DNA from: Halomicronema sp. CCY15110
GTDB taxonomy: Bacteria > Cyanobacteriota > Cyanobacteriia > Phormidesmidales > Phormidesmidaceae
DNA length: 64,000 nt
NCBI RefSeq assembly: GCF_016888165.1
Contig: NZ_JACSWC010000299.1
Coordinates: forward strand, 46,193-110,192
Reading direction: 5' to 3'
Shown: in pieces, positions 1 through 64,000 of the stretch
How the letters are laid out: every line of letters starts with the position of its first letter
How positions within the stretch are numbered: the stretch's first letter is position 1
The notes under the pieces: model-generated
Databases searched by the model: none
What the model saw: only the letters and a program-made list of their open reading frames with translations
Told to the model about the DNA's origin: nothing
Position numbers and translations under genes: made by a program

Positions 1-1
1 A

Positions 2-1039
2 ATCGAACGGAACTGCTGCGACTTGGGAAACCCGGTAGATGAGTTGGTCTGAGGGTAAGCACGCTAACACACGATTCAGGGTCTTAATTACAGGAAAGAA
101 TTGATATGAGTAAGCTAGGAGGGTATTCATATTATGGAGACCAATAGCCCAATCGTTTTGCAAGCCATAGGTTAATTGCTTAGAAATGCCTGGTAGCGCT
201 AAGAGCGTAATTTTGCCCAGGCCTAAGCGATGGTTAGATGAACCCATAAGAAACCCAATCGACCTGAGCAGCCAGGCATCAGGACGCATGATTATCACGC
301 TGACCGCTACGCTGAAAAACACGCTGACCGCCACGCCGAAAAACGCGCCGCTTGCCACGCCGAAAAACACGCCGAAAAACGCGCCGCCCGCCACGCCAAA
401 CGTCACGCCAAGTACTACGCCTGTCGCTACGCTGCCCGCCACGCTTAACGCCACGCCACCTGTCACACCTCCCACCGCGCCTGCAAACACGCCGACCGTC
501 ATCACTCCCGCCACCACTCCCGCCACCACTCCCGCCACGCCTTCCGCCACGAATCCTGACACGCTTCCTACCACGCCGCCCGCCACGCCAAACGTCACGC
601 CACCTACTACGCCGAACGCTACGCCGCCTGCAACGCCGAACGCCACGTTTCCCATCACGCCGCCCACCACGCCGCCCGTCACAGCGAACGCCACACCAAA
701 AAATACGCAGAACGCCATGATTCCCCAATTGATGGGGATGCGGAGCTGCTCAAGACCGATCACCACGCTCAAAGGTGTCACCACCGTAAGTAATAGCCCA
801 TGCAGCAGCAGTTGTCGTTGCACTGGGTTGTGGCGAAGAATTTCCCAGCCCTTGCGCCAGTTCATTTCTTTGTTTGGAATATAGCCCCTGCCAAAGGTAT
901 TGACATACCACCGCAACGCCTGCGGAAAGTAGAACACCCAGTACAGCAACCGTAGATAGTCCAGCGGGTTCCATAAGGAGAGGGGGCGCTTGAGTTTGGG
1001 GGCGAGGTCGAGTCGCGGGACTGCGGTGGGGCGAGGCAT
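2..1039 (-). CDS. Glycine-zipper-repeat membrane protein, 3' end beyond window start. Minus frame is open from stop-bounded position 1075 down to position 2. Candidate ATG at 1037-1039 (minus).
   Basis: Manual translation of the minus frame with codon low-ends at 2 mod 3. The frame upstream closes at 1076-1078 (TAG), which is the same stop that ends track ORF 1076..1270. No stop down to the window edge. N-term reads MPRPTAVPRLDLAPKLKRPLSLWNPLDYLRLLYWVFYFPQALRWY, followed by hydrophobic helices. Then ~35 tandem GVxGGVxF glycine-zipper-like units encoded by the 300-720 repeat, then a non-repetitive C-terminal part. Not in the ORF track because it is truncated at the edge. Confidence 0.5.
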   Translation of the reverse strand, partial: MPRPTAVPRLDLAPKLKRPLSLWNPLDYLRLLYWVFYFPQALRWYVNTFGRGYIPNKEMNWRKGWEILRHNPVQRQLLLHGLLLTVVTPLSVVIGLEQLRIPINWGIMAFCVFFGVAFAVTGGVVGGVMGNVAFGVAGGVAFGVVGGVTFGVAGGVVGSVSGFVAEGVAGVVAGVVAGVMTVGVFAGAVGGVTGGVALSVAGSVATGVVLGVTFGVAGGAFFGVFFGVASGAFFGVAVSVFFSVAVSVIIMRPDAWLLRSIGFLMGSSNHRLGLGKITLLALPGISKQLTYGLQNDWAIGLHNMNTLLAYSYQFFPVIKTLNRVLACLPSDQLIYRVSQVAAVPFD

Positions 1040-1097
1040 GGTGGGGAGTGGCTGGGTAGCAGGGTAGTTGGGTGGCTAGATGATTGGGTGCGAAGGC

Positions 1098-2384
1098 CTA
1101 GGTTTGGCGGTATTGGTTGTAGAGAGTGTGGCAGGCTTGGGTGAGGGCTTGGGGATTGCCGTTGGCGTCGTTGATGAGCTGGTCAATTTCGCGCTCGGAA
1201 AACTGAATCGTGCTGTTGGCCAAGCGGACGGCAATATAGGCACGGGCGGTATCTGGTGCCCAAGGGGCAATGGGCTGCTCTTGACAAATATTTTCGAAGG
1301 GGGAAACGGTGAGTTCTTGATTTCGGTCTGGAAACAACATGTCTAAAGACACTCTGGCTGCGATCACAATTTTTAGCGGCGCATCTTGGGTGTCGGCAAT
1401 GCCACGTAGCTGTTCTCGAATATTACGGGTAAATCCTGCTTGGGCAAAGCGTTCCACTTCATCCAGCAACAGCAAATAGGAATGGTTGGCTTTTTCTCGG
1501 TTCAGCTTGCGCACTAAGGCGCGGCCATTCAGCGTTTCGATCTTGATCGCGGTGCAGAGATCTTCAAAGAATTCCGCTTCCGTAAACACGTTGGTGAGGT
1601 CAAGAAAGATAGGAGTGCGATCAACAGTTAACCGTTCCGGGGCTTGGCGCATGAGGGCGCGCAGGAGCGAAGACTTCCCCGAATTATGCTCGCCAATCAG
1701 GGCCACGTTATGGTTCGTGTTCAGCAACTCGAACAGGGTATTGAGCAGCCGTTCACGGTCAAAAAACTGCTCAGGCTGTTCAATGCCGCCGTGCAGCGGA
1801 AAAAACGGATTGGTGGCGTCCTCGGGATTGTCGGCAAGGGCCGGGAATGACGGCTGACTGTCGGGCTTGGCGCGATCGGTTGCCTCATTTTCTGAGACCG
1901 CCTCTAAATTCAGCTCACCGAGAAAATTGGCGCGACGCGTGTAATAGTCCTTTCGCTGCTGCTCGTTACTGGCCAACCGTTCCAGAATAAGGGTCGCCAG
2001 CTGTTCGGGCGTTTTCTGATCCAATTCAATGAAGCCAGAGGCAGGGCTGAGCCCATCGGCAGTGGCATAGTCAAAGCGGCAGGGCATTACCCGTTCGCCG
2101 TCAGCTTTCGTCAGCAAGCCGTAGATCTGCACCCATTCCCAGCCAGTCCAGCGTTTCTGGTCGTAGTCTGGGCACAGCACCGGCACAATCAGAGCAGACT
2201 GTTCGCTGTAGAGTCGCGGCAAATAGAGGCCCAGGTCATAACGAGCAAATTCCGCCTCGCAATACTTGTCGTAGAGAATCTGCGCTTCGCCAAAATAGTC
2301 GGCCAGTAGTGCCGCTACCTGTTCGACAAAGTCGCGCTTTTCTCCTGCAAAGGAAAAGGCCACCCGAAATCGCTTGGTGCTCAT
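1098..2384 (-). CDS. TIR-like domain fused to a P-loop NTPase (AAA/STAND-like ATPase)
   Basis: N-term FRVAFSFAGEKRDFVEQVAALL...SALIVPVLCPDYDQKRWTGWEW has a TIR-like pattern (FxFxGE ... W..E). Walker A is ALIGEHNSGKSSLL and Walker B is YLLLLDEVE. The gene ends 58 bp upstream of the glycine-zipper ORF on the same strand. Confidence 0.7.
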   Translation of the reverse strand: MSTKRFRVAFSFAGEKRDFVEQVAALLADYFGEAQILYDKYCEAEFARYDLGLYLPRLYSEQSALIVPVLCPDYDQKRWTGWEWVQIYGLLTKADGERVMPCRFDYATADGLSPASGFIELDQKTPEQLATLILERLASNEQQRKDYYTRRANFLGELNLEAVSENEATDRAKPDSQPSFPALADNPEDATNPFFPLHGGIEQPEQFFDRERLLNTLFELLNTNHNVALIGEHNSGKSSLLRALMRQAPERLTVDRTPIFLDLTNVFTEAEFFEDLCTAIKIETLNGRALVRKLNREKANHSYLLLLDEVERFAQAGFTRNIREQLRGIADTQDAPLKIVIAARVSLDMLFPDRNQELTVSPFENICQEQPIAPWAPDTARAYIAVRLANSTIQFSEREIDQLINDANGNPQALTQACHTLYNQYRQT

Positions 2385-2554
2385 CGAATCACGCTGTGCA
2401 AGTCAACAACTCTCCCCTCAGTTTTAACCCGTGGATAAAGAATTCCGACACGGAGGGCCGATATCAACACCGCCTTAGCCCAAGTTGGCCCGCGATCGCT
2501 CGCCTCCCACCCCTGCTTTACAGCCTCGCTCAATTTTCGCCACACTAGAGAAAA

Positions 2555-4111
2555 ATGGGTGATGGGAAATCGATGAATACAGACGTAGTCGTCATTGGCA
2601 GTGGCATCGGGGGCCTGAGCTGCGCGGCCTTGCTGGCACGGTATGGGCTGGAGGTCGTCGTCTGCGAAAGCCACACGATCCCCGGTGGAGCGGCCCACGG
2701 ATTTGAGCGGGACGGGTTCACCTTTGACTCCGGGCCATCGCTGTATTCCGGCCTGTCCTACAGCCCCTCCCACAATCCCCTGCGCCACGTGTTCGATGCC
2801 ATTGGCGAAGCCCCCGAATGGCACACCTACGACACCTGGGGCTGCTGCCTGCCCGAAGGCACCTTTGAGACCCAGGTGGGAGCCGAACAATTTTGCGAGG
2901 TACTGGGAAAATTGCGGGGCAGCGAGGCGATCGCCCAGTGGCGCAATCTCCAAACCTTTATGCAGCCCTATGGTGAAGCGGCTGTCGCCTTGCCTCCAGC
3001 AGCGCTGCGCTTCGACTGGGGAGCCGTCCAAACCGTAGCGCCGTTCGCCTTGCCGATGCTGCGTCACGCTCCCTGCATGTTGGATCTCACGGGGCCGTTT
3101 ACCCGCCTGATGGATCGGGTGGTGAGCGATCGCTTTCTCCGCCACTGGCTGGATCTGCTGTGCTTTTTGCTGTCGGGCCTCCCCGCGTCCGGCACCAGCG
3201 CCGCCGAGATGGCCTTCATGTTTGCCGACTGGTATCGCCCCGGTGTCGCGCTGGATTATCCCGTGGGCGGCAGTGCGGCCCTGGTGAATGCTCTGGTGCG
3301 CGGGCTGGAGAAACATGGCGGCACCCTGCGCCTTGGTGCCCACGTCGAGGAAATTTTGGTGACGGGCGATCGCGCTTCTGGAGTGCGCCTGCGATCCGGC
3401 GAAACCCTCCACGCCAAACGCGCCGTAGTTGCCAACGCCTCCATTTGGGACACGTTGAAGTTGCTGCCGGATCATCCCGCCACGCGATCGCTCCGTCGCC
3501 AGCGCCAAGCCCTGCCCCCCTGCGACAGCTTCATGCATCTGCACCTGGGCATTGACGCCGCCGGACTCCCCGACGATTTGGCCTGTCACCACATCGTCGT
3601 CAACGATTGGGATTTGGGCGTCACCGCACCGCAAAACGTAGTACTCATCTCCATCCCCTCCCGCCTTGACCGCACCCTCGCCCCATCCGGCAAAGACACA
3701 ATCCACGTCTACACCCCCGGCAACGAACCCTATGACCTCTGGCAGGGGCTCGATCGCCGCAGCGACGCCTACCACCAGCTCAAGACGGCCCGCTCCCAAG
3801 TGATATGGCAGGCGCTGGAGCGGGTGATTCCCGACATTCGCGATCGCGCCGAAGTTTCCCTCGTCGGCACGCCCCTCACCCACGAGCGCTTTTTGCGACG
3901 ACATCGCGGCAGTTATGGCCCCGCGATCGCGGCTGGCAAGGCCCTCTTCCCCGGCCCCACCACGCCCCTTGACGGGTTGCTTTGTTGTGGCGACTCCACC
4001 TTTCCCGGTATTGGTCTGCCAGCGGTGGCCGCCAGCGGTTGGCTCACCGCCAATACCCTTGTGCCCGTCCACGACCAAATAAAGCTACTAGAAACTATCG
4101 GGCTGCGTTAA
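2555..4111 (+). CDS. FAD-dependent oxidoreductase, phytoene desaturase/carotenoid isomerase (CrtISO/CrtH-like) family
   Basis: N-terminal dinucleotide-binding motif VVVIGSGIGGLSCAALLARYGLEVVVCESHTIPGG. Length 518 aa. Confidence 0.75.
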   Translation: MGDGKSMNTDVVVIGSGIGGLSCAALLARYGLEVVVCESHTIPGGAAHGFERDGFTFDSGPSLYSGLSYSPSHNPLRHVFDAIGEAPEWHTYDTWGCCLPEGTFETQVGAEQFCEVLGKLRGSEAIAQWRNLQTFMQPYGEAAVALPPAALRFDWGAVQTVAPFALPMLRHAPCMLDLTGPFTRLMDRVVSDRFLRHWLDLLCFLLSGLPASGTSAAEMAFMFADWYRPGVALDYPVGGSAALVNALVRGLEKHGGTLRLGAHVEEILVTGDRASGVRLRSGETLHAKRAVVANASIWDTLKLLPDHPATRSLRRQRQALPPCDSFMHLHLGIDAAGLPDDLACHHIVVNDWDLGVTAPQNVVLISIPSRLDRTLAPSGKDTIHVYTPGNEPYDLWQGLDRRSDAYHQLKTARSQVIWQALERVIPDIRDRAEVSLVGTPLTHERFLRRHRGSYGPAIAAGKALFPGPTTPLDGLLCCGDSTFPGIGLPAVAASGWLTANTLVPVHDQIKLLETIGLR

Positions 4112-4187
4112 GTTGTCTGACCTGGCGGCTAGTTTCTCCGGGCGATCGCTCAGACGGGGCGAAACATGAGTCGAAGGTTCTCAGCAT

Positions 4188-5267
4188 TTGACCATGTCCT
4201 CTTCTTTCTCTGCTTCGGAGCCTGCCACTCCTGTCATTCCTGTCACCGCCGGGGCGATCGCCACCGCCCCGGTGGACTTGTCGGAGTGGCAGCGCTTTCT
4301 CCAGTCCCAACCTTTGAATGCTGAGGCCATCGCCAGCCTGGATGAGCCAGCTTGCGATCTGGACGCCACACCGTCAGCCTCAATGTGGCGGCTGCTGGGC
4401 CAAACGCTCGGGAGCCTGTCTAGTAGTTGGCCTCTCGGCCTCTTAGCTGGGGCCGTCGCCGCTGGGAACCTGACGCTGCTAGCCTTTGATCACCTATTGA
4501 CGTTGCCGACAGAGCCTGACTGTGACGCTTGGGCGAGCCTCGACTTGGCGCGTGACCAATTAACCTGCTGGCAAACGGCGATCGCAAACGGCGACACTCA
4601 GGCAAAGCAAATGGCCCTGGCCGAGGTGAGCCGCTGGCCCGTCAGCCATCCCCTCTTTAGCGAAGGGCAAAACTTATTGGAGGACTGGTCGCACACCGCG
4701 CTGCAAGAAGCCCAGCAGGCCGCCACCGACGACAATTGGGCCACGGCGATCGCCCTGGTCGCACAAGTGCCTGGGCAGAGCCCGCACTTTCAGGCCGCCC
4801 AGGCACTGCAAGCCCAGCTACAAACTCAACAACAGAAATTAGCCCAGGCGCTTAACACTCAAGCTCAGTCGGCCCTCGCAGTGGCGGACTGGGCGACCGC
4901 TTACCAGGCTCTATCACAGCTACAGCAACTCGATCACGCTGCCGTCCCCTTAGATTCACCCCAGCAACTAGCGCAGCAAATCACCGCCGAACGCGAAGCT
5001 GTCCGATTGTGGAATGAAGCCCAGCGGTTATGGGATTCTGGCCTGGTCACCAATCGCGACACGGCGATCGCGATCGCCTATCAAATCGATTCCCGTACCC
5101 ATCGCTGGCAAGCCATTCAACCCGTCGTGAGTCGTTGGCGCGAGGCCCAGCTGACCCTGGCGCAGACCGACACCGCCCCCACTGCAACCCCCATGTCTCC
5201 GCCCCAACTGGTTTCGTTCCCTTACCAACCGCACTTTAGCGGGAGTCTTCAGCCCGTTCAGTATTAG
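4188..5267 (+). CDS. Hypothetical Ala/Gln-rich protein
   Basis: Long ORF with low-complexity A/Q-rich, coiled-coil-like sequence. No recognisable domain. Confidence 0.4.
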   Translation: MTMSSSFSASEPATPVIPVTAGAIATAPVDLSEWQRFLQSQPLNAEAIASLDEPACDLDATPSASMWRLLGQTLGSLSSSWPLGLLAGAVAAGNLTLLAFDHLLTLPTEPDCDAWASLDLARDQLTCWQTAIANGDTQAKQMALAEVSRWPVSHPLFSEGQNLLEDWSHTALQEAQQAATDDNWATAIALVAQVPGQSPHFQAAQALQAQLQTQQQKLAQALNTQAQSALAVADWATAYQALSQLQQLDHAAVPLDSPQQLAQQITAEREAVRLWNEAQRLWDSGLVTNRDTAIAIAYQIDSRTHRWQAIQPVVSRWREAQLTLAQTDTAPTATPMSPPQLVSFPYQPHFSGSLQPVQY

Positions 5268-5898
5268 TGCTCTGGTGGGGCGGCAACACTTCTGCCCGCG
5301 TCGGCCCCAGGTAGCGCGTCAGATAGGGCGAAAAGACCTCATAAATCAGCGTCAACGGCTTGCCATTGTGCCAAAACAAATAGTGCCGTCCCCAAAAAGG
5401 GCCGCGCTCGCCAAAAGCCACTTCCAGCGGTTGTGAATGGCCGTAATGAATGCCCCGAATGTCGCGGTACAGTTCGGCGCGGATGCGGGTGAGACTGGCC
5501 CAAATAGGCAGCGATCGATTTTGCAAATACTCATCCACATGGCTGGCTTCCCACCAAGAGGTGGCATAGGCGAGCCGCTGGCCCGAGGCAGTCCGCAACC
5601 AAACCTGGCGACGCAATCGAGGCCCAGGCACCGCATCAATGATCTGCGGCGCATCGTCAGGCTCCATACCAATCGCCGACATATCAATCACATCCACTTC
5701 AGTACGCTCGCGGGTGAGCAACTGCAAGTGCCGCGTCGGCGAGCCATCCCCCAGCAGCAAAATCTGCCAAGCGGGCGAGAGCTGATCGTGTGGCAACCCT
5801 CGTTTGACTACGGTGCCGCCGCCCTGCCAGAGAACGTCTAGGGCCAACCACGTAGAAGAACCAGAAATCACTTGGGAGGGTCTGACAACCGAAGTCAA
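5236..5898 (-). CDS. Chorismate lyase-like protein (UbiC/DUF98 family)
   Basis: Motif WQILLLGDGSPTRHLQLLT resembles cyanobacterial chorismate pyruvate-lyase family proteins. Length 220 aa. Confidence 0.55.
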   Translation of the reverse strand: MTSVVRPSQVISGSSTWLALDVLWQGGGTVVKRGLPHDQLSPAWQILLLGDGSPTRHLQLLTRERTEVDVIDMSAIGMEPDDAPQIIDAVPGPRLRRQVWLRTASGQRLAYATSWWEASHVDEYLQNRSLPIWASLTRIRAELYRDIRGIHYGHSQPLEVAFGERGPFWGRHYLFWHNGKPLTLIYEVFSPYLTRYLGPTRAEVLPPHQSTNTERAEDSR

Positions 5899-6401
5899 AA
5901 TGTTTACAAAAGTTAAGCTTCTTTCACATCATAGTACCTGCTTTCCCGCTGGGACCGCAGCCGCGCCCCAATCTCGTCCTGGTTGGGCCGCCGCCCGCCC
6001 CAGCCAAGCCCCAAAAACGAGAGAATCCCAACGGTGCGCCGTTCGCAACTGAATGCGGCGGCCACGATGCCATTGCGCGATCGCTGCCAGCCGTTGGGAT
6101 GGCCCATTGACTCAGTCAGATCTCTCTCCAGCGGTAGCATAGGGCCACAGTCAGCCACCCATCAGCCGCCTAATCGTTGCAATCCATCAATATGTGATGC
6201 ATTCATGCATCCGGTCGAATTTCTTTGGGTAATATTGAATTCTGAAACCACGTGAGTGCTTCCAGCAGTCAGATTGGGCACCTTAAAGCTTGGTTAGGGT
6301 GATATCCCGCTGCTAACGGCAGTTTCTGGTTTGGACAATTCACAACAGAACTGGCGTCAGGGCGGACAAAATTCAGTTACTAATACATCCAGTTTGGATA
6401 T

Positions 6402-7178
6402 ATGCCATCTCCCGTTCAGACTTATCAATTACTGGCAACTAAAACCGACCACCAAGGGGTGCAGGTTGGGTTTATCGATCGCACCGAAGATGTCACGCAT
6501 TTTTTGACCGCGACGGGGTTAGATAAACCGCACCTGACCTTAGTCATTGTGGGCGGTGCCAGTGGCTTGGATAATGACCAGCAGACCCAGCTAGACGGGC
6601 TCTTTCATCGCGTCCTAGCGCCCCTAGCGGAAGAAATGCAGCTCTATGTTGTGGATGGCGGCACGGATGCAGGCGTCATGCGACTGATGGGACAGGCCCG
6701 CACAGCTATTAACGGGACTTTTCCGCTGATTGGGGTGGCCCCGCGATCGCTGGTCAGCTTGCCCGACCAACCCGCGACTCATCCCGACGCCTCCACCCTA
6801 GAACCGAACCATACGCACTGCCTGCTGGTCCCTGGCGAACAGTGGGGCGATGAATCTCGCTGGATTGCCGAGATTGCCACCCATTTGTCGGGCGAGCACG
6901 AGTCCATGACTATCTTGATCAATGGCGGTTCCGTGACCGTCAGCGATGCCTACGCCAGTGTGGCCGCTGGGCGGGAAATTGTGATTGTGGCGGGTACCGG
7001 ACGCATTGCCGACGACATTGTGCAAGCGCTACGCTACAAAGTCGTCGAAGGCAGAACCATTGAAGATCCCCGGCTCGCCAAACTAATTGACACCTCGGAC
7101 GACTTACTGACTGCGATCGATTTAGACAACCGTCCTGCCGATTTCATCCAAGATCTCAAAACTTTGCTCATGACCTAA
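6402..7178 (+). CDS. Rossmann-like SLOG/LOG-family domain protein (putative nucleotide/ligand-binding)
   Basis: Gly-rich strand-loop motifs LTLVIVGGASGLDND, YVVDGGTDAGVMRLMGQA and TILINGGSVTV are reminiscent of LOG/SLOG Rossmann folds. Lies 142 bp upstream of the TIR-WD40 gene on the same strand. Confidence 0.45.
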   Translation: MPSPVQTYQLLATKTDHQGVQVGFIDRTEDVTHFLTATGLDKPHLTLVIVGGASGLDNDQQTQLDGLFHRVLAPLAEEMQLYVVDGGTDAGVMRLMGQARTAINGTFPLIGVAPRSLVSLPDQPATHPDASTLEPNHTHCLLVPGEQWGDESRWIAEIATHLSGEHESMTILINGGSVTVSDAYASVAAGREIVIVAGTGRIADDIVQALRYKVVEGRTIEDPRLAKLIDTSDDLLTAIDLDNRPADFIQDLKTLLMT

Positions 7179-7320
7179 GCCTGCCAGGCATCATTGGCCA
7201 TTTGCCCACGGTTCAGTCAGAGCCACCCAGTCGGGCAAATTTCCTTCGATATGATAGGAGGCAAGGAGTTCCCGCCATGGGCCAGATTGGGATCGTGGTC
7301 CGTGGCCTCAGCAATCAGGA

Positions 7321-10300
7321 GTGCCCATGCCAGATGATGCGTTAGACGCGCTACTCAAAGGTGAACCGAGGAAGCGGCAGTCGCGCCTGCCAGGGCTCAA
7401 GGTGGCAGATATTTTAACCATGCCATCCGAACAGCAATCGCTAGTGAATTGGTTGCTGCGTCATTATGAAGCGAATGCTGAAACCATTGCCCAGAAGATC
7501 AATCAACCGCTGCCGCAAGTGCAATCGAGCCTGGATAACCTGATCCAGCAGGGATTACTTAAAACGATCAACCGTCAAGGCGCTACTCTTTATCGCGTCA
7601 AGCTAGCGCCGAAGTCGGGCCGACAAATGCCGACGGATGTCTGGCAGGTATTGGATCAAGACACTAAGCAGGCGAATGTCTTCATCTCTTACTCGCGGCG
7701 CAACAAGGAATTTGTGCAAGAACTGCACGGCGCGTTGGAGGCCACCAAACGCGAAGTCTGGGTCGATTGGGAAAATATTCCCGTCGCGGTGGACTGGTGG
7801 CAGGAAATTCAACTGGGCATTGAATTAGCCGATACCTTCGTCTTTGTGCTGAGTCCTGACTCTGTGTCCTCTAAGGTGTGTGGCCAGGAAATAGAAGAAG
7901 CTCTGAAGCACAACAAACGCCTGGTGCCCGTCATCTGCCAGGATGTGCAACCGGATCAGGTACATCCCGAACTGGCCCGCCTCAACTGGATTTTCTTACG
8001 CGCTCAAGACGACTTTCAACAAGGATTCAAAAACCTATTAGAAGCCCTAGACCAAGATTTAGACTACGTTCGCACCCATACACGCCTTCTCGTTCGGGCA
8101 CTGGAATGGGATCGCAACGGCCAGGATGGTAGCTATCTGCTGCGGGGAGCCGATCTCGATCGCGCCAACCACTACCTCGCCCAAGGCAAAGATCAGGAAC
8201 CGCGTCCCACTGCCCTGCACCATCAATATGTTATCGCCAGTGGCGAAGTCGAAGCCGCTGTCAGGGATCTCGAACTGAGACGCCAAAAGGCGGCGATGGC
8301 AGGGCAACAGCGGTGGTTGCAACTCGTCACGGCAATTTCGGTTTTGGCCGTGGCGATGGGCATCACTAGTTGGGGTCTATCGCGGCAGGCCCAAAGCGCC
8401 CAAAAGCGGGCTGAGCAAGCTCAACTCCGAGCCCTGAACCAGTCGGCGCAGGCGTTATTCCTGTCCGACCAACGGTTTGACGCCCTCTTGTCGGCGACCC
8501 AAGCGGGACAGCTCTTCCAATCTTTAGAGCCCGAATGGCAGACGCCTGAGCTGCGATCGCAAGTGCTCAGTGCGCTCCAGCAGTCGCTGTTCTGGATTCA
8601 AGAGCGCAATCGTTTAGAGGGACATACCGGCACCGTTTGGCAGGTCGCCTTTAGCCCCGATGAGCAAAAACTAGCTTCGGTCAGTGCCGATGGCGACATT
8701 CGCCTGTGGGGACTCGATGGCCAGCTCTTAAACGTGCTGGAATGTGACGGCTCCCCCTTGCTGGATGTCGCTTTTTCGGCCGATGGCGATCGCCTCGTGG
8801 CGGTTGATGATGACGGCTCGATACACTTATGGAGTTCGAATGGCATCCTACAGGGCACCTGGCAGGCCCACCAACAGCCCACCCGAGCCGTCGCCTTTGC
8901 GCCATCAGGCACCCAAATCGCCACTGCCAGCGAAGATGCCACCGTCAAAGTTTGGTCCACAGAGGGCGACTTAGTAGCCACCCTAGAGGGCGATATCGGG
9001 GGCTTTCAGGCGCTCTTGTGGACGGCTGACGACCAAATTATCGCCGGCGACGAACAAGGCAATATCTACGTTTGGGACGCTACCGGAGTCTTGATTAGCC
9101 AGTTCTCCAGTTCCTCTGAGGCGCTGATTGCCCTGGCCTTGAGTCCCGATGGGGCCACCCTAGCAGCCGTCGGGGACGATCGCCAGGTCAGGCTACACAA
9201 TCTCGCCGATCAGTCCCTGATCCGCACATTCCCCGCCCACAACGGTGCCATCTACAACGTGCAGTTCACCCCCGATGGCGAACAGCTAATCACCGTAGGT
9301 GACGATAAGGTCATTCGCCTGTGGCAGCTAGACGGTACGGCATCGGCTAACCTCGTCGGCCACACGGGCTTGATTGCGGCGCTCGCCATTAGCCCTGATG
9401 GCTTGATGATCGCCACCTCTGGCGGCGATCACGCCATTCGATTATGGGATTTACAGCGCGATAACCTGCACCTGCTGCTGGGTCATCAAGACTCCGTTAA
9501 TAGTGTGGCGATCGCCCCGACCGAAGACCTGATTGTCACGGGCGGGCGCGATGGCACGGTGCGTCTCTGGCAGGAATCGGGCACGCCCCTCAACACGCTA
9601 ACCGGCCACGACAGAGCCGTCAATGCGGTGGCCTTTAGCCCCGATGGTGAACTCGTAGCCTCTGCGGGGGCCGATGGCACCGTGCGCCTCTGGCAAGATG
9701 TCCAGTCCAACACCCCGACCGCTCAAGTCCTGACAGGGCACGTGGGAGCCGTCAACAATGTCGCCTTTAGCCCCGATGGTGAGCTCGTGGCTTCCGTCGG
9801 CGAAGACCACACTCTCCGCTTGTGGCGACCCGATGGCCGCTTAGTGACCACCATCGAAGAAGCTCACCGAGATGGAGCCTTTGGCGTCGCCTTTAGTCCC
9901 GATGGGCAACAAATTGTGACCAGCGGCTGGGATCACCTGGCGAAAATCTGGCCCGTTGCCGACATCGACCAGGCCAAGCCGCAAATTTTAGCCGGCCACC
10001 AAGGGTGGGTGCTCGATGCTCAGTTCAGTCCGGATGGAGCCCTGATCGCCACCGCCAGTTACGACAATTCAGTACGGCTTTGGCAGGCCAGTACGGGCGA
10101 ACCGTTGACCACCCTGCAGGGCCATAGGGATGGAGTGTTATCGGTGGCATTTACCCCCAGTGGCCAAAACATTGTTACCGCGAGCAACGACAACTCCATT
10201 CGCATTTGGGACCTAGAGGGTCGAACCGTCTCGACCCTTTCCGGGCATACCCAAGGCGTGAACGCAGTCGCAGTCGACCCCAAAGAGGGCTATGTGGTGT

Positions 10301-10503
10301 CCGCCAGCAGTGATGGCCGGGGCCTGATTTGGGAACGTGATGGCATTGAAGATATTGCCACCTCGCTAGCGAGTAGCTGTGACTGGCTAGCGGATTACCT
10401 CGCCCACAACCGCCAAGATGACCCGACGCTGCAGACGCTCTGCCAGGCACCAGAGGCCGATACAGCAGTCGGTACGGCGACAACCGTCACAGACACACCC
10501 TGA
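7321..10503 (+). CDS. Winged-helix + TIR domain + WD40-repeat protein
   Basis: TIR motif ANVFISYSRRNKEFVQEL...WVDWENIPVAVDWWQEIQLGIE...VFVLSPDSVSSKVCGQEIEEA. A hydrophobic segment near residue 330 follows. After it come more than 12 WD40 repeats (GH...WD patterns such as LEGHTGTVWQVAFSPD ... IRLWD). N-terminal HTH-like region SEQQSLVNWLLRHYEANAETIAQKINQPLPQVQSSLDNLIQQGLL. Confidence 0.8.
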   Translation: MPMPDDALDALLKGEPRKRQSRLPGLKVADILTMPSEQQSLVNWLLRHYEANAETIAQKINQPLPQVQSSLDNLIQQGLLKTINRQGATLYRVKLAPKSGRQMPTDVWQVLDQDTKQANVFISYSRRNKEFVQELHGALEATKREVWVDWENIPVAVDWWQEIQLGIELADTFVFVLSPDSVSSKVCGQEIEEALKHNKRLVPVICQDVQPDQVHPELARLNWIFLRAQDDFQQGFKNLLEALDQDLDYVRTHTRLLVRALEWDRNGQDGSYLLRGADLDRANHYLAQGKDQEPRPTALHHQYVIASGEVEAAVRDLELRRQKAAMAGQQRWLQLVTAISVLAVAMGITSWGLSRQAQSAQKRAEQAQLRALNQSAQALFLSDQRFDALLSATQAGQLFQSLEPEWQTPELRSQVLSALQQSLFWIQERNRLEGHTGTVWQVAFSPDEQKLASVSADGDIRLWGLDGQLLNVLECDGSPLLDVAFSADGDRLVAVDDDGSIHLWSSNGILQGTWQAHQQPTRAVAFAPSGTQIATASEDATVKVWSTEGDLVATLEGDIGGFQALLWTADDQIIAGDEQGNIYVWDATGVLISQFSSSSEALIALALSPDGATLAAVGDDRQVRLHNLADQSLIRTFPAHNGAIYNVQFTPDGEQLITVGDDKVIRLWQLDGTASANLVGHTGLIAALAISPDGLMIATSGGDHAIRLWDLQRDNLHLLLGHQDSVNSVAIAPTEDLIVTGGRDGTVRLWQESGTPLNTLTGHDRAVNAVAFSPDGELVASAGADGTVRLWQDVQSNTPTAQVLTGHVGAVNNVAFSPDGELVASVGEDHTLRLWRPDGRLVTTIEEAHRDGAFGVAFSPDGQQIVTSGWDHLAKIWPVADIDQAKPQILAGHQGWVLDAQFSPDGALIATASYDNSVRLWQASTGEPLTTLQGHRDGVLSVAFTPSGQNIVTASNDNSIRIWDLEGRTVSTLSGHTQGVNAVAVDPKEGYVVSASSDGRGLIWERDGIEDIATSLASSCDWLADYLAHNRQDDPTLQTLCQAPEADTAVGTATTVTDTP

Positions 10504-11140
10504 ACTCTGTCTGAGCGATCGCGCTGAACGGCTAAAAACCTGCCCTCAATCCTCATGATCACCGGTTCTCCCCTGGGCATGAGGGACGGGGGAAGCGAGG
10601 CGCGGGGCGATCTGGCCTGTTGCGATCGCCCCGCGCCGATCAAAATTGCGAAGAACTCAGCGCCAAAACCGGCCCAGGCATTTTTATGTCGTCGCGTTTT
10701 ATTGACTTATGTAACGAAGACTCATTTATTTGTGACCGACAACTCTCGAAAAACCCGAAAATCCACTGAAGCCAATACTTTTCGGGAGTGTTGCAAACTG
10801 TATCAAGCTTAACAACTCGTAAATTGTGTTGCCCCGAGAGCAGTGTATAAAATTCTGGAGGGCTTAATTCAGGAGCTGCAATGACTTGCAAATAACGCTC
10901 TCGGTTATAGCAAGCATTTAATTCCAAAGGACTGTCTCTCTTGTTACATCGATTTTTCTCCTCTTTGCTGCAAAGCAGTCTTTGTGTCAAAGGTTGAAGA
11001 AATGTCAAGAAAATAAGAGTCGACTGTTGCCTCTCTTTAAGATCCTCTCATATACGCTTTTAGGCAGCGTGAGCTGACTAACTGGCGATTCCAGTCAAGA
11101 AAGAACAAACCAAACTCATCTATTTAGGAGACTGAGTCTA

Positions 11141-11659
11141 ATGTTTGACGTTTATTCCAAGGTTGTTTCCCAAGCTGACGCTCGTGGCGACTTCCTGTCC
11201 ATGGATCAGATCGATGCGCTCCAGAAAACAGTTGCTGATGGCAACAAGCGTCTGGACTCCGTTAACCGGATCACCAGCAGCGCTTCCAAGATCGTCTCTG
11301 ATGCCGCTCGGGCTTTGTTTGCTGAGCAGCCTCAGTTGATCGCTCCTGGTGGCAACGCTTACACCAACCGCCGCATGGCTGCTTGCTTGCGCGACATGGA
11401 AATCATCTTGCGCTACATCACCTACGCGGTGTTCACCGGCGACTCTTCCGTGCTGAACGATCGCTGCTTGAATGGTTTGCGTGAGACCTACGTTGCTCTG
11501 GGTGTTCCCGGTGCTTCCGTTGCCGCTGGCGTTGAGAAGATGAAGGCTTCTGCCATTGCGATCGTGAACGATCCTGCGAACATCACCCAAGGTGATTGCT
11601 CCAGCCTCGTTTCCGAAATCGGCAGCTACTTCGACCTCGCTGCTGCTGCGGTTGCCTAG
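11141..11659 (+). CDS. cpcB: C-phycocyanin beta subunit
   Basis: [20 protein letters not shown]...[19 protein letters not shown] is canonical CpcB sequence. 172 aa. RBS aggag lies 8 nt upstream. Confidence 0.95.
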
Positions 11660-11743
11660 TCTTAGGCCGTTTTCTGTGCTTAGCGCACGACTTTTCTCAA
11701 ATTACCAAGACCAAACTTGTACATCTTTTAGGAGATAGTTCCA

Positions 11744-12232
11744 ATGAAAACTCCTCTGACTGAAGCAGTTGCTGCTGCTGATTCCCAGGGCCGCTTTTTG
11801 AGCAACACTGAAATGCAGTCTGCTTTTGGCCGCTTGGACAAAGCTGCTTCTGGTTTAGAAGCTGCTAAGACCTTGACTGCCAAGGCTGATTCCTTAGTTT
11901 CTGGTGCAGCTCAAGCGGTTTACAACAAATTCCCTTACACCACCCAAATGCAAGGCCCCAACTACGCTGCTGATCAGCGTGGTAAGGACAAGTGTGCTCG
12001 TGACATCGGCTACTACCTGCGCATGGTCACCTATTGCTGCATCTCTGGTGGTACTGGCCCCATGGATGAGTACCTCATCGCGGGTTTGGATGAAATCAAC
12101 AGCACGTTTGAATTGTCCCCCAGCTGGTACGTGGAAGCGCTCGGCAACATCAAGGCGAGCCACGGTTTGAGTGGTGACCCTGCTGTAATCGCTAACTCCT
12201 ACCTCGACTACGCAATCAACGCTCTCAGCTAG
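11744..12232 (+). CDS. cpcA: C-phycocyanin alpha subunit
   Basis: [20 protein letters not shown]...[16 protein letters not shown] is canonical CpcA. 162 aa. RBS aggag is present. Confidence 0.95.
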
Positions 12233-12337
12233 GTTGCCCTAAATTGCCCGGAGGGGCAGACAGTTGTTAGCGCATTGTTAGCAGTTGTTTGCCTGTCTGG
12301 GCATTGTTGTATCTGAATTGCCTAAGGAGAACGGCCA

Positions 12338-13162
12338 ATGGCAGTCACAACTGCGGCAGGACGTCTGGGAGTGTCTCCCTTTGAGGAGAACCAAAAGGTA
12401 GAGCTACGACAAAACTGGACGAAGACAACTGATATTGATGCAGTCATTTGGGCTGCGTATCGTCAGGTGTTTGGCAACCAGTACATCATGGCGAATGAGC
12501 GGCTCGTGAGTGCAGAATCGTTATTGCGACAGGGTGACATTTCAGTGCGCGACTTTGTGCGGGCATTGGCATTGTCTGATCTGTATCGCGAAAAGTTTTT
12601 TGCTTCGGGGCCGCAAAATCGCTTTATTGAGTTGAACTTTAAGCATTTGCTAGGGCGGGCACCCTACGGGCAGGATGAAATTCAGGCCCACGGGGCGATT
12701 TACCACAGTCAAGGCTATGAAGCAGAAATCAATTCTTACATTGATTCTGCCGAATATGCAGAAAACTTTGGTGAACACACTGTGCCCTCTAGCCGTGGCT
12801 ATTTGACTCAGCGGAGTCAAAAAACGGTTGGCTTCACTCGATTCTTTAAGTTGTATCGGGGATATGCGACGAGCGATCGCTCTCAACAAGCGGGAGTGCG
12901 GGCTCGTCTGGTACAAGAGATCGCCAGAAACTCTTCATCCCCCGTGTCAGACGGTAGCACAGGTGTTGCACTTGTGGGTACCGGCGGCGGCAGCCGAGAG
13001 AAGCTCTACCGTGTGCGCACGGCTCAAGCAGCGGCCCCTGGCCAACTGCCCCGAGTGCGTCGCAGCAATACCGAATATCTGGTGCCTTACGAGCAGCTGT
13101 CTCGTAAGCTCCAGCAAATCAACCGTGCCGGTGGTCGGGTAACAAGCGTTACCGAGGCTTAA
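12338..13162 (+). CDS. cpcC: Phycobilisome rod linker polypeptide (CpcC-type, PBS-linker domain + CpcD-like C-terminal domain)
   Basis: RQVFGNQYIMANERL...LIRALALSDLYREKFF PBS linker domain. C-terminal KLYRVRT...RVTSVTEA CpcD-like domain. Confidence 0.9.
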   Translation: MAVTTAAGRLGVSPFEENQKVELRQNWTKTTDIDAVIWAAYRQVFGNQYIMANERLVSAESLLRQGDISVRDFVRALALSDLYREKFFASGPQNRFIELNFKHLLGRAPYGQDEIQAHGAIYHSQGYEAEINSYIDSAEYAENFGEHTVPSSRGYLTQRSQKTVGFTRFFKLYRGYATSDRSQQAGVRARLVQEIARNSSSPVSDGSTGVALVGTGGGSREKLYRVRTAQAAAPGQLPRVRRSNTEYLVPYEQLSRKLQQINRAGGRVTSVTEA

Positions 13163-13267
13163 ACCAGCACTCAAATCGGCAAACTGCCTCGGCGGAGCCT
13201 GAGACTTTTTACGGAAAGGTCTTATCGCTCTTCCGGGTCAGTTTGCGTATCCTGTTGTTTATGGAGG

Positions 13268-14146
13268 ATGAATCCTATGCCGATTACTACGGCAGCATCC
13301 CGCTTGGGAACCGTTCCTTTTGAGGAAACGGGAAGGGTTGAATTACGCTCTAACTGGTCTGATGATGACGCCGAATTTGTCATCCGGGCAGTTTATCGTC
13401 ACTTGCTCGGCAATGACTATCTCATGAAGTCTGAGCGCCTAACCAGTGCTGAGTCATTGTTGCGCAATGGTTATATTTCGGTGCGCGAATTTGTGCGGGC
13501 CGTCGCTAAGTCTGACTTGTATAAAACCAAGTTTTTTCATAACAGCTTTCAAACGCGCGTGATTGAGCTGCAGTTTAAGCATTTGCTGGGCCGCGCTCCT
13601 TACAACGAGTTGGAAGTGATTGAGCACCTCGATCGCTATGAGAACGAAGGCTACGACGCCGATGTCGATTCCTTCATCGATAGCGAAGAATATGCGGCTA
13701 ACTTTGGCGAAAATGTGGTGCCCTATTACCGCAGCTTCGTCTATCAGGCGGGGCAGCAGAGCAAGGGCTTTACGCGCATGTTCCAGCTGTATCGTGGTTA
13801 CGCCACGAGCGATCGCGCCCAAATGGGTGGCGGTTTATCAAAGCTCGCCGAAGAGTTGGGCCGCAACCAATCCTCTTCGATCAAGCCGCCCAGTTCGGTC
13901 GGGTCTTCTACCACCCGTAAAGGCAGCGTTACCCCCAAGCAAGCCTTGGGCGGCACGACTCCCTTTGGCGGTCAAGATAGCAAAATGTATCGCGTCGAAG
14001 TTGTGGGCATGGCCGGGCCAGGGTATCCCCGCATCCGCCGCACCAACACAGCTTTCTTGGTGCCCTACGAGCAGCTCTCTAGCAAACTCCAGCAGATCAA
14101 CCGCATGGGGGGTCGGGTGTCGAGCGTGACCGCCGCTAGCCGGTAG
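13268..14146 (+). CDS. cpcC2: Phycobilisome rod linker polypeptide (second CpcC paralogue)
   Basis: Paralogous to the previous linker ([19 protein letters not shown]...[10 protein letters not shown]; C-term KMYRVEVVG...RVSSVTAA). Confidence 0.9.
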
Positions 14147-14160
14147 TTGATTGCCGGTTA

Positions 14161-14194
14161 CCCTGAAAATCAGGGTGGGCTATGTCCGCCCTGA
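14161..14194 (+). promoter_or_regulatory. Overlapping stem-loops (ccctgaAAAtcaggg and tcaggg-N13-ccctga) in the cpcC2-cpcD intercistronic spacer. Probable transcript-processing/attenuating structure of the cpc operon.
   Basis: Read directly from the sequence. cpc operons are known to produce segmented transcripts. Confidence 0.4.
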
Positions 14195-14297
14195 TTTGTG
14201 ACTTAATTCCACTGTTTAGTACTGAGAAGAACAGCTTGCAGCGAACTCCTTAACTTACAGTGGAGATGCTGTTTTATTGCGTAGGAGATATCTCGAC

Positions 14298-14534
14298 ATG
14301 ATGGGTCAACATGCCTTCGGGACTGCGACCGCTTCCCCATCTAAGGGGCGCATGTTTTTGTACGAAGTGACAGGCATGCGCCAAAATCAAGAAACTGACA
14401 AGAATGGCTATCCCATTCGTCAGAGCGGCAGCACTTTCATCAAAGTGCCCTACAGCCGCATGAACCAAGAGATGCAGCGCATCACTCGTATGGGTGGTGA
14501 AATTGTCAGCATCAAGCCATTAACTGGCGAATAG
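14298..14534 (+). CDS. cpcD: Phycobilisome rod-capping small linker CpcD
   Basis: MMGQHAF...RMFLYEVTGMRQNQETDK...RMGGEIVSIKPL CpcD-type domain. Start chosen at ATG 14298, preceded by RBS aggag. The track ORF start at 14277 is over-extended. Confidence 0.8.
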   Translation: MMGQHAFGTATASPSKGRMFLYEVTGMRQNQETDKNGYPIRQSGSTFIKVPYSRMNQEMQRITRMGGEIVSIKPLTGE

Positions 14535-14718
14535 GTAACGGTTGGTGACCTACACCAATCTTTACTAACTCACCCTTTGGGGTTCTCAATCTTATTTTTG
14601 AGACGCCATTATGGGGATCTAGGGAGCCGAAAAACCAGTGTACAAACACCGTTTTCTCGGATTCTTTGAATTCCATAAGGGCGTCTCTTTATTTTGTCTT
14701 TAACTGCCTTTTTCTCTG

Positions 14719-15537
14719 ATGACGGATATTGAAATCACAAGCGAATCGCTGACTAAAGAAGAGGCGATCGCCAACCTGCAGCAAACCGCTGACCCCAGCT
14801 TGCGATATTACGCAGCTTGGTGGCTCGGACGCTTTCGCGTCAGTGAGCCCATCGTGATTCAAGCATTAGAAGCCGCCCTCGAAGATACTGACAGTCGCTC
14901 GCCCGATGGGGGCTATCCGCTACGGCGCAACGCTGCCCGCGCCCTGGGTAAATTGGGTAACCCCCGTGTGGTGCCAGCCTTGACCCGTTGCCTCGGCAGC
15001 GACGATTATTATGTGCGCGAGGCGGCGGCCCAAGCCTTGGCCGAACTGGGCGACGTGCAATGTGCGCCGCAGCTATTAGCGCTACTAGCCGGGGGAATTG
15101 AAGTCGCGACTCAGGTGCCGGGCAAGCCGCATCTCACCCAACCGTATGCCGCCATCATTGAGGCGCTGGGCATGTTGCAGGTCACAGATGCTGTCTCTTT
15201 AATTGCACCTTTCGTTGAGCATGATTTTGCCACCGTCAAAAATGCGGCGGCCCGGGCCCTCTATCAACTCACCGGCAATACTCAGTATGCCGATCGTTTG
15301 ATCACGACGTTGCAAGGCCACAGCCTGCAATTACGCCGCTCGGCCCTGATGGATTTGGGGGCCATTGGCTATTTGCCCGCGGCGGAAGCGATCGCCGCCG
15401 CCCTGACGGAAAATAGCTTGAAACTGATTGCCATGAAGGGACTCATGGATAATCATCTACCCTCAGATCAGGCGACTCCGCCGGAGCTGACACCCCGCGC
15501 GATTGAAGTGATGCAGCTCATGGACGGATTGCTTTAA
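14719..15537 (+). CDS. cpcE: Phycocyanobilin lyase alpha subunit (HEAT-repeat)
   Basis: LRYYAAWWLGRFRVSEP...RRNAARALGKLGNPRVVPAL...VREAAAQALAELGD HEAT/E-Z repeats. Position after cpcD. Confidence 0.9.
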   Translation: MTDIEITSESLTKEEAIANLQQTADPSLRYYAAWWLGRFRVSEPIVIQALEAALEDTDSRSPDGGYPLRRNAARALGKLGNPRVVPALTRCLGSDDYYVREAAAQALAELGDVQCAPQLLALLAGGIEVATQVPGKPHLTQPYAAIIEALGMLQVTDAVSLIAPFVEHDFATVKNAAARALYQLTGNTQYADRLITTLQGHSLQLRRSALMDLGAIGYLPAAEAIAAALTENSLKLIAMKGLMDNHLPSDQATPPELTPRAIEVMQLMDGLL

Positions 15538-15651
15538 TTTGAGGTCTGCCGCCGCCGTCGGGGGAGCGCCTCCTGGCATATCCAGAAAATTCCAGATCGT
15601 TAACGGCTGCACCCTCAGCTCTACCCTTTCCATTCTCCACTCATCATCCCC

Positions 15652-16290
15652 ATGCTTGTGACCGATTCCGCGAACGTTCAATCTTTAATTGATGCTGTTG
15701 ACACGGCTGACTCTGCCACTGCATTGATTGGGGCGGTGCGATCGCTGGCGGCAGCCCAATCGCCAGCAGCCGTGACGACGCTGATCACTGTCCTCGGGTT
15801 CAATAATCCGGGGGCGGCAGTGGCGGCAGTGGATGGCTTAGTCGCCTTGGGTCAAGCTGCCGTTCCGGCTTTGCTAGAGCAGCTAGACGGGTATAACTAC
15901 GGAGCCAGAGCCTGGGCCATCCGAGCCTTGTCAATGATTGGTGATCCCCGTGCCCTTGACGTGTTGATCGAAACAGCGCGGGGGGATTTTGCCCTCAGTG
16001 TGCGGCGAGCTGCCGCTAAGGGGCTGGGCGGCATTGATTGGGACGGGTTACCCGATGAGCGTCGAATCCCGGCACAGACCTTAGCGATCGACACGTTGCT
16101 AGGTGCTTTGAACGATCCAGAATGGGTGGTGCGTTATGCCGCGATCGTGGGGCTCTCCGGTCTGCTAGCAGTGCGGCCTCAGCCGGATGCAGCGGTGGAG
16201 AATGTCAGAGACCGACTGGCTAGTTGCAGCCGTGACGATGCCGAAGTTGTGGTGCGGGCTCGTGCCCAAATGGCGTTGATGCCGCAGTGA
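15652..16290 (+). CDS. cpcF: Phycocyanobilin lyase beta subunit
   Basis: HEAT-repeat protein of 212 aa that follows cpcE (AWAIRALSMIGDPRALDVL...RAAAKGLGG). Confidence 0.85.
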   Translation: MLVTDSANVQSLIDAVDTADSATALIGAVRSLAAAQSPAAVTTLITVLGFNNPGAAVAAVDGLVALGQAAVPALLEQLDGYNYGARAWAIRALSMIGDPRALDVLIETARGDFALSVRRAAAKGLGGIDWDGLPDERRIPAQTLAIDTLLGALNDPEWVVRYAAIVGLSGLLAVRPQPDAAVENVRDRLASCSRDDAEVVVRARAQMALMPQ

Positions 16291-16300
16291 CGTGAGGCCA

Positions 16301-17497
16301 TCACCCCGGTGTGAGCAGGAGGTACTGCTGTCGTTGCAGCGATCGCACATCATCTAATGTGCAGTCTACCGTCGCCAAAATATCCTCGACCGTTTGTTGG
16401 CCAGCGGCTTTACCCGAGGCCACGAGAAACTCCCAGGGAGCTTGCTCCAGCGTCACCAGCTGGTAGTCCTGGTTGAAAAATTGGGGACTGTGTTGCCAAC
16501 TTTCCAAACAGGGGCTCGGCTCAGGAATGGCCTTCAGCAAGGTGGCGTCGTCTTGCCAAGTTTGTTTGAGTAACGGGGGCCGCGCCAAAAAGAATTCGTA
16601 GTGGGTGACATTACCGGGGTCGAGCAGTTCGATCAGCCGATACCGCTCGCGATCGCTCAATCCCTGCGCCCGTTCCATCAGCTCCGGGGCACTGCCGACC
16701 AGGCGACTCAGATCCCAGGCCTGGGGGTTCGACAAGCCCACAAACTCCAAGCCAGACGCATCAATCAGATCAAACACAGTATTGATGTTGTAGTCGATTT
16801 CCTGAGGATGAACGTACATATCGGCAAAGCATTCATCCCGCTGATTTTCCAACGACCACCGCTCTTGCTCCCGCTGGCGGAGGCGATTATTTTCCGGTAA
16901 GTTGGCGAAAATCTGGCGACCGATCGCCACCCCATCGGTATAGTCGCCTTGGCGATCGCCTTGCAGCAGCGCGATCGCCTCCTGCATTAGCTTGATCTCC
17001 CAGCGGCCCAACTCCCCATAGACAAATACATGGAGCAAACCACCGGGAGCCAGCTTTTTCGCTAATGCCTGAATGCCGCCGACGGGATCGGGCGTGTGGT
17101 GCAGCACCCCGACGCAGTTGATCAGGTCAAATTCTCCCGCTAGTTGCTCCGCATCAAACAAGCTCAGGTGATGGAACTCGGCCCGCGTGGCTCCCGATTT
17201 TTGGCAGCGTTCTTTCGCGACGGCTAGCGCTCCGGCACTCAGATCGATGCCCGTCACCGCCGCCTCGGGGTTGAGATGCACCAAATATTCCGTACCGACG
17301 CCCGTGCCGCAACCCGCATCCAGAATGCGCACGTCTTCGCGGGGCGGTTTTTGTCCGGTGCAAAACGCATAGGCCGTGAGCCAGTTCCAGCGCCAGTTGT
17401 AGCCGGGGGGCGGTTCGTCTAACAGCGGTTCTGGCGGGAAAGGGTAGGTGTCGTAGAGTTTGGCAACGGCGGCACTGATTTGCTGGGAGTCTGACAT
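16301..17497 (-). CDS. Class I SAM-dependent methyltransferase with C-terminal extension
   Basis: Motif I VRILDAGCGTGVGTEYL. Acidic post-I residue IDLS. Confidence 0.7.
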   Translation of the reverse strand: MSDSQQISAAVAKLYDTYPFPPEPLLDEPPPGYNWRWNWLTAYAFCTGQKPPREDVRILDAGCGTGVGTEYLVHLNPEAAVTGIDLSAGALAVAKERCQKSGATRAEFHHLSLFDAEQLAGEFDLINCVGVLHHTPDPVGGIQALAKKLAPGGLLHVFVYGELGRWEIKLMQEAIALLQGDRQGDYTDGVAIGRQIFANLPENNRLRQREQERWSLENQRDECFADMYVHPQEIDYNINTVFDLIDASGLEFVGLSNPQAWDLSRLVGSAPELMERAQGLSDRERYRLIELLDPGNVTHYEFFLARPPLLKQTWQDDATLLKAIPEPSPCLESWQHSPQFFNQDYQLVTLEQAPWEFLVASGKAAGQQTVEDILATVDCTLDDVRSLQRQQYLLLTPG

Positions 17498-18072
17498 GGA
17501 TTGGCAATTCCTGGTGACGTGGCCTGTGGCCTGGAAGGATGTCGCGGGTTTTCGCCCCGCTCGCCCGGCGTGGCAGCCCCTGACAAATTTATCAGACGGT
17601 GACGACTGATACCGTCAGTTTACAAAGCTTCAGGCGTTACTCTGGCGGGGGCAACTGCGGTTTCGCGCTGCCGGTTGGGAGCGGTGTCATTAACGGGGCT
17701 GGACGCGATCGCCCCCATCGACCGATTCGGGATAAGCAATCTCGGTATCACCTGCTGTAAGGCCAATGGTCACTTCTGCGATCATGCTGGACGATACGGC
17801 TACACTATTTTCGGACAATGCGGGAGTAGGCCGAACAGGAAGGTGATGTCGTGCGCATGCTCAAAGAACTCGACATTCTGCCCGAACAATTGCTGGCTGA
17901 GACCGCAGAGCTGGACGATAATATTCGTGCCTAGGCGAATAAATATCACGCAGCGGGCGGGCCATCGACGGTGCTGCAAATGACGATGAACTATTAAGAC
18001 GCGATCGCCAAGACTACTGATAGTTGATGATGGTCTTATCAGCTAGCTGGTCGCGCCTCATCTGATAGTCGG

Positions 18073-18648
18073 CTACTGCATCTGGTAAACGTTCCACTCT
18101 TGAATATTGAGCGGATTTAAAACGTTAGTAGCCTTTTCCACTTGTGTTTGAGTGCCTTCTAACATCAGCAAAAACTGACCATCGGTAACCCGATCTTGGT
18201 AGAGTTTGGCTTGTTTTTCCGGCACTCCCCAGCCGGCTAAGCCACCAATCAGGCCACCGCCCGCTGCGCCAGCAACCCCGCCGATGACTGCGGTGGCAAG
18301 GGCATTAGCAGCCACTGTGCCAAACAGCAAGACTTGACCAGCCCCAGGCAATAAAGCTAACGCCGTCGTCGCGACGCCTAACGCCTCTAGAGCCCCGAGC
18401 ACAGCCCCGCCCACTCCGCCGACTGCGGCCCCAGTGCGAGCGGCAGCACCTGACTTATTGCCAACTGTTTCTTGAACCTGAACGCCTGACATAGGGGCAT
18501 CGTTTTCTTGATCTTGCTTGGCTACGACAGACATTTGCTGTAGCGGAAAGCTATTGGCCTGTAAGGCGTCGATGGCAGCTTCTAACTGGGCTTTAGAGGC
18601 AAAAACGCCGACTGCATGTTGAATTGATTCGTGACCTTTCATGGGCAT
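18073..18648 (-). CDS. General stress protein (YflT-like N-domain + Gly-zipper membrane segment, DUF1269-like)
   Basis: N-term AVGVFASKAQLEAAIDALQANSFPLQQMSVVAKQ matches the YflT-type pattern. Central GAAVGGVGGAVLGALEALG glycine zipper. Confidence 0.55.
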   Translation of the reverse strand: MPMKGHESIQHAVGVFASKAQLEAAIDALQANSFPLQQMSVVAKQDQENDAPMSGVQVQETVGNKSGAAARTGAAVGGVGGAVLGALEALGVATTALALLPGAGQVLLFGTVAANALATAVIGGVAGAAGGGLIGGLAGWGVPEKQAKLYQDRVTDGQFLLMLEGTQTQVEKATNVLNPLNIQEWNVYQMQ

Positions 18649-18738
18649 TGATATATTTAATTCATCCTTTTCAATCTCATTGATTAGGTATTTTTCCGCA
18701 TCCCTCTAACAAAGGATTCTGAGCGATCGCGCCCGCAA

Positions 18739-19026
18739 CTATCGGGACGTCAGGCCTCCCGTTGCCGGTTCTGGCAGCCCAGGGACATCAATAATCACGT
18801 CTCGCAGCATCTGCATCTGCACCTGCTGCATCCCCGGAATGGCTTGGTTGCGATCGCGCAAATGTTCCGGTGCCCGCTGGAGCTGCACAAATACATCCGC
18901 AAAGCGGTACTGCTCGTCATAGCTCTGCTGGGTCAGTTTGAAAGAATCGTACGCACTCAGCATCGCCACCACCTGGCCCCGCAGACGCAGGAGGTCGCGG
19001 ATGAGCTTGCGATCGAGGGCGGTCAT
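18739..19026 (-). CDS. Hypothetical protein
   Basis: ORF only. No recognisable motif. Confidence 0.3.
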   Translation of the reverse strand: MTALDRKLIRDLLRLRGQVVAMLSAYDSFKLTQQSYDEQYRFADVFVQLQRAPEHLRDRNQAIPGMQQVQMQMLRDVIIDVPGLPEPATGGLTSR

Positions 19027-19384
19027 GGAGGCGTGGATGGAGATATGGGGCGGTGAGGGTGAGAATCGACGGGGCGATGGCGGAGGGAGAGGCAGTCATT
19101 TTTTCGTGTTAGGAACCTGGGGGGATGCTGATTGCCGGGATAAAAGAAATTCATCCCAGTCTCCGTTATGCGACGGCTGTTAGCCCCCGTGGAAAAGTCC
19201 CGATCAGCCCGATGATTAATCTCCTGAGAACTCGAAAAAACGCCTGATTTCTCGGCGCGACGGCAGCGCGCCAGGATGAGTGCAGGGGCCGGGAACTATG
19301 CTGAAAACCCTGGAGCCGCTTCCGGAATGCCCGGTGGCTGATTTGTAGACTGATACCTGAAGCAAACTGACGCTTTACCGTGCC

Positions 19385-20548
19385 ATGAGGTTATCAACCA
19401 TGCTTAACTTTCCCTCCCTGCTCCGCTACGGGCGATCGCTGCGCTGGCTGGGGTTACTGCTCGCAACTGGTTTCAGCGTGGTGAGCCTGTCCCTGGGGTC
19501 GGCGAGTGCGCAAGACAGTAACCGCAATCCGGGGAGTGATTCGGCCTTCTGCGTTGCCGATACCGAGCCGCTATCCGAGCCGGTGCAGGGGCGCAGCTAC
19601 GGCGACCCACACATCAATACCTACGATGGGCTGCACTACAGCTTTCAGCTGGTGGGCGAATTCATCTTGACCCAAGCCGAGGATGCGGGCTTTGAAGTGC
19701 AAGCCCGGCAGAAAGCCGTGGCGGGTCGAAGTGGCGTTTCGTTAAATTCGGCGGTCGCCATGCGCGTGTGTGGTCATCGGGTCGCGATCTACGCTCAGGA
19801 TATTCCCAATGGCGGCTCCACACCCGTGTGGATTGACGGCATTCCCAGCCCCTTTGAAGTGGACGCTTTGCCGCTACCCGGGGGCGGTGAAATTCAGCGC
19901 AACGGGGGTGATAATTACGCGATTATTTGGCCCAGCGGCGACCAAGTCATCATTCGCTCCATTCGCGCCGGGGGAGACACCTTTCTCAATATCATGCCGA
20001 CCTTGCGCCGCGCTCAACCCGCTGACTGGGAGGGCCTATTGGGTAATTTCAATGGCTCGACTGACGATGATTTAATGGGCCGCGGTGGCTCCATTGTGCC
20101 CGCTCAGTCCACCTATAGTTTGGCGACCAATGTGATTGACCGAGCGCTCCCGGCAGTGATCCCCGTTCGCACGATCGAAGATAGCTATTTTGACATGCTG
20201 TACCGACAGTTTGGCGATAGTTGGCGCATCCAGCCGTCCGAGTCGCTGTTTGATTATCCTTTGGGACAGTCCACCGCTGATTTCACCGATACCGCCTTCC
20301 CCCGCCAATTGGTGACGTTGAATGGCGTGGCCCCGGCCCGGATTGACGCGGCGTTAACGACCTGCCAAGACGCCGGAGTCGATGAGGCGTTGTTGGATGG
20401 TTGCGTTTTTGATGTGGCGGCAACGGGTGACAACAGCTTTGCCAATGCGGCGGCGAATGCGATCGCCAACGCGGTGGTACAAGAGCTCACCGATCGCGTC
20501 ATTGATGAAGTGCTGGACAGTCTGCCGATCCCCAGATTCCCGTTCTAG
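19385..20548 (+). CDS. Secreted von Willebrand factor type D (VWD) domain protein
   Basis: N-terminal signal peptide (LLLATGFSVVSLSLGSASA). GDPHINTYDGLHYSFQLVGEFIL matches the VWD GDPH..T.DG..Y.F signature. Confidence 0.6.
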   Translation: MRLSTMLNFPSLLRYGRSLRWLGLLLATGFSVVSLSLGSASAQDSNRNPGSDSAFCVADTEPLSEPVQGRSYGDPHINTYDGLHYSFQLVGEFILTQAEDAGFEVQARQKAVAGRSGVSLNSAVAMRVCGHRVAIYAQDIPNGGSTPVWIDGIPSPFEVDALPLPGGGEIQRNGGDNYAIIWPSGDQVIIRSIRAGGDTFLNIMPTLRRAQPADWEGLLGNFNGSTDDDLMGRGGSIVPAQSTYSLATNVIDRALPAVIPVRTIEDSYFDMLYRQFGDSWRIQPSESLFDYPLGQSTADFTDTAFPRQLVTLNGVAPARIDAALTTCQDAGVDEALLDGCVFDVAATGDNSFANAAANAIANAVVQELTDRVIDEVLDSLPIPRFPF

Positions 20549-20631
20549 AAGAAGCTAGCCGCGCTCGACGGGGCTGGCGCAGCATCCACATTGAAGTCGC
20601 TGCGCCCAATTAACGGCGAACCAATCGCTGC

Positions 20632-20698
20632 TTTCGACTCCGCTCAATCAGCTAGGTTGCCTGCAAGGTCAACCGTTGAGGGTTGAGCGGAGTCGAAA
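20632..20698. terminator. 16-bp perfect inverted repeat (tttcgactccgctcaa / ttgagcggagtcgaaa) forming a long stem-loop between the convergent VWD gene and rnpB. Possible bidirectional terminator.
   Basis: Arms at 20632-20647 and 20683-20698, read directly from the sequence. Confidence 0.4.
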
Positions 20699-20815
20699 CC
20701 CGTCTACGAATAATGGTGCCTGTCCACTTACCAGGCCCCGTCCCCCTATCCCTTGAAAATTCCCCAGCGCTATGGCTAGGGGCGATTGGGGGCAAAACAA
20801 GGGCATGACAGCAAT

Positions 20816-21193
20816 AATCGGGAAGAGTCAGACATAAGCCGGGTTCTGTTCTCTCAGACGAGCTGAGAGGGCGATTATCTATCTGGGACGGCTGTTACCA
20901 ACCGCCTCTTGCGGTACACCTACAGCGAGACAGGAAAAAGACCAACCCTTGTCTCTGCGACCTTGCTCCCGACCGGGGTTTACCGAGCCAGCACCTCTCG
21001 ATGCTGCTGGTGCGCTCTTACCGCACCTTTGCACCCTTACCTGTGAGCGATCGCTCCATCGGCGGTATGTTTCTGTGGCACTATCCTCACGGTCACCCGC
21101 ACTGGGCGTTACCCAGCAAGTCTGGTCTTTCGGGAGCCCGGACTTTCCTCGGGCCAGCCATGCCAACCCGTAATCGCCTCGCTAGCTCTTCCC
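20816..21193 (-). ncRNA. rnpB: RNase P RNA (type A)
   Basis: Minus strand contains GGAAAGUCCGGGCUCC (P4, rc of 21131-21147), GGUAAGAGCGCACCAGC and ACAGAACCCGGCUUAU. The 5' GGGAAGAG pairs with 3' CUCUUCCC to form P1. Overlapped by spurious ORFs 20879..21166 and 20949..21207. Confidence 0.85.
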
Positions 21194-21409
21194 TATCCTT
21201 AGTCTAGAAGCAATCTCAGCGTTCAGAAAGCCGGACTTAGGAGACACTGTCAGCAATTTTCGCCGGCGAGCCCGTTGTCGCAATAGTCTGTCACGGGGGC
21301 CGGGATTTCCGATCGGTTTATTGCAAGTGACTGCCATTAAGGCTATGATTCCATAGAAGAATTACTCTCAGCTGTCTCGGTTGTCTGAGGTGGCCGAGGG
21401 TCCTAAGCC

Positions 21410-22228
21410 TTGGAGCATATCAGGTTAGTGCAGTTGGTTTTCCCTTTTCAGGCCAAGCGATCGGTCGTCATTTCCGCCACAGTCGTTGCGCTTTCCGCGA
21501 TCGCCCATAGCGCCATCTTCTGGGTGCCAATGCCCCAACCCCAAGCCACAGAATCGGTGGCGACAGGCACCGGGCCGGACGAATCAGCCCCACATGACGA
21601 GATTGACGTGGTGATGTTGCCACAGTCCGAACCTCCCCCACCGCCGCCGGAATCAACGACCGAGGCAGCGCCTTCGCCCCCGTCTCAGCGAGCAGCATCC
21701 CCCGCGCCTGCCCCCTTGTTGCCAACAGATGTCATCGTGGAGCCCGTCGCGCCGCCCCCAACGGCGGCTAACTTGCCCCCGCAACCGATTGATCCACCCG
21801 CGATCGAAGACCTACCCGTAGCGGACGGGGATAACACTCCAGCCTTTGCCCCACCCACCCATGACGGTCCTTTGTTGAGTTATGGTGAGCAATTTCCCCA
21901 TTTTGAGGGAGCTACGAGTGGCTGTTTGGGCCTGGGGGAATGCCGCCAAGTGACGGGGGTCGGGACCTATCGTGAGGTCGCGGATTCGCTCATTGCTGGG
22001 TTGGAAAACCAAGGTTACGGGGTCGATCTGCGGGATGACCTTGAAGATACCGGGCGCAATGTGTACGAACTGACCCCGCCCGGTGACGGGGCGGCGAAGC
22101 AATTTTTGCTCGTGTTTCAGGGCGCAGAGATTGGCTCCGCGATTTATGTCATGAGTCCAGAAATTATGACCCTTGACCAGTTAAAGTCCCTCGCGGCGCA
22201 GGTGGCAGATCCTCGTCAAGCGGTGTGA
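21410..22228 (+). CDS. Proline-rich membrane-anchored protein, hypothetical
   Basis: N-terminal TM helix, long PPPPP/APSPP tract, globular C-terminus. Its stop lies 1 nt before the start of the downstream permease gene. Confidence 0.45.
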   Translation: MEHIRLVQLVFPFQAKRSVVISATVVALSAIAHSAIFWVPMPQPQATESVATGTGPDESAPHDEIDVVMLPQSEPPPPPPESTTEAAPSPPSQRAASPAPAPLLPTDVIVEPVAPPPTAANLPPQPIDPPAIEDLPVADGDNTPAFAPPTHDGPLLSYGEQFPHFEGATSGCLGLGECRQVTGVGTYREVADSLIAGLENQGYGVDLRDDLEDTGRNVYELTPPGDGAAKQFLLVFQGAEIGSAIYVMSPEIMTLDQLKSLAAQVADPRQAV

Positions 22229-22229
22229 T

Positions 22230-23942
22230 ATGGCTGATCTGACGATTCCTAAAATGCGGGGACGGTCTGCTCAGCGACCCCGGTCATCACTGCGGGTATC
22301 GGGGTGGTCGCTGGGGGTTTTGCTGATTGCGCTATTGATTTCGACGCCGCTGCTCTCTGTCCTGTTTAGCGCCCTCTATGCGGGTGAAGAGTCTACGGGC
22401 GAAGTCTGGCAGCACCTCGCGTCCACAGTGCTGCCGAGCTACATCTTCAATTCCCTAGGGCTGATGGTAGGCGTGGGCCTTGGCGTGCTGATATTGGGCG
22501 TCAGTACCGCCTGGTTAGTGACCATGTGTCGTTTTCCGGGCAGCCGCATTTTTGAATGGGCGCTGTTGTTGCCGCTGGCCGCCCCCTCCTATCTGCTGGC
22601 CTATACGTACACCGATTTTTTGGAGTATTACGGCCCGGTGCAAATGGGGTTGCGAACCTTGTTTGGTTGGGAAAGCGCCAATGATTATTGGTTTCCCAAT
22701 GTGCGATCGCTGCCAGGGGCGATCGTCCTGTTCAGCCTGGTGCTGTATCCCTACGTTTACATGTTGGCGCGGGTAGCCTTTCAGGAACAGTCACTGTGCA
22801 CGCTGGAAGCCAGTCGCTCACTCGGGTGCAATCCCTGGCGGAGCTTCCGTACGGTGGCGCTGCCGTTGGCTCGTCCGGCGATCGCGGCCGGGACGGCCCT
22901 CGCGCTGATGGAAACCTTGAACGACTTTGGCACCGTGGAATATTTCAGCGTACCCACCTTTACCACGGGCATCTATCGCACCTGGTTTGGCATGGGAGAA
23001 CGACTCGCGGCTACCCAACTCGCCAGTGTGTTGCTGCTCTTCATTGCCGTCCTGATCGTGTTGGAACGGTTTTCGCGGCGACAGGCCCGGTATTACCAAG
23101 GGTCAGGCAGTCAGTCCAGTGTGTCGCAGTTTCAACTGAGGGGAGTGCGGGCGATCGCGGCAATGTTGACCTGTACGCTGCCCATTGCCCTGGGGCTGCT
23201 GCTGCCCGCTGCCCTGCTGGCATGGATGACCCTCACGAATTGGCAGAAATCGCTCAATCGCGAATTTTTGGAACTGGCCAGTCACAGTCTGGTTTTGGCG
23301 GGGGTGACGGCCGGGTTAGGCATTGTGCTGGCCTTGATTTTGGCTTATGGAGCCCGGCTGCAACCGGGACCAGGCGTGCGGTTTGGGGTGCAGGTGGCAG
23401 CTTTAGGCTATGCCGTACCGGGGGCGGTGATTGCCGTCGGCATTCTTGTGCCCGTCGGTCGGTTAGATAACGCCATTGCCCACCTGGCAGACCAGTGGTT
23501 AGGGATTTCCACTGGCCTGCTGTTGAGCGGCACGGTGGCGGCGCTGGTGTTTGCTTATTTGGTCAGATTTTTGGCGATCGCCATCAGCACCGTACAAGCT
23601 GGACTCACGAAAATTCGCCCGACCCTGGACGACGCCTCCCGCTGTCTGGGCAACACCCCCACGCAAACCTTGACCCAGATACACGCCCCGTTGCTCAGCG
23701 GCAGTTTGCTCACGGCAGCGGTGCTGGTGTTTGTAGATGTGATGAAAGAACTGCCCGCCACCATGGTGATTCGCCCGTTCAACTTCGACACGCTGGCAGT
23801 GCGAGTATTTCAATACGCCTCGGACGAGCGGTTGGTGGATGCGGCCGCTCCGGCTCTCGCCATTCTCGTGGTCGGCATCGTGCCGGTGATTTTGCTCAGC
23901 TACCGCATCACCCGAAGTCGCCGCTATACGGATGCAGACTAG
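22230..23942 (+). CDS. Iron(III) ABC transporter permease (FutB/FbpB-like, duplicated permease domains)
   Basis: 570 aa with two binding-protein-dependent permease modules (EAS...G...P signature regions in both halves). Confidence 0.8.
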   Translation: MADLTIPKMRGRSAQRPRSSLRVSGWSLGVLLIALLISTPLLSVLFSALYAGEESTGEVWQHLASTVLPSYIFNSLGLMVGVGLGVLILGVSTAWLVTMCRFPGSRIFEWALLLPLAAPSYLLAYTYTDFLEYYGPVQMGLRTLFGWESANDYWFPNVRSLPGAIVLFSLVLYPYVYMLARVAFQEQSLCTLEASRSLGCNPWRSFRTVALPLARPAIAAGTALALMETLNDFGTVEYFSVPTFTTGIYRTWFGMGERLAATQLASVLLLFIAVLIVLERFSRRQARYYQGSGSQSSVSQFQLRGVRAIAAMLTCTLPIALGLLLPAALLAWMTLTNWQKSLNREFLELASHSLVLAGVTAGLGIVLALILAYGARLQPGPGVRFGVQVAALGYAVPGAVIAVGILVPVGRLDNAIAHLADQWLGISTGLLLSGTVAALVFAYLVRFLAIAISTVQAGLTKIRPTLDDASRCLGNTPTQTLTQIHAPLLSGSLLTAAVLVFVDVMKELPATMVIRPFNFDTLAVRVFQYASDERLVDAAAPALAILVVGIVPVILLSYRITRSRRYTDAD

Positions 23943-24250
23943 CGGGTTCGTTTACCAGGGCATTCCATAACTTTGCCATGGGCCTTGTTCGCCATAAAGT
24001 TTCCAACACCTCATTCACGACTCATACGGTTTTAGGCTTGCCATGTCCCGTATGCACATTCGGCTTATGGCAGTACATAGCCCAACAAGCTTCAAAGAAT
24101 ATCAGCTCTGATGTGGGACATTTCAAAACTAAATTGGGATGAAATAGCCCTACCTCACGAAGTACTTTCCCCAGCATCATCAGTATCTGTTGCACTTCAA
24201 ATTTGAATTGGCGCATTATCGATCAGCATCCTTGATAAAGGCTCAAAAAT

Positions 24251-25366
24251 CTAAGCAGTCATTCCCATTTTTCGTAACCAACGATAATGAGATAATAATC
24301 CTGACCGAAAAGAACGATGCTGGTTATATCTCACTCCATATTCTCGACAAGTCTGCTCCACGACTTTAGAAATTTCAGGATAGTTGACATGGCAGATATT
24401 AGGAAATAAATGGTGCTCGACCTGAAAATTCAAACCACCCAGAAGCCATGTCATTACATGGTTATTTCGAGAGAAGTTTACTGTTGTTTCGATCTGATGC
24501 ACTGCCCACTCTTTCTCAATGAGATTCAACTCGACAATTGGTGATGGAAAATCGGCGGCTTCGACCACATGCGCTAGTTGAAATACTACGCTCAGCACTA
24601 GCCCTAAGGTAATAGCGACTAATCCATAGCTGGCTAAAACTTGCCATAGCGTGTGAACGGATAATGGAATCGCAAAGGCAAGCACGAAGAATACTAGTTT
24701 ACCGCCCAAAAATATGGCTAGATTGCTGGATTTAGGACGTGGATAGCGGCGATCGCCAATTTTGCCCGAGATCAGAGAATAAAAATCGTCATAGAAATGC
24801 CACTTAATCGCTAACAATCCATACAGCAACCACAAATAATAGTGTTGCCAACGGTGGAAGGCGAAGTGCGAATGAGAAGGAGCAAGTCGCCCAAAAATCC
24901 CCACATTCAGATCCATGTCATGATCAGCAATGTTGGTATAGGTATGATGGAAGAAATTGTGCTTCCAATGCCAAATATAAGAACTACCGCCAATCAGATC
25001 TAAACTCATTGCCATGAGCTGATTCACCCATCGCACATCAGAATAGGCGTGATGGGCACCATCATGTTGAATCCCAAAACCAATGCTTGCTGTAACGGCA
25101 CCAAGCATGATGCACAAAGGAATGACCTGCCACCAGGTCTGAGCAACCCAAACTAATAGAGCATATAACCCGAAAAAACTCAGCAACAAGATAATGGTTT
25201 TTGCATACATTTGCGGACAATCCCGCACCTTGCGATCTGGATTTTGAAAAAAATCGTCAACCCTTCGTCTTAATTCCGTCTGAAACCCACTATTCTTAGT
25301 AAACTTTATTTTTTTTGCAACCTCTTCTCCAAGAACCACAGACTGATGAGATTTATCGACTTGCAT
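24251..25366 (-). CDS. Acyl-lipid fatty acid desaturase (front-end/Delta6-like His-box pattern)
   Basis: Three His boxes: HDGAHH, HNFFHHTYTN and QVEHHLFPNICH. Multiple TM helices. The gene is distinctly AT-richer than its surroundings. Confidence 0.85.
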   Translation of the reverse strand: MQVDKSHQSVVLGEEVAKKIKFTKNSGFQTELRRRVDDFFQNPDRKVRDCPQMYAKTIILLLSFFGLYALLVWVAQTWWQVIPLCIMLGAVTASIGFGIQHDGAHHAYSDVRWVNQLMAMSLDLIGGSSYIWHWKHNFFHHTYTNIADHDMDLNVGIFGRLAPSHSHFAFHRWQHYYLWLLYGLLAIKWHFYDDFYSLISGKIGDRRYPRPKSSNLAIFLGGKLVFFVLAFAIPLSVHTLWQVLASYGLVAITLGLVLSVVFQLAHVVEAADFPSPIVELNLIEKEWAVHQIETTVNFSRNNHVMTWLLGGLNFQVEHHLFPNICHVNYPEISKVVEQTCREYGVRYNQHRSFRSGLLSHYRWLRKMGMTA

Positions 25367-25653
25367 CTTTTACTGTACCTAGCTCTCAACTATTGATATC
25401 TTGAGTCAGCGTCCAAGCATCTCTTCTCCCTAAATTATTTAAGCAAACGCGACGTCACAACATGGCATTGATCTGTTTTAGAAGCTTACGCTCGAGTGCA
25501 TATCATCCGGTTTCAGTTTTGAAATGCCACAGATGAAAATCTGGCTATCGCCAGTTAGACATTACCTATCGGGACTCTGCTCCCAATTCCGATGTGTGGT
25601 ATTCCAAAACCAAATTGGTATCACCCAGCCAGTCACTGTCCTCAGTCGAAATG

Positions 25654-26046
25654 TTACTTTCCCGCTAATCCCTCAGGCTCTAGCGCAAGTAAAAAATCGG
25701 GAATCTCTAAAACGTGCCAATACACCAGGGCAGTGACGATAACGGTATACAGCGTCGAACTCCCAAACCCAATCAGCAAATCTCGTTGAGGATGCCGCCG
25801 CTCGTCGGCCAAGAAGATATCCGTGGCGCCAAACTGCATCATGACCATTCCCAAAACGTTCGATAGCCAATAGCCCGCGAGCGTACCGGGCACAAACCAA
25901 CTGGGGTGCAGCCAGCTAATCGCATAGCCGACCACGATCGCGATCGGCAGATTAAAAAACACATCATTCCACCAGGACAGGGGCGACAGCATATAGCCGA
26001 CGCCAACGAGCAGACCCCCACGCAAGTTTTGTTTGAGCGACTTCAT
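25654..26046 (-). CDS. Small integral membrane protein, hypothetical
   Basis: 130 aa with several hydrophobic helices. Confidence 0.4.
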   Translation of the reverse strand: MKSLKQNLRGGLLVGVGYMLSPLSWWNDVFFNLPIAIVVGYAISWLHPSWFVPGTLAGYWLSNVLGMVMMQFGATDIFLADERRHPQRDLLIGFGSSTLYTVIVTALVYWHVLEIPDFLLALEPEGLAGK

Positions 26047-26218
26047 CGCGATCGCGGTTCCGGTTTTCCTTAGTTACCTTACCAATTGGTTGGCCACAGC
26101 GGAGATGCTTCAGGCGATGACCGACATTCATTCAACAACGGCGAAATCAGACCACATTCAAAAAGGGACTGGGTGAACCAGTCCCTTTTCTGCAAAAGCT
26201 TTATCGGAGTTCTGTGGG

Positions 26219-26581
26219 CTAAATGCCTTCTTCGTCCACGGTGATTTCTTCAGTGGCTTCAGGCGTCGTTCCCCCCTGCTGCTGCAACGCCTCTTGTCGA
26301 CGCTGCAAAAAGTCTTGGGCCTCATCGCCCAACACCCGATTTTGGTACTCAAAAAACTCTTGGGCGTTCATGCTAGGGGCGGCCATGGCATCGAGAATGA
26401 GGTCGTAGGGACTGGAGGAGTCGCCAAAGAGATCTGCGCCGTTATCATCCGTACCGACGCTGCCAAACGCTTCAGCATCAGCAGTTTGAGCCGAGGCGTG
26501 GCCCATGACGATACCGCCACCAAAGGCCAGCAAAGAGCCAGCGACCAAGCCTGTCAGAATTTGTTTCATCGAAAACATCAT
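26219..26581 (-). CDS. Small secreted acidic protein, hypothetical
   Basis: Signal-peptide-like N-terminus (LLAFGGGIVMGHASA). Confidence 0.35.
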   Translation of the reverse strand: MMFSMKQILTGLVAGSLLAFGGGIVMGHASAQTADAEAFGSVGTDDNGADLFGDSSSPYDLILDAMAAPSMNAQEFFEYQNRVLGDEAQDFLQRRQEALQQQGGTTPEATEEITVDEEGI

Positions 26582-26666
26582 GGTTCACTCCTACAACACC
26601 AGCGGTGCAATGCGGTACGACCTACGCCCTACCTTAACAAAGAATTTTGTCGGGCGATCGCCCGCC

Positions 26667-27587
26667 TTATGCGATTCTACGACGTAGCAAAGGCTGGATA
26701 AGTGCCAGCGACATACCGCAAAAGCCGATTAACACTGCCAGCGCCACCGCCATGGTGACGCCGCCAAAGGGCGCATTCATGACGACGCTACCGAGGCCCC
26801 AGTTGCCTGGGTGCAAATAGATATACCGAATCGGCTCGATCGCATAACTGAGCGGGTTCAAGCTAGCCACCACCTGCAACCACGGTGGCATAAAGGAAAG
26901 CGGCACCAACGCCGTGCTGGAAAACAGCAGCGGTAGGTTGGTCACAAAGATCACGGCAATCAACTCGATGTGTCCCGGTAGGGCAAAGGACAAACCGAGG
27001 CTCAACGCCGTGACGCCCAACACCAGGGTCAGCACAATGAGCACCACCAACGCCAACCCAGCGGGATCGGGCAGGCCCGCCCCCAGAACCGCACTCAAGC
27101 CAATAATCGCCGCCGTTTGCACCATGCTCATGGCGGCAATAAAGATGGCTGACGCCGCCACAATGGAGTAGCGAGAAGCCAACGGGGCGACTAAGAACCG
27201 ATTCAAAAAGCCAAACTCCCGGTCAAACATGACGGGCAGACCGGCATTCAACGCGCCGCCAAACGCGGTAAATACGATGATGCCAGCGCCCAAAAACTGC
27301 CCATAGTTGCGACTCTCGCCGAACAAGCCCTCGGGCACATTTTGAAACAAGGCCCCAAACAGAATCAGCCACATGACGGGTTGCACGACGCCCGCCACCA
27401 AGGTGGACGGGCGGCGCTGGAGCTGAATGAACAGCCGCCGCGTCATAGCACCCGTCTCTTGCCAAAACTCGGGAGAAAATAAGCCAGGAGTCGCCGTCGG
27501 GGCCTCATCGCGGCGCTGCGCCTTCCACTGCCGCAATTCGGGATTATCCAGCGACGATTGGGGTTTAGGGGTCAGAGTGGTGCTCAT
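26667..27587 (-). CDS. ABC-2 type transporter permease
   Basis: Six predicted TM helices. ABC-2 architecture. Directly downstream of the ATPase gene. Confidence 0.7.
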   Translation of the reverse strand: MSTTLTPKPQSSLDNPELRQWKAQRRDEAPTATPGLFSPEFWQETGAMTRRLFIQLQRRPSTLVAGVVQPVMWLILFGALFQNVPEGLFGESRNYGQFLGAGIIVFTAFGGALNAGLPVMFDREFGFLNRFLVAPLASRYSIVAASAIFIAAMSMVQTAAIIGLSAVLGAGLPDPAGLALVVLIVLTLVLGVTALSLGLSFALPGHIELIAVIFVTNLPLLFSSTALVPLSFMPPWLQVVASLNPLSYAIEPIRYIYLHPGNWGLGSVVMNAPFGGVTMAVALAVLIGFCGMSLALIQPLLRRRIA

Positions 27588-27684
27588 AGGAGTCTCTAAA
27601 ACTTGGGGTGAAGTCGTCGATTGTCAATACTGTCCGCCATCTGCCTGTATCTTAGCGGGGCGTTAGCGGCCAGGGGCGAGATCG

Positions 27685-28731
27685 TTAGCTGCCTTTCATG
27701 GCCTGTTTGCGTTCCGCTTTGAGGTCACGGCGGCCGGCGGCGGCAATTTCGGCATCCATCAGGGTGCGGCCCGTAGCGGCCAGATACACATCATCCAAAC
27801 TGGGCCGCGACTGAGAAATGCCAAACATGGGTAAGCTGGCCTCTTTCAACGCCTGCTGCACGGTCATCAAGGCATCGGATTGGGCGGTGACGACCAGATT
27901 CAGGGAGTTACCCTGGGCTTCGTTGACGATCACCTCTTCCACGCAAGAGAGGTCCTGCAGCAGGGTTTTGGCCTGGTCGGCTTCCGCATCGGGGGTGAAT
28001 TCGCGAATGCGCAGGGTAATGCGATCGCCCCCCACCCGGTCTTTCAACTCACTCGGGGTACCGACGGCAATGACTTTGCCCTGGTCGATAATGGCGACGC
28101 GATCGGATAAGGCGTCCACCTCTTCTAAATAATGGCTGGTGAGCAGAACGGTGGTGCCCGCCTCGCGCAACTGGCGTAAAAATTGCCAAACTGCCGAACG
28201 GGTTTCGATATCCAACCCGACGGTGGGTTCGTCCAGCACGAGCACATCGGGCTGATGGAGCAGCCCCATGGCTAAATCCAACCGCTTTTTCAGACCACCG
28301 GAGTAGGTGCCCGACTTTTTATCGGCCCAGTCGGTCAGCTCTAGCAGGTCGATCATTTGCGCAATGCGATCGCGGGCCACTTTGGCCGGCATATGATATA
28401 GCGCTGCTTGCAGTTGCAGCAGTTCGCGCCCGGTCAACACCTTATCCAACGCCACATCTTGAGCGATGTAGCCCAGCCGTTGACGGGCCAAAGGTGGGTT
28501 GTCGAGCACCGAGTCGCCACTGATTTCGACCTTGCCCGCATCGGGAGTGCTCAACGTGCAGAGGCAACGAATGGTCGTGGTTTTACCCGCACCGTTCGGC
28601 CCTAGCAACCCGAAGATTTCTCCGGGCTCGATGGTGAACGAGACGTCCCTGACGGCTGCGACATCGCCGTAGCACTTTTTTAATCCTTCGACTAACACCG
28701 CTGGCGGCATAGGCTCACCCATTGGTTCCAC
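27685..28731 (-). CDS. ABC transporter ATP-binding protein (DrrA-like) with C-terminal extension
   Basis: Walker A GPNGAGKTTT, signature SGGLKKRL, Walker B LVLDEPT. Confidence 0.85.
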   Translation of the reverse strand: MEPMGEPMPPAVLVEGLKKCYGDVAAVRDVSFTIEPGEIFGLLGPNGAGKTTTIRCLCTLSTPDAGKVEISGDSVLDNPPLARQRLGYIAQDVALDKVLTGRELLQLQAALYHMPAKVARDRIAQMIDLLELTDWADKKSGTYSGGLKKRLDLAMGLLHQPDVLVLDEPTVGLDIETRSAVWQFLRQLREAGTTVLLTSHYLEEVDALSDRVAIIDQGKVIAVGTPSELKDRVGGDRITLRIREFTPDAEADQAKTLLQDLSCVEEVIVNEAQGNSLNLVVTAQSDALMTVQQALKEASLPMFGISQSRPSLDDVYLAATGRTLMDAEIAAAGRRDLKAERKQAMKGS

Positions 28732-29126
28732 TGCAAGGTTACGTTACACAGCCTATTCTACCGAAGTCAGCCGTTCTGTTTCAGCGTTGACGGCACCAGT
28801 CAGGAGCGCTCAAGGTCGCGAAAGCCAAGCGGCCAAGGATTCGCCCCCCCTGATTGGAACATCATGAATGGTTGAGGTGGTCGGGCTAACCACTCCAGCG
28901 TTGCCCAACCGCAGGGGTGAGCGCTACCAGTGTCGCTGCCGCGCCATGGACAACTTTACACATTCAGCAAAGCGACCCTTGAGCCCTCCCAATAGGATTT
29001 ATGCTGAGTTGAGCACTCAACAGATCATGTAAGACGAATGAACGATCGCGCTACCCCTGTTTTTTCCTCCGCATCCCAGTCTGCGGGGTGATCGTCGGCG
29101 AATTAACTTGAGCAGGAGACAGGGAG

Positions 29127-30806
29127 ATGCATATCTATAAAACGGCAGAACCCTACGATGCGATCGTGGTGGGATCGGGGGCCAACGGCGGCGTTGCGGC
29201 CAAAGAATTGGGCGAGCGCGGCTTGCGGGTGCTCGTGCTGGAAGCGGGGCGGGATATTGATCCCCAGCGCGATCCCCATCATCCCGTTCGCGATACGGCG
29301 CGGCGGGTCATCAACATTGCGAGCCAAAAGCACACCCACCAGGCGACCCACCCCGGCTATTGGAAGGCGAATCCCGACTTTTTTGTGGATGAGCGGGAGC
29401 ACCCCTACACCACTCCCGAGCACAAACCGTTTTATTGGATTCGGGGACGGCAGGTCGGGGGGCGCAGCCACACCTGGGGTGGCATCACCCTACGACTGTC
29501 GGACTATGAATTCAAAGCGGCGCAGCGGGACGGATTTGGGGAAGACTGGCCGATCGCCCAGGCCGACCTCGCGCCTTACTACAGCCAGTTGGAGAAATAT
29601 TTTCAAGTGCAGGGCCAGCGCGATGGGCTGTCGCAGTTGCCCGATGGCGATTATCGCCCCCCCGCCCCGTTCACCCCTGCCGAAGCCGACTTACAAAGTC
29701 TGGTCAGTCAACACTGGGCCGATCGCCAACTGATCCACTCGCGCGGCTTTGCCCTCCATCATCCGACCCCCGAACAGCCCTGGTCACGGGCGGCAAGTCC
29801 CGGCTCCTCGCTGAAAACTGCCCTGGCCACGGGCAATGTGGAGCTGCGGCCCAATGCGATCGTCAGTCACCTGACGTTTGATGCTGACAGTCATCACGCC
29901 AGCGGGGTCGCCTTCATTGACCGCCTGACCCATGAGACCCATGAAGTGCGGGGACGGGTGGTGATGCTCTGTGCCTCCGCGATCGAGACGGTGCGAATTT
30001 TGCTGCATTCCACCGCTGAGCATCAGCCCCACGGCTTGGCGAACGACGCGGATCTGCTGGGGCGCTACCTGATGGATCATATTTCCGCAACGCAGTTTTT
30101 CTGGTTGCCGGGGGTGCCCATGCCACCGGAGCCGTTGCCCCTCTCGGGCAGTGAAAGCTTTTTTATCCCGCGCTTTTGCAATTTGGACAACTCGCAAAGT
30201 GAGTCATTTTTGCGAGGCTATGGTCTGTGGGGCGGCATCCAGCGCATTGCGGTGCCTTCTGTTTTACAGAAAGTGGGCGAAGGGGCGATCGGCTTTATGA
30301 TCGGCCATGGCGAAGTGCTGCCCCAGGCCGAAAATCGCGTTAGCCTCAGCCCCGATGTCGTAGACGCTTGGGGCATTCCCGCCGCTCATATCGACTGTGC
30401 CTGGTCGGATAACGAGCAGCAAATGGTGGCCCACATGCGGCAAGAAATTCAGGCCACGGTGGAGGCGGCTGGGGGGCAGTGCTATGCGCTGACGGACCTG
30501 TATCACATGCCCGCCGTGGCCCCGTTGATGCGGCGGGTGGAGAAAAGCCTTACCCCCGCTGGCCCCCCCGGCTACTACATCCACGAAGTCGGCGGCGCGC
30601 GCATGGGCACCTCGCCCCAAAACTCGGTGGTGAATGCCGATAACCAATGTTGGGAAGCGCCGAACGTGCTGGTCACCGACGGCGCCTGTTGGACCTCGTC
30701 GGGGTGGCAGAGTCCCACCCTGACGGAAATGGCGATCACGGCGCGGGCCTGCGATCGCGTCACCCAAAAGCTCCGCCACGGGTTGGCCCTACAACTGGCT
30801 GGCTGA
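29127..30806 (+). CDS. GMC family FAD-dependent oxidoreductase
   Basis: N-term YDAIVVGSGANGGVAAKELGERGLRVLVLEAG. C-terminal GMC region. Confidence 0.85.
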   Translation: MHIYKTAEPYDAIVVGSGANGGVAAKELGERGLRVLVLEAGRDIDPQRDPHHPVRDTARRVINIASQKHTHQATHPGYWKANPDFFVDEREHPYTTPEHKPFYWIRGRQVGGRSHTWGGITLRLSDYEFKAAQRDGFGEDWPIAQADLAPYYSQLEKYFQVQGQRDGLSQLPDGDYRPPAPFTPAEADLQSLVSQHWADRQLIHSRGFALHHPTPEQPWSRAASPGSSLKTALATGNVELRPNAIVSHLTFDADSHHASGVAFIDRLTHETHEVRGRVVMLCASAIETVRILLHSTAEHQPHGLANDADLLGRYLMDHISATQFFWLPGVPMPPEPLPLSGSESFFIPRFCNLDNSQSESFLRGYGLWGGIQRIAVPSVLQKVGEGAIGFMIGHGEVLPQAENRVSLSPDVVDAWGIPAAHIDCAWSDNEQQMVAHMRQEIQATVEAAGGQCYALTDLYHMPAVAPLMRRVEKSLTPAGPPGYYIHEVGGARMGTSPQNSVVNADNQCWEAPNVLVTDGACWTSSGWQSPTLTEMAITARACDRVTQKLRHGLALQLAG

Positions 30807-30941
30807 AACCCTGCCCTGATGACCGATTTCAGACGCCCTGTGAAGGTGGCTTGGCCCAGAAGTGTTACTGAAAATCCAACAGACTTCAAACGAAGCAGCG
30901 CACAGCTACTCAAATTGACTGTGCTATTTTTTCCCTTACCC

Positions 30942-33059
30942 TTAGCTCAATAGCTTGCGCGCCTGCTCCTGCATCGTGCCCGATACGTATGTCGAAGGTG
31001 ATATATCTTGAACTTCAACCCTAGTGACTTTGACTCCCCACGGTTCAGTAGCTTCATCAAGAATATCTAACAGTGCTTGATTCAATTCATTCCTACTACC
31101 GAAGACGTGCGACAAAGATATTTTGCCGATTTCCGATCTCAATGCCGCGACGACCACCTCACGAATGGCATCACTAACATTTTCAATTTCGTAGTAAGTA
31201 CGCTCTAGATCCATGATTTTCCAATACACTACAGCGTCGATATCCAACGGAAAGTTGTCATGTGTAGTAATTGAAAGTGGCAGCACATCTAGCATGCGTT
31301 CCCGAATACTTTCTTCCCAGACAATCGTGTCTAAAAAAGGAACTATGAAATTTAGACCTGGTCTAAGCTTTCTGTGGTATCGGCCCAAGCGCTCGACTAA
31401 TGCTTGATTGCTCTGATTGACTATTCTTATAGCACCAACTGTGTAGCCACCAATGACTATGAGGGCTAAGATGGGAAATAGAGAGGGAGCCATGGCCGCA
31501 TTTGGAGTGGCGTAAAGAAGGATAAAAGCAAAAAAGCCAATGATCACATATGGAATTATCCATTTTTTAAGGAATAACGTATTATTAGTTTTTCTCCGTG
31601 AATTTTCTGCTTCCGTATTTTGATCTGCGCTCTTTTTAATGAATTCGATAACTTGAACAAAATTCTTAGTATATCTTTCTGCCCAAACAAAATTATTCTC
31701 GTATTTTCTTTTCCAATTAAGTGCTATTTTCAAGTCAAGATCTCTCATGAGGGCAGCCTTTCCTTCTTCATATGCTTGGGCACGATCTGACAAACGTATA
31801 TAGTCTCGTGCTGCCTCAGCTTCTTCATCCATCCAACTCTGAAGACGGCCCCAAATACGCATGAGGCTTTCTTGTGAAATATCAATGATGGTGTCTTCCT
31901 GCAGATCGTTGACTAAAGGTGGCATTAGATACGAAACACCTCGCTCTCGAAAACGATTAATGATCGGAATAAGCTCTGATTTGTTTTTTCTAGTGACTGA
32001 ACCGAGTTCTGCCACAGAACAAGGGCGACGGATTTCTCGATTATCAACACCACGTTCTGTTAATCTCTTAAAGATTGTTTCAATTATTTTCCGAGATTCC
32101 TGATTAGAGAAGCTCAGATAAATTTGATCGGCATGAAGAGAGAGGGCCTGGGCCATGCCGCCGATCTCCTCGTAATGTTCCAGATCCAGCGGGACGTCTG
32201 GAGTGTGCTGATCTTCCCAGTGGTCCCAGGTGCGCATGAGGGCATGCTGCAAAATCGGCAACTGATCGGGGTTATCCCCGGTGTCGTTCAGCAACCGATT
32301 TACCAGGCGCGGCGTAATGGTCGCGCCGCCCACCGCCACTGGCCCCTCAATGGCTCGCCGCAACTGATCCCGCGTCAGTCGAGGAATCAGATACTGGCTA
32401 TCGTTCAGGGTTTCCGGCAGGTCACGAAACTGGGCACAGTCGCCCAAAAAGTCCGATCGCATGGTCAGCACCACAAAAATCGGCACCGTCCGCTGGTTCA
32501 CCGCGGCGAGCAGCAGCTTCACAAAGGCGGCCGCCTCATCTTCCGCCTCTAAGTAATGGCCCCCGGCCGCCGCCTGCGCTTTAAACCGAAACAGTTCCTC
32601 AAACTGGTCGACCACGACTAGCAGGCTTTCATCTGGGGCCAGGCGAGCTTGCTGGGTTACCTCCACCAGGCCCAGGCTGCCCCGCCGCAGGGTACTCTCC
32701 GTCAGGGCTCGGCGAATCACGGCTTCATCATGAGCTGCTGACACCCCAAACACATCAGGATCGTTCAACGCCGTGGCCAACTTGTACATCGGCGCACTGC
32801 CCGGCCGCAACACGGCGATGCGCCAGCTAGAGGTGGCTCCCGGCAAAAAGCCGCTGTAAAGCGAGGGCAGCAACCCCGCCCGCACCAGGGAAGATTTGCC
32901 ACTGCCAGAGGTGCCGACCACTCCCAAAAAGCGGGTACGATGCAGGCGCCGGATGAGCTCGTCAGACTGCCCTTCGCGGCCAAAAAACAGATGTTCCTCA
33001 TCCAGTTCAAAGGGCCGCAGACCGGGGAAGGGATTGGTGCGATTAGGTGTGACTACCAT
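30942..33059 (-). CDS. STAND-type P-loop NTPase fused to two TM helices and an SPFH/band-7 (stomatin/HflK-like) domain
   Basis: N-term NPFPGLRPFELDEEHLFFGREGQSDEL...FLGVVGTSGSGKSSLVRAGLLPSL (Walker A) and Walker B LLVVVDQFEE. TM helices WIIPYVIIGFFAFILLYATP and LFPILALIVIGGYTVGAI. C-term GLNFIVPFLDTIVW...ITTHDNFPLDIDAVVYWKI...VVVAALRSEIGKISLSHVF...WGVKVTRVEVQDI is an SPFH domain. The NTPase half is GC-rich. The TM/SPFH half (approx 30942-32100) is markedly AT-rich. Confidence 0.75.
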   Translation of the reverse strand: MVVTPNRTNPFPGLRPFELDEEHLFFGREGQSDELIRRLHRTRFLGVVGTSGSGKSSLVRAGLLPSLYSGFLPGATSSWRIAVLRPGSAPMYKLATALNDPDVFGVSAAHDEAVIRRALTESTLRRGSLGLVEVTQQARLAPDESLLVVVDQFEELFRFKAQAAAGGHYLEAEDEAAAFVKLLLAAVNQRTVPIFVVLTMRSDFLGDCAQFRDLPETLNDSQYLIPRLTRDQLRRAIEGPVAVGGATITPRLVNRLLNDTGDNPDQLPILQHALMRTWDHWEDQHTPDVPLDLEHYEEIGGMAQALSLHADQIYLSFSNQESRKIIETIFKRLTERGVDNREIRRPCSVAELGSVTRKNKSELIPIINRFRERGVSYLMPPLVNDLQEDTIIDISQESLMRIWGRLQSWMDEEAEAARDYIRLSDRAQAYEEGKAALMRDLDLKIALNWKRKYENNFVWAERYTKNFVQVIEFIKKSADQNTEAENSRRKTNNTLFLKKWIIPYVIIGFFAFILLYATPNAAMAPSLFPILALIVIGGYTVGAIRIVNQSNQALVERLGRYHRKLRPGLNFIVPFLDTIVWEESIRERMLDVLPLSITTHDNFPLDIDAVVYWKIMDLERTYYEIENVSDAIREVVVAALRSEIGKISLSHVFGSRNELNQALLDILDEATEPWGVKVTRVEVQDISPSTYVSGTMQEQARKLLS

Positions 33060-33062
33060 CGG

Positions 33063-34556
33063 TTATACTGACCCTCCGGCATGGCCTAACGAAGCGACAA
33101 ACTCGGCCAACAGCGTGGGCTGAAAGCCCTGATCGCCAGGAATCATTAACACCTCTGGATCAGAAAACTTTTGCTTGCCGGGGGCCGCCACATACACCGC
33201 CTTTGCCAGCAACGGTTTCGAGCGACCGTACAGCGTCTTTTTCAAGGCATTCAGGCGACGCTTGAGCCACAGGGCACTGGCCTCGCCGTAGTAAATTAGC
33301 ACCGCCTCACACTGCTGAATCAACGCCTCCGAGCGGCTGAGGGTGCCCTGCTCGTAGTCCGGCAGCATCACCTGAAAATGCTGCTCTAACCACTCATACA
33401 GCGGCTCAATTGCCGGATTGTCTAGATCGCGCTCATCGCAGTCCAAATAAATCTGCACGCGGCCATCGGGGGCCCGGTCCAGGGGCCGCGCCACCGGCGG
33501 CGTCAAGCGGGTATAGATGATATCTTTCAACGCTTCCACATTGGTGCGGATAAAATCGGGGTCGCTCTGGAGTTCGGTCACGAAGTCATCCGGGGTGATG
33601 GCATCGGTATCGGGGGGCAGCCACAGCAACCGCGAAAAGTCGGACCGTCCTTGCCCACATTGGGCCGCTAGCGCCACCTGGTCTCGGGTGCGCAGGGTCG
33701 CCAACTGGCGATAAATCTGTTCCTGAGTGGGCGACTGCCCCGCCGGTGGCTGACTCGGGTTGGGACTCAGCAGATGCACCGACAAGTGGGCGCGGGTCAG
33801 CGCTTCACACACTGTTTGCGCAAACGCCCCCGGCTCACTGGGCAACGGCTGATCCGGCAGCACCTGATGGCCCGCCTGTTCTAACTCCCGCCGAATGCAC
33901 TCGCGATCGACTTGCAAATCGGGGGTGGTGTCGGCCAGATAAATCACCTTGCGGTCAGCGGGCACCGCTCCCAGCAAAGGTGCCGCCAGGGCCGGCGGCC
34001 CGAGCTGAGCATCGAGAATGTCCAGGGTTTGATGAATGTCGTAGGCTAAGTCATTCAACTTGGCGTAAAACTTCCGCTCCTGCTCTGGCCCATAGACCCG
34101 GTCAAACTCTTGGGGCCGACCGGCATCATCAATTTCGTAAAATTCATACCCCAAGAAATTTGCCACCACCGCTGGGTGCTGCTCGATGGGCAGGTAAGTT
34201 TTGATCACCTTAAACAACCGTGTTTTGGTCTCTCCGGCCCGCAAGCCGCCCTGCTGATCCGCCGCCTGACAAAACCCCTGGAGCTCTCTCATACACCAGT
34301 CCGATTGCAAATAGCGCGGCGACAGCACCGACACCAGCAGTGCCGACTGAGTGAGGGCCTCAAAAATGGCCTCATCGAGATCTTCGTTGCCCCAGAGTCG
34401 GCGATCGCGCCAAATTCGCGATTCTTTGCCCCGCAGCTGCGACAAACGAATCTCCAAGGCTTTGTGGAAGGCGGATATCCAACCCGCTTCGTCGGGGTTT
34501 AACGATTGGTTATCAATGTGGGTGAAGCTGATAAAGACATCCTGCGCGAAAGTCAT
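33063..34556 (-). CDS. TIR domain protein (N-terminal TIR plus two further TIR-like/Rossmann-like repeats)
   Basis: DVFISFTHIDN...WISAFHKALEIRLSQLRGKESRIWRD...LLVSVLSPRYLQSDWCMRELQGF is a canonical TIR. Two further repeats with a similar strand pattern (KVIYLADT..., RVQIYLDCDE...AVLIYYGEAS). Its stop lies 3 nt upstream of the NTPase-SPFH gene start. Confidence 0.75.
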   Translation of the reverse strand: MTFAQDVFISFTHIDNQSLNPDEAGWISAFHKALEIRLSQLRGKESRIWRDRRLWGNEDLDEAIFEALTQSALLVSVLSPRYLQSDWCMRELQGFCQAADQQGGLRAGETKTRLFKVIKTYLPIEQHPAVVANFLGYEFYEIDDAGRPQEFDRVYGPEQERKFYAKLNDLAYDIHQTLDILDAQLGPPALAAPLLGAVPADRKVIYLADTTPDLQVDRECIRRELEQAGHQVLPDQPLPSEPGAFAQTVCEALTRAHLSVHLLSPNPSQPPAGQSPTQEQIYRQLATLRTRDQVALAAQCGQGRSDFSRLLWLPPDTDAITPDDFVTELQSDPDFIRTNVEALKDIIYTRLTPPVARPLDRAPDGRVQIYLDCDERDLDNPAIEPLYEWLEQHFQVMLPDYEQGTLSRSEALIQQCEAVLIYYGEASALWLKRRLNALKKTLYGRSKPLLAKAVYVAAPGKQKFSDPEVLMIPGDQGFQPTLLAEFVASLGHAGGSV

Positions 34557-34889
34557 ATGGCAGCTAACTCAGAGGGGCTCAGTTGAGAAACACGACGATC
34601 GCGATGGGGATGACGTCATTCCCATTGAAAATAACAAGAATTGCTTGAGTCACCAAATAATTTTGTCGGGTTTACCCCTGGCCGCCTGGCTTCTCCCCGG
34701 CCAGCGATCGGTATCCGACGACGACAGGGGGCGCTCAGCATGGATGCCAGCGGTTTACTGAGTGGGTCATGGCCATTTCGCTGGCGATCGCCCCACCAAT
34801 CCCAAGCAAATTTGGATCAGGTCGTTGGGGATCAACAACAGCCGATAGAATGATTTGGATCTGTATCCTGCCTTGGTTAGGAAAAGCCT

Positions 34890-37800
34890 ATGCCGCGCCG
34901 CGAAGACCTGAAAAAAATTCTCCTAATTGGTTCTGGCCCGATTGTGATTGGTCAAGCCTGCGAATTTGACTATTCCGGGACTCAGGCTTGCAAAGCGCTG
35001 CGCGAAGAAGGCTACGAAGTGGTGCTGGTGAACTCCAATCCGGCCACGATCATGACCGACCCCGAGACCGCCGATCGCACCTACATTGAGCCGCTAACGC
35101 CAGAGTTTGTGGCGAAGGTCATCGAGCAGGAACGCCCCGACGCCATGTTGCCCACCATGGGCGGCCAGACCGCCCTCAACATTGCCGTAGATTTGGCCAG
35201 AAGTGGGGTGCTCGATCGCTACGGCGTCGAGCTAATTGGGGCCAAGCTGGAAGCGATCGAAAAGGCCGAAGACCGCAAGCTCTTCAAAGATGCGATGGAA
35301 AAAATCGGCGTGGCGGTGTGCCCTTCGGGGCTGGCCGAAACCCTCAGCGACGCCAAAGAGGTGGCCAAGCACATCAACTCTTTTCCCCTCATTATTCGAC
35401 CCGCCTTCACCATGGGCGGGGCGGGCGGCGGCATCGCCTACAACCAGGAAGAACTCGAACGGATTGCCCAATCCGGACTGGATGCCAGCCCCGTGTCGCA
35501 AATCATCATCGAGCAATCCCTCCTCGGTTGGAAAGAGTACGAACTAGAGGTGATGCGCGATCTAGCCGATAACGTCGTGATCATCTGCTCCATCGAAAAC
35601 CTTGACCCCATGGGGGTACATACCGGCGATTCCATCACCGTGGCCCCGGCTCAAACCCTGACTGACAAGGAATACCAGCGACTGCGCGATGCGTCCATTC
35701 GCATCATCCGGGAAATTGGCGTGGAAACCGGGGGCTCCAACATTCAGTTCGCGGTGAACCCCACCAATGGCGAGTTCATCGTGATTGAGATGAACCCGCG
35801 CGTGTCTCGCAGTTCGGCGCTGGCCTCTAAAGCCACGGGTTTCCCCATTGCCAAGTTTGCCGCCAAGCTGGCCGTTGGTTATTCGCTGGATGAAATCAAC
35901 AACGACATTACCCAAAAAACCCCGGCCAGTTTTGAGCCCACCATTGACTATGTGGTGACCAAAATCCCCCGGTTTGCGTTCGAAAAATTCCCCGGCACCC
36001 AGGCGGTGCTGACGACGCAGATGAAGTCGGTTGGGGAAGCGATGGCGATTGGCCGCACCTTTCAGGAATCTTTCCAAAAGGCGTTTCGATCGCTAGAAAC
36101 GGGCCGCGCGGGTTGGGGCTGCGATCGCCGCGAAACCTTGCCCAATCTCTCGACCCTGCGATCGCGCTTGCGCACCCCCAGCCCCGATCGCATCTTTTCC
36201 GTGCGCCACGCCCTGCAGCTGGGCATCGACATTAGCGAAATCTACTCGTTGACGGGCATTGATCCCTGGTTTTTGCACAAGCTGGCGGATCTGCTCGCCA
36301 CCGAAAAATGGCTCAAGCGTCACGACCTCAAGACCTTGACAGCGCCACAAATGTATCGCCTCAAGCAGCAAGGCTTTAGCGATCGCCAGATTGCCTTTGC
36401 CAAAAACACCACCGAAGATGCCGTGCGCGCCCTGCGACAAGGCCTCGGGGTGAATCCCGTCTACAAAACTGTAGACACCTGCGCCGCCGAATTTGAAGCC
36501 TACACCCCCTACTACTACTCCACTTACGAGGAAGAGACCGAAGTACAGCCCAGCGATCGCCGTAAAGTCATGATTCTCGGTGGTGGCCCCAATCGCATTG
36601 GCCAGGGCATCGAGTTTGACTACTGCTGCTGCCACGCGTCCTTTGCACTGCAAGACGACGACTTCGAGACCATTATGGTCAACTCCAACCCCGAGACGGT
36701 TTCCACCGACTACGACACCAGCGATCGCCTCTACTTTGAGCCCCTGACCAAAGAGGACGTGCTGAATATTATCGAAGCCGAACATCCCGAAGGCATCATC
36801 ATCCAGTTTGGCGGTCAAACCCCGCTGAAACTGGCCGTGCCGCTGCAAGAGTATCTGCAAAACCAAGCCGCCATCGCCGCCGCCGACACCCAGCCAGCCA
36901 CCCACCCCGTCACCCAAATTTGGGGCACCTCCCCCGACTCCATCGACACGGCAGAAGATCGCGAGCGTTTTGAGCAAATTTTGCACGAGTTGGCGATCTT
37001 GCAGCCCGCCAACGGCATTGCCCGCAGCACCGCCGAAGCCCTCCAGATTGCTCGCAAAATCGACTATCCCGTGGTGGTGCGGCCCAGCTACGTCCTCGGG
37101 GGTCGGGCGATGGAGATCGTCTACTCCGATCGCGAGCTCGAACACTACATGACCTATGCCGTGCAGGTTGAGCCCGATCATCCCATTCTGGTTGACAAGT
37201 TTTTAGAAGAAGCCGTGGAAGTCGATGTGGATGCGATCGCCGATGCCACCGGCGACGTGGTCATTGGCGGCATTATGGAACACATCGAGCAAGCCGGGAT
37301 TCACTCCGGCGACTCCGCCTGCTCCCTACCCACCATCACCCTGCCCGACGCCGCCCTCGCCACCATCCGCGAGTGGACAGTCAAACTCGCTCAGCGCTTG
37401 CAAGTCATCGGGTTGATGAACATTCAATTTGCAGTCAAAGGCGAGCAAGTCTACATACTCGAAGCGAATCCCCGCGCTTCGCGGACCGTGCCTTTCGTCT
37501 CCAAGGCCACGGGGGTACCGCTGGCCAAAATTGCCGTACAGGTCATGTCGGGCAAAACCCTGGCCGAGCTAAGCGTCACCAAGGAAGTCATTCCCCAACA
37601 TATTTCGGTTAAAGAAGCGGTGCTGCCCTTCGATCGCTTCCTCGGCACCGACACCATCCTGGGCCCAGAAATGCGTTCTACCGGGGAAGTCATGGGCATT
37701 GATGTGGACTTTGGCAAAGCTTTTGCCAAGGCCGAACTGGGGGCCAACCAAAAGCTACCGCAGCAGGGGACGGTCTTTCTCTCGATGAACGATCGCGACA

Positions 37801-38156
37801 AAGAAGCCGTGGTGCCCATTGCCAAGGATTTGGCTGATCTCGGCTTTCAGCTGTTGGCGACCAGCGGCACTCAGGCCGTGCTGCAAAATCATGGCCTGAC
37901 GGTGGCTACTGTCCTCAAAGTTCACGAAGGCCGCCCCCACGTCGTTGACCAAATCAAAAATGGGCAAATTCAGCTCATCATTAACACGCCGCTGGGCGAT
38001 AAAGCCCAGCAGGATGATCATGAAATTCGGCGCACAGCACTCGCCTACAAAGTCCCGACCATCACTACCATCGCGGCGGCTCGCGCCACAGCGGCGGCTC
38101 TGCGATCGCTGCAAAACGAGTCCCTCAGCGTCAAAGCTTTGCAAGACTATTTGTAA
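34890..38156 (+). CDS. carB: Carbamoyl-phosphate synthase large subunit
   Basis: 1088 aa. [47 protein letters not shown] and duplicated ATP-grasp modules. Confidence 0.95.
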
Positions 38157-38426
38157 AGCCTCAGGAATGAGGAGCAAATAACATCCAGATTGTTAGGGCA
38201 GGCATCTTGCCTGCCTGGGGACAGCCGAGACGGCTGTTCCAACTGATTAAATTCTCATTCCTTAGCAAAGGGTTTACAGCGCCTAGACAAAAGCTCAGCC
38301 GCAAAGTTCTGACGCCTGACCAGGAACAGTCTCCATACTCATCGGCCCAGCTACCCAACCACCCAGCTACCCATTCACTTCCCACAACCGGCATGTGGTT
38401 TTCTCGCTGCTCCCTCTCGCCACTCC

Positions 38427-39161
38427 CTAAGGGTAAGGCGGAGTTGGGTAGGCACGATCGCGAGGTAAGGTCATTTTCGAACGTTGCGATCGCCGATATA
38501 ACAGCTCTAACTGCCCCCCCGCCTCTTGTATGAAGGCTCGCTGGCGGCGATATTGGCTCTGAAAATAGTTGGCAAAAATGAGGGTGGCGATCGCGATGAC
38601 CAGCCCCACCGCCGTGGTCAACAGCGCTTCCCCAATGCCGGCAATCACCGCCAACGAGCTATCCCCACCGGCACCGCCCAACTCCAGGGCAGAGAGCGCC
38701 TGCACCAACCCCAAAATCGTGCCCAGCAAACCCAGCAGCGGGGCAATGCCCACAATGGTGTTGAACGCCGTGGCAAACCGTTGCAGCAGCGGCAGTTCTC
38801 CCTGGGCGGCACTCTCCAGCGCCAGCCGAAATTCTTCGGGGGTGGCGTTGGGCAGGGTCAGCGCCGCCAAAAAGATGCGAGCCAAGGGCAGATCCGTATT
38901 TTTTTTCAGGTGCGTCACCACAATTTGGGGCTGCTGTCCGTAGGTTTCCAATACCGTACGGATCAGTTGGCGCTGGCGTTTGCCAATGCGCTGCCAAAAC
39001 CACAGCCGCTCGAAAATCAGCGTCATCGCCACGAGGGATGTCGCTAACAACGGGATGGTGACCCAACTGTCCCACAACGTGTTGGTAATATCCACGCTCT
39101 GCCATCGGTAAATGCCGCCCATCATCATAGCGATATCAGGGGCGATCGCAACGCCCCTCAT
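38427..39161 (-). CDS. MotA/TolQ/ExbB proton-channel family protein
   Basis: C-terminal FNTIVGIAPLLGLLGTILGLVQAL motif. Start moved to an internal Met to avoid overlap with the upstream gene. No exbD partner seen. Confidence 0.6.
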   Translation of the reverse strand: MRGVAIAPDIAMMMGGIYRWQSVDITNTLWDSWVTIPLLATSLVAMTLIFERLWFWQRIGKRQRQLIRTVLETYGQQPQIVVTHLKKNTDLPLARIFLAALTLPNATPEEFRLALESAAQGELPLLQRFATAFNTIVGIAPLLGLLGTILGLVQALSALELGGAGGDSSLAVIAGIGEALLTTAVGLVIAIATLIFANYFQSQYRRQRAFIQEAGGQLELLYRRSQRSKMTLPRDRAYPTPPYP

Positions 39162-39174
39162 CGGCCTCGCCCCC

Positions 39175-39987
39175 CTAGCGGGATGGGAGGCCAGCCATCG
39201 ATGTCGCACTGTCGGACACGGGCAACACATTCAACGCCTTGAGGCACTGACGTAAATTCACCGCATCTTCTAACAAGCACACATGCCCGCTCTCTGGCAG
39301 GGCGTAAATCTGGGCCTGGGGCAGCGCTTGTTGCAGCAACTGTGCTTCGGCAGGGGAGGGCAACAGGCGATCGCGCCCGCTCGCCAGCAGGCTAGTCGGC
39401 ACGTGCAGCCGCGTTAACGCCTCCCGGTTCACCTCAAAGCGATTGAGTAGATTGATCCGCCAAGCCACACAGGCTTGCGAAATGGGTCGCACAGTGCGAA
39501 CAAACAAGTCCCGCTTATCCTGGCTAATACGGTCTAAATTGGCTAACAGCGGCAGGGCAACCGCCCCGGAAGTTTGAAATAACCACTCGGGAATAGTGCT
39601 GGTATATTGCGTCAGCCATCGCATCCACGCCGAGCGGCCCAGGGCCGAAGCTGGATTGATTAGCACCAGATGGGTCAAGCGAGCCGGAGCCATCAGCGCC
39701 ACCTGCAAGGCCAAACAACCGCCAAAGGACTCGCCGCAGACATAGATGGGGCGATCGCCTCCCGCTTCTTGCATTAAGTGAATCACCGCTTGCGCCAACG
39801 CAGACCAGTCTTGACGGTTGTCTGGGGGAATCGTCAAACACCGCACATCAAAATCGTGCGCCAATGTCTGCACCTGAGAAACAAAGAGCTGACCCGTGCC
39901 ATCGAGCCCCGGCAGCAGCAACAGTAGCGGCTTGTCGAGTTGAGGCAAAACAGGCGCAAATAAACTAGGCGTAACGGATGACTTCAT
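39175..39987 (-). CDS. Alpha/beta hydrolase fold protein
   Basis: Nucleophile elbow VCGESFGG. Length 270 aa. Confidence 0.7.
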   Translation of the reverse strand: MKSSVTPSLFAPVLPQLDKPLLLLLPGLDGTGQLFVSQVQTLAHDFDVRCLTIPPDNRQDWSALAQAVIHLMQEAGGDRPIYVCGESFGGCLALQVALMAPARLTHLVLINPASALGRSAWMRWLTQYTSTIPEWLFQTSGAVALPLLANLDRISQDKRDLFVRTVRPISQACVAWRINLLNRFEVNREALTRLHVPTSLLASGRDRLLPSPAEAQLLQQALPQAQIYALPESGHVCLLEDAVNLRQCLKALNVLPVSDSATSMAGLPSR

Positions 39988-40018
39988 TAACCTCAGAGAG
40001 CATCGCTAAAGCAAACTA

Positions 40019-40840
40019 TCACTGCAATAAACCGTGAACCGCCGACCAGCAGCGATCAGTCAGGGTCTGGGCATGTTGTGTCCCTTGCCGACCTTGATAC
40101 TGTTCGCGATCGCGGGGTGTCACCCAAATCGGCTCACCCACCCGGACTTCTACCTGGCGGTAAAACACCAGCGGATGCCCGCCCTCACGCTGAAACATCG
40201 GCTCACTCGGGTCGAATAATCCCAATAACCGGAGGGGAATCGGTGACTCAAAGCCCATCTCGTCAGACACGAGGGCCACAGGCAGCAGCGCCAACGGCTC
40301 CACCGGGACTCGCAACGCCAAATGCGCAAATCCCCGATGAAACGGCTGCAACTGCCGAGGCGAGTGCAACTGCACCATCGACTGTGCCCCTTCGGGAAAG
40401 ATGCCAATCATTTCTCGCTGCCGCAAGCGCCGATATCCCTGCCGAAAAAAGCGTCGCGGCGTATCTAACGGAAAAGCACCAAACTGATGCACCATGTCCC
40501 GCAACCCCGGAACGTGCTCCATATATTGATGGCATACAAACCCAATGGAGCGATCTAACCCGGCCATTAAGATGGGGACGTCAAGAGCACTGCGGTGATT
40601 GCTAACGACCAGTGTGGGAACCCCTTCGGGAATGTTGCGCTGCCCCGACACCGTCAGCTTAACGCCCGTCAAGTGAACCACGCCTCGGGATAAATCCAAT
40701 GGCCCAGGCATCTCTAAAAAAGGAACAGTTGGTATAGAGAGAGCGGTCATTAAGAGCCCACAAACCTTATAGCGTCGTTTACATTCCTTAATGTAGCAAT
40801 TTTCGCGTCGCCTGCTGGTGCATCGCAAGACAGATATCAC
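40019..40840 (-). CDS. plsC: 1-acyl-sn-glycerol-3-phosphate acyltransferase family protein
   Basis: HX4D motif VVSNHRSALDVPIL. FPEG motif IGIFPEGA. Confidence 0.7.
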   Translation of the reverse strand: MISVLRCTSRRRENCYIKECKRRYKVCGLLMTALSIPTVPFLEMPGPLDLSRGVVHLTGVKLTVSGQRNIPEGVPTLVVSNHRSALDVPILMAGLDRSIGFVCHQYMEHVPGLRDMVHQFGAFPLDTPRRFFRQGYRRLRQREMIGIFPEGAQSMVQLHSPRQLQPFHRGFAHLALRVPVEPLALLPVALVSDEMGFESPIPLRLLGLFDPSEPMFQREGGHPLVFYRQVEVRVGEPIWVTPRDREQYQGRQGTQHAQTLTDRCWSAVHGLLQ

Positions 40841-41207
40841 GACTGCCTTGAAGGGATCAATGTTGAACGTGAGCTATCGTTCCCCGCACTGAGTTTCCCA
40901 CACTGTGAGCATAGTCTGGGGAACTTCCCAACTGGTTTTCTAGTCTTTTGGTTGAGTAATGGCGCTAATCGTAGTCACGAGGACTGGCCGATTGATGCCG
41001 ACGACCGGCGATCAAGGTTGCCTGAGTTCCCCCTTCTCGATATCGGCGACGGTAGAGCCACTCGCGATCGCGGCAACCACCCCCGTGCCGTCAACGCGGC
41101 TGTTCTAAGTGATTTTATCGCTGACTTCCCATCGAGCAAATTCGCGATCGCGCCATGCATCTTCCACCCCTGTGTTCATTCTTTTTTCTCGTCTTCGGAG
41201 TTTTTCT

Positions 41208-42446
41208 ATGTCTAATGCTTTTCGTTGGCAGTCCGGAACCGCTTTGTTGTTAGCTTTGGGCTTAGGCGTTGGGACAATTGTGCCCACCATCACCGCTGCC
41301 CCTGTGGTAGCTCAAACACAAACCCAGGTTCAATTTAGCGATGTGCCATCAGGGCACTGGGCCAGTGAATTTATCGTGAGTTTGGCTGCCCAAGACATCA
41401 TTGCTGGCTTCCCCGATGGCACCTTCCGCCCCGAAGCCCCCGTCACGCGGGCTCAATATGCAGCGATGCTGCGCCAAGCCTTCAACCAGTCTTCAGTGCG
41501 GGGTGCGACCACTTTTGTGGATGTGCCTGCTGGCTACTGGGCCACTGAGGCCATCCGTGAGGCCAATATGATGGGTTTTCTATCCGGCTATCCCGGCAAC
41601 GAATTCCGACCCAATCTGAACATTCCTCGGGCCCAAGTCCTCGTTTCTCTGGCGAATGGCCTGAATTACACCGCGACCAATACCAACAGCGTGCAGATTT
41701 ATCGCGATGCCGCCCAGATTCCTGACTATGCCGTTACTAGCATCGCCGCCGCTACTGAGCAGCGCATGGTGGTGAATTATCCCGACCTGCAAGCACTCCA
41801 GCCCAATCAAACGGCCACCCGCGCCGATGTCGCTGCCTTTATCTATCAAGCACTTGCGAGCCAAGGTCAGGTCGCGATGATCGACTCGCCTTACATTGTG
41901 GGACAGTCCATCGTGGTGAATGACTCAACCGTTCCAGCGGGTACAGTCCTCAGCGTAAGTTACGAAGAAAGTGACACCGTTGTGGTGCTGCCCGAAGAAA
42001 CCACCGACTTAACGCTTGAGGTGACCCAAGCAGTGACCAATACCAGTGGCAACATTTTGATTCCCGTCGGGAGTCAGATTGTCGGAGAACTGCGGCCCAG
42101 TGGCGAAGGCACCCAGTTTGTGGCGCAAGAACTCGTGCTCCCAGAGGGCGATCGCTTCACCTTGAACGCCACCTCACAAACGGTCACCACTACCGAAACC
42201 ATTAGCCGGGGGGCCACCCTGGGCGAAACCCTCTTGGGGGCTGCCATTGGCTCCGGGGCTGCCGCTGCGATCGCGGGCCTCACGGGTGATCAGCGCGTCG
42301 AGACCTTGGAAGTATTGGCCGGCACTGCCACTGGAGCCACCATTGCCCGCTTACTGGGGCGGGATCAAATTGAGGTGATCACAGTTAACCCCAGCGAAGA
42401 TCTAAGCTTGGTATTGAATGCACCGCTGACATTATCGGCGCAGTAG
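41208..42446 (+). CDS. S-layer homology (SLH) domain protein
   Basis: Signal peptide. Three SLH repeats (FSDVPSGHWASEFIVSLAAQDIIAGFPDGTFRPEAPVTRAQYAAML etc.). Start set at ATG 41208, preceded by ggag. Confidence 0.75.
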   Translation: MSNAFRWQSGTALLLALGLGVGTIVPTITAAPVVAQTQTQVQFSDVPSGHWASEFIVSLAAQDIIAGFPDGTFRPEAPVTRAQYAAMLRQAFNQSSVRGATTFVDVPAGYWATEAIREANMMGFLSGYPGNEFRPNLNIPRAQVLVSLANGLNYTATNTNSVQIYRDAAQIPDYAVTSIAAATEQRMVVNYPDLQALQPNQTATRADVAAFIYQALASQGQVAMIDSPYIVGQSIVVNDSTVPAGTVLSVSYEESDTVVVLPEETTDLTLEVTQAVTNTSGNILIPVGSQIVGELRPSGEGTQFVAQELVLPEGDRFTLNATSQTVTTTETISRGATLGETLLGAAIGSGAAAAIAGLTGDQRVETLEVLAGTATGATIARLLGRDQIEVITVNPSEDLSLVLNAPLTLSAQ

Positions 42447-42565
42447 ACCGACAACGATAGCGGGCTGCCAGGAATCTCCCTGATCGCCCGCTAACGCTTT
42501 TCCAATCGAGCCCCAAAACAAAACCTCTGAGACAGTTTCAAAGTCTCAGAGGTTTAATGCTTTTA

Positions 42566-42638
42566 TACCCCCAGGGGAATTCGAATCCCCGTCGCCTCCG
42601 TGAAAGGGAGGTGTCCTAGGCCTCTAGACGATGGGGGC
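42566..42638 (-). tRNA. tRNA-Glu (anticodon UUC), no encoded CCA
   Basis: Minus-strand sequence GCCCCCATCGTCTAGAGGCCTAGGACACCTCCCTTTCACGGAGGCGACGGGGATTCGAATTCCCCTGGGGGTA. 7-bp acceptor stem GCCCCCA/TGGGGGT. T-loop GGGGATTCGAATTCCCC. Anticodon loop CTTTCAC. Confidence 0.85.
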
Positions 42639-42758
42639 CTGTGTTGTTCGACACTGATCAATATAAACAAATGCTGTACCCGTGTCAAACAAATAAGCTG
42701 AGCTCAGACCGACTATCTAAAGCCAGGTAAAACCAGGTCTCTCAGCCCAGGGTATATG

Positions 42759-43058
42759 TTACTTCAAACCGCTAGCATTGCGTAGCCTGATGACCTGACG
42801 GCGCATTTCGGGGGAAGCTTCCAGCTCAGTCACTTCGTTTACCTTGACATCAGCATGCAAGGGTTCAAGATAGTTATCGCTGCCGTAGGAGTACGCATCG
42901 ATGAGAATCTGCAAAAGCTGATCGCGATCGCACTGAGCCAGTTCCTCTTCAATCAGGCGAAACTTAAGTGTTACCTCACACTCATAGATTCCCACCTGCG
43001 GCGTCGATGGTTGGACTGCCGAATGCACATTTGTGGAACAGAGTTTCATCTTTGTCAT
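42759..43058 (-). CDS. Hypothetical protein
   Basis: ORF only. Confidence 0.3.
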   Translation of the reverse strand: MTKMKLCSTNVHSAVQPSTPQVGIYECEVTLKFRLIEEELAQCDRDQLLQILIDAYSYGSDNYLEPLHADVKVNEVTELEASPEMRRQVIRLRNASGLK

Positions 43059-43884
43059 GCCGCTTAATCAGAACAGTAGTGACTTTATGGACGGAATGCC
43101 TCATCGTTATTCAGCCTATTCGCGTTTGATGAGGGCATCGCCTAAGTGCTTAACTCCATAGAACCAATTTTTTCTGGAAAAGGGCGCATTGGGATGGCGA
43201 TTTTACTGGATTAATAAATTCCCTTTCTATTAGCTTTAAACAAACGTCTGATCTCCCAGAATACACTGATGAAACCAGTTCAAAATGACCAAAACTCTTT
43301 ACAAGAAGGAGTCTTGGGGGTTATCTAGCCACCCCTCATCTCACCCATGAAATGGGTATGATAATGGCGTCGAATCAGCCCCATTTATCCGCAAAAAGAC
43401 TTAAATCAAGTCCACCTTCTCAGTTTTTTCACACACAAAGGCTTGATTAAATCGAAGTACTGAAACAGATTTCGTGTAAATAGTTTCAGTGCATCAGCAT
43501 TTACACTAGCAACGGGGTGGGTAGTAGCTTGAAATCGATCACTCTAAAATCTCAGTAGAATCTCGCACCTACGATTGGATAGCAGTCGGTGACCGGGAAA
43601 TGTAGTTGGTGCAGTTATCGATGCGGCAAAGGTAATCACTGCATGCGGCCCCAGGGGACATTCATCATTAGGAGATACAGAAAGCCCAGGTAAGTCTCAT
43701 CTGAGAGCTTCGGATGTCCTGACATATCTTCTGAAACTGCCGATTTTGAGGAGATTGACGCCTCAATGCTCCCAGTGGTGAAAGACGGGCGTTGCTTAAG
43801 AATCCTTTAGGTTCAGCGGTTGCCTGACTTTGCTGCATCACTCAACCGATCTTGCGAATCCAGTATTTGACAGCGGATAGACCA

Positions 43885-45759
43885 TTAGTTTGCTGGATTA
43901 GTGGATGAGACTTGCCACCAGCGGACGGTTTCATCGGCGGCGGTGCTGAACAGGGTCTGGCCATCCGGCGCGAATCGCAAATCACTGATCGTCCAGCCGT
44001 GATGCAGCACTGTGACCCGGTGGCGGTTGGCCGAGGCCCATTGCCAGAGGCGAATGGTGCCATCGCGACTGCCGATCGCCAGCCAGGTTTCATCCGCACT
44101 GAGGGCGATCGCGCTGACGGCATCCTGACATCGTTCGAGTTCTGCGTGCTGCCCAAAATCGAGGAGCGACCACACCACGACGCGCCCGGTGCGATCGCCG
44201 GTGATGAGGGCGGGGTCGCTGGCGCTCAGGGTCACCGCTCGTAGCGGGGCTTTGGCCGTCCAAGTATGCAGTAATTGACCGCTGGGGAGTGCCCACAGTC
44301 TCAAGGTGCCCGCTTCGCCCACACTGGCCAGGCGCGTGCCGTCGGGACTCAGCGCGAGATCGTTGACTCGGCCCGCATGACGCCTGAGATCGAAGCTGCG
44401 GGTTCCCTGGTTCAGATCCCAAAGCGAGATGCGGCCGGCGACATCAGCCACCGCCAACGTTTTGCCATCGGGGGTGAGGGCGATCGCGGTAATTTGCCCA
44501 CCGGGCTGTCGCAACGATTGTTGCAATCGATAGGTGGTCAAATCCCATTGCAAAATCTGGCCGTCTTGCCCAGCGGTGATCAGGCGATCGCCCGCTGGCT
44601 GAAACGCTACTGCCGTGACGGCATCCCGGTGACCCGCGCCGAAGCCCAGCCGGGGGGCCAGGGTTTGTAGCACTTCGCCAGTTTGCCGATCCCAAAGCTG
44701 TACGGTGTGATCGCTGTTGGCGGTGGCTATGGCTCGACCATCGGGACTCAGGGCCAGGGCGTTCACCGTGCGCCCTGGGGTCGGCCAGGTGTGGGTACAG
44801 CGCCAGGTGGTTGTCTGAGGGGCCAGCAGCGAGTTGGGCCGCGATCGCGGTGGCCCCAGTCCGGCGGGTGCCAGCTCTGCCAAAACGGCGTCAGCCGTGG
44901 CGTAACGACTGCGGAGCGATCGCGCCACCAGGCGATCAAGCACTCGCCCTAGGGCCTCGCCCACGGGGGTCGGCGCAAAGTCACGCCACACCCACCGATC
45001 TGCCGCCACGGAGTAAAGATCAAAGGGATGTTGCCCCGTCAATAAATGCAGGCAAGTGATGCCCAAGCCGTAGAGATCGCTGGCGGGCACGGCTTTGCCC
45101 AGGGCTTGCTCGGGGGCGGCGTAACCGGCGCTGCCGATAATAGTGCCCGTGCGTTCCAGTTCCGTGGCAGTGGGGGCGGTGCGGGCAGCGCCAAAATCGA
45201 CGAGGATCGGCGGCCCCTCGGGAGGCAGCAAAATATTTTCGGGCTTGATGTCGCGATGGATGATGCCCTGTTGGTGAATGAATTGCAGCACGGGCAACAG
45301 CGCCATCAGCAGCGATCGCACCTGCGGTTCATCAAAGACTCCGTCGGCCTGCAAGACCTGCTCCAAATTGCGTCCGGCGATGTAGGACTGCACCAGACAA
45401 AGGTCGCGGCTCGATTCCAGAATGGCGATGAGTTGAGGAATCTGGGGGTGTCGTCCCAGCGTGGCGAGGCGTTTGGCCTCGGCCAAGTCCCGCTCACGGC
45501 TGCCCTGCGATCGCACAATTTGTTTGATCACGCATTGCTGCGGCGGCGACTCGCCTTCATCCCACGCTAAAAACGTGCGCCCAAAGCCCCCCCGCCCCAG
45601 TTCCTTCACAGGCCGAAAGCGCTGACCCAATCGCAACCGCGCCCCGCAGGACTGGCAGCGATCGCGATCGTCCCCATTTTCCGGGTGGGGGCATTGGGGA
45701 TTGATGCAGAGGGTGACCACGACAGTGTGCGCCATGCATGGCGGTATCAGTGCTCTCAA
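43885..45759 (-). CDS. Ser/Thr protein kinase with N-terminal zinc ribbon and C-terminal WD40 repeats
   Basis: CxxC...CxxC N-term. Kinase motifs GRGGFGRTF, HRDIKPENILL, DFG, APE. C-terminal WD40 repeats (IRLWD, LWDL etc.). Confidence 0.85.
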   Translation of the reverse strand: MRALIPPCMAHTVVVTLCINPQCPHPENGDDRDRCQSCGARLRLGQRFRPVKELGRGGFGRTFLAWDEGESPPQQCVIKQIVRSQGSRERDLAEAKRLATLGRHPQIPQLIAILESSRDLCLVQSYIAGRNLEQVLQADGVFDEPQVRSLLMALLPVLQFIHQQGIIHRDIKPENILLPPEGPPILVDFGAARTAPTATELERTGTIIGSAGYAAPEQALGKAVPASDLYGLGITCLHLLTGQHPFDLYSVAADRWVWRDFAPTPVGEALGRVLDRLVARSLRSRYATADAVLAELAPAGLGPPRSRPNSLLAPQTTTWRCTHTWPTPGRTVNALALSPDGRAIATANSDHTVQLWDRQTGEVLQTLAPRLGFGAGHRDAVTAVAFQPAGDRLITAGQDGQILQWDLTTYRLQQSLRQPGGQITAIALTPDGKTLAVADVAGRISLWDLNQGTRSFDLRRHAGRVNDLALSPDGTRLASVGEAGTLRLWALPSGQLLHTWTAKAPLRAVTLSASDPALITGDRTGRVVVWSLLDFGQHAELERCQDAVSAIALSADETWLAIGSRDGTIRLWQWASANRHRVTVLHHGWTISDLRFAPDGQTLFSTAADETVRWWQVSSTNPAN

Positions 45760-45809
45760 TCTACCGAAATTGGTCGCGATCGTTCACTGCATCCAACCGT
45801 TCTCAACCG

Positions 45810-46580
45810 TTAAGGGGCGACCTTGGCCGTCGTACCGCGCAGGAGATCCATGATTTCGTCGCAATGGTGGTGAAACGGGTCAGTCCGGCGGACGGCATAG
45901 GCGCGGTGCGGCCCCAGGTGGATGCTCACTTCTGCGGCGATCGTGCCAGGACGCGCTGAGAGCACGTAGATGCGCTGGGAGAGAAACACGGCCTCGCTGA
46001 CATCGTGAGTAATCATCAAAATGCTGATGCCCAGGCGATCCCATAGTTCCAGTAAAAATTCCTGCATACTTTCTTTGGTCTGCACGTCTAAAGCGCCAAA
46101 GGGTTCGTCCATCAGCAAGATTTTGGGATGGTTAGCCAGGGCGCGGGCGATCGCTACCCGCTGTTTCATACCGCCGGACAGTTCCTTGGGCAGCGATCGC
46201 GAAAACTGCGCCAGCCCCACCACATCCAGATAGCGCGACGCTTCTTCGCGCCGCTGCTTGGCCGCCATACCTTGCAGCTTCAGGCCAAATTCCACATTCT
46301 CCTGCACCGTCATCCAGGGATAGAGGGTGTAGCTCTGGAACACCATGCCGCGATCGGCCCCCGGCCCAATCACCGGCTGCCCATCCACGGTGATTTCCCC
46401 CGCTGTGGGCATCTCTAGCCCCGCCACCAGTCGCAGCAAAGTGGACTTGCCGGAACCCGACGCGCCGACGGCACACACAAATTCCCCCGTTTCAACGTGC
46501 ATGTTGATGTCTTTGAGGGCGACGAGCGGGCCTTGGGGCGTGTTGAACTGTTTGTGGACTTTGGCGATTTCCAGGTGCAT
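45810..46580 (-). CDS. ABC transporter ATP-binding protein (NitT/TauT nitrate/sulfonate/bicarbonate family), part of the guanidine-associated transporter
   Basis: Walker A GASGSGKSTLL, signature SGGMKQRV, Walker B LLMDEPF. Confidence 0.85.
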   Translation of the reverse strand: MHLEIAKVHKQFNTPQGPLVALKDINMHVETGEFVCAVGASGSGKSTLLRLVAGLEMPTAGEITVDGQPVIGPGADRGMVFQSYTLYPWMTVQENVEFGLKLQGMAAKQRREEASRYLDVVGLAQFSRSLPKELSGGMKQRVAIARALANHPKILLMDEPFGALDVQTKESMQEFLLELWDRLGISILMITHDVSEAVFLSQRIYVLSARPGTIAAEVSIHLGPHRAYAVRRTDPFHHHCDEIMDLLRGTTAKVAP

Positions 46581-46582
46581 GG

Positions 46583-46640
46583 GTTTGGGGTGAGGGTAGC
46601 TGGGTAGCTGGGTTGTTGGGTAGCAGGGTGTGAGGGTGCT
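46583..46640. repeat. Array of degenerate octamer repeats (TGGGTAGC-like), left arm of an inverted pair flanking the four-helix-bundle gene
   Basis: ggtgagggtagctgggtagctgggttgttgggtagcagggtgtgagggtg, read directly. Confidence 0.6.
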
Positions 46641-46693
46641 TGGGTGGAAAAGGGGGAATTCTGGAAGTGTCTGTCTACACAGGGTGCGGGTGT

Positions 46694-47077
46694 ATGGGTA
46701 AGGGAATAGTCAGGGTGTATCGGGATTTGGAGGTGTATCAGACAGCATTTGCGGCAGCGATGGAGATTTTTGAGGCTTCTAAACGGTTTCCAGTGGAAGA
46801 GCGGTATTCGTTGACGGATCAGATTCGACGGTCTTCACGTTCTGTTTGTGCAAATTTGGGAGAAGCATGGCGGAAGCGACGTTATCGGGCCGCTTTCGTA
46901 GCAAAGCTGTATGACTGTCAAGCCGAGGCGACCGAGACCCAAATTTGGCTAGAGTTCTCTGTCAAATGCCAATATCTTGAACCGGAATTAGCTCGCAACC
47001 TCTATCGTGCCTACGACCAAGTGCTGGGTCAGCTTGCCAATATGGTCAAAAACGCCTCTCAATGGACAGTCCAGTAG
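46694..47077 (+). CDS. Four-helix-bundle protein (23S rRNA intervening-sequence protein family)
   Basis: IVRVYRDLEVYQTAFAAAMEIFEASKRFPVEERYSLTDQIRRSSRSVCANLGEAWRKRRY is the family pattern. Antisense to the surrounding ABC operon. Start set at internal ATG 46694. Confidence 0.7.
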   Translation: MGKGIVRVYRDLEVYQTAFAAAMEIFEASKRFPVEERYSLTDQIRRSSRSVCANLGEAWRKRRYRAAFVAKLYDCQAEATETQIWLEFSVKCQYLEPELARNLYRAYDQVLGQLANMVKNASQWTVQ

Positions 47078-47170
47078 TTGTTTACCCTCACACTCTCACA
47101 CTCAACTACCCAGCCACCCAACTACCCTCACACCCTTCCACTCCTACTTCACCGCACCTACTTCACCGCC
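47078..47170. repeat. Inverted copy of the octamer-repeat array (GCTACCCA/CACCCTCA units), right arm
   Basis: ccctcacactctcacactcaactacccagccacccaactaccctcacaccc is the reverse complement of the left arm. Confidence 0.6.
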
Positions 47171-48129
47171 CACTGACAGGTCATCCGCATGGCAGCTTGC
47201 AGAGAGAGATCGAGGATGAATCCGATGAGGCCCAGCACCAGTAAGCAGGCGAAGATGTCGTCGGTTTGAAAGAATTTTTGGGAGATGGCGATGCGCTTGC
47301 CGAGGCCGCTGTCGGCGGCGACGAGTTCGGCGACGATGACCAGGTTCCAGGAGGCGGCCATGTTGACGCGCAGGGTGTCAAAGAGGCTGGGGATAACGTA
47401 GGGGGTGATGACTTGCATCAGTACCTGGCGGCGATCGCCCCCCAAGGTATAAGTCGTCTCAATCAGCTCTTTGGGCACAAACTTGACCGCATCCATAATC
47501 ATCAGCGTGTTGAAAAACACGGTACCGATAAAAATCAGCGCAATTTTCGGTTCTTCACCCAGGCCCAAATAAATGATCAAAAGGGGAATAAAGGCCGGAG
47601 CGGGCATGTAACGAACGATGCCGACGAGGGGTTCTAGCAGCGATCGCACGCTGCGAAACGCCCCCATGCCAATACCCAGCGGAATCGCCACCAGCGCCGC
47701 CAGCAAAAAGCCCGCCGACACCCGCAAAAAGCTCGCCAGCGTGTCGGTCAGCAAATAGCCCTCTTGCCACAAGGTCACCAGGGACGCGATGACCATGCCG
47801 GGCGTCGGTAGAAACTTGTTGTCAATCCAGCCGGTGCTCGCGATCGCCCACCACAGCAACAACGGCACCAACACCGACATCACCATCAGCACCCATTTCA
47901 GCCGGATTGGGATGTCCTCAGCAATGCGCCAAAACACCGTCGGCTTCAGGCTAGGGGCCGCTGTAGACGACTCTGTATACGTGGGTGGAGAGGAGACGAC
48001 TGTCATGATGAGACCTGCGAGAGAGCGGCTAATTGAGAATGCCCGGTTTTGAGGAAGAGTGTGAGAGTAGCTGGGTAGTAGGGTGGCTGGGTAGCAGAGT
48101 GGCTGGGTAGCGGGCTGTGAATCCCTCAC
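47158..48129 (-). CDS. ABC transporter permease (NitT/TauT family)
   Basis: Permease signature region with conserved G..P spacing. 323 aa, 6 TM helices. Confidence 0.8.
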   Translation of the reverse strand: MRDSQPATQPLCYPATLLPSYSHTLPQNRAFSISRSLAGLIMTVVSSPPTYTESSTAAPSLKPTVFWRIAEDIPIRLKWVLMVMSVLVPLLLWWAIASTGWIDNKFLPTPGMVIASLVTLWQEGYLLTDTLASFLRVSAGFLLAALVAIPLGIGMGAFRSVRSLLEPLVGIVRYMPAPAFIPLLIIYLGLGEEPKIALIFIGTVFFNTLMIMDAVKFVPKELIETTYTLGGDRRQVLMQVITPYVIPSLFDTLRVNMAASWNLVIVAELVAADSGLGKRIAISQKFFQTDDIFACLLVLGLIGFILDLSLQAAMRMTCQWAVK

Positions 48130-48170
48130 ACCCTCACACCCTCACACCCTGCCACCCAAGCCCTAAGGGC
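48040..48170. repeat. Octamer-repeat array in both orientations (GGGTAGTAGGGTGGCTGGGTAGC... then CCCTCACACCCTCACACCCTCACACCC)
   Basis: Read directly. Intergenic between permease and binding-protein genes. Confidence 0.6.
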
Positions 48171-48191
48171 AGGCTTCGCCAACACACTCCC

Positions 48192-49247
48192 CTACGCATT
48201 CGCCTCGGCATAGGCCGTCACAAACTGGTCATCCAACACGGCTTCCAGATCCGGCGCTTCGGGAATGAAGCCGACTTCGACCATGAAGTTCGCCATCTCT
48301 TCAGCGGCGTAGGGCATATGCACCATGCTGTCGCCAGGGCTGAAGGCTTCCAGGTTTTCTTCGAGGGTGAAGAAGCGGGTGCCTTCCAGGTACTTTTCGA
48401 AGTCAGCGGCATCCACGCTGGCGCGATCGGCCATGATTTCGTAGGCGCGTTCCTGGTTTTCGTCAATAAAGGTGAGGATGTCGAACCAGGTGTTGACCAA
48501 GGCTTGCACCACTTCTGGCTGCTCGTCGATCAGGGTTTGGGTCACCACGAGCAGGTCAGGGATGGCACCGGGGAAGTCGGCAGAACTGGTGAGTTCTTTG
48601 CTGCCTTCACGGGTCAGCGCCGTTTCCCAGAAGGGTACCCAACCCGCAAAGGCGTCGGCTTGTCCAGCGGCAAAGGCGGCAGCGGCAGCGCCGGTTTCCA
48701 GGTTTTCAATATTCACATCATCGCGGGATTGGCCCGCTTCTTCCAGGGCCAGGGTCAGCAAAAAGTCGCCAACGACGCCTTCTTCCAGCGCCACGGATGC
48801 GCCGACGAGGTCAGCAACCGTCTCGATTTCCGCCGACACGATGACTTTGTCATTACCCGCCGAGTTGTCGTTCACCGCCACGGCGACTTCGCCATTCACG
48901 GCTTCTCCGGCGAAGGAAATGGTGTCGTTGAGGGTTTGGCAGTTGGCGTCGAGTTGTCCAGAGGCGAGCGCTTGCATGGATTCTAAATAGCCGTCGAACC
49001 AAATGAGTTCCACGTTGACGCCGTTGGCGTCGAAGAGTCCTTCTTGTTCGGCGATCGCCCAAGGCCACCAACCAGCCCAACTGCTGTAGCCCATCACAAT
49101 GGGCGTTTCATTGATGAATTCGACGGCTTCGCCAGCGGTATCAGTATCGGTCGGGGCGTCGGCAGTGTCTTGAGCGCACCCGATGGTGACAAATAGGGTA
49201 CAAAAGAACGCCAGTAACACTGGCAAGAGAGAGCGACGTTTCATCAT
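48192..49247 (-). CDS. ABC transporter substrate-binding lipoprotein (NMT1/NitT/TauT family), putative guanidine-binding
   Basis: Signal/lipobox (LLAFFCTLFVTIGC). 351 aa periplasmic binding protein that precedes permease and ATPase. Confidence 0.75.
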   Translation of the reverse strand: MMKRRSLLPVLLAFFCTLFVTIGCAQDTADAPTDTDTAGEAVEFINETPIVMGYSSWAGWWPWAIAEQEGLFDANGVNVELIWFDGYLESMQALASGQLDANCQTLNDTISFAGEAVNGEVAVAVNDNSAGNDKVIVSAEIETVADLVGASVALEEGVVGDFLLTLALEEAGQSRDDVNIENLETGAAAAAFAAGQADAFAGWVPFWETALTREGSKELTSSADFPGAIPDLLVVTQTLIDEQPEVVQALVNTWFDILTFIDENQERAYEIMADRASVDAADFEKYLEGTRFFTLEENLEAFSPGDSMVHMPYAAEEMANFMVEVGFIPEAPDLEAVLDDQFVTAYAEANA

Positions 49248-49287
49248 GGTGTTGAGACAGTGAACAAACTAGACAGCAAACACTTGA

Positions 49288-49977
49288 TCAGGCAGAAGTC
49301 AGTTCTGGAGACTTCACGGCAGAGCGCACCCAGTCAAACCAGAGCGCTAATCCTTCCCCAGACTTGGCCGACACCGGGATCACGGTGACGTGGGGATTGA
49401 TCTGGCGCACGTTGGCTTCGATCAGCGCTAGATCCACATCTAAATAGGGAGCGAGATCAATTTTTGTAATCAGAAGCACATCTGCTTCGCGAAACATGAC
49501 GGGATACTTCAGCGGTTTGTCTTCGCCCTCGGTGACGCTAAGCAGGGCAACTTTGGCGTGTTCTCCCACTCCAAACTCAGCGGGACAGACGAGATTGCCC
49601 ACATTTTCGACAATCACCATATCGAGGTCTTGGGGCGCATAGTCATGGCTCAGGGTGTGAATGCCGCCAGCGACCATGCGGGCGTCGAGGTGGCAGGCGC
49701 GGCCCGTGTTGATGGCGATCACGGGAACGTCGTATTGGCGGAGGCGATCGGCATCGAGTTCGGTGGTCATGTCGCCTTCGATCACGGCCAGGTTGAGGTC
49801 AGTCGTCAGGGCCGCCAGGGTCTTTTCTAGCAGGGCGGTTTTGCCCGCACCGGGGCTGCTCATCAGGTTTATGCAGGTGATGCCCCAGGCGTCGAAGTGG
49901 GTGCGGTTGTGGTCAGCGCCTTCCTGGTTGGCGTGGAGGAGGTTGATGCCGAGGGTGTCGTCGATGATTTGGTGCAT
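49288..49977 (-). CDS. hypB: HypB-like GTPase (Ni-insertion accessory protein, GhaB-like)
   Basis: [15 protein letters not shown]-loop. HypB/UreG family layout. Start moved to the internal MHQ Met to remove the 64-bp overlap with the upstream gene. The track ORF start at 50097 is over-extended. Confidence 0.75.
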
Positions 49978-50033
49978 GGTTTTAAAAGGGTTGGGGCGCA
50001 CGGCCGTGCGCCCGTACAGGATGCGTGAATGGG

Positions 50034-51392
50034 TCAGAAAAATTTCAGGTAGCGTTGGTGTTCCCAGTCGGAGATGTGGGTGTGGTAGTCCTCCCATTCT
50101 TGGCGTTTGAAATCGGTGTAGGTGCGATACATCAGCGGCCCCATCACCGCCTGGCTCAGCGGGTCACGCTCGAAGGCGTCAACCGCTTCTGACAGGGTGC
50201 GGGGCAGCAGATCGATGCCCATCGCATCCAGTTCCGGCAGGGTGTAGTTGTACATGTTTTCGGTGTGGGGATCGCCGGGGTCGAGTTCCTGTTCGATGCC
50301 CTCCAGTCCCGCTGCGAGCATCATCGCCGCCCCCAGGTACAGGTTGGTGGAAATATCGGCGGCGCGACACTCCACCCGTCCCCCCGCGAGGGGAATGCGG
50401 AGCATGTTGGTGCGGTTGTTGTTGCCGTAGCAAATGTAGACCGGGGCCCAGGTGAAGCCGGACATGCTGCCTTTGCGGATCAGGCGTTTGTAGCTATTGA
50501 CCGTGGGGCAGGTGACGGCGCAGATGGCTTTGGCATGGCGCAGGACGCCCGCGATGAACTGATAGCCGAGTTTCGAGAGCTGGCAGCCACGGGGATCACT
50601 GGGGTCTTCAAACAGGTTTTTGCCCGTCTCCAGATCGGCGAGGGACATGTTGTAGTGCGCGCCGCTGCCGGTGCGGTTGGCGAAAGGCTTAGGCATGAAG
50701 CTGGCGAAGTAGCCGTGTTTGCGCACAATTTCCTTCACCATGAGGCGAAAAAAGGTGAGGCGATCGCCCATGGTCAGCGCATCCGCGTAGGCAAAGTCGG
50801 TCTCAAACTGGCCGTTGGCATCTTCATGGTCAAAGGAATACACGTCCCAGCCGAGGTGGTTCATGGTGTCCACCAGTTCGGTAAGCCAGCCATAGTTGTC
50901 GAGCAGGCCGGTGAGGTCGTAGCAGGGCTTGGCCAGGGTGTCGCGATCGCTGATCGGCTCAAACCCCTGCTCGGTTTCTTTAAACACAAAGAATTCCGTC
51001 TCAATGCCCAGGTTGAACTTAAAGCCCAGGCTGGCGGCTTTGTCCAACATCCGCTTCAGAATGATGCGGGAACACGCCTCGAAGGGTTGACCGGACAGGT
51101 ACAGATCGCTGGCGAACCAGACCACTTCCTTATTCCACGGCAGGATGGTGGCGGACTGGGCATCGGGCATCGCCGCCACTTCTTCGTCGCTGATGTCCTG
51201 GGGCACGCCGTCCAGGGCCGCCCCGGTGAACAGTTCGGAGCCCTGCATCATTTGGCCCAGGTGGCTCAGGGGCACCATTTTGGCTTTCGACATGCCGTGA
51301 ATATCGACGTAGCTGGCGAGGGCATATTTGACGCCCTGGGATTCCAGCGAAGATTTGAGGGTGGCGATTTCGGCAATGGTGTCGGTGGTCAT
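50034..51392 (-). CDS. Glutamine synthetase family protein (type I-like catalytic domain, 452 aa)
   Basis: [11 protein letters not shown] beta-grasp/catalytic region. GS-like ATP-binding regions throughout. Confidence 0.85.
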
Positions 51393-51515
51393 GGGTGGGT
51401 GGAGAAGGGGATGGCAGCGATGGTCGGTGAAACATTCGGGTGCGGTAGGGGCGAGGCATTCTCGTTTGAAATGTTGTGGTTGAGGCTTAAAAGTTACTGC
51501 GAGAATGCCTCGCCC

Positions 51516-51896
51516 CTACGGGATGGGGGAATTGGGCGATCGCGCAGTCTGGGCATATTGCACGCGATCGATTTTGAGTTCCCGACCGGAGCGAATATCG
51601 TCGAGGGGCGATCGGCAGGTGGGGCAGGCATATTGCTGCCCGATTTCGGGACGGTATTCGGCCTGGCAGGGGTGGCAAAAGGCGATCAGCGGCGTTTCTT
51701 GAATCACCAGTTCGGCCCCATCGAGAAAGGTGCCCCGCGTCTGCACCTCAAAGGCGAACTGCAAGCTGGCGGGTTCGACGCAGGTGAACTTGCCCACAGT
51801 GAGAAACACCTTTTCTACGGGCGGGCGATCGGGCTGCGACTCCCACCAGTCTCGCAGGGTGATGACGAGGGCCTTGGTCATGTCGGTTTCGTGCAT
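51516..51896 (-). CDS. hypA: HypA-like Ni-insertion protein (GhaA-like)
   Basis: MHE N-terminus. Zinc finger CHPC...CPTC. Length approx 126 aa. Confidence 0.8.
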   Translation of the reverse strand: MHETDMTKALVITLRDWWESQPDRPPVEKVFLTVGKFTCVEPASLQFAFEVQTRGTFLDGAELVIQETPLIAFCHPCQAEYRPEIGQQYACPTCRSPLDDIRSGRELKIDRVQYAQTARSPNSPIP

Positions 51897-52180
51897 GGCG
51901 GCGGTAGGAGTGTGAGGGTGAATGGGTGGTTGGGTAGGGGGTGGCTGGGTAGGGGGTGGGAGAGTGAGTGAAGTGGGTGGGGTGAAGGGTAGGTGAGCTT
52001 GGTGTGTGATGGAAGCCTTACGCAATCAGGCTGAAATCCTCGATTTCTCGTTTCCAAGGTTGGGATTTACAAAAAAATCAGATCACTTCCGAACGATTTT
52101 TCCATTCGCCTACATCACCCACTCCACCTATTACCACCCTGCTACCCCCACACCCTGCCACCCTCACACACTTCTACTCC
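51897..52180. repeat. Two octamer-repeat arrays (G-rich then C-rich orientation) flanking an approx 110 bp spacer between hypA-like and gdmH
   Basis: gtgagggtgaatgggtggttgggtagggggtggctgggtagggggtggg ... and ccaccctgctacccccacaccctgccaccctcacaca, read directly. Confidence 0.55.
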
Positions 52181-53346
52181 CACGCCTGATCAACGTTCAT
52201 ATTCGCCTCGTCGCTGATATAGTCCGGCTTCTCCTGGCGAGGTAGCTGACCGGAGACGACCAGATGGGCCATGGTGTCGCAGATGACGCGGGTGGCCATG
52301 AGAGCAGTCATGTCACTGACATCGTAGGGGGGCGAGACTTCCACGATTTCGATGCCGCAAACGGTGGTTTCCTGCACGATGCGTTTGAGCAGGTGCAGGG
52401 CTTCGCGGGGCATCAGGCCGCCGGGTTCGGGCCAGCCGGTGCCGGGGACAAAGCCCGCATCAATGCAGTCAATGTCGAAGCTGATCCACACGCAGTCGGT
52501 ACCGTCGGTGGCTTTTTCAATGGCAAAATCAGCCGCCGCATCTAGGCCCATTTCCATAATGTCGGTGACGGTGAGGATGTTGGTGCCGCGCTCGCGACAG
52601 ACTTTGACGCCCTGCCGGGGGACTTGCCAGCCACCGATGCCGAGCTGCACGAGATTTTCGGCGGGCGCGTTGGCCATGTTGGTGGCGTGGAACCAAGGGC
52701 AGGTGTGCATCCGTTCGTCGAGGTCGGTTTCCTGGGTGTCGACGTGGCGATCGAAGTGGATGATGCCGACTTTTTTATCCCCTAAATGACGGCAGACGCC
52801 GCGCACGGTGGGGAAGCCGATGGAGTGGTCGCCACCCATAATGATCGGGAAGGCCCCGGAGCTGAAAATGTGGGCAATGCCTTTGGAAATTTGGTCAAAG
52901 GATTTTTCATTATTGGCGGGAATGGTGAACACGTCGCCCACATCGCAGAGGGTGATTTGCTCCCGCAGATCGACCCCGAGCTCAAAGTTGTAGGGGGTGT
53001 AGAGGGCGGAGATTTTGCGGATGCCCTGGGGGCCAAAGCGGGTGCCGGGGCGGTAGGTGGTGCCAGAGTCGTGGGGCACGCCGACGATCGCGACATCGTA
53101 GTTCCCCACCTTCCGCACATCTTCTAAATAGGGCGCTTTGAGGAAGGTGTTGATGCCCGCGTAGTGGGGCAACTCGCCGCGTGAAAAGGTGGGAATGGTG
53201 CGATCGCGAATGCTCTCTGCCGCCTCTAGCCCGTAGGTCAAACCTTGGTCAACTTCTTGTTGCCAGCCCGTCATGGGCAAGCGCGCTTCCTTTTGCAACG
53301 CCTCATTGGCCTCACTGGGGCGGCGAAAGGTGGGTTCATCCGTCAT
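52174..53346 (-). CDS. gdmH: Ureohydrolase (arginase/agmatinase family), putative Ni-dependent guanidine hydrolase
   Basis: Agmatinase-family motifs GGDHSI, DAH-type metal ligands (HFDRHVD, SFDIDCID). Start at MTDEP ATG 53346 with RBS aaggag (gives 390 aa). Sits downstream of a guanidine-I riboswitch and upstream of hypA/hypB-like genes. Confidence 0.7.
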   Translation of the reverse strand: MTDEPTFRRPSEANEALQKEARLPMTGWQQEVDQGLTYGLEAAESIRDRTIPTFSRGELPHYAGINTFLKAPYLEDVRKVGNYDVAIVGVPHDSGTTYRPGTRFGPQGIRKISALYTPYNFELGVDLREQITLCDVGDVFTIPANNEKSFDQISKGIAHIFSSGAFPIIMGGDHSIGFPTVRGVCRHLGDKKVGIIHFDRHVDTQETDLDERMHTCPWFHATNMANAPAENLVQLGIGGWQVPRQGVKVCRERGTNILTVTDIMEMGLDAAADFAIEKATDGTDCVWISFDIDCIDAGFVPGTGWPEPGGLMPREALHLLKRIVQETTVCGIEIVEVSPPYDVSDMTALMATRVICDTMAHLVVSGQLPRQEKPDYISDEANMNVDQAWE

Positions 53347-53390
53347 CACAATCTCCTTTGACAGGTCATTTGCCAGCGTATTCAGCACCA

Positions 53391-53444
53391 AAACGAAAGC
53401 CCGAGAGGGCGACAGAGACAAGATCTCTATCTAACCTCCCGGGC
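53391..53444 (-). terminator. Intrinsic terminator of the riboswitch expression platform (GCCCGGGAGG ... CCCUCUCGGGC + UUUCGUUUU)
   Basis: The stem's 5' arm overlaps the conserved 3' end of the aptamer. A U-tract follows. Read from the minus strand. Confidence 0.6.
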
Positions 53445-53568
53445 TTTTATCCCGCCGTGTACTGGCAAAAAGTCTGAGGCATGCTTAGCCAAACCTTGAA
53501 CCAGCCGCTTCTCTCGGACCAGACATTCAAACCGTGCAAGCCAGCCTGAATCGGAACCCTAGAAGCTA
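53435..53568 (-). promoter_or_regulatory. Guanidine-I riboswitch (ykkC class)
   Basis: Minus strand reads CUAGGGUUCCG ... CUGGUCCGAGAG ... ACACGGCGGGAUAAAAGCCCGGGAGG. This matches the ykkC conserved blocks in order and spacing. Confidence 0.85.
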
Positions 53569-54040
53569 ACCATAACCCCCTCAGTACGGGGAATTGAAAA
53601 CTGAATATCTGCATTAATACCAAGCGAACTGTGAGCGGACCGTAGCTGAGGCTACGGAAGTTTTATTTGGTCGGCAGCGATCGCCGCGCGATCGCGTGCT
53701 CACGACTCTGGCGGCCCAGCGGCTGAGTTTATGAATCTTTTTGAAGTTTGACGCGGCGCTGGGGCGGGGCGGCGGGCGGCTGTATCGAGCGGAGAGGGTA
53801 AGCGCCAGCCCTTGCCAGTCAAGGCTTTTGGTGGCCTTGGTGCAGATGTGGCAAGGGGCGATCGCGGGGGTGAGTGAGCCGGGCAGGGCGGGCGGTTGCC
53901 CGATCGCCACAGGACTGAGGGCGCGATCGCCGCAGACACAACAATGAAGGGTAGAATAATCATCCTGTGACTACGCGACCCCCTTGTCCAGCTTAAGTTT
54001 GTCCCTCTGTAATTAGCGTTAACGCTTCTGCTTCAACGAC

Positions 54041-55213
54041 ATGCTCAATCCCAACCTCGATGAAATTCAACTGCATCCAGAGGAGTACGAGCGCTTTTCC
54101 AGGCACCTGATTCTGCCCGAAGTGGGTCTGGAAGGGCAAAAGCGCCTGAAGGCGGCTAGCGTACTCTGCATTGGTACCGGCGGTCTCGGCTCGCCCCTAC
54201 TGCTATATTTGGCCGCAGCGGGCATTGGCCGCATCGGCATCGTCGATTTCGATATTGTGGATAAGTCGAACCTGCAACGACAGGTCATCCACGGCACCTC
54301 GTGGGTCGGCAAGCCCAAAATCGAATCGGCTAAAGATCGCATTCAGGAAATCAACCCCTTTTGCCAGGTCGATCTCTATGAAACGCGCCTCTCGTCGGAG
54401 AATGCTCTCGACATTATCGAACCCTACGACGTGGTGGTCGATGGCACCGACAACTTCCCCACCCGCTATCTGGTCAACGACGCCTGTGTGCTGCTAAACA
54501 AGCCCAACGTCTACGGTTCGATCTTCCGGTTTGAGGGTCAGGCCACCGTATTCAACTACGAAGATGGCCCCAACTATCGCGACCTCTACCCCGAGCCGCC
54601 GCCACCCGGCATGGTACCTTCCTGCGCGGAAGGCGGCGTCCTCGGCATTTTGCCGGGCATCATCGGCGTCATCCAAGCGACGGAAACGGTGAAAATCATC
54701 ATCGGCAAAGGCCGCACCCTCAGCGGTCGCCTGTTGCTGTACAACTCTCTGGATATGACCTTCCGGGAATTGAAACTACGGCCTAATCCGGTGCGCCCCG
54801 TCATTGAAGAGCTGATCGACTATGAGCAGTTCTGCGGCATTCCCCAAGCGAAGGCGGCTGAGGAAGCGGAGCAGTCCGCCGTGCCAGAAATGAGCGTGAA
54901 AGAGCTGAAGGCCCTGCTCGATGCGAAAGGCGACAACGTCCTGCTGCTAGATGTGCGGAACCCCCATGAGTGGGAGATCGCCCAGATTCCCGGGGCGGTG
55001 CTGGTGCCCCTACCCGACATCGAAAAGGGTGAGGGTGTGGACAAGGTGAAGTCACTGCTCAACGGTCACGAGCTGGTAGTTCACTGTCGATCGGGAGTGC
55101 GATCGGCCAAGGCCCTCGGCATCCTGAAAGAAAGCGGCATCACTGGCACCAACGTCGCGGGCGGCATCCTCGCCTGGAGCGAAGAAATCGACCCCTCCGT
55201 CCCGCAGTATTAA
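54041..55213 (+). CDS. moeB: Molybdopterin-synthase adenylyltransferase MoeB/MoeZ (ThiF/E1-like + rhodanese domain)
   Basis: RFSRHLILPEVGLEGQKRLKAASVLCIGTGGLGSPLLLYLAAAGIG nucleotide-binding motif. CxxC pairs. C-terminal rhodanese domain with CRSGVRS active-site loop. Confidence 0.9.
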   Translation: MLNPNLDEIQLHPEEYERFSRHLILPEVGLEGQKRLKAASVLCIGTGGLGSPLLLYLAAAGIGRIGIVDFDIVDKSNLQRQVIHGTSWVGKPKIESAKDRIQEINPFCQVDLYETRLSSENALDIIEPYDVVVDGTDNFPTRYLVNDACVLLNKPNVYGSIFRFEGQATVFNYEDGPNYRDLYPEPPPPGMVPSCAEGGVLGILPGIIGVIQATETVKIIIGKGRTLSGRLLLYNSLDMTFRELKLRPNPVRPVIEELIDYEQFCGIPQAKAAEEAEQSAVPEMSVKELKALLDAKGDNVLLLDVRNPHEWEIAQIPGAVLVPLPDIEKGEGVDKVKSLLNGHELVVHCRSGVRSAKALGILKESGITGTNVAGGILAWSEEIDPSVPQY

Positions 55214-55215
55214 CT
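55127..55215. repeat. Direct repeat copy 1 (intact moeB 3' end)
   Basis: aaagaaagcggcatcactggcaccaacgtcgcgggcggcatcctcgcctggagcgaagaaatcgacccctccgtcccgcagtattaact is repeated at 55874-55960. Confidence 0.75.
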
Positions 55216-55298
55216 CAGCCGGGTCAATTCAACGACAGTTAGGGTAGGCAGTGCTTACCCTAACTGTTAGGTTTAGGCATACGCGAAGCGAGGTAGAC

Positions 55299-55520
55299 AT
55301 GCCTACTGCGATTCAAGAAATCTATAGTCGCGTTTTGTCGACGTTATCCCCTACTGAGCGTCTACAACTGGCAACTCTGATCCTCAATAGCTTGGTTCAG
55401 GAAAATGCTGCCATAGATGACAGCGACACCTGGACAGAACAAGATCAACTCGATCTAACGACCTTTTCTTTGCAGTACGCGATGACTGCGTTTTCTGAAG
55501 ATAGCGAGATTGCTGAGTGA
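55299..55520 (+). CDS. Putative antitoxin
   Basis: Small acidic protein immediately upstream of the MazF-like gene, overlapping it by 4 nt (ATGA). Start uncertain (track start 55251, internal ATG 55299). Confidence 0.45.
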   Translation: MPTAIQEIYSRVLSTLSPTERLQLATLILNSLVQENAAIDDSDTWTEQDQLDLTTFSLQYAMTAFSEDSEIAE

Positions 55521-55846
55521 GTTATCAGCCAGGTGATGTCGTAACGGTTGATTTCCCTGGTGTGACGGGCGTGAAGCGTCGCCCAGCAGTGGTTTTATCT
55601 TCCCACGAATATCATGCCATTCGCCCCGACATCATCCTTGGCCTAATCACCTCTCAGACCAAGAATTTGGGCGTCACGGATTGCGTGCTTCAGGACTGGC
55701 AGGCAGCGGGATTGCGAGTGCCATCCATTTTTCGCAGCTTCATTGTGACATTGCCCCGCTCAGCCAATTTGAGTGTGGTTGGGCACTTGTCGTCACAGGA
55801 CTGGCAAGGCATCATTGCTTGTGTAAAAGTTGCTCTAGCTGAATAG
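55517..55846 (+). CDS. MazF/PemK-family toxin (type II TA endoribonuclease)
   Basis: GDVVTVDFPGVTGVKRRPAVVLSS...IILGLITSQ is the PemK/MazF signature. Confidence 0.75.
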   Translation: MSYQPGDVVTVDFPGVTGVKRRPAVVLSSHEYHAIRPDIILGLITSQTKNLGVTDCVLQDWQAAGLRVPSIFRSFIVTLPRSANLSVVGHLSSQDWQGIIACVKVALAE

Positions 55847-55873
55847 CCAGCGCTAACTCATACATTATCCTCA

Positions 55874-55960
55874 AAGAAAGCGGCATCACTGGCACCAACG
55901 TCGCAGGCGGCACCTCGCCTGGAGCGAAGAAATCGCCCCCTCCGTCCCGCAATATTAACT
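55874..55960. repeat. Direct repeat copy 2 (decayed duplicate of the moeB 3' end, 1-nt deletion and substitutions)
   Basis: aaagaaagcggcatcactggcaccaacgtcgcaggcggcacctcgcctggagcgaagaaatcgccccctccgtcccgcaatattaact. Confidence 0.75.
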
Positions 55961-56132
55961 TGACCTAATTAGTTCAGTGATTAGAAGGGTGGGTATTTGC
56001 TCACCCTGTTTCTTATTAGCAAGCCCCTCAACTCAAAATGTCATCCCAGGGTGTTGAAGAGTGAAACATTTCGGGAAATATTGTGGAAATAATTAAATTT
56101 TCACCTTCCAAAACTAAGCAGGAGACGCAGAT

Positions 56133-57107
56133 ATGATTGATGGGATAGACCAACTTATTGCACTTTATGGAAACCCACATAAATTTGTGAAAGCTTTTTT
56201 AGAAAGCACTTTGTTCATGCCGCCAGAGATCGTTCAGCAAAGAAATCAAGAAATGATCGAAGCTTATAAAGCTGGCGGCAAGTTTCCTATCCGGTATTCT
56301 CCATCTCATCATGAGGCTTTGGGCGTTAGAAATAAAGCAGAAGCTATTGTCTTAACAAGAGAAAATGAAACTCACTTGCCTGCTTATCCATCTTTCAATA
56401 TCAAAATTGACAACGATGGAAATCATGAGAATAGACGTTCTATAAAAAGATATCTTGGCCAAACTATTAGTACAGGCAAACATAGCACAGTAAAGAATTA
56501 CATTATTTCCCACGTATGGGGACTGGCTTCTCACCCACTGTTCTTCTCTTCTTTATGGAATATTGTATTGATCCCAGCTCATTTTAATTATTTAATGGAT
56601 AAGGACCCAGAATCGCATCCTGTGGTGAAGACAGTCAAAGAATCAATCCAGCAAAAATGTATTTCTATGTATCGGTTTTGTGAGCAGCTTGCTCCCGAAA
56701 TCTCAGAAATTGAAGAATTTAGAAGTCTGTTCTTTGTGAAACACAGCCAGGAGGATGAACCGCAATATAGCATTGCATTTTTAACGAGAGAAGGTGTCGA
56801 GCGACAACAAAAAGAGATTTCTATATCTGAAGACGAACAGGTTCTGCTTGAAAGGCTTCTAAGTAAGATGGGCAAGAAATTCTTCATTGACTATTACGAG
56901 TCTTACGCAAGCGGCGAAGACTTAATGAAAGTAATTCCGATCGGTCTTTATACTTACAGCTCGATTCAAACAAGAATTAGTACAATGAGGCGAATCTTTC
57001 GCGAAAATCTCAATCTTAAGGCTTTAGTCTATATTCTGAGCAAGGATCAGTCGAAACTCGATGACGCATCTATTGAGTTGGCGAAAGATTTAGTTGAATT
57101 AGACTGA
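56133..57107 (+). CDS. Hypothetical protein in a low-GC islet; possible HNH-like nuclease motif
   Basis: Region approx 56000-57110 is clearly AT-rich versus the flanks. Motif SHVWGLASHPLFFSSLWNIVLIPAHFN has an H...N...H spacing compatible with an HNH fold (weak). Confidence 0.45.
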   Translation: MIDGIDQLIALYGNPHKFVKAFLESTLFMPPEIVQQRNQEMIEAYKAGGKFPIRYSPSHHEALGVRNKAEAIVLTRENETHLPAYPSFNIKIDNDGNHENRRSIKRYLGQTISTGKHSTVKNYIISHVWGLASHPLFFSSLWNIVLIPAHFNYLMDKDPESHPVVKTVKESIQQKCISMYRFCEQLAPEISEIEEFRSLFFVKHSQEDEPQYSIAFLTREGVERQQKEISISEDEQVLLERLLSKMGKKFFIDYYESYASGEDLMKVIPIGLYTYSSIQTRISTMRRIFRENLNLKALVYILSKDQSKLDDASIELAKDLVELD

Positions 57108-57501
57108 TAAAAGTGAATGTCTCTGTCGAGGTTTATGGCAGCATACTTATGAAAGAATATTGTCTCTTTAAATGTAACTTAAAAATGGGAAGCGATCGCT
57201 ATCTCCGAGTTGCAGGATGATGACGATATCGCGTTCACCTCTACCCTTTAAGAAGTCAACCTTCGCCAGAGATGTCGCAAGGCGTTACACGAAGCACACT
57301 ACAGCTTCGTTATAATCCGACTAAGGCTGGATAGCCTTACTTTTATGACTGAACTTTTAGAGCAGGCGATCGCGCAACTCAGGAACCTGGATGCGGATAG
57401 GCAAGCTGCGATCGCCCCACTCCCCACAAACTCAACTACTGGCAGCGATCGCGATGTTGCATAATTTTGCTGCACTTCACCGTTGAGCCAGGAACGAAAA
57501 G

Positions 57502-58080
57502 ATGACCAAGCGATGCGAATGGTGCGGCGACGACCCGCTCTACGTCTCCTACCATGATCATGAATGGGGCATCCCGATTCATGACGATCGGCTGTTGTTT
57601 GAGTTCTTGATTCTAGAGGGGGCGCAGGCGGGGTTGAGTTGGCTCACCATCCTGAAGAAACGCGAGAACTATCGCAAGGCATTTCACAACTTCGACTGTG
57701 AACAGATTGCCAGCTACACAGAAGCAGACGTGGCACGTTTACTTTCCGATTCCGGCATTGTCCGCAATCGACTCAAGATCGAATCAGCCATCAAGAACGC
57801 CCGCGCCGTCCTGAGTATTCAAGCGGAATTTGGCTCACTGGACGCTTATCTCTGGCGCTACGTCGATGGCATTCCCCAGCAAAATGCGTGGCAATCCATG
57901 GCGAAAGTTCCAGTCAAAACAGAACTCTCGGACATGATGAGCAAAGATTTGAAAAAACGAGGATGCAACTTCGTCGGTTCAACGATCTGCTATGCATTTA
58001 TGCAAGCAGTGGGCATGGTGAACGACCACACAACCGACTGCTTTCGTTACGAAGAAATTAAGGAATTGACCAAACCGTGA
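57502..58080 (+). CDS. tag: DNA-3-methyladenine glycosylase I
   Basis: CEWCGDDPLYVSYHDHEWGIPIHDDRLLFEFLILEGAQAGLSWLTIL is the Tag signature, including the Zn-binding Cys/His. Confidence 0.85.
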   Translation: MTKRCEWCGDDPLYVSYHDHEWGIPIHDDRLLFEFLILEGAQAGLSWLTILKKRENYRKAFHNFDCEQIASYTEADVARLLSDSGIVRNRLKIESAIKNARAVLSIQAEFGSLDAYLWRYVDGIPQQNAWQSMAKVPVKTELSDMMSKDLKKRGCNFVGSTICYAFMQAVGMVNDHTTDCFRYEEIKELTKP

Positions 58081-58134
58081 ATGGACGATCGCGATCGCGA
58101 CTCATTACCCCCAACAGCCACCGGAATCGTGAAT

Positions 58135-59397
58135 TTAAATAAGAGTATCTAACAGGGCAATCAGGCGATCGCATTCTTCTAGGGTGTTGTAATGCACCAT
58201 GCTCACCCGCACCACCCCATTTTGGGACATGAGGCCGAGATCTTCAATCAGCCGGAGAGCGTAGAAGTGGCCGTAGCGAATGCCAATCTGGTGAGGATCA
58301 ATACGAGGCGGCAACATATCGCTGGACATCCCCTCTACGACGAAGGAAATCGTGGGAACTCGCTGGTCAGCATCAGCTTCAGGACAGCCGATAACACGAA
58401 CCTTGGGCTTACTGCGAAGAAAGGTGAGGAGGCGATCGCTCAAAGCTTGCTCATGCCGCTGAATCAGGTCAAAAGCCTGCTTGATTTGGGCTGAGGGTGG
58501 CTGGGCTGCCACCGTCGGCTCATGGTGCTGGGCCAACGCCTGAAAATAGTCGGGAATTGCCGTGAGACTGTAACTCAACTCATAACTTGTGCCCCCTGGC
58601 TGAAACTTGTAAGGAATGGCCGTTGGTTCGATAAAAAAGTGGTTGTAACTTGGCAACGTCAGTAAATGTTCGCGTTTGCCGTACAGCATGGCTAAGTGAG
58701 GGCCATACACCTTGTACAAACTAAAGGCGTAAAAATCTACGTCCAGGGCTTGTACATCCACTTGGCGATGGGGCGCGTAGGCGACACCATCGACGCAAAT
58801 TAATGCCCCGTGGGCATGAACGCAATCGGCGATCGCCCGAATCGGGTTAATCGTGCCCAACACGTTAGAGGTGTGAGTCACGGCCACTAGCCGCGTCCGG
58901 GACGTCAGCAACGCGGTCAAATCTGCCAATCGCAATTCAAGGGAAGCCGTATCGACCTGCCAAATTTTGACAATGACGCCCTGCTGCTGCAGTTCCATCC
59001 ACGGGGTTATGTTGGCCTCGTGGTCACTGTTGGTCACGATGATTTCATCGCCCGGTTGCAGCGTCTGCCCCCAGCAGTAGGCCAACATGCGGAACAAGGC
59101 TGAGGTGCTAGGGCCAAGAACGACCGTGTCGGGGTCGGGGGCATGAATGAGTTGAGCGATCGCGGCCGTGCCCTGAGCCACCCGGTCAGAAGCGACTTGG
59201 GACACCTCGTAAGATGCCCCGAGCTGCACGTTTGAGTCGTATAGGAACTTGGTAATCCGCTCCACCACCGGACGCAAAATCTGTGACCCACCAGCATTAT
59301 CAAAAAATGTCCAGCCTTGATCAAGAGCCGGAAAGTGAGACCGCACAAAATCAAGATCTAGGGGCTTTGGGGCCGTGAGAAAAGGATGAGGCATCAA
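58135..59397 (-). CDS. Aminotransferase class V (PLP-dependent, cysteine desulfurase/kynureninase-like)
   Basis: 420 aa class-V fold. Lys-containing SLYKVYGP region. Confidence 0.75.
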   Translation of the reverse strand: MMPHPFLTAPKPLDLDFVRSHFPALDQGWTFFDNAGGSQILRPVVERITKFLYDSNVQLGASYEVSQVASDRVAQGTAAIAQLIHAPDPDTVVLGPSTSALFRMLAYCWGQTLQPGDEIIVTNSDHEANITPWMELQQQGVIVKIWQVDTASLELRLADLTALLTSRTRLVAVTHTSNVLGTINPIRAIADCVHAHGALICVDGVAYAPHRQVDVQALDVDFYAFSLYKVYGPHLAMLYGKREHLLTLPSYNHFFIEPTAIPYKFQPGGTSYELSYSLTAIPDYFQALAQHHEPTVAAQPPSAQIKQAFDLIQRHEQALSDRLLTFLRSKPKVRVIGCPEADADQRVPTISFVVEGMSSDMLPPRIDPHQIGIRYGHFYALRLIEDLGLMSQNGVVRVSMVHYNTLEECDRLIALLDTLI

Positions 59398-59860
59398 GCT
59401 TGCAGACTATATCGTCAGCCTTCAATAGAAAAACAGGGTTTCAGAAAAACAGCATTTCACGGCGGATCCGCGATCGGTAGAATCGCCAGTGACTGAGGCC
59501 ATTTTACCGATGTCTTTTGAATTAAAGGTATCGCCACTACCTGGAGATTGAGATCGGCTCCCCCCGGCTCTTACAACCCTTTTACATTCCTTAACAATAC
59601 CTAACAGACACCCATAAAGTAGCGATGCAGCGCTCTTGACATCATCATGATGCTCAAAGGGTTTCGGTCCCAGAAAATCCAGACACTGAGCTAAGGCTGC
59701 TCTTGCTAGGAGCTTTAAGATGCCTAGTCAACAGCCACCCCTGTAGTGGGTCGGTTAGTCGTATCGTTTGAGCGAAGCCGCTTGAGTAAATTGGAGTCCT
59801 CCCCAACAGGTTCTTGCGTTTTTTATGCAGTTTCGCTGGCTTCGTACCCAGGCTAACCGT

Positions 59861-61234
59861 TCAAAGTTGACGCTGCATCAGCTCACTTCGAGCACTCGAT
59901 AACTCATCAGGTGGGGCAGCGGTCGGCCTAAATAACTGACTGAACTCAAGAGACACCGATGTAAATGCGATCGTCATCATAATGGTCTGAAAGCTATTTT
60001 GATTAGCCAATGAGCTCTCACTCATATTAATCATCAGGGTGTAAAAAATAAATGCGATCGGCCAAACATGGGGCCACGAAAAATCATTTTTGAGAATAGC
60101 CAGACCCTTGACAAAATATATCCACATCGCCAGCATAAGCAGGGCCAAACCAACAATCCCAATTTCTATAGCGAGATCCAGATAGCCATTGTGTGCATTG
60201 GGTAAATCCCATCTGACAGCGTTTCGCACATAAAATGACTCGCCATAAATTCCGTGCCAAAATCCGTCAAACCCATAGCCAAACCACAACCTTTCTTGAA
60301 TCTTTTCCAACATGACATCCCAGATGTCAGTACGGCCGGTCAACGTAGGATCCTTTCCTAACCAGCTGAGAACTGTGTTTGTAATCGTTTCTTGCCAGGT
60401 AACGATAAAGAAATAAAGACTCGCCAAAGCCATCAAAGACCAAGCAAACAACTGTCCCCGCAGCCGTAAGACCTGAATAGCATGCACGAGAAAAATAAGG
60501 AGCGATGTATATACCAGAGACGATGAAGACCTAGAGCCCACAACCATCATGAAGCTCGCAGCAAATCCTAAGTAAGCCAGCTTTTTATTAACGCAAAATC
60601 TCGTTTTTGAGTAAATGAGAAAGGTAAAGGTGCTCATGGTCATGACTGGCCCGAAAATATTCTTATGGCTGTAAATCCCTCTAAATGCCCCAGCGTGTTT
60701 ACCAAAATCAATTCCATATCCTGGAATGAGCATGAACAGGAAACTGGTCACCAGCACAACACTGAAAAACGTAATCAGCAGATTGAACTGCTCCTTTAAG
60801 CTGTAACGGCAGACAATATAGGAGCCAAACATAACCGTCCCCCCCATGCCAATCGCTGCCTTCATTGTCTCATCTGGTTTCTCAGACCAAATAACAGACA
60901 AGCCAATAAACATCAGAAATACCCAGTAAAGATAGTTGTTAGAGATAATTGCTAGCAACCGATCTTTAATCACGTTCCACTTTAAGACGAATAAACAAGT
61001 AGTAATGAGGTAGTTTAGCAACCATAGTAGAGTCAGGAAGCTGTAATCATGGTTTCCTCCTCCACCATCACCTTCTGAAGCACCACCAGTCATTATGAGA
61101 GTTACAATCCCTCTAGAAAATAGGATTAGATAGGCAAGGATCAACCACTTTTCAAGTTTGGCAAATAAATCAGTCTTTGCAAAATTGAAGGCCGGCCTTG
61201 TGACGTCTTGAACGAATGTAATTGCAGGAATCAT
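59861..61234 (-). CDS. O-antigen ligase/Wzy-like polysaccharide polymerase family membrane protein
   Basis: More than 10 TM helices. Wzy_C-type motif AHNGYLDLAIEIGIVGLALLMLAMWIYF. Low-GC gene. Confidence 0.7.
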   Translation of the reverse strand: MIPAITFVQDVTRPAFNFAKTDLFAKLEKWLILAYLILFSRGIVTLIMTGGASEGDGGGGNHDYSFLTLLWLLNYLITTCLFVLKWNVIKDRLLAIISNNYLYWVFLMFIGLSVIWSEKPDETMKAAIGMGGTVMFGSYIVCRYSLKEQFNLLITFFSVVLVTSFLFMLIPGYGIDFGKHAGAFRGIYSHKNIFGPVMTMSTFTFLIYSKTRFCVNKKLAYLGFAASFMMVVGSRSSSSLVYTSLLIFLVHAIQVLRLRGQLFAWSLMALASLYFFIVTWQETITNTVLSWLGKDPTLTGRTDIWDVMLEKIQERLWFGYGFDGFWHGIYGESFYVRNAVRWDLPNAHNGYLDLAIEIGIVGLALLMLAMWIYFVKGLAILKNDFSWPHVWPIAFIFYTLMINMSESSLANQNSFQTIMMTIAFTSVSLEFSQLFRPTAAPPDELSSARSELMQRQL

Positions 61235-61571
61235 TTTTGAATATTAGGATGCTAAAAAATAGCAGGAATATGAGCTTTGTCTTGAACTTCTAAAGGTGCT
61301 ATGAACTGAATATTGCGGATGCAGCTAGTGGATTTGCGAACCAATAGTCGAACGATCTAGAGGAGATTCCTCAGTTGGGATTAAGCTTTGGAGACAGCAT
61401 GGGACAATCAAATTCACTAACCAATCGCCCCATCATCGACTTAACTGACGATGAAAGCTTGAAGAGCTCAGGATGACATCGCAAGTCATTCTTGCCACTA
61501 ATTAAAGGGGTTTTAGTTGCCTATAGTCTGCCCTCGACACATCGTAGAAACCTGATTTCTTACCACTGATT

Positions 61572-62981
61572 CTAATGTTGAGTTTTGGCTAACTCTCGCT
61601 GTTTAGTGGTCTTGACCAAGGGGGAAGATAACACTTGAGTGCCAATAACAATACCTAAGGCCACAACCGCCCCCGCAAATACACCAACAGCGAGATACTT
61701 TTTGGTAGCACCGCCATCAGACGTCAATGGCGGACTTGCAGGTTCAATTACTGTGGTGTTGTAAGTGGCTTCGTTCTCTTGGACTTCTAGCTCTTGGACT
61801 CGCGTTAATAGGGCACTGTAGGTATCTTCGGCGACTGTGACGCGGCGCTCTAGGGCACGTTTTTGAGCACTCAGGGAAGGAATGCTGGATAGCCGCTGCT
61901 GATAGGTTGCTTGGGCGTTGCGCAAGGTCGTTAACTGCTGTTGCAAGCCAATGTAAGAAACCTCTGTATTCACAAAGTCTTGAATTAACACCTGCGCAAT
62001 ATCGTCGCCTGCGGCTCCTGCCCCTTGAATTCTGCTTAGAGAGATTCCTGAACCACCGCCTGCTAATGCAATTTGTTCTTGTAAGAACGCTTCTAATGAA
62101 TCCTTCCGAGACTGTAGCTGCCTCATGACTGGGCTACTGGGCTTGAACTGGGAGCCCTCGGCGGCCATTTCTCTTTCAACTTCTTGTAAATCCAGAAGCG
62201 CTTCTTGAACACCCGGATTCTGACGAATTGTGCCCACCAAAAACGCTTGGTCAGCGGTTAGGCCAATTTTACTTTGGAGAGCGTTGGCTTGGGCACGGGT
62301 GCCTTCCAAGGTTGATTGAACAGCGGCGGCCTCTCCGGCCAACCGCTCAACCTGATTAACCAGGGAAGTCGCTTCTTCCTCAAGAACGCCAATATTATTC
62401 TGCTCTAAAAAGTCGCGTAGCTCAGTTTCAGCTTGTTGAACAGCGAGCTCTGATTGCGGCAGCTGAGCCAGCAAAAACTCCTTCGCTTCGCTAGCCTCGG
62501 CGCGGTTTTGGGTAATTGAGTATTCTCGGTATCGATCAATAATCGTATTAACTACAGCGGCGGCTGTGTCGGGGTCGGCGCTGACGTAGTTAAGCTGGAG
62601 AACGTCGGTACCACTAACAATCCCGACTTCTAAGCTGCCACGTAGGGCATCGGGAGCAAGCAAGTCGCCATCTTCGCCCTGCAGCCCCAAAATTTCGATG
62701 GTTTCTTGCAGGACTGGCCGCGACTGAATAATCTCCATCTGTGTGGTCAACGGAGTTTGATCATTCAGCAAAGACTCCAGCCGATCGCCGCCGGCACCGG
62801 CAAAGTCGTTTAACACCGAAGCGTTGTTCTGTTTGGTAAACAGCAATTTGGCATCGGCGGTATAGGTTGGTTCAACCCTGGTCGAGGCAAAGACTGACAG
62901 AGCCACACAGGCCGTAAATGCACCGATCGCTAACAGCCCAGATTCACGAATAGAACGATTCATTTGTCTAATCTGCTGCAT
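61572..62981 (-). CDS. Polysaccharide chain-length determinant (Wzz/GumC/PCP family) protein
   Basis: N-terminal TM helix, long coiled-coil periplasmic region, C-terminal TM helix (YLAVGVFAGAVVALGIVIG). No kinase domain. Confidence 0.7.
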   Translation of the reverse strand: MQQIRQMNRSIRESGLLAIGAFTACVALSVFASTRVEPTYTADAKLLFTKQNNASVLNDFAGAGGDRLESLLNDQTPLTTQMEIIQSRPVLQETIEILGLQGEDGDLLAPDALRGSLEVGIVSGTDVLQLNYVSADPDTAAAVVNTIIDRYREYSITQNRAEASEAKEFLLAQLPQSELAVQQAETELRDFLEQNNIGVLEEEATSLVNQVERLAGEAAAVQSTLEGTRAQANALQSKIGLTADQAFLVGTIRQNPGVQEALLDLQEVEREMAAEGSQFKPSSPVMRQLQSRKDSLEAFLQEQIALAGGGSGISLSRIQGAGAAGDDIAQVLIQDFVNTEVSYIGLQQQLTTLRNAQATYQQRLSSIPSLSAQKRALERRVTVAEDTYSALLTRVQELEVQENEATYNTTVIEPASPPLTSDGGATKKYLAVGVFAGAVVALGIVIGTQVLSSPLVKTTKQRELAKTQH

Positions 62982-63576
62982 GTCTAGACCTCTTGACTCT
63001 TAAACAATTGCATAGTTCAGCCTGTGACCGCTTAAACCCTTGAGGCATCCAGTAAAACCCATGAAAATTGGTCTTGGCCACCCGATCGCTCGGCAGTACT
63101 AGGCAGTAGATGAATCTTAACCATCATTTTGGGGTGACTCAAGACTTTCAATTTCTCTTATCGAATCATGTTAACCGCTTGCTTATGTCTGGAGGGAATG
63201 CCTATCGTGACACTGAGAGTGACTGCCAGGGAGTTCGCTTTTTTGGGTCAACTTGCCAGTGCTAGAAGCAGCCTAGGCTGAGGCCAGTCATCCGCGATCG
63301 CTCGCAGACATATCCGTGAAATTCAGGAATAAACTGCCCATTAAGATTGATTTCACAGTGTAATCCTAGAAATAAAAGGTGAATTGCCGAACCCCAGATC
63401 GACTCTATTCTCGGACACTTCACACTTGAGAAGCGAAGTTAAAGCTTATGTAAAGTCCAGGTGCCGCTGACTCCGTAATAATAAGGACGAAATTGGTGGG
63501 GCGGCGCGCTCCTAAATGGCCAAGCTGGTTGAGGGAGCTTGGTGAGTACGTTGATCTACGGTGGAGAGGGTGCCTT

Positions 63577-63900
63577 TTAGTAAGCGCGGCGGCGATCGCC
63601 AAACTGCTGTTGGTAAGCCACATAAATCGCTTCTAAAAACTGCTCGGCGGGCATTTCAGCTTGGGGCAGTTCTGAGAGTTCGATCATGGCTTGCAGCTGT
63701 TGCGCCAACTGGACACTCAGCTGTTTGCGGGCGGCGGTGGTCATGACCTGGCGGCGTAATAGATAGGCGCGCAGGGTGGCAAAGTCATCGGGCAAGAGGT
63801 TGCCAATCTGGGCCTGCTCCATCAAATCAGCGGCCAAGGTTTGGGCGGCCGGTGAAATCTTGACCTGGGCCTCACCGACTACTGTTTCTGACTGCACCAC
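63577..63900 (-). CDS. Hypothetical protein
   Basis: ORF only. Confidence 0.3.
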   Translation of the reverse strand: MVQSETVVGEAQVKISPAAQTLAADLMEQAQIGNLLPDDFATLRAYLLRRQVMTTAARKQLSVQLAQQLQAMIELSELPQAEMPAEQFLEAIYVAYQQQFGDRRRAY

Positions 63901-64000
63901 CAGAGTGCCGGCCAGCCAATCGCCGAGGCGTTTTTCTTGATGGCTAAAGATGATGCAGAAAAAGCCGAGGAAGAGAATGTCATCGACGGGGCGTAAGAGG

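Follow-up and report, generated by a model that had tools for sequence, protein, structure and literature searches.

A conserved two-gene cassette of filamentous cyanobacteria predicted to encode a TIR-nSTAND1 NTPase and a membrane-anchored ATPase

Gene organization at the window edge

The window analyzed here is a 64,000-nt stretch of the Halomicronema sp. CCY15110 genome (NZ_JACSWC010000299.1:46193-110192). Judged by sequence comparison, its edge is a conserved two-gene cassette of filamentous cyanobacteria, present as the whole first gene (gene A) and the 5' part of the second (gene B), both on the minus strand (Table 1). The gene A ORF has 428 codons and ends in a TAG stop at 1098-1100. 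Its product is 100% identical to WP_204139272.1, an already annotated protein of Halomicronema sp. CCY15110. From the stop at 1076-1078 onward, the gene B frame stays open as far as base 2; its first start is the ATG at 1039-1037. A first-pass annotation, made from the sequence alone, had reported a long minus-strand ORF 58 bp downstream of gene A that stays open to the window edge, and this description was accurate. No terminator-like site was found in the 58-nt spacer, so the two genes are probably co-transcribed.

Table 1. Positions of the cassette features in the window, counted from its first letter
Feature	Position	Strand	Basis
Gene B, the 346 codons inside the window	2..1039	minus	translation, homologs
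Start of the conserved, predicted cytoplasmic all-alpha domain of B, residues 252-346	2..286	minus	
TP-rich ORF of 232 codons, shadow ORF antisense to the Gly/Val repeat	186..884	plus	no family match, GC pattern
Gly/Val tetrad-repeat (glycine-zipper) segment of B, residues 106-251 (146 residues)	287..724	minus	periodicity, composition
First, ordinary TM helix of B (predicted), residues 76-97	749..814	minus	hydropathy
N-terminal motif of B, residues 8-47: PRLDLAPKLKRPLSLWNPLDYLRLLYWVFYFPQALRWYVN	899..1018	minus	family alignment
A-B spacer, 58 nt	1040..1097	minus	sequence
Gene A (428 aa): TIR, linker, sensor-less nSTAND1 STAND NTPase (predicted)	1098..2384	minus	ORF, Pfam
P-loop NTPase module of A, residues 203-428	1101..1778	minus	nSTAND1 match, motifs
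Walker B of A, LLLLDE, residues 304-309	1458-1475	minus	sequence
Walker A of A, GEHNSGKS, residues 231-238	1671-1694	minus	sequence
Disordered linker of A (predicted), residues 149-202	1779..1940	minus	AF2 pLDDT <50 for residues 152-202
TIR domain of A, residues 1-148	1941..2384	minus	TIR_2 match
WTGWEW motif of A, residues 79-84, with candidate catalytic Glu E83	E83 codon 2136-2138	minus	homolog alignment
FSFAGE motif in the TIR of A	2340-2357	minus	sequence

Gene A: a TIR domain on an nSTAND1 NTPase

The TIR-like N-terminal domain and Walker A/B ATPase that had been noticed in gene A are both borne out by Pfam matches and by the motifs listed in Table 1. TIR_2 (PF13676) scored 27.0 bits on the whole protein, just below the cutoff of 28, and 30.8 bits, above the cutoff, when residues 1-148 were scanned alone. 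PF13676 is listed in the precomputed Pfam annotation of the database protein identical to A, and TIR_2 is matched by 13 of 13 close homologs. It was the only Pfam match of the N-domain, and DUF1863, suggested beside it in the first-pass annotation, was rejected. Weak PDB profile matches to this domain are mostly to TIR domains, AbTIR among them. In the AF2 model of gene A (pLDDT 84.4), residues 6-140 form alternating strands and helices (alpha/beta) with pLDDT mostly >85; the Foldseek list for the model is taken up by NTPase-module matches, with no structural TIR match among them. E83 is invariant across the 13 close homologs, nearly invariant across 42, and aligns with the W..E motif of the solved TIR chain 7uwg. 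From the profile matches and alignments the N-domain is assigned as a true TIR, and it is likely an NAD+-cleaving enzyme with E83 as the putative catalytic residue. In other phyla, TIR cassettes with 60-79% identity to the one in the window occur as fusions to NACHT, NB-ARC, FGE or SIR2. P0111-type proteins, considered as members of the A-B pair, were rejected: only the TIR cassette is in common, and they belong to a DGR/NACHT/FGE locus.

The linker of A ends with a family-invariant lead motif, NPFFP..G, in which, across 67 A homologs, P193 and F194 never vary and N192, P196 and G199 hardly do. The module that follows matched Pfam nSTAND1 (PF20703) over residues 203-427 with 47.8 bits (cutoff 27.1), covering positions 12-239 of the 379 in the profile; AAA_22 was also matched. 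Walker A and Walker B are intact, and G236, K237, S238 and D308 are invariant among homologs. The module consists of a nucleotide-binding domain and a helical lid, and the chain ends at residue 428. Neither a winged helix nor a C-terminal sensor or repeat region was found in A by the nSTAND1 profile, the AF2 model or Foldseek, which leaves it short of a full NOD module. The best Foldseek matches of the NTPase are PF01637-type ATPases (2qen and 2fna) and ORC/Cdc6. PADLOC-DB v2 gave P-loop-level matches to A (LeoA, PDC-S01) and no match to a system model. The pairing had not been placed in any described family in the first reading; gene A itself belongs to nSTAND1, the family (PF20703) described by Kaur, Iyer, Burroughs & Aravind (2021, PMC8195603), and UniRef annotates it so.

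Gene B: start of a member of a predicted membrane-anchored ATPase family

Residues 8-47 of B keep all invariant columns of the family motif PRLDLAPKLxRPLSLWNPLDYLRLLYWVFYFPQALRWY. This motif, which holds the majority of the invariant columns in the B family alignment, was also the scan pattern by which the family was found. Its pLDDT is 85-97 in the AF2 model of the closest B homolog. The window shows the family layout of a membrane segment (residues 76-251) followed by a helical domain with RPxNWL ... WLRQDW ... QF(I/F)PV (252-346), the landmarks here being RPDAWL... QNDW ... NTLLAYSYQFFPV. The counterpart of TM helix 76-97 in the P0001 AF2 model is helix 71-97. The N-terminal motif and the ATPase of B are both predicted to be cytoplasmic because the N-region is K/R-rich and the number of predicted helices (6) is even.

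The minus frame of B has 98 database homologs and 305 tblastn-confirmed relatives in species-representative genomes, and the family comprises 257 cluster representatives at E<=1e-30. No copy of the window's B at >58% identity was found in the species-representative genome set and no protein identical to residues 1-105 in the homolog search; an exact 60-nt scan of metagenome contigs for the locus gave no match. Complete relatives are 850-1000 aa long and continue into an ATPase_2/AAA_16 P-loop domain and a winged helix. This C-terminal module (GHRRMGKT) and the winged helix are present in 74 complete relatives, which does not agree with the earlier view of B as a stand-alone membrane-disrupting protein. 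The ATPase module is missing or split off in a few relatives (P0003, 535 aa, and Okeania), and the window's B, continued beyond the edge, might resemble P0003 in being short and having no ATPase. In Leptolyngbya SIO1E4, a B that stops at about 530 aa precedes another B paralog of full length. The NTPase module of A is a distant relative of that of B, with which it shares the lead motif NP[FY]..G...F.GRE.

B matched no Pfam family at E<=1 and no NCBIfam or PADLOC model, and the SLATT and Gly-zipper models proposed for it in the first pass were rejected; of the profile searches suggested there, TIR_2 on A was the one that gave a match. The first ~500 residues had no counterpart among the Pfam, NCBIfam and PADLOC models or, by PDB sequence search, among solved structures. 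Full-length relatives gave weak PDC-S27 matches over the P-loop only in PADLOC-DB v2, and the A-B pair matched nothing beyond P-loop level in NCBIfam or PADLOC. On its alignments, B belongs to a family of membrane-anchored ATPases that has no name yet, and the window contains its N-terminal part.

The B frame crosses a repeat that is read on the plus strand as a 232-codon ORF. B could in principle be a GC-rich tandem-repeat artifact or a decayed pseudogene, with the plus ORF, or nothing, as the real gene. The length of that ORF speaks for such a reading, as do the codon-usage log-likelihood inside the repeat, which does not separate the strands, and the absence of this genome's B from the protein database. 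Against it, conserved non-repeat domains lie in the minus frame on either side of the repeat with no stop between them, and this frame is the one with the genomic relatives and cluster representatives counted above. GC by codon position is 0.62/0.45/0.64 in the minus frame, which fits the neighboring genes, and 0.47/0.67/0.66 in the plus ORF, which does not. An antisense frame over the repeat recurs in B homologs with an inconsistent length (48 to 274 codons), as is expected of a compositional shadow ORF. Since it also had no family match, the plus ORF was rejected as a gene. The artifact or pseudogene explanation is extremely improbable and is contradicted already; the glycine-zipper frame of the first-pass annotation stands.

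Pairing of A and B in other cyanobacteria

A homolog of A lies directly upstream of B on the same strand in 78 of 84 B copies from other cyanobacteria, and the co-conservation on which the first reading had been made to depend is thus real. Of these 78 pairs, 73 are spaced by no more than 673 bp, and in about 29 the stop codon of A overlaps the start codon of B; the gaps in homologous pairs run from -4 to a few hundred nt. All 67 B-adjacent members of the A family matched nSTAND1 (PF20703). Across 81 loci, only the A and B families are conserved. Two independent pairs may be cited: a TIR-type A with a 905-aa B, and a full-length B (P0219, 50% identical) with an nSTAND1 gene 24 nt upstream. No description of the A-B pair was found in the literature searched.

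About 300 cyanobacterial species genomes carry the cassette, and the hosts of B relatives are almost all filamentous or colonial cyanobacteria. A multicellular habit has been reported for comparable conflict systems (PMC7159879, PMC8195603), and we count this match for a conflict role. In Nostocales, the A-B pair sits in conserved housekeeping synteny. No B relatives were found on 2.9 million viral contigs, and carriage of the pair by phages was rejected on that basis. At a distance of 4 kb is a second TIR-WD40 locus, which includes a SLOG gene.

Variable parts of the two proteins

At least 10 alternative N-domains occur on A, including TIR, CHAT/caspase-like (15), trypsin (3), HEPN and HTH-like domains. 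Death/immunity-type enzymes occupy the A N-terminus in 21 of 67 loci; in 42 of 67 the N-domain is small and helical or HTH-like, not an enzyme. By these domain assignments the TIR is one of several A N-domains and not a defining part of the A-B pair. As an observation, then, the first-pass annotation is confirmed, and its interpretation is partly supported: the coupling of an NTPase gene to a membrane protein gene holds, its definition by a TIR does not. Whole A alleles differ (~50% identity) beside B ATPases that are 92-96% identical. Co-variation between A and the B N-region (rho 0.40) was not taken as evidence of contact, because physical linkage alone explains it equally well.

The repeat of B consists of 27% Gly and 30% Val (residues 119-250), with Gly autocorrelations of 0.50, 0.44, 0.37 and 0.48 at lags 4, 8, 12 and 16. 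It holds 23 GxxxG and 15 GxxxGxxxG motifs and a single charged residue in 132 residues. TRF reported periods of 12, 24 and 48 nt at 296-698. The figure of approximately 35 tandem units given earlier is right for 4-residue units (~36) and too high for the 8-residue GVxGGVxF units to which it had been applied (~18). The 4-residue periodicity is family-wide (median lag-4 autocorrelation 0.52), and the uncharged membrane stretch varies from 27 to 176 residues across the family. Two variants, P0087 and P0038, are nearly without a membrane segment. Between close orthologs this segment is 40-69% identical with many indels, compared with 90-97% for the ATPase, and dN/dS is ~0.6-2.0 in the segment and 0.09-0.3 in the ATPase; repeat slippage and misalignment could inflate the segment value. 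The membrane segment is hypervariable and is the fastest-evolving part of the protein.

Comparison with known systems

In Avs, bNACHT and eukaryotic NLRs, effectors cluster on oligomerization, and paired NLRs divide the labor between sensor and helper. Avs and bNACHT each consist of one protein that carries a large C-terminal sensor. The A-B pair resembles Avs, bNACHT and the paired eukaryotic NLRs (NAIP-NLRC4) in its effector-NTPase logic and in TIR as a common output (for the bacterial NLR-like defense context, see PMC13581612). Unlike Avs and bNACHT, neither A nor B has a large sensor, one partner is a predicted integral membrane protein, and no PADLOC model was matched.

A resembles nSTAND1 proteins in matching the model, in its effector-NTPase order, in its TIR, caspase-like and trypsin N-domains and in its occurrence in multicellular bacteria. 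As described (PMC8195603), nSTAND1 proteins are receptors made of one long chain that ends in an FGS/lectin-type or repeat sensor, and they are often DGR-linked, whereas A stops after the helical lid and is coupled to a separate membrane ATPase gene. The paired nSTAND2 two-gene operon (Kaur et al., 2021, Fig. 6C) is similar as a mobile unit of two STAND NTPases with variable effector fusions. It differs from the present pair, which combines nSTAND1 with an ATPase_2/MNS-like module, and its description (Kaur et al., 2021, PMC8195603) includes neither a membrane domain nor a glycine-zipper repeat.

The EACC1 system has a constant membrane component with a Gly-rich, small-residue TM segment, proposed to be a membrane sensor (Kaur et al., 2020, PMC7159879). 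As in EACC1, a constant membrane part is paired here with a variable effector-bearing protein, and the system is enriched in multicellular bacteria. EACC1 has a single TM helix with short flanks, no NTPase and a caspase-based partner, and is found mainly in actinobacteria (PMC7159879). For B, by contrast, about six helices are predicted, along with a helical domain of 250 aa and an ATPase of its own; gene order and partner differ. No sequence relation between B and EACC1 was found, which places B outside that system. EACC1 and nSTAND2 were rejected as identities of the pair and kept as analogies. Finally, B resembles glycine-zipper (GxxxGxxxG) membrane proteins in the dense GxxxG periodicity of a hydrophobic, uncharged segment; unlike in those proteins, the array extends much further (146 residues), varies in length and is part of an ATPase-linked protein, with no match to any Pfam Gly-zipper model.

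Possible function

We read the cassette, with a confidence somewhat better than even, as a two-NTPase, membrane-anchored, NLR-like conflict module with the TIR of A as its output. Probably it serves cell suicide or immunity and has not been described before. A would be a sensor-less NLR-like protein composed of an N-terminal output domain, a flexible linker and an nSTAND1 P-loop switch. B would be the constant partner, with an invariant cytoplasmic N-motif, about six membrane helices, bundled and built mainly from GVxx tetrads (GxxxG zippers), a helical domain in the cytoplasm and, in complete relatives, a second STAND-class ATPase (ATPase_2/AAA_16) and winged helix. Located in the membrane, B may respond through its fast-evolving intramembrane segment or its helical domain to a membrane-associated cue, for which phage entry or lysis proteins and envelope damage are candidates. 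The NTPase modules of A and B would then co-assemble and thereby cluster the A N-domains, and the clustered TIRs would hydrolyze NAD+, with arrest or death of the affected filament cell as the outcome. The sequence analysis shows which domains are present, that the genes are adjacent, that A exchanges its N-domains in a modular way and that the membrane segment of B is hypervariable; a role in conflict or immunity, hetero-oligomerization and the direction of signaling (B senses, A executes) are inferred.

We count the swapping of A N-domains, the replacement of A alleles beside near-identical B, the likeness of the TIR to cassettes from other phyla and the TIR-WD40/SLOG neighbor for a conflict role. 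For B as the sensor we count that its membrane segment is divergent, yet has kept its composition and 4-residue periodicity throughout the family. Canonical C-terminal STAND sensor repeats were found in neither A nor B, which counts against the conflict reading, as do the lack of NCBIfam or PADLOC matches above P-loop level and the negative result on viral contigs. The helical or HTH-like N-domains of the 42 loci imply that the executioner, if any, lies elsewhere in those loci. Amyloid-motif signaling of the fungal/bacterial NLR/Bell type was also considered; an informal look at the A C-terminus and the B N-terminus revealed no shared short motif.

B might instead be the executioner itself. 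Activated by the TIR-NTPase or by its own ATPase, its glycine-zipper helices would oligomerize into a pore and depolarize the cell, with A as sensor or regulator. We consider this rather unlikely. Glycine zippers line several pore-forming proteins, and the motif density of the B repeat, with one charged residue, would suit such a role. A STAND effector is usually N-terminal to the NTPase, where the membrane domain of B sits, and killing by B would complete those 42 of 67 systems in which A has no obvious enzymatic effector. Against this, bona fide effector domains (TIR, CHAT, trypsin, HEPN) stand at the effector position of A, and A has no sensor domain through which it could serve as a receptor. 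In sequence as well as in length, no part of B is less conserved than the membrane segment, and variants nearly without it exist. This segment is the fastest-evolving part of B, for which a role as sensor or target is at least as fitting as one as a pore. In the AF2 model it forms long helices packed in a bundle, not an amphipathic pore former.

The pair could also serve membrane-linked signal transduction or transcription control, like the MalT/AfsR-like STAND regulators, and not conflict at all. B would report the state of the envelope or membrane, an HTH-like N-domain of A would be the output, and the TIR, CHAT and trypsin forms would be derived. Most A N-domains are indeed small and helical or HTH-like (two match GerE/sigma70_r4 and six weakly resemble Cro/C1 HTH), and the winged helix at the end of B matched HTH_IclR in one member (E 3e-4). 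The Nostocales synteny and the strong purifying selection on the B ATPase point the same way and are less typical of mobile defense genes. A winged helix is, however, standard in the STAND module and does not require DNA binding. In the window's own A, the catalytic motif of the TIR is intact, death/immunity-type enzymes stand at the same position in 21 of 67 A proteins, and allele replacement of A beside near-identical B together with a hypervariable membrane segment would be unexpected of a housekeeping regulator. We consider the regulatory explanation distinctly improbable.

Under the preferred conflict-module reading, the job that known bacterial STAND/NLR switches mostly perform as single large proteins with soluble sensors is split between two NTPases. 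The fast-evolving, length-polymorphic glycine-zipper anchor of B has no counterpart in Pfam, PADLOC or solved structures. If it is an immune or cell-death module, the cassette would add a membrane-sensing branch to bacterial NLR biology, represent a compact analog of eukaryotic sensor/helper NLR pairs and provide a testable programmed-cell-death candidate in multicellular cyanobacteria. For experiments, the exchange of outputs (TIR, caspase-like, trypsin, HEPN, HTH) on a framework that stays constant is a handy natural series.

A more specific proposal, quite unlikely in our estimate, is that the GxxxG helix array of B forms an intramembrane recognition surface that packs against foreign membrane proteins (for example phage holins, injection or exclusion proteins) and switches on A via the B ATPase. 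The array would be diversified by slippage, with the 12-nt repeat as the unit. If this were true, the pair would be a bacterial sensor/helper NLR pair that senses inside the lipid bilayer. For B as the sensor we count that its membrane segment is divergent, yet has kept its composition and 4-residue periodicity throughout the family.

Gene A encodes a TIR domain and an nSTAND1 NTPase

In a database search, the product of gene A was 100% identical to WP_204139272.1 of Halomicronema sp. CCY15110 (order Nodosilineales, cyanobacteria), labeled "AAA family ATPase" by NCBI and "nSTAND1 domain-containing NTPase" by UniRef. Residues 203-427 match positions 12-239 of the 379-position Pfam nSTAND1 profile (47.8 bits, cutoff 27.1), and AAA_22 is also matched. 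Pfam TIR_2 scored 27.0 bits on the whole protein (cutoff 28) and 30.8 bits on residues 1-148 by themselves; 13/13 close homologs of this N-domain match TIR_2. The profile search against PDB gave weak matches, mostly to TIR domains (AbTIR, L6, SNC1, and PdTIR), in which WTGWEW of A aligns with the W..E motif of a solved TIR. E83 shows little or no variation among homologs. On this evidence the N-domain, called TIR-like in the first-pass annotation, is a TIR domain, and it is probably an NADase. The same TIR cassette recurs at 60-79% identity in other phyla, fused to NACHT, NB-ARC, FGE-sulfatase, SIR2 or WD40.

In the AF2 model (pLDDT 84.4) the N-domain is alpha/beta, residues 152-202 form a disordered linker, and a P-loop domain with a short helical lid makes up the rest; there is neither a winged helix nor any repeat. 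A belongs to nSTAND1 by family model but differs from described members in lacking the winged helix and sensor part. Foldseek neighbors of the C-terminal half are PF01637-type archaeal ATPases (2qen, 2fna) and ORC/Cdc6. Walker A (GEHNSGKS, residues 231-238) and Walker B (LLLLDE, residues 304-309) are intact. Directly before the NTPase domain there is an NPF.P..G motif (residues 192-199, DNA ~1788..1811), (nearly) invariant in an alignment of 67/67 A proteins.

Features of the gene pair and of a nearby locus (window coordinates; residues are those of B)
Feature	Position	Strand	Basis or remark
Gene A, 428 aa	1098..2384	minus	ORF call; stop TAG 1098-1100
A-B spacer, 58 nt	between A stop and B ATG	minus	sequence
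Gene B, 346 codons	ATG 1039-1037, open to base 2	minus	first start codon of open frame
B motif PRLDLAPKLKRPLSLWNPLDYLRLLYWVFYFPQALRWYVN	residues 8-47	minus	translation
B ordinary hydrophobic helix	residues 76-97	minus	hydropathy
B GVxx-type tetrad repeat, 146 residues	residues 106-251	minus	periodicity and composition
B conserved-domain start, RPDAWL ... QNDW ... LLAYSYQFFPV	after repeat	minus	translation
Prokaryotic SLOG (LSDAT_prok) gene	6402..7178	plus	domain search
1060-aa protein, TIR_2 (residues 120-240) + WD40 propellers	7321..10503	plus	directly after SLOG gene

Gene B and its family

The A-B spacer contains no terminator-like site. An 8-nt tandem repeat, GCTGGGTA (3.4 copies, 1051..1077), is found in it just upstream of the B start. 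The visible 346 residues of B hold four elements (N-motif, hydrophobic helix, tetrad repeat, and conserved-domain start) and gave no match in Pfam, NCBIfam or PADLOC. Database homolog searches found no protein identical to B, which suggests that the gene is unannotated or incomplete in the Halomicronema sp. CCY15110 assembly. Gly and Val account for 27% and 30% of the repeat, which has a single charged residue; it contains 23 GxxxG and 15 GxxxGxxxG motifs, its Gly autocorrelation is ~0.5 at lags 4, 8, 12, and 16, and its DNA has periods of 12, 24, and 48 nt. The earlier count of about 35 glycine-zipper units is right for 4-residue units.

A plus-strand ORF (186..884) runs antisense to the repeat and had been named as a possible refuter of the B frame. 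It has no family match in Pfam and NCBIfam searches, its GC-by-codon-position pattern is wrong for a gene, and antisense frames in B homologs have very uneven open lengths (48-274 codons). It was rejected as a shadow ORF, and the minus frame of B stands.

Protein databases yielded 98 homologs of B, tblastn confirmed 305 relatives in species-representative genomes, and a search of clustered proteins gave 257 representatives at E<=1e-30. With few exceptions the hosts are cyanobacteria of filamentous or colonial habit, among them Nostoc, Scytonema, Calothrix, Microcoleus, Symploca, Okeania, Coleofasciculus, and Microcystis. When complete, members reach 850-1000 aa, and their later part holds a P-loop module of the ATPase_2/AAA_16/AAA_35 kind (GHRRMGKT) as well as a winged helix; the homolog P0219, 50% identical to the window B, has 922 aa. 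No Pfam or NCBIfam model covers the first ~500 residues of the family. There are also a few short or split members. Leptolyngbya sp. SIO1E4 (L001 6694..12515) has two B paralogs in tandem behind a TIR-nSTAND1 gene, the first of 535 aa without ATPase and the second a full 853-aa copy. At the Okeania loci (L002 4260..10635; L072) two overlapping genes make up B, one for the membrane part (502 aa) and one for the ATPase_2 part (379 aa); ~2.5 kb with three to four small ORFs (300, 100, 45, and 102 aa) separates A from B there. Dozens of B-family entries in the database are fragments only 90-180 aa long, labeled "ATP-binding protein, partial", and therefore contigs or gene calls often run out at the Gly/Val repeat or shortly after entering it. 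Short-read assemblies seem to break at the repeat, and the true frequency of the family may be hidden by this.

A and B are conserved as a pair

Of 84 B copies (82 loci, one of them a duplicate), 78 have a same-strand A-type nSTAND1 gene upstream, within 673 bp in 73 cases and with overlapping stop/start codons in ~29. Three of the six copies without upstream A are at contig ends. ORF clustering over all loci found A and B as the only conserved families, the remaining neighbors reflecting lineage-specific synteny; the pairing noticed in the first pass is thus borne out. Independent look-ups agree with this: P0219 has an nSTAND1 gene 24 nt upstream, and a 905-aa B follows another TIR-nSTAND1 gene, whose product shares 41% identity with A. 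Oscillatoria sp. PCC 10802 (L015 9980..17610) carries two full-length B copies 2.5 kb apart, with A directly upstream of the second only. The NTPase modules of A and B are distantly related (25% identity, E 7e-4) and have a common lead motif, NP[FY]..G...F.GRE; the A-type lead motif recurs as NPY..G.P ahead of the B ATPase domain. The pair has no PADLOC v2 model, was found on no viral contig, and no description of it was found in the literature searched.

Variable parts of the pair and possible roles

The architecture fits what Kaur et al. (PMC7159879, PMC8195603) described as "conflict systems of multicellular bacteria", with which it shares an NTP-dependent switch, a core that stays constant, exchangeable death/immunity-type outputs and filamentous hosts. 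Because of this fit we read the pair, with slightly better than even confidence, as a two-NTPase, NLR-like module, with B as the presumed constant partner, anchored in the membrane, and A as the presumed output carrier without a sensor, the output here being TIR. The pair resembles, and is not identical to, the paired-nSTAND2 operon (two STAND genes), the EACC1 system (a constant TM component rich in small residues, proposed as membrane sensor) and eukaryotic sensor/helper NLR pairs (labor split between two NLR-type proteins).

The NTPase core of A is constant (nSTAND1 in 67/67 A proteins) and carries at least 10 unrelated types of N-domain: a ~120-aa helical, HTH-like type (24), CHAT/caspase-like (15), a second helical type (10), Cro/C1-like (6), trypsin (3), LuxR-type (2), TIR (2) and HEPN (1); a few proteins have none. 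The two TIR domains, of the window copy and Leptolyngbya SIO1E4, are unrelated in sequence, and therefore this chassis gained a TIR on two occasions. If the glycine-zipper bundle of B were itself a pore-forming executioner, the direction of the first-pass annotation, this would account for the many A proteins that lack an enzymatic N-domain; we consider such a role rather unlikely. At Nostoc loci with B ATPases 92-96% identical, the adjoining A can be a different allele, with ~50% identity in the NTPase and another N-type.

Close B orthologs are 90-97% identical in the ATPase, ~80-99% in the N-region, ~75-91% in the helical domain and ~40-69%, with many indels, in the membrane repeat. By the Nei-Gojobori method, dN/dS is 0.09-0.3 in the ATPase and ~0.6-2.0 in the repeat (dN 0.15-0.40), where alignment ambiguity may inflate the values. 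The uncharged stretch ranges from 27 to 176 residues, the window B having the longest seen; repeat composition and 4-residue periodicity are kept family-wide (median lag-4 autocorrelation 0.52). Since the membrane segment of B evolves fastest and the N-domain of A is swapped as a cassette, as in NLR logic (variable sensor, modular effector), we favor by inference B as the sensing/scaffolding component and A as the executor. Strong purifying selection on the B ATPase, the mostly HTH-like N-domains of A and the synteny conserved in Nostocales support a non-conflict reading, a MalT-like membrane-linked regulator pair; the allelic turnover of A and its variants with TIR, CHAT, trypsin, and HEPN argue against it, and we regard it as less likely, indeed improbable. 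The interest of the pair rests mainly on the membrane-embedded hypervariable element of B.

Other loci

P0111 (442 aa; L084 437..11624, metagenome-assembled genome GCA_945875845.1) is 37% identical to A over A's full length, with only a faint TIR_2 match on record. Its locus includes a diversity-generating retroelement with reverse transcriptase, an HRDC accessory gene and two TIR-NACHT-FGE-sulfatase proteins. In the window, a second conflict-type locus (6402..10503, plus strand) is found 4 kb from the pair.

Follow-up and report, generated by a model that had tools for sequence, protein, structure and literature searches.

Positions 6402 to 10503 of the window, by which is meant the whole stretch of 64,000 nucleotides analyzed here, carry two adjacent genes whose products raise the question of whether they act together in nucleotide-based signaling. 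The initial annotation proposed a two-gene module in which a WD40 region serves as sensor, a TIR domain generates a signal, and a SLOG-type protein is the nucleotide-binding partner. The features of the locus are as follows.

6402 to 7178, plus strand: ORF1, 258 aa, ATG start; LSDAT_prok (SLOG superfamily)
7241 to 7268, plus strand: conserved spacer motif TTCCTTCGATATGATAGGAGGCAAGGAG, including a -10-like TATGAT at 7250 to 7255
7327 to 10503, plus strand: ORF2, wHTH-TIR-helix/TM-WD40 protein, 1,058 aa from the conserved ATG at 7327
7402 to 7599, plus strand: N-terminal winged helix-turn-helix (wHTH), ORF2 residues about 28 to 93 (TrmB and AF2 model)
7678 to 8040, plus strand: TIR domain, ORF2 residues 120 to 240 (TIR_2)
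8059 to 8640, plus strand: MID region, juxtamembrane helices and then a single uninterrupted helix of ~84 residues
8314 to 8379, plus strand: hydrophobic segment WLQLVTAISVLAVAMGITSWGL, ORF2 residues 332 to 353, Kyte-Doolittle mean of 1.87
8644 to 10350, plus strand: WD40 repeats, about 14 (PF00400)

ORF1 encodes a predicted receptor of the LSDAT clade

The ORF1 product matches Pfam LSDAT_prok (PF18171) across profile positions 3 to 194 of 195 (E value of 1.2e-72; 243.7 bits; cutoff, 25.4) and LSDAT_euk with an E value of 2e-12, and is, as judged from these profiles, a member of the prokaryotic LSDAT clade of SLOG. The glycine-rich motifs from which a SLOG-type protein had been proposed are indeed present, at G51-G52-A-S-G55, G86-G87-T-D-A-G-V-M-R-L-M-G97, and I173-N-G-G176. 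An assignment to LOG or TIGR00725 was rejected, the NCBIfam model TIGR00725 scoring 12.2 bits (cutoff, 106.9) with no LOG match in Pfam, as was an assignment to the LD-carboxypeptidases, Pfam reporting LSDAT models only; by the same Pfam search, the protein contains neither a SIR2 nor another effector domain. The Thoeris models of NCBIfam and the ThsA models of PADLOC did not match ORF1, and PADLOC lacks models both for ORF1 and for the SLATT partner described below.

The AF2 model of the protein (pLDDT of 88.5) displays a Rossmannoid fold of the TRPM MHR1/2 type, the best Foldseek matches being to TRPM2 MHR1/2 (E value of 7e-15; TMq of 0.73, with a range of 0.70 to 0.78 across TRPM2), while a profile of the ORF1 family matches the TRPM2 MHR1/2 crystal chain 7aov_A with an E value of 3e-16. 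The motifs GGA, GGT.aGVM, NHTH, and GSGR.AD are common to both. Residues G51, G52, G86, G87, G175, G176, and R201 are invariant across 18 homologs, and the invariant polar residues of the family comprise E134, H137, H139, D150, E151, S152, R201, and D204. Position arithmetic on the profile alignment equates the GSGR arginine, R201, with R358 of human TRPM2, which touches the phosphates of ADPR (PMC6759353), and the tryptophan of the invariant WGDES motif (W148) aligns with the ADPR-clamping tyrosine of TRPM2. ORF1 is, accordingly, predicted to be a stand-alone receptor for an ADP-ribose-type ligand; because the equivalent of TRPM2 R302 is not conserved, this ligand may not be ADPR itself.

ORF2 combines a putative TIR enzyme with a presumed WD40 sensor

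The open reading frame of 1,060 aa reported previously (7321 to 10503, opening with a GTG 142 bp beyond ORF1) was recovered by ORF finding, but alignment of orthologous upstream regions places the conserved start at the ATG at 7327, with AGGAG ahead of it at 7317 to 7321, thus giving a protein of 1,058 aa and a gap of 148 bp. The N-terminal winged helix, also anticipated, scores just short of the Pfam threshold (TrmB, 25.1 bits against 25.6) and is supported by the AF2 (AlphaFold) model, in which model residues 26 to 91 adopt an H-H-H-H-beta-beta arrangement with a pLDDT of 72 to 88; the homolog P0133 is labeled "predicted ArsR family transcriptional regulator" by a JGI source.

The TIR domain, which had been called canonical, matches TIR_2 with 99.1 bits (cutoff, 28). 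Within ORF2, it is the part under the tightest constraint (dN of 0.045 to 0.05, with an overall dN/dS for ORF2 of 0.08 to 0.14). Its candidate catalytic glutamate, E190 (encoded at 7888 to 7890), lies in the sequence KVCGQE190IEEA, which aligns with SDWCWDELEQA of the Cat1 TIR NADase and corresponds to the (W/V)CxxE motif that we take to carry the catalytic residue of TIR domains. This glutamate is kept in all 57 of the 57 linked TIR domains. Foldseek neighbors of the domain include SPARTA TIR-APAZ, Cat1, SARM1, and AbTir, with the TIR domains of TLR1/6 also listed. With its glutamate retained, the domain probably acts as an enzyme rather than as a scaffold. The type III Thoeris TIR equivalog NF058526 (ThcB4) yielded 28 bits (cutoff, 220), and matches of PADLOC ThsB models were generic only, at E values of 1e-6 or weaker.

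The MID region is modeled as helices at residues 245 to 263, 274 to 286, 296 to 379, 383 to 398, and 407 to 428, and its first part (DLDY..HTRL..ALEWDR....LLRG.DL..A..L) shares 52% identity with TIR-CHASE2 paralogs as far as their first TM helix. The hydrophobic segment noted earlier corresponds to WLQLVTAISVLAVAMGITSWGL, the sole such segment in ORF2, whose position between TIR and WD40 is constant across all related architectures and which matches TM1 of the CHASE2 paralog P0155 in the alignment. It is predicted to form a single transmembrane helix, which would anchor the protein in the membrane. More than 12 WD40 repeats had been counted; PF00400 matches 13 stretches (419 bits), numerous beta-propeller models also match, and the repeats, detectable in the DNA itself, number about 14, enough for two seven-bladed propellers. 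This region, the presumed sensor, is the least constrained part of ORF2, with a dN of 0.16 to 0.27 against 0.05 for the TIR domain, i.e., evolving 3 to 5 times faster. The domain features of ORF1 and ORF2 could not be attributed to chance.

The pair is retained in a lineage-specific manner

The orthologous pair is retained in loci L001 to L014, L016 to L021, L092, and L093 to L096 although their flanks differ; about 20 related, Leptolyngbya/Halomicronema-like genomes have kept it. Its distribution is patchy among cyanobacteria and vertical inside the clade, and strong purifying selection (dN/dS of 0.05 to 0.15) acts on ORF1 and ORF2, each of which is intact. Beyond this clade, at least five further lineages have independently recruited distinct TIR-WD40 architectures next to LSDAT, almost always less than 2 kb away and mostly on the same strand; such independent juxtapositions involve proteins with three to five TIR domains and WD40 repeats in Microcoleus and Moorena, and TIR-WD40 in Phormidium.

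The linkage of SLOG and TIR genes, described at the outset as a repeated one, is therefore real but lineage specific: a TIR gene lies within 3 kb of LSDAT in 31 of 80 loci (TIR genes beyond 3 kb being almost absent from the same loci), but the remaining 49 are without one, so that the association recurs in several lineages and does not extend to the whole family. The finding that would speak against a signaling pair, namely, identity as a well-known metabolic enzyme with no conserved linkage to TIR genes, was not encountered. In 21 of the 80 loci, SLATT and TIR genes are both missing within 3 kb and LSDAT stands among housekeeping genes, suggesting that the receptor can function independently of a linked generator or can respond to an endogenous metabolite. 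LSDAT or SLATT is found near only 3 of about 74 more distant TIR-MID paralogs.

The spacer motif TTCCTTCGATATGATAGGAGGCAAGGAG, located about 60 to 70 nt 5' of the conserved ATG, is common to the window and to L001 to L004, L006 to L011, L014, and L092, and is missing from the SLATT-bearing loci; no Rfam family matches it. It is probably a promoter specific to the TIR gene, or else an operator, and its conserved -10-like element suggests that ORF1 and ORF2 may be transcribed separately.

In the window, the pair is situated between the chorismate lyase gene and the cpc operon, with housekeeping genes as neighbors, and its surroundings contain neither a tRNA nor flanking repeats nor a GC anomaly. 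This context does not resemble a defense island, although two other TIR/nSTAND genes occur within the same 64 kb. What looks like vertical inheritance, coupled with high constraint on both genes, is atypical for anti-phage systems.

A third component, SLATT, is missing from the window

This SLOG gene is most often partnered by a two-transmembrane SLATT/DUF4231 pore protein, whose gene lies no more than 3 kb from LSDAT in 39 of 80 loci and is usually directly 3' of it. SLATT proteins are predicted to be pores regulated by ADPr derivatives (PMC9503650). The gene order LSDAT-SLATT-TIR-WD40 is observed in L016, L017, L020, L021, L096, and Moorena, LSDAT-DUF4231-SLATT_1 fusions are encoded on two plasmids, and in PCC 6406 SLATT and TIR-WD40 adjoin each other, LSDAT being located alone at a distance of 4.5 Mb. 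No SLATT was detected in the 64-kb window by phmmer (E value of ≤10) or HMM searches (E value of ≤1), tblastn giving low-complexity matches only, and L019 retains a 40-codon SLATT remnant. SLATT has been deleted in the clade of the window. At least two to three independent SLATT losses are apparent, the pair having been kept each time. The two-gene module as originally conceived is supported, but it missed this third component: the pair of the window would represent the remainder of a three-gene module after loss of its pore-forming partner, and is still strongly conserved.

Proposed function and alternative explanations

We consider it somewhat probable that the two genes derive, by loss of SLATT, from a Thoeris-like module of three genes for NAD-derived signaling, composed of an LSDAT/SLOG receptor, a SLATT two-transmembrane pore, and a TIR-WD40 sensor-generator. 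The single transmembrane helix would anchor the ORF2 product such that the wHTH and TIR domains are cytoplasmic and the double WD40 propeller is probably outside. Binding of a cue by the WD40 region would promote TIR-TIR association, upon which the TIR domain, via E190, would split NAD+ to yield an ADP-ribose-type product (ADPR, cADPR, or an isomer). The LSDAT protein would bind this product in the homolog of the ADPR pocket of TRPM2 MHR1/2, where R201 would contact the phosphates, W148 would serve as aromatic clamp, and the Gly-rich loops would contribute. In the ancestral cassette, ligand-loaded LSDAT would open or assemble the adjoining SLATT pore, paralleling the gating of the TRPM2 channel by the same domain. 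Because SLATT is deleted, the output in the lineage of the window must differ from a pore; it may consist of NAD+ consumption by the TIR domain itself, LSDAT acting as product sensor or feedback regulator, or may involve an unlinked target. With SLATT gone, no effector was identifiable in the 64-kb window, and the pathway as drawn is, therefore, without an output. The proposed division into sensor, generator, and nucleotide-binding partner fits the invariant TIR glutamate, the structural match to NAD-cleaving TIR domains, and the TRPM2-like pocket, and in this respect sequence and models agree with the initial annotation. Weighing against the module are the SLATT- and TIR-free LSDAT loci, the unlinked TIR-MID paralogs, the -10-like motif in the spacer, the setting without island marks, the vertical inheritance under high constraint, the lack of a PADLOC model, and the non-conserved R302 equivalent.

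The same components may instead serve physiological signaling and not immunity, which we regard as unlikely. The membrane-bound TIR-WD40 protein would sense an extracytoplasmic or envelope cue and produce an NAD-derived second messenger, to be read by LSDAT, and possibly by the wHTH, in tuning cell physiology or filament behavior without cell death, SLATT being dispensable. Its biochemistry overlaps with that of the SLATT-less module; purpose and output differ. Vertical inheritance under strong constraint (dN/dS of 0.05 to 0.15; TIR dN of about 0.05), a housekeeping neighborhood without island marks, retention of the pair through at least two to three SLATT losses, and the many LSDAT genes that stand alone amid metabolic genes are consistent with such a role, as is the fusion of the same TIR-juxtamembrane module to the extracytoplasmic sensor CHASE2 in paralogs. 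The layout also resembles that of ToxR-type membrane regulators, which consist of an N-terminal wHTH, a TM segment, and an outside sensor, although the wHTH of ORF2 is without a known target. The pore-type effector of the ancestral cassette and the rapid divergence of the WD40 part (3 to 5 times faster than TIR), as expected for a diversifying sensor, speak against this role, and experimentally characterized bacterial modules of TIR with SLOG or SLATT are all anti-phage abortive-infection systems (bioRxiv 10.64898/2025.12.03.692087).

It appears quite improbable that LSDAT is an enzyme and not a receptor, i.e., a LOG-like N-glycosidase or a SLOG processing ADPr derivatives, by which the TIR product would be degraded or matured, either setting a threshold by clearing the signal or performing a second step of messenger synthesis. 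In favor of an enzyme, SLOG clades span enzymes to non-catalytic sensors (PMC9503650), and the family has the invariant polar residues listed above. The LOG motif is PGGxGTxEE, which GSGRTAD resembles, and the lack of a fused effector domain is more readily understood in an enzyme. However, NHTH and GSGR.AD are common to TRPM2 MHR1/2, where they are described as a ligand-binding site without a catalytic role (PMC6759353), fusion of LSDAT to SLATT in two lineages is the usual sensor-effector arrangement, and LOG families gave no significant match (12 bits against 106.9 for TIGR00725). That the adjacency is coincidental or historical, reflecting two independent conserved genes or a decaying remnant without joint function after SLATT loss, is very improbable. 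Survival of the pair amid changed flanks in about 20 species, independent recruitment of different TIR-WD40 architectures by five or more further lineages to a position beside LSDAT, strong purifying selection on two intact genes, and continued adjacency after at least two to three independent SLATT losses all oppose it, even if the majority of LSDAT family members and of TIR-MID paralogs show no linkage, the WD40-less HTH-TIR-MID paralogs are not next to LSDAT, the TIR gene has a separate promoter-like motif 5' of it, and PCC 6406 carries LSDAT apart from the other two genes.

Comparison with known systems

Nucleotide-dependent conflict systems of the LSDAT/SLOG-SLATT(-TIR) type were reportedly predicted by Burroughs, Zhang, Schaffer, Iyer, and Aravind (NAR 2015). 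They are cited here via the Pfam names PF18171/PF18181, PMC9503650, and PMC7159879, and the literature searched yielded no experimental test of any member of the class. The window shares with them the SLOG clade (LSDAT_prok) and an adjoining TIR gene (148 bp 3'), presumed to generate an ADPr-derived signal, and its relatives share the SLATT partner (DUF4231, SLATT_1, and SLATT_3). Unlike these systems, the lineage of the window is without an adjoining or fused SLATT, and its generator is a membrane-anchored wHTH-TIR-WD40 protein.

Thoeris systems of type I employ a TIR protein and a SLOG effector, and those of type VII a TIR protein and SLATT with cADPR as signal (bioRxiv 10.64898/2025.12.03.692087). 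As in type I (ThsB TIR and ThsA SIR2-SLOG; signal, 3'cADPR), the TIR domain of the window would make an NAD-derived signal that SLOG reads; however, ThsA SLOG, which is fused to a SIR2 NADase effector, belongs to another clade (YpsA-like per PMC9503650), and ThsB is a small soluble TIR protein, unlike ORF2. Assignment to type I was rejected, as ORF1 matches LSDAT models only and there is no SLOG-SIR2 fusion; type III was likewise rejected, the ThcB TIR equivalog models not being matched. PCC 6406 and the L016-type relatives resemble type VII (TIR and the SLATT effector ThsH; signal, canonical cADPR) in having SLATT directly 5' of TIR-WD40. Type VII, however, comprises two genes, with SLATT thought to bind cADPR itself, whereas the window has an extra LSDAT receptor, no SLATT, and thus no TIR-SLATT operon, and its TIR protein has wHTH, TM, and WD40 modules.

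ORF1 is homologous in fold and motifs to the N-terminal MHR1/2 (LSDAT_euk) of TRPM2, with the phosphate-binding arginine and aromatic clamp conserved, and the domain is coupled to a membrane pore in both settings: within one protein in TRPM2, and with SLATT in bacteria, either in cis or through a shared operon. It differs in being a stand-alone protein of 258 aa, in lacking a conserved R302 equivalent, and in that its pore partner, where present, is a two-TM SLATT and not a six-TM TRP channel. By analogy of layout only, ORF2 also recalls the animal Toll-like receptors in its repeat-domain sensor, single TM helix, and cytoplasmic TIR domain (predicted topology), but its TIR domain is N-terminal with the catalytic glutamate kept, and its sensor is WD40 and not LRR. 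The combination of a SLATT-less LSDAT with a membrane wHTH-TIR-WD40 protein thus represents a variant of a class that has so far been predicted computationally.

Genomic context of the LSDAT and TIR-WD40 genes

The LSDAT (SLOG-type) gene, ORF1, and the wHTH-TIR-WD40 gene, ORF2, of this filamentous cyanobacterium (cpcB/cpcA at 11141-12232) were confirmed at the positions which the initial annotation had assigned to them, and two further TIR/STAND loci were identified in the window.

1098-2384 (-): TIR_2 plus nSTAND1 NTPase protein, 428 aa (TIR_2 27 bits, just below cutoff)
6402-7178 (+): ORF1, LSDAT_prok protein, 258 aa
7321-10503 (+): ORF2, wHTH-TIR-WD40 protein (conserved start ATG 7327, with AGGAG ahead)
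30942-33059 (-): nSTAND1 NTPase fused to an SPFH/Band 7 domain, 705 aa, after the 497-aa TIR_2 protein
33063-34556 (-): TIR_2 protein of the second TIR/STAND module, 497 aa

Full synteny with the window was observed in OZ349076.1 of Leptolyngbya iicbica, which encodes an LSDAT protein 90% identical to ORF1, and no tRNA, flanking repeats or GC shift that would mark a mobile island were found around the pair. The TIR-nSTAND gene at 1098-2384, which is located 4 kb upstream of the pair and is adjoined by a Pro/Thr-rich low-complexity ORF (186-884, +), is possibly truncated, since its L. iicbica counterpart (locus L092, 2629-5988) encodes 1119 aa; it was discounted as part of the system because a counterpart beside the pair was present only in L. 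iicbica and in none of the other LSDAT loci compared. A 359-aa ORF at 4188-5267 was also rejected as a component, having no Pfam match and counterparts in three loci only (L007, L012 and L014; 26-43% identity). The second TIR/STAND module (30942-34556, -) lies beside carB.

ORF1 resembles the ADP-ribose-binding domain of TRPM2

The SLOG-type identity initially proposed for ORF1 is borne out by a full-length match to Pfam LSDAT_prok ("SLOG in TRPM, prokaryote"; E 1.2e-72), LSDAT being the sole domain found by Pfam, and all of the glycine-rich motifs quoted for it were located (G51-G52-A-S-G55, G86-G87-T-D-A-G-V-M-R-L-M-G97 and I173-N-G-G176). Identity as a LOG, an LD-carboxypeptidase or another metabolic enzyme, which had been raised at the same time as the contrary case, was ruled out by the Pfam and NCBIfam profile results (TIGR00725, 12 bits versus a cutoff of 106.9).

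The AlphaFold model of ORF1, obtained with 18 homologues as input, is confident (pLDDT 88.5, pTM 0.89), and its best structural matches are TRPM MHR1/2 domains, headed by ADP-ribose-bound TRPM2 (E 7e-15, TMq 0.70-0.78); the ORF1 family profile also matches the TRPM2 MHR1/2 crystal chain (E 3e-16). Motifs common to the ORF1 family and TRPM2 MHR1/2 comprise GGA, GGT.aGVM, NHTH, GG..TL and GSGR.AD. The arginine of GSGR, R201 in ORF1, is invariant and corresponds, by position arithmetic from the profile search, to human TRPM2 R358, which touches the phosphates of ADPR (Huang et al. 2019, PMC6759353). W148, the invariant tryptophan of the WGDES motif, aligns with the ADPR-clamping tyrosine of TRPM2, which we infer to be Y295 through an indirect mapping based on the Y-x6-R spacing in the zebrafish sequence. 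The equivalent of TRPM2 R302 is not conserved in the ORF1 family, and the ligand may therefore be a relative of ADPR rather than ADPR itself.

ORF2 encodes a putative membrane-anchored TIR protein

The ORF2 product consists of five parts, namely a winged helix, a TIR domain, juxtamembrane helices followed by a long helix, a hydrophobic segment and WD40 repeats. Each element previously read from the sequence was recovered: the winged helix, which is borderline in Pfam (TrmB, 25.1 versus a cutoff of 25.6 bits) and modelled as H-H-H-H-beta-beta (pLDDT 72-88); the TIR domain (Pfam, 99 bits); the hydrophobic segment at residues 332-353, which is the sole strongly hydrophobic stretch of ORF2; and the WD40 repeats, first put at more than 12 and here counted at about 14. 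In the ORF2 model, the TIR domain is followed by the juxtamembrane helices and then by one continuous helix of ~84 residues, within which the hydrophobic segment is embedded. The motif KVCGQE190IEEA lines up with the Cat1 NADase motif that contains the catalytic Glu, the predicted catalytic Glu is invariant across the linked TIR domains (57/57), and the closest structural neighbours of the ORF2 TIR are the NAD-cleaving TIRs of SPARTA, Cat1, SARM1 and AbTir. TAL-effector matches to the TIR query were dismissed as artefacts, being the sum of many tiny repeat matches.

In paralogues that are 40-55% identical, this TIR-juxtamembrane module is joined to TPR, CHAT or CHASE2 domains. In the TIR-CHASE2 protein P0155, 52% similarity to ORF2 extends right up to the first TM helix, whose place in the alignment coincides with that of the ORF2 hydrophobic segment; as CHASE2 is an extracytoplasmic sensor domain, this alignment favours, purely by analogy, an arrangement in which the TIR domain is inside and the WD40 repeats are outside. 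Proteins of ~450-500 aa with wHTH, TIR and juxtamembrane/TM regions and without WD40 repeats (P0124-P0133, loci L086-L089) are 60-68% identical to the ORF2 protein; no LSDAT gene lies alongside them, and at three of these four loci (L086-L088) the gene adjoins a nitroreductase gene.

LSDAT and TIR genes are recurrently linked

A scan of species-representative genomes yielded 470 loci with an ORF1 relative, of which the best 80, all cyanobacterial, were analysed. An orthologous wHTH-TIR-WD40 gene is located downstream of the LSDAT gene in L001-L014 and L016-L021 (LSDAT identity 90% to 51%), and the flanks vary, chorismate lyase being upstream in some loci only and the cpc operon downstream at no locus other than those of the window and L. 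iicbica. At more distant loci (LSDAT identity <=54%), other TIR-WD40 proteins adjoin LSDAT; 3-TIR proteins occur beside it in Microcoleus and Moorena, a 5-TIR protein in L023 and a TIR-WD40 protein without HTH in Phormidium LEGE 05292.

In the tandem-TIR proteins (L036, L041 and L052 in Microcoleus; L059, L061, L077 and L079 in Moorena; L023), 3-5 TIRs precede a hydrophobic segment and WD40 repeats, every TIR keeps its catalytic Glu, and two such genes are sometimes found in a row next to LSDAT. At the Phormidium locus (L047), a 310-aa PG_binding_1 (peptidoglycan-binding) protein, encoded at 10993-11925 between LSDAT and TIR-WD40, sits in the slot held by SLATT in other loci.

With a TIR HMM built iteratively, a TIR gene was recognised no more than 3 kb from LSDAT in 31 of the best 80 of 470 loci, with almost none farther out. 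In a reciprocal test, 80 metagenomic loci were retrieved with a query spanning the TIR domain and the juxtamembrane/long-helix region (TIR-MID): LSDAT was upstream of all four close orthologues, and only 3 of ~74 distant paralogues were near LSDAT or SLATT. HTH-TIR-MID paralogues of ~480 aa that lack WD40 repeats do not neighbour LSDAT. The co-occurrence, which the initial annotation had proposed to check, is thus recurrent and specific, though not family-wide. Neither SLATT nor TIR lies within 3 kb in 21 of the 80 loci; in these, LSDAT lies amid housekeeping genes and no alternative partner recurs, merely local synteny among close relatives.

A SLATT gene is the usual third component and has been lost repeatedly

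In L016, L017, L020, L021 and L096, a gene of 256-294 aa between LSDAT and TIR-WD40 encodes a SLATT 2TM protein, a predicted pore (Pfam DUF4231, E 1e-28, and SLATT_3; NCBIfam SLATT_1, 104 bits versus a cutoff of 41), and the order in Moorena is LSDAT, SLATT (DUF4231+SLATT_1), 3xTIR-WD40. Of the best 80 of 470 loci, 39 have SLATT no more than 3 kb from LSDAT, generally immediately downstream of it; 11 of these have a TIR gene as well, and the other 28 have SLATT only. The three orthologues are split in Leptolyngbya PCC 6406, with SLATT and TIR-WD40 together at 0.55 Mb and LSDAT alone at 5.09 Mb. On plasmids of Hymenobacter tibetensis and Ca. Chlorohelix allophototropha, LSDAT_prok, DUF4231 and SLATT_1 form single polypeptides (L173, 5950-7959, and L174, 5983-7860; 669 and 625 aa), and this kind of fusion classically indicates a sensor coupled to its effector. 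The Chlorohelix fusion lies amid toxin-antitoxin and integrase genes.

No SLATT-like ORF was found in the 64-kb window and no SLATT remnant in the 142-bp spacer, the best tblastn matches in the window being Pro/Thr-rich low-complexity sequence (309-725), and no named protein of the window's clade was among the matches listed in the SLATT homologue search. At L019, the first ~40 SLATT codons survive between LSDAT and TIR-WD40. In NJ trees of both proteins (no bootstrap), the SLATT-less window clade is sister to the SLATT-bearing L016/L017, and L019 and L018 represent separate losses within another SLATT-bearing clade; these positions imply at least two or three losses of SLATT, at each of which LSDAT and TIR-WD40 remained adjacent and essentially intact. 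The L018 TIR-WD40 orthologue (6619-9890) is split into overlapping ORFs in different frames, a 112-aa HTH ORF and a 979-aa TIR-WD40 ORF, possibly through a frameshift, pseudogenisation or assembly error (low-coverage MAG).

Selection and a spacer motif

Strong purifying selection acts on both genes (dN/dS 0.05-0.15; synonymous sites are close to saturation, and dS is saturated in many comparisons), which implies that the SLATT-less form is functional. The most constrained part of ORF2 is the TIR domain (dN about 0.05) and the least is the WD40 region (0.16-0.27). The spacer contains the following element:

7241-7268: spacer motif TTCCTTCGATATGATAGGAGGCAAGGAG, with a -10-like TATGAT at 7250-7255

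This motif lies ~60-70 nt upstream of the TIR-WD40 start and is confined to the SLATT-less clade; its -10-like hexamer marks it as a possible separate promoter of the TIR gene, or else as a possible operator for the encoded wHTH. No known RNA family matched the spacer.

Proposed function

On balance, it is considered probable that the locus specifies Thoeris-like NAD-derived signalling, with TIR-WD40 as generator, LSDAT as receptor and SLATT as ancestral pore. This model is backed by the domains identified, the conservation of catalytic and pocket residues, the recurrence of the linkage, the three-gene order of the ancestor, the loss of SLATT and the selection described here. A cue would be sensed by the WD40 propellers, whereupon the TIR domains may associate and cleave NAD+ to an ADPR-type product, which LSDAT would bind as ADPR is bound by TRPM2 MHR1/2; the ligand-bound LSDAT of the ancestral cassette would then open or assemble the SLATT pore. 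In the SLATT-less form, the TIR domain itself might deplete NAD+ with LSDAT as a feedback sensor, or the output may be an unlinked effector or a non-lethal signalling role.

Among the rival explanations, a role in physiological signalling is considered unlikely. Equally doubtful is a self-sufficient, non-suicidal second-messenger pathway, in which a Toll-receptor-like protein, with its WD40 sensor outside and its TIR enzyme and DNA-binding wHTH inside, would respond to a cue from the envelope or from outside the cell by making an NAD-derived messenger, and a TRPM2-type LSDAT domain standing on its own would read this messenger; such a pathway would stay under strong constraint after repeated loss of its pore effector. 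That the LSDAT protein is an enzyme appears quite improbable. Least credible is a coincidental or decaying adjacency.

Returning to the NAD-derived signalling model, the locus and its relatives form a natural series of LSDAT-SLATT fusion, LSDAT-SLATT-TIR operon, split genes and SLATT-less pair, which opens to test which NAD-derived molecule a WD40-coupled membrane TIR makes, whether LSDAT reads that molecule and what role an LSDAT receptor has without an attached pore. A further suggestion from the locus is that certain TIR enzymes of bacteria are organised as transmembrane receptors, and, if the SLATT-less form is functional, TIR/SLOG signalling extends beyond abortive infection. Among bacterial proteins, the prokaryotic LSDAT clade is the most closely related to the domain with which TRPM2 channels sense ADP-ribose; should the second-messenger pathway prove true, bacteria would have a physiological equivalent of ADPR signalling, and the pathway would be a living intermediate that shows how the ligand-sensing domain of TRPM operated prior to its fusion to a channel.

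Relationship to known systems

A SLOG domain reads the TIR signal in type I Thoeris, and cADPR made by TIR activates a SLATT effector in type VII Thoeris (bioRxiv 10.64898/2025.12.03.692087); because of these precedents, the proposed mechanism follows an experimentally established logic. The Aravind group has predicted that SLATT is a pore regulated by an ADPr-derivative and that some SLOG clades are non-catalytic sensors (PMC9503650; PMC7159879). No experimentally characterised member of the prokaryotic LSDAT clade was found in the literature searched. Systems combining SLOG/LSDAT, SLATT and TIR were reportedly predicted computationally by Burroughs et al. in 2015, according to later papers of the same group and Pfam names.

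Assignment to a known Thoeris type or any PADLOC system was rejected, as PADLOC models matched neither ORF1 nor SLATT and gave generic TIR matches only for ORF2. When assessed for membership, the window pair fell outside Thoeris types I, III and VII, and it differs from the predicted LSDAT-SLATT system in missing the defining SLATT gene. The bacterial LSDAT-SLATT fusion parallels TRPM channels, in which LSDAT is fused to a pore. Three features are new relative to the literature found: a form that lacks SLATT yet is strongly conserved, a natural series in which the genes are fused, operonic, split or reduced, and a TIR generator laid out as a membrane receptor. The window pair probably works like Thoeris and LSDAT-SLATT systems, yet is a member of no characterised one.

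Follow-up and report, generated by a model that had tools for sequence, protein, structure and literature searches.

A two-gene TIR and nSTAND1 NTPase pair with a stomatin-derived C-terminal end in Halomicronema sp. CCY15110

Gene layout and domain content of the pair

In this study, we analyzed a 64,000-nt stretch of DNA from Halomicronema sp. CCY15110 (the window), in which two adjacent genes encode a TIR-domain protein with three alpha/beta domains (TIR-x3 protein, gene 1) and a mosaic nSTAND1 NTPase that ends in two transmembrane (TM) helices and a truncated SPFH domain (gene 2; Table 1). The stop codon of gene 1 and the start codon of gene 2 are separated by 3 nt (TAA-CCG-ATG). The initial annotation had described two coupled ORFs here, and its coordinates and spacing were exact. 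The products are 100% identical to NCBI proteins of the same organism named 'TIR domain-containing protein' and 'SPFH domain-containing protein', respectively.

Table 1. Features of the gene pair (positions within the window)
Feature	Position	Strand	Basis
Gene 1, TIR-x3 protein, constant partner of the system	33063..34556	-	ORF, 497 aa
Domain 1, catalytic-type TIR, aa 1-185	34002..34556	-	Foldseek and conserved residues
E91 codon, putative catalytic glutamate, motif SDWCMRE	34284..34286	-	Sequence; Glu in 71/71
Domain 2, DUF4062/NIR-like alpha/beta, aa 200-352	33501..33959	-	PF13271 and hhalign
Domain 3, alpha/beta, aa 365-492	33081..33464	-	AF2 secondary structure
Gene 2, nSTAND1 NTPase, two TM helices, truncated SPFH; mosaic	30942..33059	-	ORF, 705 aa
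Constant core, P-loop NTPase and first helical domain, aa 1-306	32142..33059	-	Resident GC-rich DNA
Walker A GTSGSGKSS, aa 49-57	32889..32915	-	Translation; inside nSTAND1/AAA_16 match
Swapped-in C-terminal cassette, aa 307-705 plus ~20 nt past stop, ~1.2 kb	30922..32141	-	Breakpoints, GC3
TM helix 1, cassette-specific, aa ~500-519	31503..31562	-	Kyte-Doolittle hydropathy >1.6
TM helix 2, native N-terminal TM helix of stomatin-type protein, aa ~526-546	31422..31484	-	Hydropathy and alignment
Stomatin/QmcA-derived segment, aa 523-705 (183 residues)	30945..31493	-	Alignment to P0251 and QmcA

The canonical TIR domain proposed for the upstream gene was recovered by Pfam TIR_2 (E=3.5e-14, 53.8 bits with a cut-off of 28), and Pfam TIR was also matched. 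The AF2 model of the TIR-x3 protein (pLDDT 86.6) contains three alpha/beta domains. Foldseek matches of domain 1 included the TIR domains of RUN1 (RUN1 E100A among them), RPP1, SARM1, AbTir and SPARTA, with RUN1 and RPP1 as the closest folds. S85, W87, C88 and E91 are invariant across 71 family members, and E91 falls on the glutamate of the WCxxE motif of NADase TIRs. PF13271 (DUF4062) was matched at the position of domain 2 in 27 of the 71 members, and this domain is similar to domain 1 (hhalign E=0.002). Domain 3 has an invariant W430 in the family alignment and showed no hhalign similarity to domain 1 or domain 2. The 'two degenerate TIR-like repeats' suggested previously thus hold only in part. 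A conserved Glu was found neither in the alphaC region of domain 2 nor in domain 3; judged from the alignment, both domains are probably non-catalytic.

The STAND-type NTPase reported in the 705-aa protein was verified by a Pfam nSTAND1 match (PF20703, E=4.7e-96, 323 bits, aa 10-433), which places it in a conflict-system STAND clade and not in a housekeeping family. Walker A and Walker B are both present, and the fold resembles ORC/Cdc6 and the plant NLR NRC3. The AF2 model of this protein had a pLDDT of 80.1 and was poor over aa 540-585. Hydropathy analysis found two hydrophobic segments, in agreement with the two TM helices claimed earlier. The first is preceded by RRK...KK and followed by an uncharged loop (ATPNAAMAPS), and the second aligns with residues 4-24 of P0251, a standalone protein of the same genome. 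Based on the positive-inside rule, TM helix 1 would lead the chain back through the membrane, which would place both large domains in the cytoplasm.

A stomatin copy swapped into the locus

The SPFH similarity of the C-terminal end is strong by profile (Pfam Band_7/SPFH, E=2.4e-31, aa 546-700, profile positions 2-159 of 176), by sequence comparison with solved structures (QmcA 8z5g, E=9e-35, chain residues 7-176) and by fold (TM 0.8-0.92 to stomatin SPFH domains in Foldseek, with HflK/C-FtsH structures also among the matches). This end is 76% identical to P0251, aligned from Met1 and including the TM helix, and stops at the equivalent of residue 176 of 289 in P0251 and 176 of 305 in QmcA. It is a copy of a host QmcA/stomatin-type protein that lacks the C-terminal ring-closing region. 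Thus, the domain described as a 'complete SPFH' is whole as a globular unit, but the protein is truncated and has lost the C-terminal coiled-coil/ring-closing part. Genes of the standalone family of P0251 are located in NfeD-SPFH operons.

The position of the pair between carB and a GMC oxidoreductase gene is stable and vertically conserved in three related genomes. In two of them, the related cyanobacteria L009 and L011, the slot holds a version with a WD40 end. The core (aa 1-306) is 84% and 82% identical to these orthologs in DNA and 89-90% identical in protein sequence. Homology ends inside the codons of GGMAQALS/LHADQIY (~32118-32140) and restarts at ~30921, about 20 nt after the stop codon of gene 2. 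The intervening AT-rich cassette encodes, in order, a winged-helix-like unit, a helical stalk, a TM hairpin and the stomatin copy. Within it, the identity over aa 314-440 is 44% with WD40-type proteins versus 54-73% with SPFH-type proteins. GC3 of gene 2 falls from ~0.70 before the breakpoint to 0.37 in the cassette, with a change-point after codon 306 (0.71 to 0.37, logLR 41.5). At this locus, the WD40 end has been replaced by the SPFH cassette through recombination.

The abrupt change in composition, and a chimeric structure where the WD40 version normally sits, might also be expected if the mosaic gene were a recent recombination accident, that is, a functionless and decaying allele. This explanation is already disfavored and appears highly improbable, because the 705-codon ORF is intact with all motifs kept, and the same architecture recurs in 11 protein clusters (59-72% identity) from different hosts, always with a TIR partner. 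Besides, amino-acid conservation in the SPFH part is far above synonymous-site conservation, and purifying selection acts on this part. Truncation after the SPFH core was observed in all 11 fusions. The fused SPFH domains were non-monophyletic in 100/100 bootstraps (quartet sums 0.41 vs 0.82 and 0.88), which implies that stomatin-type domains have been captured repeatedly.

Distribution of the system and its C-terminal slot

The two genes represent one variant of a TIR and nSTAND1 system that is widespread and uncharacterized. Relatives were present in at least 571 genomes with a patchy distribution over several distant phyla. In 75 of 77 usable loci, the TIR-x3 gene is immediately followed by an nSTAND1 NTPase gene, and the two are typically separated by 2-3 nt or overlap by 4 nt. 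The WD40 end is the default (42/54 partners). The nSTAND1-TM-SPFH architecture is rare: the 1.84 billion representatives include a single cluster of it at 50% identity. Each of the six SPFH-type loci for which upstream sequence is available has a TIR gene of ~500 aa directly upstream, so the synteny of the pair is kept, while the flanking genes differ each time. Together with the family assignment of the NTPase and the strength of the SPFH similarity, this supports the interpretation in the initial annotation. Its remark that the architecture is not recognizable from described defence systems also held: PADLOC and NCBIfam models gave only weak matches to the pair, the TIR plus nSTAND1-TM-SPFH architecture is in none of these models, and we found no paper describing it.

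In relatives, the C-terminal slot also contains pieces of host membrane proteins (ARC6-like IMS and PrsW), which favors the conflict-system reading given below, and another membrane module, CHASE2. Since PrsW and CHASE2 share the slot, and a TM hairpin with an SPFH core belongs to a domain type known for membrane/microdomain association, the end may be only a tether. Sensing would then fall to the winged-helix/stalk or to domains 2 and 3 of the TIR protein, or would depend on the state of the membrane, and the resemblance to host stomatin would reflect origin and not mimicry. The missing ring-forming C-terminus also fits, as specific co-assembly is not guaranteed. However, a tether would require neither an SPFH core with 76-86% identity to standalone stomatins under purifying selection nor repeated derivation from standalone genes, and WD40 sensors fill the slot in most relatives. 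We regard a tether-only role as rather unlikely.

Effector-type domains (TIR, nucleotide cyclase) occupy the slot in some relatives, which counts against a strict sensor slot. The truncated stomatin copy might accordingly be an effector itself: on activation, clustered TM-SPFH stubs could damage the membrane or act as a poison on the host stomatin ring, alongside or in place of TIR activity, and a truncated subunit of a ring protein would be a classic dominant-negative design. Such a role seems quite improbable to us. An executor is already present, as a TIR partner with the invariant catalytic Glu is kept in every SPFH-type locus; lytic activity is not known for two TM helices plus a small SPFH core; and loss of stomatin/QmcA is not known to be lethal in bacteria.

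Association with a defence island or prophage, considered in the initial annotation, was not observed at the window locus: the flanks are housekeeping genes, with no prophage, mobile element or defence gene beside the pair. No relatives were detected in the viral contigs searched. Both results speak against a conflict system, as do the weakness of the PADLOC and NCBIfam matches and the vertical conservation of the locus, and the cassette's low GC3 is counted on the same side. SPFH proteins function in membrane protein quality control. Considering also the stable carB-GMC oxidoreductase position in three genomes, the pair could be a chromosomal module with no immune role that serves signaling or cell-fate decisions in filamentous cyanobacteria (for instance, sensing of membrane stress or programmed cell death triggered by stress), with the SPFH variant linking it to membrane quality control. 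We consider this improbable. The patchy spread over distant phyla, cassette swapping, hypervariable C-terminus and varied flanks in other genomes are hallmarks of conflict systems. One SPFH-type locus lies among caspase-nSTAND1, Trypco1 and NB-ARC genes, and the neighbors seen across other genomes include caspase-nSTAND1, NB-ARC and ThsA_Macro, which fits the same pattern. In addition, TIR and DUF4062 domains have been shown to be anti-phage NADases in other systems.

Proposed mechanism and comparison with known systems

On balance, we lean toward a two-gene, NLR-like and TIR-executed conflict system with a stomatin-like sensor or bait, most likely acting in anti-phage defence or abortive infection. 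Gene 1 would be the executor: its TIR domain keeps the catalytic glutamate, and the two domains behind it are probably non-catalytic. The nSTAND1 NTPase of gene 2 would be the switch, whose presumed sensor in most members is the WD40 propeller. Recombination within the GGMAQALS/LHADQIY codons exchanged the winged-helix-like unit, stalk and WD40 for the AT-rich cassette. The TM hairpin would hold the NTPase at the cytoplasmic membrane face, and the stomatin-like head may serve for sensing, either as a bait mimicking host stomatin or by co-assembly beside the host NfeD-stomatin ring. The latter is uncertain, as the fused SPFH lacks the ring-building region. Autoinhibition would be lifted when a factor from an invader bound to or perturbed SPFH domains of the stomatin type, or the membrane microdomain. 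nSTAND1 would then exchange nucleotide and oligomerize, clustering the TIR protein, whose E91 active site may cleave NAD+ and thereby deplete it or generate a signal, leading to growth arrest or cell death. We know of no phage or other pathogen factor that targets bacterial stomatin. SPFH proteins of phages are rare, and none came from cyanophages.

One close comparison is with nSTAND1-centred conflict systems, within which this NTPase clade (matched with 323 bits) was defined (Kaur, Iyer, Burroughs & Aravind 2021, eLife; PMC8195603). Shared features include association with TIR-type effectors, enrichment in multicellular/filamentous bacteria and variable sensor ends. However, the described systems couple effectors via fused effector-associated, Death-like or EAD adaptors, whereas the pair encodes its effector separately, as a three-domain TIR protein in which no adaptor could be recognized. 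Gene 2 also ends in a stomatin copy with a TM anchor, and that study makes no mention of SPFH. Avs and bNACHT are built on the same three-part plan (effector, STAND NTPase, C-terminal sensor) and likewise have NADase-type effectors (Avs2-NIR on the Avs side) activated through oligomerization, and an 'integrated decoy' mode has been hypothesized for bNACHT11 (PMC11702601). They differ in STAND clade, with no PADLOC or NCBIfam Avs match for the pair; the pair has its effector on a separate gene and a membrane anchor, and carries a host-protein copy where they have TPR-like repeats.

In QmcA-YbbJ and stomatin-NfeD scaffolds, a close homolog of the last 183 residues is found, native N-terminal TM helix included. 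Unlike these scaffolds, the fused end is missing the coiled-coil/C-terminal part needed to close the 16- to 26-mer rings, has no NfeD gene next to it, and follows a STAND NTPase and an additional TM helix within one protein. The eukaryotic TEP1/NWD1-type proteins (DUF4062-NACHT-WD40) share their parts list with the default TIR-DUF4062, STAND and WD40 system, but here the parts are divided between two genes, nSTAND1 takes the place of NACHT, and WD40 is replaced by TM-SPFH in the window. Domain 2 of the TIR-x3 protein resembles DUF4062/NIR TIR-like NADases, but stands second to a canonical TIR and lacks a conserved catalytic Glu.

The plant paired NLR-IDs (RRS1-WRKY, RGA5-HMA) likewise combine an NLR-type switch with a non-canonical domain copied from a host protein and have acquired integrated domains repeatedly, and plant TIR-NLRs use a TIR with a catalytic Glu as executor. 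This is an analogy and does not extend to homology of the whole systems. In the pair, a TM anchor also forms part of the integrated piece. In bacteria, the SPFH-ended pair may correspond to the 'integrated decoys' known from plant immune receptors.

Gene pair and its relatives

The initial annotation described two tightly coupled genes, and its reading of this locus held. Two co-directional ORFs are present on the minus strand at the positions listed in the table, with a spacing of 3 nt (junction TAA-CCG-ATG) and a GGAGGG motif 13 nt 5' of the gene 2 start codon; NCBI entries of Halomicronema sp. CCY15110 match both proteins at 100% identity. Pfam matches confirmed the TIR domain of gene 1 (TIR_2, E=3.5e-14, 53.8 bits with a cut-off of 28; TIR, 23.4 bits with a cut-off of 21.3) as well as the STAND NTPase (PF20703, nSTAND1, E=4.7e-96, 323.1 bits with a cut-off of 27.1, profile positions 1-374 of 379) and the Band_7/SPFH domain (E=2.4e-31, 109.6 bits with a cut-off of 23.6) of gene 2, and the two proposed TM helices (TM1 and TM2) correspond to hydrophobic segments before the SPFH domain.

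Features discussed in this section (coordinates are those of the window unless a relative locus is named)
Feature	Position	Strand	Length
Gene 1, TIR-x3 protein	33063..34556	-	497 aa
Gene 2, nSTAND1-2 TM-SPFH protein	30942..33059	-	705 aa
Core of gene 2	aa 1-306
nSTAND1 match	aa 10-433
Walker A	aa 49-57
TM1; TM2	about aa 500-519; about aa 526-546
Band_7/SPFH match	aa 546-700
Cassette (gene 2 aa 307-705 plus ~20 nt past the stop)	30922..32141
Conserved intergenic stretch	30830..30921
nSTAND1-WD40 gene, Leptolyngbya iicbica	L009:11497-15519		1340 aa
nSTAND1-WD40 gene, Leptolyngbyaceae MAG	L011:11494-14175		893 aa
SPFH-type fusion P0003, Leptothoe sp.	L002:8001-10970		989 aa
GmrSD_N/DUF262 gene, L. 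iicbica	L009:4420-6243
Intergenic region corresponding to the GmrSD_N/DUF262 gene	38157..38426		270 nt
Ser/Thr protein kinase-WD40 fusion	43885..45759	-	624 aa
Low-GC patches	24001-26000; 56001-58000; 60001-62000
Fatty-acid desaturase	24251..25366
Wzy_C O-antigen-ligase-like gene	59861..61234
ORFs with no Pfam match	56133..57107; 61572..62981

The AF2 model of gene 1 (pLDDT 86.6) contains three alpha/beta domains. Foldseek matched domain 1 to the TIR domains of RUN1, RPP1, SARM1, AbTir and SPARTA. Across an alignment of 71 diverse members of this family (TIR-x3), S85, W87, C88 and E91 are invariant, with Glu at E91 in 71/71; this residue lies within SDWCMRE, a WCxxE-type motif of the alphaC region, which we take to be the motif bearing the catalytic glutamate of NADase TIRs. 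Domain 2 occupies a DUF4062 position (PF13271 matches there in 27 of the 71 members, and none in a Pfam search of the window protein itself) and aligns with domain 1 in hhalign (E=0.002), with no conserved Glu in its alphaC region in the same alignment. Domain 3 carries an invariant Trp in place of the conserved Glu and showed no detectable similarity to domain 1 or 2 in profile-profile comparison, so it was rejected as a TIR repeat. Thus, gene 1 probably encodes one catalytic-type TIR and two non-catalytic domains, and the latter are candidates for coupling gene 1 to the NTPase. According to 2026 preprints, DUF4062 is a TIR-like NADase in anti-phage defence and in human TEP1. In some relatives (P0200, P0202, P0203, P0208 and P0209), a CHAT (caspase-like) domain is added at the N-terminus and would give the same chassis a second effector type.

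In gene 2, Walker A (GTSGSGKSS) and Walker B (LLVVVDQFEE) are intact in the translation. We read the domain boundaries and labels from its AF2 model (pLDDT 80.1), in which an NBD, a helical and a winged-helix module are seen, and Foldseek aligned this model to ORC/Cdc6 and NRC3 over about 450 columns.

The TIR-x3 family (~500 aa) spans Cyanobacteria, Acidobacteriota, Bacteroidota, Proteobacteria and other phyla, and a relative is encoded in at least 571 species-representative genomes. Among the best 80 loci, 77 had enough downstream sequence to score pairing; in 75 of them an nSTAND1 gene comes immediately next, usually after 2-3 nt or overlapping by 4 nt, and in the other two one lies nearby. 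A WD40 propeller forms the C-terminus of most complete nSTAND1 partners (42/54), and none of the best 80 loci has an SPFH-type partner. Other relatives end in TPR, an ARC6-like IMS domain, the intramembrane protease PrsW, DUF2914, TIR (alone or together with CHASE2) or PAS joined to a nucleotide cyclase; examples of non-repeat ends (ARC6/Ftn2-like IMS, PrsW, TIR+CHASE2 and PAS+adenylate/guanylate cyclase) are found in P0032, P0059, P0119, P0037 and P0025. Several of these modules are fragments of host membrane proteins, so domains of host origin may have been integrated repeatedly. Clustered at 90% identity, the nSTAND1-SPFH fusions fall into 11 groups, and a single 50%-identity representative among 1.84 billion matched the nSTAND1-SPFH query over its full length. 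Synteny of the SPFH-type pair, on which the proposed partnership depended, is conserved: the TIR gene is directly upstream in all six loci with upstream sequence, and the flanks are unrelated at each of the six. A system of a three-domain TIR protein and an nSTAND1 protein is thereby defined in at least 571 genomes and is worth testing as a defence system.

We compared the pair with catalogued systems. For Avs/AVAST and other STAND defence models, PADLOC gave only P-loop-level matches to mad3/mad8 (E about 2e-3) and NCBIfam gave none. ThsB models matched gene 1 weakly (E=9.6e-6, aa 30-89), and the operon contains no ThsA-like gene, unlike Thoeris, in which a ThsA (SIR2/Macro/SLOG) effector gene lies beside a ThsB-type TIR. 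The match to FxsC, the TIR-like protein of FxSxx-COOH systems, was below threshold (NCBIfam FxsC_Nterm, 46.2 bits vs a cut-off of 130). Gene 1 also differs from the DUF4062/NIR NADases (Swarozyc, Avs2-NIR, Vulcan/Vesta and Evangelion) in lacking their DUF4062 match and, in domain 2, a conserved catalytic Glu. With weak matches only in PADLOC and NCBIfam (ThsB, PDC-S66, FxsC_Nterm below its cut-off and mad3/mad8), membership of a catalogued system was rejected. The suggestion that this architecture is absent from described defence systems is borne out, as no STAND-SPFH fusion was found in PADLOC, NCBIfam or the searchable literature; the same sources gave no description of the three-domain-TIR/nSTAND1 pair.

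Exchange of the C-terminal cassette

Housekeeping genes flank the pair in the window, and its slot is shared with relatives. In the window and in both L009 (L. iicbica) and L011 (a Leptolyngbyaceae MAG), the pair sits between carB and a GMC oxidoreductase gene, with MotA/ExbB beyond carB and an ABC transporter after the GMC oxidoreductase in L. iicbica and the window; in the two relatives, an nSTAND1-WD40 gene comes after the TIR orthologue. The window DNA is 84% and 82% identical to these loci from upstream of the TIR gene to 32118, and homology returns at about 30818-30921, ~20 nt past the gene 2 stop. The crossover lies at ~32140 (aa 306/307): the protein is WD40-type-like through GGMAQALS and SPFH-type-like from LHADQIY. 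Identity to the WD40-type orthologues is 89-90% over residues 1-313 but only 44% over residues 314-440, which are 54-73% identical to SPFH-type proteins. As judged from these alignments, the WD40 end of gene 2 is replaced in situ by an SPFH end. In the AF2 model, the boundary separates the first helical domain, which holds the QHALMRTW motif, from a winged-helix-like unit, so the cassette is predicted to carry the winged-helix unit and the stalk along with the sensor end.

Base composition changes at nearly the same point. GC3 is 0.70 in the TIR gene and the gene 2 core and 0.29-0.44 in the cassette, with a likelihood change-point after codon 306, and the same drop occurs at codons 277-308 in the SPFH-type genes of three other GC-rich hosts and, more mildly, in a WD40-type gene. 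In four independent GC-rich hosts (window, L001, L004 and L008), the SPFH cassette has a GC3 of ~0.3-0.45 vs ~0.65-0.75 in the surrounding genes and genomes. Standalone stomatins of GC-rich lineages are nevertheless the nearest relatives of the cassette's SPFH part, with differences mainly AT-ward and synonymous. The AT-richness could stem from a pool of low-GC donors or from a mutational bias specific to the region. GC3 also falls in WD40-type genes, from 0.78 to 0.61 after codon 308 in L011 and from 0.66 to 0.46 after codon 491 in L009, which suggests that the constant/variable boundary and the turnover of cassettes characterise the gene family as a whole rather than the SPFH type alone.

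The junctions showed no repeats, promoters or terminators above shuffled expectation and no inverted repeats. Downstream of gene 2, the stretch that separates it from the convergent GMC oxidoreductase gene is also conserved in L. iicbica (core TTCG(G/T)TT(C/G)AAGTCTGTTG) and was not found beside other cassettes. It was rejected as an attachment site or RNA gene, being conserved only at the orthologous locus and having no Rfam or tRNA match, and is probably orthologous 3'-UTR or terminator sequence. Association with prophages or viruses was ruled out by the absence of any TIR-x3 or cassette relative among 2.9 million viral contigs, and the window locus has no tRNA, Rfam match, repeat or mobile-element gene. 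Elsewhere, P0003, a fusion with two Band_7 stretches, is flanked by a serine resolvase, Trypco1, a caspase-nSTAND1-pentapeptide gene and an NB-ARC gene, surroundings that look like a conflict-system island, and another SPFH-type pair lies near ThsA_Macro and a transposase.

Several other features of the region were noted. L. iicbica carries a GmrSD_N/DUF262 (type IV restriction-like) gene between MotA_ExbB and carB, where the window has an intergenic region without it. The kinase-WD40 fusion is unrelated to the pair and typical of filamentous cyanobacteria. Three low-GC patches (0.43-0.45 vs 0.55 for the window overall) contain the desaturase gene, the Wzy_C gene and the ORFs with no Pfam match.

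Origin of the SPFH module

Searches with the TM+SPFH segment alone retrieved ordinary standalone SPFH proteins from cyanobacteria (~275-290 aa, 76-78% identity), including P0251, a 289-aa protein of the window genome itself (76%). The fused segment aligns from Met1 of P0251 (MAPS(L/I)F...) through its TM helix to residue 176/289, and TM2 coincides with the TM of P0251, a membrane anchor directly before the SPFH domain. The closest solved structure was E. coli QmcA (8z5g, residues 7-176 of 305; E=9e-35), followed by stomatin rings, and the modelled SPFH core matched stomatin SPFH domains in Foldseek (TM 0.8-0.92, rmsd 1.1-1.7 Å). With the alignment ending at residue 176, the C-terminal coiled-coil/cap region for a closed ring is absent from gene 2. 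Nine of the ten other fusions also stop 3-55 residues past the SPFH match; the exception, P0003, runs on for 285 residues into a second SPFH copy.

NfeD was found upstream of 2/3 standalone homologues examined (L013 and L014, NfeD-SPFH operons) and was not called upstream of the third (L095). Gene 2 has no NfeD operon partner, with TIR-x3 upstream and the convergent GMC oxidoreductase downstream. The charge pattern (RRK..KK before TM1, an uncharged inter-helix loop and an R/K-rich segment after TM2), together with the positive-inside rule, predicts that both the NTPase and the SPFH core are cytoplasmic, and the extra TM1 would keep the native N-out/C-in orientation of the stomatin helix.

Three other origins were considered. 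SPFH proteins are encoded by some jumbo phages; phage origin or phage mimicry was set aside on the phage matches obtained, five records at 34-37% identity and none from a cyanophage. A recent duplication of the host stomatin gene was ruled out, as DNA identity was 72-73% and GC3 was 0.44 vs ~0.60. The L. iicbica gene, whose protein is identical to P0251, stood in for the standalone stomatin gene of the window genome. A single origin of all fused domains was also ruled out by trees and quartets, except for the window and P0002 copies, the only pair that grouped together, and weakly. The fused domains were monophyletic in 0/100 bootstraps of NJ trees, forming long branches among standalone proteins. 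The four-point test joined the window copy with a P0241-type standalone protein and the P0004 fusion with a Nodosilinea-type one (sums 0.41 vs 0.82 and 0.88), and the same behaviour was seen in 9/11 quartets in which a fused domain was set against a second fusion and the standalone protein closest to that fusion. Different fusions thus show independent affinities to different standalone clades. The fused copy in P0004 shares 86% of its protein sequence and 78% of its DNA sequence with the standalone copy, and 64/136 codons of identical residues differ, mostly AT-ward in the fused copy; such codon divergence under a kept protein indicates purifying selection on the protein.

Possible role in sensing

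Switches of the STAND/NLR type that act through TIR executors occur in bacteria, plants and animals alike, and the nSTAND1 clade was defined in a conflict-system setting. By sequence, the pair has the components of an NLR-like conflict system, namely a TIR executor whose active site appears intact, a STAND switch and a C-terminal module that varies. The most economical reading is that the constant TIR protein and NTPase core would form a signalling chassis, the C-terminal cassette would determine what gets sensed, and the sensor in the window strain would be a membrane-anchored mimic, or tether partner, of the host stomatin complex. The SPFH part might instead be a simple anchor, and it does lack the main oligomerisation region. 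The close likeness to a host protein, its upkeep by selection, the repeated re-derivation and the presence of other host-membrane-protein fragments (ARC6-like IMS and PrsW) in the same slot favour a specific role for the SPFH surface over plain anchoring. The slot of relatives also holds effector-type domains, and we know of no invader or phage factor that targets stomatin.

Decoy-based effector-target surveillance is known from plants, and gene 2 shares with NLRs with integrated decoys (NLR-IDs) a non-canonical receptor domain that copies a host protein. A tentative and, by our own estimate, rather improbable proposal is that gene 2 is a bacterial NLR-ID: a STAND immune switch whose integrated-decoy sensor is a truncated, membrane-anchored copy of the host stomatin/QmcA scaffold, repeatedly captured from standalone genes and moved between genomes as a swappable cassette. 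For a bacterial NLR, an integrated decoy has so far only been hypothesised, with no host homologue identified (PMC11702601).

What is unusual here is an integrated host-derived membrane module in a STAND/NLR-like TIR conflict system, with its swap documented at an orthologous locus. The orthologous loci of two relatives show directly that the sensor end is exchanged as a cassette at a fixed boundary, and the module that came in can be recognised as a copy of a housekeeping membrane protein of the host. The locus thus offers a specific example on which decoy- or guard-type sensing in bacteria could be tested, and it indicates the bacterial stomatin-NfeD complex as a possible invader target. If the proposal is true, decoy-based surveillance would exist in bacteria too, and the NfeD-stomatin microdomain of bacteria would be manipulated by invaders such as cyanophages.
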